DNA from: an uncultured Arcobacteraceae bacterium
GTDB taxonomy: Bacteria; Campylobacterota; Campylobacteria; Campylobacterales; Arcobacteraceae
Length of the DNA: 13,337 nucleotides
Direction of reading: 5' to 3'
Assembly: GCA_964022095.1 (NCBI GenBank)
Contig: CAXHZO010000029.1
Coordinates: 1 to 13,337, forward strand
How positions within the stretch are numbered: position 1 is the first letter of the stretch; the number at the start of each line of letters is the position of its first letter. The notes under the pieces were generated by a model. The model was not told where the DNA came from and did not search any database. It saw only the letters and a program-made list of their open reading frames with translations. A program made the translations under genes and the position numbers. This document shows positions 1 through 13,337 of the stretch, one piece after another.

Positions 1-2
1 TA

Positions 3-485
3 GATAGACAAAGAAAAACACCTTTATATTATGCAATAAAGAATAATTCAATTGATGTAGTTGATATGTTACTTCAAAGGGGTGTTGATCCTAATAATAC
101 TAGGTTTGTAAATAGGCATGATTATGCAGCAACTTTTACCGATCCAACAGAAGAAGCATTAGAAGGTGATCCTGCCTTATGGGATAGTGTATGTAATGAG
201 AAATATGAAATAACAGAGCTACTACTTAAATCGCCTAAGGTTGATGTTAATGAATACTATTATGCAAGAAATATATATCAACACTCGAAATCATGCTTAT
301 CAGATAAATATAAAAAAGATTATACAGATGATTTTGAGATAGATGATTATGGAACAAAAATGTATAAAAATATACCCCAAAGTATGGAAAGGACAATTAA
401 ACTTTTAGAGAGATATGGTGCTAAATATGAATTTCCTCAAGAAAGAGAAGGATATATTGAACATAGCAAAAAGGATAATAAGTGA
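3..485 (+). CDS. Ankyrin-repeat protein, 5' end outside the window (candidate immunity or accessory protein)
   Basis: The frame is open from nt 3 and reads DRQRKTPLYYAIKNNSIDVVD before the ATG at 66. This gives a canonical ankyrin repeat, TPLYYAIKNNSIDVVDMLLQRGVDPN. Further ankyrin-like segments are PALWDSVCNEKYEITELLLKSPKVDVN and TIKLLERYGAK. The TGA overlaps the next GTG (GTGA, 482-485). Confidence 0.85.
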   Translation, partial: DRQRKTPLYYAIKNNSIDVVDMLLQRGVDPNNTRFVNRHDYAATFTDPTEEALEGDPALWDSVCNEKYEITELLLKSPKVDVNEYYYARNIYQHSKSCLSDKYKKDYTDDFEIDDYGTKMYKNIPQSMERTIKLLERYGAKYEFPQEREGYIEHSKKDNK

Positions 486-1321
486 GCCAACTAAAGGGAA
501 GTAAATCAATAAACTATGTTGTTTTCAACATCCCCCTACTAATTCTAGTTCTCTTTATACAAATACCCCAACTATTTGCAAAAGAAAAAACAATAATATC
601 ACTTTATGGAAAAATAGATCCAAGGCTATATGTATCTGCAAGAACTTTATATAGATCAATGGATCCTAATGATATAAGAGAAAACTTTGAAGAGTGTACT
701 CAGTATAACTCTAGTACAAATCAAAGAAGACGAACCTTAGATTATGATATAAAATTCATAAATCCAAATAAAGATGGTGAATATAAATTAGATATTCCAA
801 TAAACTATTATGAAGAAAAAAATCCTTGTGGTTATGAGTATGTAGCAACGGAATTGCGAATAAAAAGGCATAAAGATGATGATTCTTTTGTTGAAATATA
901 TATTTTAAGTACTAACAAAAGATTAGGGAATAGAAGATCAACAATATCAGATTCAGTAAGTATAAGTATAGAAAGATTTCAAACAAACAAAAAATATCTA
1001 CAAGTAGCATCGGGGAGTAAGATTGATTGTTATACCGAACACTATATCAGTAAAAATAGAAGGACTAAACTTTTTGAAGAAAGTACCTCATTTATTTGTG
1101 AACCAGGAGATGAGAATAATGACAATGGAGTTGATGAGTTTAAAACTACTTCTATTAATCTAGATATTTTAATAAACAAAAATAAATCTACTATTTTAGA
1201 TCAAAGAATACCTAAAATAGGGACGATTAGTCGTATTAAACCTTACCACTTTATAGAGTATAAAAGACCTCCTACTTTTTTTGAAAAAGTTAAACTATAT
1301 ATTAAAAACCTAGTAAACTAA
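482..1321 (+). CDS. Exported (periplasmic) protein, paralog 1; putative immunity protein for the downstream Tle1-like lipase
   Basis: GTG start with AAGGA RBS at 471-475. Hydrophobic signal-like segment IPLLILVLFIQIPQLFA/KE. Four Cys (EECTQ, NPCGY, IDCYT, ICEP), all conserved in paralog 2. The immunity role is inferred from position only. Confidence 0.65.
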   Translation: MSQLKGSKSINYVVFNIPLLILVLFIQIPQLFAKEKTIISLYGKIDPRLYVSARTLYRSMDPNDIRENFEECTQYNSSTNQRRRTLDYDIKFINPNKDGEYKLDIPINYYEEKNPCGYEYVATELRIKRHKDDDSFVEIYILSTNKRLGNRRSTISDSVSISIERFQTNKKYLQVASGSKIDCYTEHYISKNRRTKLFEESTSFICEPGDENNDNGVDEFKTTSINLDILINKNKSTILDQRIPKIGTISRIKPYHFIEYKRPPTFFEKVKLYIKNLVN

Positions 1322-2163
1322 AGAAGATAAAATGAATAAAAATATAATCCCCCTACTAATTCTAGTTCTCTTTATACAAATACCCCAACTATTTGCAAAA
1401 GAAAAAACAATAATATCACTTTATGGAAAAATAGATCCAAGGCTATATGTATCTGCAAGAACTTTATATAGATCAATGGATCCTAATGATATAAGAGAAA
1501 ACTTTGAAGAGTGTACTCAGTATAACTCTAGTACAAATCAAAGAAGACGAACCTTAGATTATGATATAAAATTCATAAATCCAAATAAAGATGGTGAGTA
1601 TAAATTAGATATTCCAATAGACTATTATGAAGAAAAAAATCCTTGTGGTTATAAGTATGTAGCAACGGAATTGCGAATAAAAAGGCATAAAGATGATGAT
1701 TCTTATGTTGAAATGTATATTTTAAGTACTAACAAAATATTAACTAATAGAAGAGGGGAAATATCAGATTCGGGTTGGGCTGGTGTAAGAGGATTTAAAA
1801 CAAATAAGAAATATCTACAAGTAGCTTCTGGTAGTAAGATTGATTGTTACACAAAATATTATATTATTAAAGATAGAAGGACTAAACTTTTTAAAGAAAG
1901 TACCTTATTTACTTGTGAACCAGGAGATGAGAATAATGACAATGGAGTTGATGAGTTTAAAACTGCTTCTATTAATCTAGATATTTTAATAAACAAAAAT
2001 AAATCTACTATTTTAGATGAAAGAATACCTAAAATAGGGACGATTAGTCGTATTAAACCTTACCATTTCATAGAGTATAAAAGACCTCCTACTTTTTTTG
2101 AAAAAGTTAAACTATATATTAAAAACCTAATAAACTAAAGAAGATAAAATGAATAAAACAATA
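530..2163 (+). repeat. Direct tandem duplication, 817-bp unit (530-1346 / 1347-2163)
   Basis: Identity starts at atccccctact (530 vs 1347), and 530-780 is identical to 1347-1597. Both units end with taaactaaagaagataaaatgaataaaa, with ATGs at 1332 and 2149 exactly 817 nt apart. No indels seen. Confidence 0.95.
1332..2138 (+). CDS. Exported protein, paralog 2 (26 aa differences over 263 aligned aa versus paralog 1); putative immunity protein
   Basis: Manual ungapped alignment to 482..1321. Signal peptide MNKNIIPLLILVLFIQIPQLFA and the same four Cys. Ends 10 nt upstream of the DUF2235 gene. Confidence 0.65.
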   Translation: MNKNIIPLLILVLFIQIPQLFAKEKTIISLYGKIDPRLYVSARTLYRSMDPNDIRENFEECTQYNSSTNQRRRTLDYDIKFINPNKDGEYKLDIPIDYYEEKNPCGYKYVATELRIKRHKDDDSYVEMYILSTNKILTNRRGEISDSGWAGVRGFKTNKKYLQVASGSKIDCYTKYYIIKDRRTKLFKESTLFTCEPGDENNDNGVDEFKTASINLDILINKNKSTILDERIPKIGTISRIKPYHFIEYKRPPTFFEKVKLYIKNLIN

Positions 2164-3930
2164 ACAATGCTTATAGCCTTTGATGGAACAGGAAATCATA
2201 AAAAAAATGATGAAGCGATAGAAGATGATTCTCAAACAAATGTTGCAGAATTAGTTAACAGATACAATCTTCCAATAGAACATAAATTCTATAAAGAAGG
2301 TGTAGGAACAGTAGAATTAACAGAAGAACAAGTTCAACTAGTAAAAGATGGAAAAGCTAAAAAACAAGACTTCTATGACTCTAAAGATATGGCATTTGGT
2401 TTAAGTGTAAAAGATAAAGTAATATCTATGCTTAATAGAATAGAAGAGCCTATAAGAGATGCTTTAGAAGCAGCTGAAACAATCAACATAGACGTAACAG
2501 GATTTAGTAGAGGAGCAGCTAGTGCCAGAGATTTTGTAAATGAATTTAATAAAAGCTATTCTAAAGAGATACAAAGTGGCAAGATAAGTATAAACAATGT
2601 CATTTTATTTGATACTGTGGCAACTGTTTATTTAGCAAATAGTTACAATGAAGGTTTAAACCTAAACTTAAGTGAAAACTCTGCAAAAAATATTATTCAA
2701 TTCACTGCAAAAGATGAAAAAAGAGAAAATTTTCCCTTGGAGTCTTTAAAAGATATAAATGGCAACTTACCATCAAATACAAAAGAGTTTGTACTTTTTG
2801 GAGTACATTCAAATATTGGGGCGGGATATAAAAAAGTTGTTGTTGAGAATACTATTGTAAAAAGTGGATTTATTTCTTATCTTTCAGAAAATGAACTAGA
2901 ACTAAAAAAGACCCAATTTTTAAATGAAGGGGAAAAGTTAGGACTAAGTGTTGAGTTTAAGGAGTACTCAACTACACATAAAGGAATACAATACACCCAA
3001 CACAAATATAACTTTATTGATACAAAAATTATTTCAAATGAATTATCAAATGTCAGTTTACAACTAGCAATTGATGAACTAGTAAAAAGTGGTGCAAATA
3101 TAAATAATACATCAATCTTAAATAAACAAATTCCAAACGAACTTATACCTTATTATAATGCTATCAAAAATGGTCAAGATATTACCCCTTATGAATCAAT
3201 TGTTCAAAAATATATACATAACTCAGCCCATGATAAAACTGAAATGTTTTCAAATCCCAAAGATAAATTTATTGACTGGTTATCAAATAGAGATTTAGAT
3301 GAAAAAAGAGATATTTATTTAAATGAACCTTTAAAGGCAGTTAATCCAGAAAATCCACTTAGTTTTAATAATGAAGATAATCTAAAAGAAGATTTTATAG
3401 AATATGTAAAAGAAACCTACACTATAAATATAGCGGGAGTATATCATATTGATAATAACTCTATCAAAGCTATTGAGGATATAAAAGATTATTTAATAGA
3501 AAAACTCAACGTAAACAGTTTAAGTGATTTAAATAAAGACTCAATAGAAGAAAAAATCAATAATAACTCAACCATAAAACAAAAAGAGATATTCAATGAA
3601 AAGATTAATGATTTTAATGATTTTGTAAAAGCATTTATGGAAGGGACTGAACCCAAAGAAGATATAGAAAAGCTTCAAAAAGAAATAGAAACTATAAAAC
3701 AAAAAGAAACATTTGATGAAAAAATCAATGATTTCAACAATATGAACTTCAAAGATTTTACATCAAATCTATACATCGAACATCAATTTTCAAAATGTCG
3801 AGATGAAATTATTGAAAAAACTACATTTTCTGATATTAACATAAATAACAAAGAAGAATACAAACCATCGTTTTTTCAAGCTTTTGAGAACAATAATTCT
3901 AATTCTTCAAATATTCAAACATTGAATTAA
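2149..3930 (+). CDS. DUF2235 / Tle1-family alpha/beta-hydrolase (phospholipase effector) with C-terminal extension
   Basis: Family motifs: AFDGTGNH, TNVA, YKEGVGT, DVTGFSRGAASARDF (Ser120), LFDTVA (Asp155), DEKRENFPL, FGVHSNIGAGY (His220), ELSNVSL, YIHNSAH, RDIYLN. No signal peptide. Confidence 0.88.
   Translation: MNKTITMLIAFDGTGNHKKNDEAIEDDSQTNVAELVNRYNLPIEHKFYKEGVGTVELTEEQVQLVKDGKAKKQDFYDSKDMAFGLSVKDKVISMLNRIEEPIRDALEAAETINIDVTGFSRGAASARDFVNEFNKSYSKEIQSGKISINNVILFDTVATVYLANSYNEGLNLNLSENSAKNIIQFTAKDEKRENFPLESLKDINGNLPSNTKEFVLFGVHSNIGAGYKKVVVENTIVKSGFISYLSENELELKKTQFLNEGEKLGLSVEFKEYSTTHKGIQYTQHKYNFIDTKIISNELSNVSLQLAIDELVKSGANINNTSILNKQIPNELIPYYNAIKNGQDITPYESIVQKYIHNSAHDKTEMFSNPKDKFIDWLSNRDLDEKRDIYLNEPLKAVNPENPLSFNNEDNLKEDFIEYVKETYTINIAGVYHIDNNSIKAIEDIKDYLIEKLNVNSLSDLNKDSIEEKINNNSTIKQKEIFNEKINDFNDFVKAFMEGTEPKEDIEKLQKEIETIKQKETFDEKINDFNNMNFKDFTSNLYIEHQFSKCRDEIIEKTTFSDININNKEEYKPSFFQAFENNNSNSSNIQTLN
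3571..3738 (+). repeat. Internal 16-aa repeat with 40-aa (120-bp) period in the effector C-terminal extension
   Basis: TIKQKEIFNEKINDFN (3571-3618) versus TIKQKETFDEKINDFN (3691-3738), 14/16 aa identical. Confidence 0.9.
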
Positions 3931-3931
3931 A

Positions 3932-5266
3932 ATGGCAATTTCAAACAAACTATTATTTATAACTGTATTAGTAGAAGGATTTGTATCAATTGGAGTAGAA
4001 ATATTTGCTATAAGGCAAATGATACCTTATGTAGGAAGTAATATTTTAAATACAAGTATTATAATAGGTGTGTTTTTATTATTTCTTTCTTTAGGATACT
4101 ATAGAGGTGGACTGATAAAAAAAGACTTTAAACAATACTTATTAAATAATCTAATAAATAGTACTTTAATACTTAGTTTTGGATTATCATCTTTATTTTT
4201 ATCATGGTATTATGATTTTTTCGAGAGAATTGGGAATATTTATGGATTAGTCATCTTTACTTTTATAATAATAGCTCCTATTATATATTTATTAGGGCAA
4301 ACCATACCTATAGTTACTAATTTTATGAAGAATCTAACTTCTTCAAAAATAAATGGGACTTTATTGTTTTTATCAACTATTGGTTCATTCTTAGGTTCAA
4401 TTATAACCTCAACGGTACTACTAAACTTTTTAGGTGTAGACAACACTTTAATTGTATATATCACAATTTTATTTATATTAATAGTTATCTTATCTAAATA
4501 TATTAAACTTAATAAATTTTATTACTTTATCAGAATACTTTCAATTATATTAATAACAGTATTTTTCAATTCAAAAAGTCTTTATTTATATTCAAATACA
4601 TATTCAAGTGTATCAATAAAAAAAGACAATAATAACACAAGATATTTACAAATAAACAATAGTTTTTCAAGTTCATATAATGAAAAAACAAATAGTTCTA
4701 ACTTTAAGTATATTTTATTTTTAGAAAACCAAATAAAAGATATCATGAACATGAATAAAAAAGACATTTTAGTAATTGGTGCAGGAGGATTTACTTTATC
4801 ATTAAAAGATAAAGTAAATAACTATACTTATATAGATATTGATGATGATCTAAAAAAATATAGCGAAAAATATTTTCTAAAAAAACAGATTAATGGAAAA
4901 TTTATAAATAATGATATTAGATTTTACTTTTCAAATACAAAAAACAAATATGATATAATAATATTAGATGCCTTTAGTAATAAAAGAACTATTCCTTCTT
5001 TTTTATTAACACAAGATTTTTTTTCACAAATCAATCAACATTTAAATCAAACGGGTACTCTATTAATAAACTTTATTGGCTCTCCAAAATTTGAGAACAA
5101 CTATTCTAGACACTTTAACCAAACTATAACTAGTTTATTTAACTGCACTGTTGAACCACTAAATAAAACTCATAAAATATCAAATATAATTTATACTTGC
5201 TACGCTAAAAATGATTCTATTATATACACAGACAATAAAATTAATTTATTTGAATTAATTCAATGA
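3932..5266 (+). CDS. Membrane-domain-fused spermidine-synthase-like SAM-dependent transferase
   Basis: The N-terminal ~215 aa form multiple hydrophobic helices (EGFVSIGVEIFAIRQMIPYVG..., STIGSFLGS). The C-terminal class I SAM fold has ILVIGAGGFTL, YIDID, YDIIILDAF and LLTQDFF. Starts 1 nt after the effector stop codon. Confidence 0.8.
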   Translation: MAISNKLLFITVLVEGFVSIGVEIFAIRQMIPYVGSNILNTSIIIGVFLLFLSLGYYRGGLIKKDFKQYLLNNLINSTLILSFGLSSLFLSWYYDFFERIGNIYGLVIFTFIIIAPIIYLLGQTIPIVTNFMKNLTSSKINGTLLFLSTIGSFLGSIITSTVLLNFLGVDNTLIVYITILFILIVILSKYIKLNKFYYFIRILSIILITVFFNSKSLYLYSNTYSSVSIKKDNNNTRYLQINNSFSSSYNEKTNSSNFKYILFLENQIKDIMNMNKKDILVIGAGGFTLSLKDKVNNYTYIDIDDDLKKYSEKYFLKKQINGKFINNDIRFYFSNTKNKYDIIILDAFSNKRTIPSFLLTQDFFSQINQHLNQTGTLLINFIGSPKFENNYSRHFNQTITSLFNCTVEPLNKTHKISNIIYTCYAKNDSIIYTDNKINLFELIQ

Positions 5267-5300
5267 TTGTTATTTACTTGTAATCAAACTCAATTAAAAT
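5267..5300 (+). promoter_or_regulatory. Pho-box-like direct repeat (TTGTTAT-ttac-TTGTAAT, 5267-5284) and -10 box TAAAAT (5295-5300)
   Basis: Two 7-mers resembling the PhoB half-site CTGTCAT, 11 bp apart, ending exactly 10 bp before a TAAAAT hexamer. The ATG follows the -10 after a 6-nt spacer with no Shine-Dalgarno. Confidence 0.55.
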
Positions 5301-5306
5301 GCTTCC

Positions 5307-6047
5307 ATGAAATACAGAAGCATTTTTATATCAGATGTACACTTAGGAACACGCTTTTCAAAAGCAAAAAAATTAGTGAAATTTTTAAATCATCATGAAT
5401 GTGAAAACCTCATCTTAGTGGGAGATATTATAGATGGGTGGGCCATTAAAAGAAAACTTATTTGGCCTCAAGCACATTCTGATGTAATACAAAAAGTTTT
5501 AAAAAAAGCAAGAAAAGGTACTGAAGTTACTTTTATTACAGGTAACCATGATGAGTTTTTAAGACCATTTGTACCCTTAGTTTTAGGAAACTCTCTTAAT
5601 ATTTCAAATGAATTAGAATACAGTTCATTAAATGGAAAAAAATATTATGTGACCCATGGTGATTTTTTTGACTCAATTACTATGACTAAAAAATGGTTAG
5701 CAATTCTTGGTGATTATGGATATGATTTACTATTACATCTAAATGCAGGATTAAACTTCATTAGAAGAAAGCTAGGAATTCAAAAATACTGGTCACTATC
5801 AAAATATGTAAAAGATAATGTAAAATCTTCAGTTTCATTTATTAGTGATTTTGAAAGTGTTTTATCTAATCATGCAAAAAATAAAGGATATGATGGTATC
5901 ATTTGTGGTCATATTCACAAAGCTGAAATTAGAGATATTGATGGAATTGAATACCTCAATTGTGGTGACTGGGTAGAAAATTGTACAGCAGTTGTTGAAA
6001 CGTATGACGGAGAATTCAAAATTATAAATTGGTTAGATAAAGAATGA
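5307..6047 (+). CDS. Calcineurin-like metallophosphoesterase of the LpxH/YbbF family, most similar in motif pattern to PlcP-type phospholipase C (often annotated UDP-2,3-diacylglucosamine hydrolase)
   Basis: Motifs FISDVHLGT, LVGDIIDGW, WPQAHSDVIQKVLKKARKG, GNHDEFLR, HGDFFD, YWSLSKYVK, ICGHIH, YLNCGDWVENCTAVVE. Confidence 0.85.
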   Translation: MKYRSIFISDVHLGTRFSKAKKLVKFLNHHECENLILVGDIIDGWAIKRKLIWPQAHSDVIQKVLKKARKGTEVTFITGNHDEFLRPFVPLVLGNSLNISNELEYSSLNGKKYYVTHGDFFDSITMTKKWLAILGDYGYDLLLHLNAGLNFIRRKLGIQKYWSLSKYVKDNVKSSVSFISDFESVLSNHAKNKGYDGIICGHIHKAEIRDIDGIEYLNCGDWVENCTAVVETYDGEFKIINWLDKE

Positions 6048-6799
6048 ACTTAGCTTTAGTTTTAGGTGGAGGTGCAGCTCGTGGTGCTTTTCACTTAGGT
6101 TTTTTACATTTTTGTGAAGAAAATAACATCCAAATAAATGCCTATAGTGGCTCTTCAATTGGAGCAATAATAAGTGCATCTCATGCAAGTGGAGTTAAAG
6201 CAAAAGAACTGCTAAAAATATTTGCAAGTAATGATGTAAAAAAAGCTTTGAAATTTAACTACTTTAAAAATGGATTACTAAGAATAGAACAAACACACAA
6301 AATCATTGATAAAATACTTCCCATAAAAAAACTTGAAGATATCCCAAAACCAGTTTGGGTAAATGCTTATGATATAAAAAAAAGAGAACTTCACTATTTT
6401 AATAGTGGAGACACTGTAACTTTATGTATGGCATCAAGTGCTTTAACACCAATTTTTAGACCAATTTCTTATGAAAATATGTATTTAATTGATGGTGGAT
6501 TATTTGATAATTTACCAATAAAACCTTTAGAGAATAAAGGCTACAATATTTTGACAATTGACCTTTTTGCAAAGAAAAAAGGAAACAACTTTTTTTATAA
6601 ATTAAATCCCATAAAACCTATCAAAAAAGCAATTTTCACTCAACTTCATGAAAACCATAAATACTCAGTAAAAACAACAAATCAATACCTTGGTAGTGAA
6701 TTTATAACTGATTTTTCACTATTTACTTTTAGCCAATTAAATGATTGTTTTAATCTAGGTTTTAAAGAGGCTCAAAAACATTTTTTAGATATACTATAA
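6044..6799 (+). CDS. Patatin-like phospholipase (RssA/NTE family)
   Basis: Oxyanion motif LVLGGGAARG, nucleophile motif GSSIG, ASSA, and DGG. ATGA overlap with the upstream gene. Confidence 0.9.
   Translation: MNLALVLGGGAARGAFHLGFLHFCEENNIQINAYSGSSIGAIISASHASGVKAKELLKIFASNDVKKALKFNYFKNGLLRIEQTHKIIDKILPIKKLEDIPKPVWVNAYDIKKRELHYFNSGDTVTLCMASSALTPIFRPISYENMYLIDGGLFDNLPIKPLENKGYNILTIDLFAKKKGNNFFYKLNPIKPIKKAIFTQLHENHKYSVKTTNQYLGSEFITDFSLFTFSQLNDCFNLGFKEAQKHFLDIL
6781..6795 (+). promoter_or_regulatory. Putative sigma70 promoter of dnaE inside the patatin 3' end (-10 TATACT, 6790-6795)
   Basis: A T-tract followed by agaTATACT, ~28 nt upstream of the dnaE ATG. This is the usual Campylobacterota promoter layout. 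Confidence 0.45.
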
Positions 6800-6823
6800 A
6801 TAAAAATTAAAAAGATTTATAAT

Positions 6824-9800
6824 ATGTCGCAAATACCGCAATTTACACATTTACATTTACATACTGAATACTCTTTACTTGATGGTGCGAATAAAATTAA
6901 ACCTTTAGCAAAAAAAATTAAAGCTTTAGGAATGCAATCTGTTGCAATGACTGACCATGGAAATATGTTTGGTGCAATTGATTTTTATAATGCTATGAGA
7001 GCTGAGGGAATTAAGCCAATCATTGGAATGGAAGCTTATATTCACAACAGTGAAGAACTATCAGATAAAACAACTAGACAAAGATATCACTTATGCTTAT
7101 ATGCAAAAAATGATGTAGGTTATAAAAACCTAATGTACCTAAGTAGCCAAGCTTACATGCATGGCTTTTACTATTATCCAAGAATTAATAAAAAACTTTT
7201 AAGAGAAAATTCTGAAGGACTTGTTTGTTCTGCTGCATGTTTACAAGGGGAAATAAACTGGCACTTAAATTTACAAAATGAAAGAAATGTAAAAAATGGT
7301 GCAAAAGGTTATGAAAAAGCTAAAGAAATTGCACTTGAATACAAAGATATTTTTGGAGATGACTTTTATTTAGAGATTATGAGACATGGTATTGGTGACC
7401 AACATTTTGTTGATGATCAAATACTAAGAATCGCCCATGAAACAGGTATTAAAGTAGTTGCAACAAATGACACACACTATTTAGAGCCAAAAGATGCTGA
7501 TGCCCATGAAGCATTTATGTGTATTGCAATGAATAAACTTTATGATGATCCAAATAGACTTAGACACTCAGTTCATGAGTTTTATTTAAAATCACCAGAA
7601 CAAATTGCAAAACTATATGCAGATATTCCTGAAGCTATTGAAGCAACTCAAGAAATATCTGATAAATGTAATTTAGAAATAAAACTAGGAAACCCTACTC
7701 CTCCAAACTTCAAATTTACAAGAAATAAATTAGAAGAACAAAATGTACAAATACCTTTTCCCGAAGAAGAATACTCATTAGAAAATGATAAAGCTCTTTT
7801 TATTCATGAGTGTTGGAAAGGTTTAGAAGTAAGACTAAAAATTGTTGATGAATCAAAACATCAAGAATACAAAGATAGACTCCAAGTAGAGATTGATATT
7901 ATCAATAACATGAAATTCCCAGGATATATGCTTATTGTTTGGGATTTCGTGATTGTTGCCAAACAAATGGGTATTCCAGTAGGTCCAGGAAGGGGTTCTG
8001 CTGCTGGAAGTTTAGTTGCTTTTTGTCTATTTATTACAGATATTGACCCTATGCCTTATGGTTTACTTTTTGAGAGATTCCTAAACCCTGAAAGAATATC
8101 GATGCCAGATATTGATATGGACTTTTGTCAAAGTAGAAGGGGTGAGATTATTGATTATGTTATTCAACAATATGGTCGAGCCAATGTTGCCCAAATTATT
8201 ACCTTTGGTAAACTACTTGCAAAAGGGGTAATTAGAGATGTTGCCAGAGTTCTTGATATGCCTTACTCAAAAGCAGATGCAATGGCAAAACTTATTCCAG
8301 ATGAACTTGGTATTAATCTTACTGATTCATGGGAAAAAGAACCAAAAATTAGAGAGCTATACGCAGCAGACCCCCAAGCAAAAAGAGTTTGGGATTATGC
8401 AATTTCACTTGAGGGACTAAATAGAAATGCAGGTACTCACGCAGCTGGTGTTGTTATTTCAAATGAACCTTTATGGAAAAAAACTCCATTATTTAAACCC
8501 TCTGGTCTTGATACACTTGCCACTCAATATAATGGTAAATATGTAGAAGATGTTGACTTAATTAAATTTGACTTCTTAGGTCTAAAGACCCTAACAGTTA
8601 TTGAAGAAGCACTAAAATTAATTGAAAAAAGACATGGAAAAAGAGTTGATTTCTTAACAGTTGATGTAAATGACAAAGGGGTTTATGACCTAATTCAAAC
8701 TGGTAATACAATAGGCTTATTCCAAATAGAATCTGATGGTATGCAAGATTTATGTAAAAGATTAAAACCATCAAACTTCGAAGATACTATTGCCGTACTT
8801 GCATTATACAGACCAGGTCCAATGGAATCAGGGATGCTTGATGATTTTATTGATAGAAAACATGGTCGAGCAAAAATTGATTACTTTTATGATGAACTTG
8901 AACCTGCATTAAAACCTATCCTTGAAACTACTTATGGTGTTATTGTTTACCAAGAGCAAGTTATGCAAATTGTGCAATCTGTTGGTGGATTTTCACTTGG
9001 TGGTGCGGACCTTGTTAGACGGGCTATGGGTAAAAAAATTAAAGAAGAGATGGATAGACTTAAAACTGAGTTTGCAGATGGTGCTCAGAAGAAAGGTTTT
9101 ACTAGAGCTTATGCAGAAGAACTATTCGATCTAATTGTAAAATTTGCCGGTTATGGATTTAATAAATCTCACTCAGCAGCATATGCCTTAGTAACTTTTT
9201 ATACTTCATATCTTAAATGTTACTATCCATCTGAGTTTATGGCAGCATTACTTACACTTGAAAAAGATAACACAGATAAAGTTGTTAAATATGTAGATGA
9301 AGTAAAAAGATTAGGATTTGATCTTTTCCCACCAGATGTAAATAAATCTGACCTTGTATTTTCTGCTAAAAAAATTGATGATAAAGAAGTAGTAATGTTT
9401 GGTATGGGTGCCATTAAAGGTGCTGGAGATGTTGCTATTAACTCTATTTTAAAAGAGAGAAAAGAAAATGGTGATTTTAAAGACTTTGCAGATTTTGTTT
9501 CAAGAATCGATGGAAGTAAAGTAAATAAAAGAGTAATTGAAGCCTTGACAAAATCTGGTGCATTTGATTGCTTTGGATATACAAGAAAATCATTACTTGA
9601 TCAAATAGAAAAAATTGGTGAAACAGTACAAAAAGCAATGCAGGCTAAAAAATTAGCTACTGGTTCACTATTTGGAGATAGTGAAGAGTTAACAAGAATT
9701 GAGATTGAACTAGACCATCTTGAAGACTTCTCACCAAAAGAGCAATTAGAATTAGAAAAAGCATCTTTAGGTTTTTATGTATCGGGGCATCCACTTGATG

Positions 9801-10390
9801 AATATAGAGAAAAGATTGATAAAATCAACTATACATTATCATCACAAATTGATGAATTAGGAGATGGAAGTCAAGCACTATTTGTAGGAAAGATTGAGAA
9901 CATTACTGAAAAGATTTCTAAAAAAGGAAATAAATTTGGTATTGCTACGATCATAGATTTCCATGGAAGTATTGAACTTATGCTTTTTGAAGATAGATTA
10001 AAAACTTTAAAAGAAGAGTATGATTTAGATGAGCCAATTGCATTTAAAGTAAGAATTTCAAAAGATGAAAACTTCACAAGAATGAATATTCTAAAAATCG
10101 AAAGTTTAGAAGATGCAAAAAAAGAAAAAATTAAAGTAAAACAACAAGAAAAACCTGAACCTCCTTTAAGCCTAGCAATTCCATTTAGTGATGATGAAAA
10201 TATTATGTATAAACTTTTTGATATAGTTGCCCATAATCAAGGAAAAAGAGAATTGAAAGTTGTTATAAAATCAAAACTTGCAGATATTGAACTTGAAACA
10301 GGATTTAAAGTTACAAGTGCAGTTGAAAATCAAATAAGACAAATACAAGGAGCATATTTAATAGATGAAACAAATACTTCTAACAAATGA
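6824..10390 (+). CDS. dnaE: DNA polymerase III alpha subunit
   Basis: PHP domain HLHLHTEYSLLDG and TDHGN; GPGRGSAAGS; FERFLNPERISMPDIDMDF; KFDFLGL; FAGYGFNKSHS; C-terminal OB fold. At 1188 aa there is no sign of an intein. Confidence 0.99.
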   Translation: MSQIPQFTHLHLHTEYSLLDGANKIKPLAKKIKALGMQSVAMTDHGNMFGAIDFYNAMRAEGIKPIIGMEAYIHNSEELSDKTTRQRYHLCLYAKNDVGYKNLMYLSSQAYMHGFYYYPRINKKLLRENSEGLVCSAACLQGEINWHLNLQNERNVKNGAKGYEKAKEIALEYKDIFGDDFYLEIMRHGIGDQHFVDDQILRIAHETGIKVVATNDTHYLEPKDADAHEAFMCIAMNKLYDDPNRLRHSVHEFYLKSPEQIAKLYADIPEAIEATQEISDKCNLEIKLGNPTPPNFKFTRNKLEEQNVQIPFPEEEYSLENDKALFIHECWKGLEVRLKIVDESKHQEYKDRLQVEIDIINNMKFPGYMLIVWDFVIVAKQMGIPVGPGRGSAAGSLVAFCLFITDIDPMPYGLLFERFLNPERISMPDIDMDFCQSRRGEIIDYVIQQYGRANVAQIITFGKLLAKGVIRDVARVLDMPYSKADAMAKLIPDELGINLTDSWEKEPKIRELYAADPQAKRVWDYAISLEGLNRNAGTHAAGVVISNEPLWKKTPLFKPSGLDTLATQYNGKYVEDVDLIKFDFLGLKTLTVIEEALKLIEKRHGKRVDFLTVDVNDKGVYDLIQTGNTIGLFQIESDGMQDLCKRLKPSNFEDTIAVLALYRPGPMESGMLDDFIDRKHGRAKIDYFYDELEPALKPILETTYGVIVYQEQVMQIVQSVGGFSLGGADLVRRAMGKKIKEEMDRLKTEFADGAQKKGFTRAYAEELFDLIVKFAGYGFNKSHSAAYALVTFYTSYLKCYYPSEFMAALLTLEKDNTDKVVKYVDEVKRLGFDLFPPDVNKSDLVFSAKKIDDKEVVMFGMGAIKGAGDVAINSILKERKENGDFKDFADFVSRIDGSKVNKRVIEALTKSGAFDCFGYTRKSLLDQIEKIGETVQKAMQAKKLATGSLFGDSEELTRIEIELDHLEDFSPKEQLELEKASLGFYVSGHPLDEYREKIDKINYTLSSQIDELGDGSQALFVGKIENITEKISKKGNKFGIATIIDFHGSIELMLFEDRLKTLKEEYDLDEPIAFKVRISKDENFTRMNILKIESLEDAKKEKIKVKQQEKPEPPLSLAIPFSDDENIMYKLFDIVAHNQGKRELKVVIKSKLADIELETGFKVTSAVENQIRQIQGAYLIDETNTSNK

Positions 10391-11150
10391 TGATGGATTT
10401 GACGCAGTTGGATTAAAAGCTTTAATAGAAGCATTAAAAACAATTGCAAAAATTATAGTTGTAGCTCCTGCAAAAAATAAATCAGCTTGTGGACACTCAT
10501 TAACACTAGATAGGCCACTAAGACTTGATAATATTGATGATGATTACTATAAAATAGATGATGGAACGCCAACTGATTGTGTTTTTATTTCATTAAACAA
10601 TCTTTTTAAAGAAGAATTCAAACCTGATTTAGTAATAAGTGGAATAAACATTGGTGCAAATATGGGAGAAGATATTACTTATAGTGGAACAGCAGCTGGA
10701 GCTATGGAAGCAGTTCTACAAGGAATTCCTGCAATTTCAATTTCACAAGTTTGCAGAGATAAGTGTAATGATATAAAAAATGGCTGGGATTTTGCACTTG
10801 CAAAGGAAACTATAGCTAAAATTGCAAAAAAGATATTAGATGGAAATTTTCCCTTAGAAGAAAGAAAATTTCTAAATATAAATATCCCTCCAATACAAGC
10901 AAATGAGTGTAATGGTATAAAAATCACAAAAGCTGGATTTAGAGAGTATGGAAATGATACCCATAGACATTTAAACCCCCGAGGTGAAGAGTTTTATTGG
11001 ATTGGATTACATCCATTAATATGGAAAGAATCACAAAATAAAGATTGTGATTTTGAAGCGATTAAAGCAAACTATATTTCAATAACACCCATCAAACTTG
11101 ATATGACATCATATGATGATATTAAAAATCTAGAAAACTGGATAAATTAA
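10365..11150 (+). CDS. surE: 5'/3'-nucleotidase SurE
   Basis: Motifs ILLTNDDG, DGTPTDCV, SGINIGANMG, YSGT and ISITP. Overlaps the dnaE end by 26 nt, with RBS AGGAG inside dnaE. Confidence 0.97.
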   Translation: MKQILLTNDDGFDAVGLKALIEALKTIAKIIVVAPAKNKSACGHSLTLDRPLRLDNIDDDYYKIDDGTPTDCVFISLNNLFKEEFKPDLVISGINIGANMGEDITYSGTAAGAMEAVLQGIPAISISQVCRDKCNDIKNGWDFALAKETIAKIAKKILDGNFPLEERKFLNINIPPIQANECNGIKITKAGFREYGNDTHRHLNPRGEEFYWIGLHPLIWKESQNKDCDFEAIKANYISITPIKLDMTSYDDIKNLENWIN

Positions 11151-11164
11151 AAAAAAGGAAATTA

Positions 11165-11431
11165 ATGAATTTTACAGATTCACTATTAAAGCACATTGAC
11201 AAACTTGTTGGAACACTAAAAGATGAAGACGGATTAAAAGAAGTTTTAAAAAGAAAATTTACAAAAAAAGAGTATAAAGTTTTTGTTTCTATTGAAGAAG
11301 GTAATTCATTCGAAGATGCAGCAAAAGAATTAAATGAAGAAACAGAAAGAATTGAAGAGCTATATAAAAAAGCGTGTAAGAAATTAAACCAAGAGTTATT
11401 TAAGCAAGAACTTGTAGATATATATAATTAA
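11165..11431 (+). CDS. Small helical protein resembling a sigma70 region-4 / HTH domain
   Basis: AAGGA RBS. FTKKEYKVF...SFEDAAKELNEETERIEELYKKACKKL fits the region-4 HTH pattern. Confidence 0.65.
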   Translation: MNFTDSLLKHIDKLVGTLKDEDGLKEVLKRKFTKKEYKVFVSIEEGNSFEDAAKELNEETERIEELYKKACKKLNQELFKQELVDIYN

Positions 11432-11436
11432 TATAT

Positions 11437-11700
11437 CTACAATACCATTTTGATATCTTTATGATCACCTAAAATTCTATGTAATTCAGTTCTATCATCA
11501 TCACTATGAACAATAAGTTCTATATTATAACTTTTAAACTTACCTTTTTTACTAACTTTAGATTCTTTTACTTTGTGATCTCTATCACCAAAAATATCTT
11601 TTGATATATATTTAACATTTATTGTTTCTAATATTACAATTTTATATTTCCATGTACATGGATAAGTTAGTTCTAATTTGTGTTTATTTAAATCTATCAT
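11437..11700 (-). CDS. DUF493 / HP0495 (YbeD-like) family protein
   Basis: [24 protein letters not shown] and a C-terminal IKMVL. 4-nt overlap with the moaC stop. Confidence 0.85.
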
Positions 11701-12176
11701 TTTTCACCTCTTTTAAAGTCACCACTTTTTCCACCAGATTTAGTTTCTAATTGTACATTTGAAATAACCATTGATTTATCAATAGCCTTTACCATATCAT
11801 AAATAGTTAGTAATCCAATAGAAGTACCCGTTAAAGCTTCCATTTCAACTCCAGTTTGCCCATTTAGCTTAGCAGTTACAATTAATTTAAATCCTGGTAA
11901 CTGTGGCAATTCTTCAACATCACAATTAATTCCACTTAACAAAAGGGGATGACACATAGGAATTAATTCACTTGTTTTCTTTACCCCCATAATAGCAGAA
12001 ATAACTGCAGTTTGGATTACAGGACCTTTTTTTGTTGTATTATCAATAATAGCATCATATGCTTCTTGACTCATACTAATTTGACCTGATGCAACTGCAA
12101 CTCTAGTAGTTTCTTTTTTATCACTTACATCTACCATTTTTGGCCTGTTATTACTATCTAAATGAGTTAATTCCAA
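11697..12176 (-). CDS. moaC: Cyclic pyranopterin monophosphate synthase MoaC
   Basis: LTHLD...[47 protein letters not shown] start with AAGG upstream. Confidence 0.98.
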
Positions 12177-12205
12177 AATATAGCCTTTTTTATTTTATAA
12201 CTTAT

Positions 12206-12245
12206 ATTATACTTAAATCAATTTTAAGTAAAGTTTAAATATAAT
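12206..12245. promoter_or_regulatory. Divergent sigma70 promoters: moaC (-10 TATAAT on - strand, 12206-12211) and rpsU (-10 TATAAT on + strand, 12240-12245)
   Basis: Two perfect TATAAT hexamers pointing away from each other in the 105-nt intergenic region, with TTTAAGT-type upstream tracts. Confidence 0.65.
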
Positions 12246-12281
12246 TCGCTTTCAAATTTAAAAAGAAAGTGGGTGATTTTA

Positions 12282-12494
12282 GTGCCAGGCATTAAAGTAA
12301 AAGAGAGCGAATCTTTTGACGAAGCATACAGAAGGTTTAAGAAGCAATGTGATAGAAATCTTATTGTAACTGAAACTAGAGCTAGAAGATTTTTTGAACC
12401 AATGACAGAGATCAGAAAAAAACAAAAAATTAACGCTAGAAAGAAAATGCTTAAGAGATTATACATGCTTAGAAGATACGAAAGTAGACTGTAA
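12282..12494 (+). CDS. rpsU: 30S ribosomal protein S21 (likely start GTG at 12282, 70 aa)
   Basis: [40 protein letters not shown]. The SD-like GGGTGA at 12271-12276 contains the ORF-track start codon, which favours 12282. Confidence 0.97.
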
Positions 12495-12516
12495 GCTTAT
12501 TGTTCTTAACCAAACT

Positions 12517-12553
12517 AAAAAAGGGAAGAAGTTTTTACTTCTTCCCTTTTTTT
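12517..12553 (+). terminator. Rho-independent terminator after rpsU (possibly bidirectional)
   Basis: Stem GGGAAGAAGT (12523-12532) / ACTTCTTCCC (12537-12546) with a TTTT loop, followed by T7 and preceded by A6. Confidence 0.92.
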
Positions 12554-12617
12554 ATATCTAATAATTTGCAAATGTTGATCCTTTGTGTTATATTTATAAA
12601 AATATAAGGATATAACT

Positions 12618-13172
12618 ATGCAATCATACTTAATAAAATCAATTCTATTTATATCACTAATTACAACAATCACTTACGCAAGAAGTGATAATGAAACAGA
12701 TGCCGTACTTAATTTAAAAGCCTATGCAGTTTTTAAAATGGGTCAATATGATGAAGCAAAAAAAATGTGGGAAGAACTGGCTAAAAAAGGAAATACAACT
12801 GCATTGATTAATCTAGCAAATTTATTTGAACAAGGTAATGGAGTTAAAAAAGATAGAATTGAAGCATTAAAATATATTAAAAAAGCAGCAAAACTAAACG
12901 ATGAGCGTGCACAATATGAATTAGGTATTGAATACGAAAAAGGTATATACTTAAAAAGAGATCTAAATAAAGCAGAATACTGGCTAAAAAAAGCAGCAAA
13001 AAATGATAGTAGCCAAGCACAATTAGCATATGGAATAATGTTAGCTACTTCAAAAGGAAAAGGAATAGAAAATATTTCTTCAACTGAAAAAAAAGAAGCT
13101 ATAAAATGGTTAACCTTTGCATTAAAAAACGGGGAGGGAGAAGCGAAGGATTACATAGAATTACTAAAATAA
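12618..13172 (+). CDS. Exported Sel1-like (TPR) repeat protein
   Basis: Signal peptide ending ...TITYA/RS. Sel1 repeats ALINLANLFEQGNGVKKD, AQYELGIEYEKGIYLKRD and AQLAYGIM. RBS AAGGA at 12606-12610 and extended -10 TGtTATATT at 12586-12594. Confidence 0.9.
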   Translation: MQSYLIKSILFISLITTITYARSDNETDAVLNLKAYAVFKMGQYDEAKKMWEELAKKGNTTALINLANLFEQGNGVKKDRIEALKYIKKAAKLNDERAQYELGIEYEKGIYLKRDLNKAEYWLKKAAKNDSSQAQLAYGIMLATSKGKGIENISSTEKKEAIKWLTFALKNGEGEAKDYIELLK

Positions 13173-13337
13173 GATTAAATTAGTTTAATATGCTCATAAA
13201 ATGATTTTAAACATGCTGTAAGAGATTTGTAAACATTAAATGAGTAAAAGTATATTTTGACAATTATAAAAGATTATGAGAGATAAATAGAGGAATAAAA
13301 AAAAGGTAAAAAAAAAGCTTTTAGCTAAAAGAACAAA

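Follow-up and report, generated by a model that had tools for sequence, protein, structure and literature searches.

How does a phospholipase of the Tle1/DUF2235 family, produced without a signal peptide or a carrier domain, reach the periplasm in which its presumed immunity proteins would reside? The question is raised by a stretch of 13,337 nucleotides (hereafter the window, which is an entire contig, C29) from an uncultured Arcobacteraceae bacterium, in which the preliminary description had recognised a toxin–immunity module delivered possibly by a T4SS rather than by a T6SS. The explanation that we favor, and regard as fairly probable, is that segment 482–3930 is one toxin–immunity cassette of a chromosomal island carrying a divergent T4SS and at least six polymorphic toxins, whose delivery would be addressed by a common C-terminal tail. 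The relevant features are listed in Table 1.

Table 1. Features of the window discussed in the text (nucleotide positions; aa, residues of the encoded protein)
Feature	Position	Strand	Description and basis
Repeat module	1..516	+	3′ part of ankyrin-repeat gene, stop, ribosome-binding site and first 12 codons of next gene
Ankyrin-repeat protein	3..485	+	C-terminal 160 aa, cut by contig end; Pfam Ank, E 3.1e-9
Immunity candidate A	482..1321	+	279 aa, exported, 4 Cys; sequence comparison
Immunity candidate B	1332..2138	+	268 aa, exported, 4 Cys, tandem duplicate of A; identity to A
Toxin, catalytic part	2149..3333	+	aa 1–395; DUF2235/Tle1-fold serine lipase, Ser120/Asp155/His220; Pfam, phmmer, AF2, Foldseek
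Toxin, linker	3334..3543	+	aa 396–465; helical, low confidence, pLDDT 39–61 (AF2)
Toxin, folded core of shared C-terminal domain	3544..3828	+	aa 466–560; four helices; AF2, HMM and profile matches
Toxin, disordered polar tail	3829..3927	+	aa 561–593; N/S/Q-rich, ends NSSNIQTLN, pLDDT ~30
Fused MFS/spermidine-synthase-like membrane protein	3932..5266	+	NCBIfam NF037959, E 6.6e-28
Island right border	5267..5306	.	Gene-order comparison with G156

The toxin belongs to the Tle1/DUF2235 family by both sequence and fold. The three ORFs are those originally listed (482–1321, 1332–2138 and 2149–3930), and the 593-residue product of the third matches PF09994 (T6SS_Tle1-like_cat; E 3.8e-18, 66.3 bits for a cut-off of 27), with no further credible domain in Pfam and no match in NCBIfam. 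Its motifs lie where the first reading had placed them, namely FDGTGN at residue 11, GFSRG at 118 (Ser120), DTVA at 155 (Asp155), HSNIG at 220 (His220) and RDIYLNEP at 387–394, and phmmer (E 5.4e-9) aligns S120, D155 and H220 with S197, D245 and H310 of EAEC Tle1 (6sjl_D), which we take to be the catalytic triad of that enzyme. Foldseek searches with the AF2 model (overall pLDDT 76.2) placed Tle1/TleB structures at ranks 1–5 (6sjl_E, E 3.2e-15, then 6ski, 4o5p and TleB 9j3f); the TMq is only 0.39–0.40 because the tail and the linker are additional. Two homologues consisting of the catalytic domain alone (384 and 388 residues) stop at about the end of the Tle1 part, previously put at residue ~394, so that some 200 additional residues genuinely follow in the window protein. 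The linker is alignable solely with the full-length homologues P0002 and P0003, and is missing from P0004 (alignment A5). As anticipated, the Pfam scan found no PAAR, MIX, VgrG or Rhs carrier domain in the toxin, and no signal peptide was found.

The two exported, cysteine-containing paralogs announced upstream of the toxin gene are indeed directly adjacent: A and B are 90% identical (237/263), and in each the N-terminus is hydrophobic and resembles a signal (...IPLLILVLFIQIPQLFA/KEK), while four cysteines lie at conserved positions. The export of these candidates implies that the toxin reaches a periplasm, even though it has no signal peptide of its own. Neither of them matches a Pfam or NCBIfam family, hence DUF3304 is lacking, and their signal resembles type I; since neither DUF3304 nor a lipoprotein signal was found, we do not assign them to the Tli1 family. 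In support of an immunity role, a lipoprotein homologue with a lipobox is encoded immediately upstream of a truncated DUF2235 gene in G152, and G164 has retained an orphan homologue.

Several segments of this region are repeats. Candidate A owes its first 12 codons (MSQLKGSKSINY) to the 5′ end of an effector gene, and the start and upstream spacer of B repeat those of the toxin gene, an identical spacer plus the first ten gene bases (ATGAATAAAA) being found ahead of both 1332 and 2149. The repeat module recurs where contig C25 ends on the right, preceding an RTX toxin with the shared tail, with 87% DNA identity that ends at about window position 516; the ankyrin fragment is 76% identical to C25:27893–28369. 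A role of the ankyrin-repeat protein as an adaptor, a chaperone or an immunity protein is possible. The arrangement does not stem from an assembly artefact: a public contig of 534 nt covers window positions 26–559 with zero differences in runs X1, X2 and X4 (the first two of which are possibly the source sample), and the depth over 530–887, ~180 versus ~102 elsewhere, is raised to the extent expected of two collapsed paralogs.

The C-terminal extension ends in a modular domain common to six toxins of the island, which have immunity-like genes upstream. This domain, about 120 residues long, comprises a core of four helices followed by a disordered N/S/Q tail that ends in xIQxMx and has 0–2 K/R among its last 25, N/S-rich residues; according to alignment A5 and the tail listing, all 17 family members have the tail Gln. 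In the AF2 model of the toxin, computed from an input alignment of 18 rows, the core has a pLDDT of 81–90 per ten-residue block across residues 481–560, and of 65 for 471–480. An HMM trained on seven tails matched five ORFs in the genome, one of which, encoding a class-3-lipase-like protein and adjoining the T4SS coupling protein, lay outside the training set (E 8.6e-42); the sixth tail toxin is interrupted by a contig end, its database copy (P0020) being full-length. All six tail-bearing toxins, the window lipase and five more, lie within the island. The domain is very rare, with only 16 matches among 1.84 billion representatives, and in 15 of these it forms the very C-terminal end of proteins whose N-terminal domains are unrelated; it is present in only 3 of 184 family genomes, and G103 contains a tail-only ORF together with no coupling-protein match. 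One terminal module with conserved final residues on six different toxin domains is what characterises a delivery tag, such as that of the XVIPCD effectors described in the cited part of PMC8740702. Most likely the tail signals translocation by a T4SS of a new lineage, and the core is a candidate recognition domain for the secretion machine.

Comparison with a genome of the same genus, G156, reveals window 1–5290, contig C25 (28 kb) and C4:1–6300 to be a single insertion of ~40 kb. In G156, recJ and two lipoprotein genes (corresponding to C4:6359–9234) lie ~700 bp from the lpxH-like, patatin and dnaE genes (window 5298 onward), and from 5307 on the window (lpxH-like, patatin, dnaE, surE) follows the order of G156, in which this segment abuts recJ and the two lipoprotein genes. 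Shared 55-mers at the contig ends join C29 to C25 and C25 to C4, the first 55 bases of the window matching the C25 end exactly when the latter is read in reverse complement, and the GC content is 25.4–26.3% in the island parts versus 28.3–29.6% in the flanks. The island is assembled in pieces; the 5′ part of the ankyrin gene and some toxin repeats are absent from the assembly. The toxin–immunity cassette is located at the island edge. Note that the MFS/spermidine-synthase-like gene is inside the insertion, has a GC content of 21–24% and has no match in G156.

To the left of the window lies the T4SS-bearing island, and genes for vgrG, PAAR or an adaptor are absent upstream. The idea of T4SS delivery is supported by the T4SS genes of the same island, which had escaped annotation; the machine belongs to a lineage other than the X-T4SS, its coupling protein being DotL-like. 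This protein (C4:3109–5004) exceeds the cut-offs of TraG-D_C (40 bits versus 22) and TrwB_AAD_bind (24.4 bits versus 20.5); among solved structures its best relative is IcmO/DotL (6sz9_A, E 1.4e-19), and some of its 172 homologues carry the source annotation T4SS conjugative DNA transfer protein or IcmO. A 795-residue ATPase, unrecognised by Pfam or NCBIfam, was modelled at pLDDT 81.5; among its 13 best-listed Foldseek rows, TrwK/VirB4 of R388 accounts for 12 and VirB4 of Thermoanaerobacter for one, ahead of HerA (best match 8rtd_O, E 4.1e-20, full-length alignment; TMq 0.45–0.54 across rows), and its look-alikes in the ESM Atlas are VirB4, TraC and IncI TraU. By fold only, it is a member of the VirB4 family. 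These two proteins and an SLT (lytic transglycosylase) domain (E 4.2e-13) are the confident identifications in the machine: a pilin-like protein scores 20.2 bits with T4SS_pilin, below the cut-off of 26.6, and a 769-residue polytopic protein and small exported island proteins have no family match. Two metagenome contigs and one Campylobacter plasmid are collinear with this gene cluster. The standard Pfam markers of VirD4 and VirB4 (PF02534 and PF03135) fail to match the machine, so that the T4SS idea might have been discarded in error on the strength of a scan of the TXSScan type; together with the DotL-like coupling protein, this led us to reject a VirB/VirD4 X-T4SS identity. The longest contigs of 359460, 22322 and 23246 were reported alike for tail-bearing and machine proteins, an indirect indication that the two are co-located elsewhere too.

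The main rival explanation, which we consider unlikely but not negligible, is that the tail is a type I secretion signal serving ABC/HlyD/TolC export, the nearness of the T4SS merely reflecting co-carriage on a mobile island. Signals for T1SS export sit uncleaved at the C-terminus, and Cdz-type glycine-zipper bacteriocins and RTX lipases are exported by T1SSs; like those systems, the island has Gly-zipper and RTX toxins, including a Gly-zipper RTX paralog and a 650-residue tail protein with RTX repeats directly before the tail (Pfam HemolysinCabind, E 6.9e-14), small membrane immunity-like genes and a 3′ remnant of HlyD (~260 bp, C25:4782–5044), and two full genes of the HlyD family (T1SS membrane-fusion proteins) are found elsewhere in the genome. 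However, the window lipase has neither RTX repeats (Pfam) nor a Gly-zipper, and the assembled island parts contain no intact ABC/HlyD pair. Of the 21 relatives searched, 15 have the HlyD ortholog, among them G156, in which it is 90% identical and tail-bearing proteins are absent; the tail is confined to 3 of the 184 family genomes. Moreover, T1SS signals are short and poorly conserved, unlike the conserved fold of ~90 residues in the tail domain, and the two members of a Gly-zipper paralog pair are near-identical through ...ILI(D/E)YNGG, after which one continues with RTX repeats and the other with the tail; that the two ends are alternatives fits two different export routes.

Slightly less probable still is the view that the island is a (formerly) conjugative element whose cassettes are mere cargo (addiction, exclusion or lysis-released toxins), the tail serving oligomerisation, surface attachment or chaperone binding. 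Relatives of the machine are carried by Campylobacter and Helicobacter plasmids, and in G067 they stand next to a relaxase-like gene. The tail domain was not found in 16 metagenome ATPase loci, G067 or plasmid pCORI-1; this wide distribution without the tail, and the relaxase-like gene, indicate that the ancestral role was conjugation. The two closest metagenome contigs stop at or inside the 790-residue gene, so that toxin regions are out of view there. Against the cargo view, no relaxase domain was detected among the island ORFs scanned (18 + 17 + 6, plus the 7 of the window), the two PF03432 relaxases being both on non-island contigs; it also sits poorly with one conserved terminal module on six toxin types and with exported immunity candidates for a toxin that has no signal peptide. 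An annotation as Tle1/DUF2235 is usually read as that of a T6SS cargo effector, in favor of which speak the family name and the T6SS Tle1 proteins that are the best structural matches, but TssC, Hcp and VgrG/Phage_GPD have 0 matches each in a genome that is 99.99% complete, the toxin bears no T6SS carrier domain, and DUF2235 domains are already known on Xanthomonadales T4SS effectors (PMC6536674, in the part cited); we hold this reading to be very improbable. The support for a T4SS over a T6SS is solely genomic. Those outcomes that had been named beforehand as fatal to T4SS delivery and that sequence can answer, i.e. a genome devoid of T4SS or vgrG, PAAR or adaptor genes just upstream, all came out in favor of the T4SS idea.

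The analogy drawn with XVIPCD effectors holds for the layout and not for homology. A Pfam scan of the whole toxin, and one of six tails at E up to 10, gave no XVIPCD family match, Pfam being assumed to contain an XVIPCD model, and the predicted core is all-helical, so that we reject the tail as an XVIPCD. In the cited parts of the X-T4SS literature (PMC8740702, PMC6536674), the effectors similarly join variable N-terminal toxins, including DUF2235, Lipase_3 and DUF2974/Mbeg1-like domains, to a common C-terminal domain of ~120 residues, one part of which is folded and the other a disordered polar tail; the immunity gene, its product often exported, lies upstream, and there are several pairs per genome, some within the T4SS locus, as well as small tail-only ORFs. 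By contrast with the α-α-β-β-β core and the Gln-rich tail with a terminal Arg described there for XVIPCD (PMC8740702), the island domain has four predicted helices and an N/S-rich tail with few K/R; the phylum, Campylobacterota, also differs. The kib type IVB secretion system of Pseudomonas putida IsoF, as portrayed in the cited part of PMC9519443, is likewise a rare T4SS island, Dot/Icm-related, that kills Gram-negatives and carries an effector–immunity pair; however, its dot/icm genes are recognisable, whereas here only the coupling protein is DotL-like, the kib immunity protein is cytosolic, unlike the exported candidates of the window, and that part reports one known pair and no shared effector domain, versus six toxins with one tail here. 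With the T6SS Tle1/Tli1 pairs of EAEC and P. aeruginosa, the cassette shares the catalytic fold, the Ser-Asp-His motifs and periplasm-facing (here candidate) immunity, A and B being a tandem paralog pair like Tli1a and Tli1b (75% identical according to the cited part of PMC13133936); it differs by the absence of T6SS, VgrG, adaptor and DUF3304, and by the replacement of the Tle1 membrane-anchoring domains by the C-terminal tail.

Under the favored explanation, the Tle1-fold phospholipase would be produced in the cytoplasm, and its C-terminal domain of ~120 residues would be an address label read by the island machinery, the most likely reader being the DotL-like coupling protein or else an adaptor. 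The VirB4-type machine would then move the toxin into neighboring Gram-negative cells, where it would break down membrane phospholipid from the periplasmic side, while sister cells would be guarded by the two exported paralogs binding the lipase in the periplasm. Cassettes may be exchanged by recombination at conserved modules, i.e. the ankyrin gene with the effector 5′ stub and the tail domain. Together on one island, a lipase, its putative guard genes, a T4SS and tail-bearing toxins point to a new secretion system by which marine Arcobacter-like bacteria would kill other bacteria.

The genome containing the window comprises 2.57 Mb in 31 contigs (27.9% GC), the window being one entire contig of 13,337 bp (C29). 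ORF calling recovered the three genes of the preliminary description, namely two paralogs, A and B, followed by a lipase (see the table). The lipase matches the Tle1-like catalytic domain of Pfam (PF09994, 66.3 bits for a cut-off of 27), and the Pfam scan revealed no second credible domain. Its motifs are all in place: FDGTGN at residue 11, GFSRG (Ser120), DTVA (Asp155) and HSNIG (His220), with the end of RDIYLNEP at residue 394. Ser120, Asp155 and His220 align with S197, D245 and H310 of EAEC Tle1 (6sjl), which we take to be the catalytic triad of that enzyme, and the best five Foldseek matches of the lipase AF2 model (18-row alignment, pLDDT 76.2) are Tle1 and TleB structures.

Coordinates of the features discussed, with the evidence for tail-bearing ORFs
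Feature	Contig or locus	Coordinates	Evidence
Paralog A, 279 aa	C29	482–1321	
Paralog B, 268 aa	C29	1332–2138	
Tail-bearing ORF 1: lipase, 593 aa	C29	2149–3930	HMM
Fused MFS/spermidine-synthase-like gene	C29	3932–5266	
Patatin-like phospholipase	C29	6044–6799	
Exported protein	C29	12618–13172	
Terminal repeat shared with C24	C29	13283–13337	
Tail-bearing ORF 2: RTX protein, 650 aa	C25		HMM
Tail-bearing ORF 3: Gly-zipper protein, 467 aa	C25		HMM
Tail-bearing ORF 4: 368-aa protein without assigned fold	C25		HMM
HlyD-family 3'-end remnant	C25	4782–5044	
ATPase, 795 aa	C25	13106–15502	
AAA+ ATPase	C25 (L014)	22568–23722 (9566–10699)	
Tail-bearing ORF 5: class-3/Mbeg1-like lipase	C4		HMM, E 8.6e-42, outside training set
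Coupling protein	C4	3109–5004	
PF03432 relaxase	C10	61011–61406	
PF03432 relaxase	C12	6905–7303	
Tail-only locus of G103	C6 of G103 (L004)	908–1797	

The lipase's C-terminal part recurs in other proteins. In a family-wide search with the toxin, its residues 474–593 alone matched an ORF of G103, another of the genomes compared (56% identity), and its residues 403–591 matched a 650-aa protein on C25, another contig of the lipase's own genome. An HMM built from seven such tails found five ORFs in this genome; a sixth toxin is cut by the end of C25, and its full-length version in the database, P0020, carries the tail. Searched against 1.84 billion representatives, the profile retrieved only 16 proteins at E ≤ 1e-3. 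Fifteen of them have the match at their very C-terminal end, preceded by N-terminal parts that are unrelated to one another, and the remaining one is a weak internal match. Within the family, the tail occurs in three of 184 species genomes, i.e. the present one, G103 (a tail-only ORF) and G004 (a weak match with stops). All 17 aligned members display the terminal pattern x-I/V/T-Q-x-M/L/I-x, in which the Gln is invariant, and the tail is modeled by AF2 as four helices (block pLDDT 81–90) followed by 33 disordered residues. Altogether, sequence comparison identifies the tail as a modular domain. Searches of PDB sequences gave no match for the 368-aa tail toxin or for P0020. In G103, the tail-only ORF (99 aa) adjoins a 159-aa exported protein that resembles by eye C25:6590–6991; the locus looks like what remains of an island since lost, and G103 has no coupling-protein match.

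Profiles for TssC, Hcp and VgrG/Phage_GPD each failed to match in the genome, which is rated 99.99% complete, so that delivery of the lipase by a T6SS is practically excluded. The Pfam profiles for VirD4 (PF02534) and VirB4 (PF03135) also gave 0 matches in this genome, but the conclusion that it lacks a T4SS is overturned by a divergent coupling protein and an ATPase of VirB4 fold; on these genomic grounds, the earlier preference for a T4SS over a T6SS is supported. The coupling protein, encoded on contig C4, scores above the cut-offs of TraG-D_C and TrwB_AAD_bind, and its best solved relative is DotL/IcmO (E 1.4e-19). It has 172 homologues, with about 50% identity in Campylobacter and Helicobacter, some of which bear the source name T4SS conjugative transfer protein or IcmO. 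A 266-aa membrane protein is encoded upstream of it. The 795-aa ATPase matches neither Pfam nor NCBIfam; its homologues number only 12, all of them unnamed and devoid of Pfam domains. For this protein, sequence and profile searches of the PDB reached no further than HerA, EccC and FtsK. Of the 13 best-listed Foldseek rows for its AF2 model (pLDDT 81.5), 12 are full-length matches to TrwK/VirB4 of R388 and the thirteenth is Thermoanaerobacter VirB4, all 13 ranking above HerA, and its look-alikes in the ESM Atlas are VirB4, TraC and TraU. Also encoded in the C25 cluster are an SLT transglycosylase, numerous small exported proteins and an AAA+ ATPase, and there is a pilin match below threshold. 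Its remaining proteins include a 769-aa membrane protein and exported proteins of 343, 253, 250 and 363 aa, which are candidates for VirB6/8/9/10 or Dot equivalents. The AAA+ ATPase, which is Cdc48/FtsH-like, is kept in the cluster of G067 (another genome compared), on two metagenome contigs and apparently on the Campylobacter plasmid pCORI-1; such a protein is unusual for a T4SS and may act as a substrate unfoldase.

Two metagenome contigs, whose ATPases are 74–82% identical to that of C25, are collinear with the cluster and have the coupling protein directly beside the counterparts of the C25 genes, which indicates that the toxin cassettes were inserted between them in the present genome. 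The ATPase is also found on 14 plasmids (12 from Campylobacter, one from Helicobacter and one from Caminibacter), each of them typed as non-mobilizable. A machine with this VirB4-fold ATPase seems to escape standard T4SS and mobility typing. Plasmid pCORI-1 is syntenic with the cluster, its annotation being almost wholly hypothetical, and the cluster of G067, a conjugative relative, adjoins a relaxase-like helicase. No relaxase was found among the assembled ORFs of the island. Two relaxase genes lie off the island, on contigs of low GC content (C10, 26.1%; C12, 26.4%), and probably belong to other mobile elements.

The limits of the island emerge from comparison with G156, a complete genome of the same genus, in which searches found no tail, no full-length coupling-protein ortholog and no DUF2235 match. 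In G156, recJ and two lipoprotein genes (corresponding to C4:6359–9234) lie about 700 bp from the lpxH-like, patatin, dnaE and surE genes (window 5298 onward). Since these flanking genes are adjacent there, the stretch between them in the present genome is an insertion, with the first 5.3 kb of the window as its right edge. The other tail-bearing toxins are encoded on C25 (28.4 kb, with genes on one strand only) and on the leftmost 6.3 kb of C4. A 55-mer is common to the left end of C29 and the right end of C25, within a repeated ankyrin gene, and a 55-mer is common to the left end of C25 and C4:1375, within a tail-bearing gene; the GC content is 25.4–26.3% in the island parts versus 28.3–29.6% in the flanks. 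Public contigs from sequencing runs X1, X2 and X6 follow the window as far as position 321, where they part from it with one and the same loose end, which suggests a third variant of the 3' part of the ankyrin gene. The fused MFS/spermidine-synthase-like gene (21–24% GC), within the insertion, is absent from G156 and has a 67%-identical homologue in G103. The patatin-like gene, between the lpxH-like gene and dnaE, is kept in G156, and the exported protein near the right end of the window displays, by eye, Sel1-like repeats. The 55 bases that close the window and the 55 bases that open contig C24 are reverse complements; both contigs therefore enter the same unassembled repeat.

Paralogs A and B, the candidate immunity proteins, are 90% identical; each starts with a hydrophobic, signal-like stretch and contains four conserved Cys. 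Pfam and NCBIfam scans assigned neither to a known family, and paralog B matched unnamed clusters only in the ESM Atlas. The left junction is bridged by public contigs, and read depth is doubled over the paralogs. Directly upstream of a DUF2235 gene truncated after GFSRG, genome G152 encodes a lipoprotein of 288 aa that is homologous to the paralogs, and genome G164 retains an orphan homologue. Immunity-like genes form diverged tandem pairs in three cassettes (77%, 77% and 90% identity). Exported guards combined with a toxin devoid of signal peptide fit a toxin entering a periplasm from outside, as the lipase would do, with the paralogs as its putative guards.

The cassettes bear signs of turnover. 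Positions 1–516 of the window are 87% identical to the end of C25. This homology covers the first 12 codons of the gene at 482 and no more, and the 12 N-terminal residues of paralog A are therefore those of the RTX effector's homologue; the spacer and start ahead of paralog B repeat those ahead of the toxin gene. Two Gly-zipper toxins are nearly identical up to ...YNGG, after which one continues with RTX repeats and the other with the tail; the latter has the look of a T1SS toxin that received the tail as a new tag. The HlyD-family remnant (about 260 bp), just upstream of genes for a 167-aa membrane protein and the Gly-zipper RTX toxin, is likely what is left of a T1SS bacteriocin locus that the island has captured. 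Export of the tail toxins by a T1SS is the serious rival explanation, against which it can be said that 15 of 21 relatives have the HlyD ortholog, among them the tail-less G156, that RTX repeats are absent from the lipase, and that the assembled parts of the island contain no intact ABC/HlyD pair.

Alternatively, the toxin cassettes may simply be carried along by a conjugative element, given that tail-less versions of the machine are widespread; the tail HMM found no match in 16 metagenome loci carrying the ATPase, in G067 or in pCORI-1. Tail proteins and machine proteins in other assemblies report the same lengths of the longest contig (359460, 22322 and 23246 bp), which indirectly supports their co-location elsewhere. 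On the genomic evidence, a tail-guided T4SS is probable. We give an even chance to the full reading, namely a third, independently evolved bacteria-killing T4SS, derived from a conjugation-type machine, as yet unclassified, that is carried by Campylobacterota plasmids (profile-invisible VirB4-fold ATPase, DotL-like coupling protein and conserved AAA+ ATPase), with a new domain for translocation, about 120 aa long (four-helix core, disordered tail, xIQxMx end), that would tag a polymorphic set of lipases, Gly-zipper toxins and proteins without assigned fold and would have been grafted onto a former T1SS toxin.

To our knowledge, the bacteria-killing T4SSs reported so far are VirB/D4 systems of the Xanthomonadales-like type and a single Pseudomonas T4BSS. 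The papers used here likewise describe these two kinds (PMC8740702, PMC6536674, PMC9519443). The X-Tfe/X-Tfi pairs of the Xanthomonadales X-T4SS combine a C-terminal XVIPCD of about 120 residues (a folded part plus a polar tail), immunity genes upstream, tail-only ORFs and toxin domains including DUF2235, Lipase3 and DUF2974, and have the same layout as the cassettes described here (PMC8740702, PMC6536674). The X-T4SS analogy of the preliminary description stands for the layout (toxin N-terminal, tail C-terminal, immunity upstream) but not for the tail, which differs from XVIPCD by sequence and by predicted fold, nor for the machine, which belongs to another lineage. The kib T4BSS of P. putida resembles the proposed system in its theme (a rare island, kinship with Dot/Icm, killing of bacteria), but no tag shared among effectors is reported for it (PMC9519443). 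Our literature searches found no account of a system of this kind from Arcobacter or Campylobacter.

An annotation as "T6SS Tle1" does not mean that a T6SS is present, and the T4SS family of the island falls in an annotation blind spot, where standard profiles for VirB4 and VirD4 fail to detect it. The tail profile provides a sequence handle for effector discovery in marine Arcobacter-like bacteria. If our reading is true, the tail would be a second, unrelated effector-tag domain, in another T4SS lineage and another phylum, and the tag solution would have evolved more than once.
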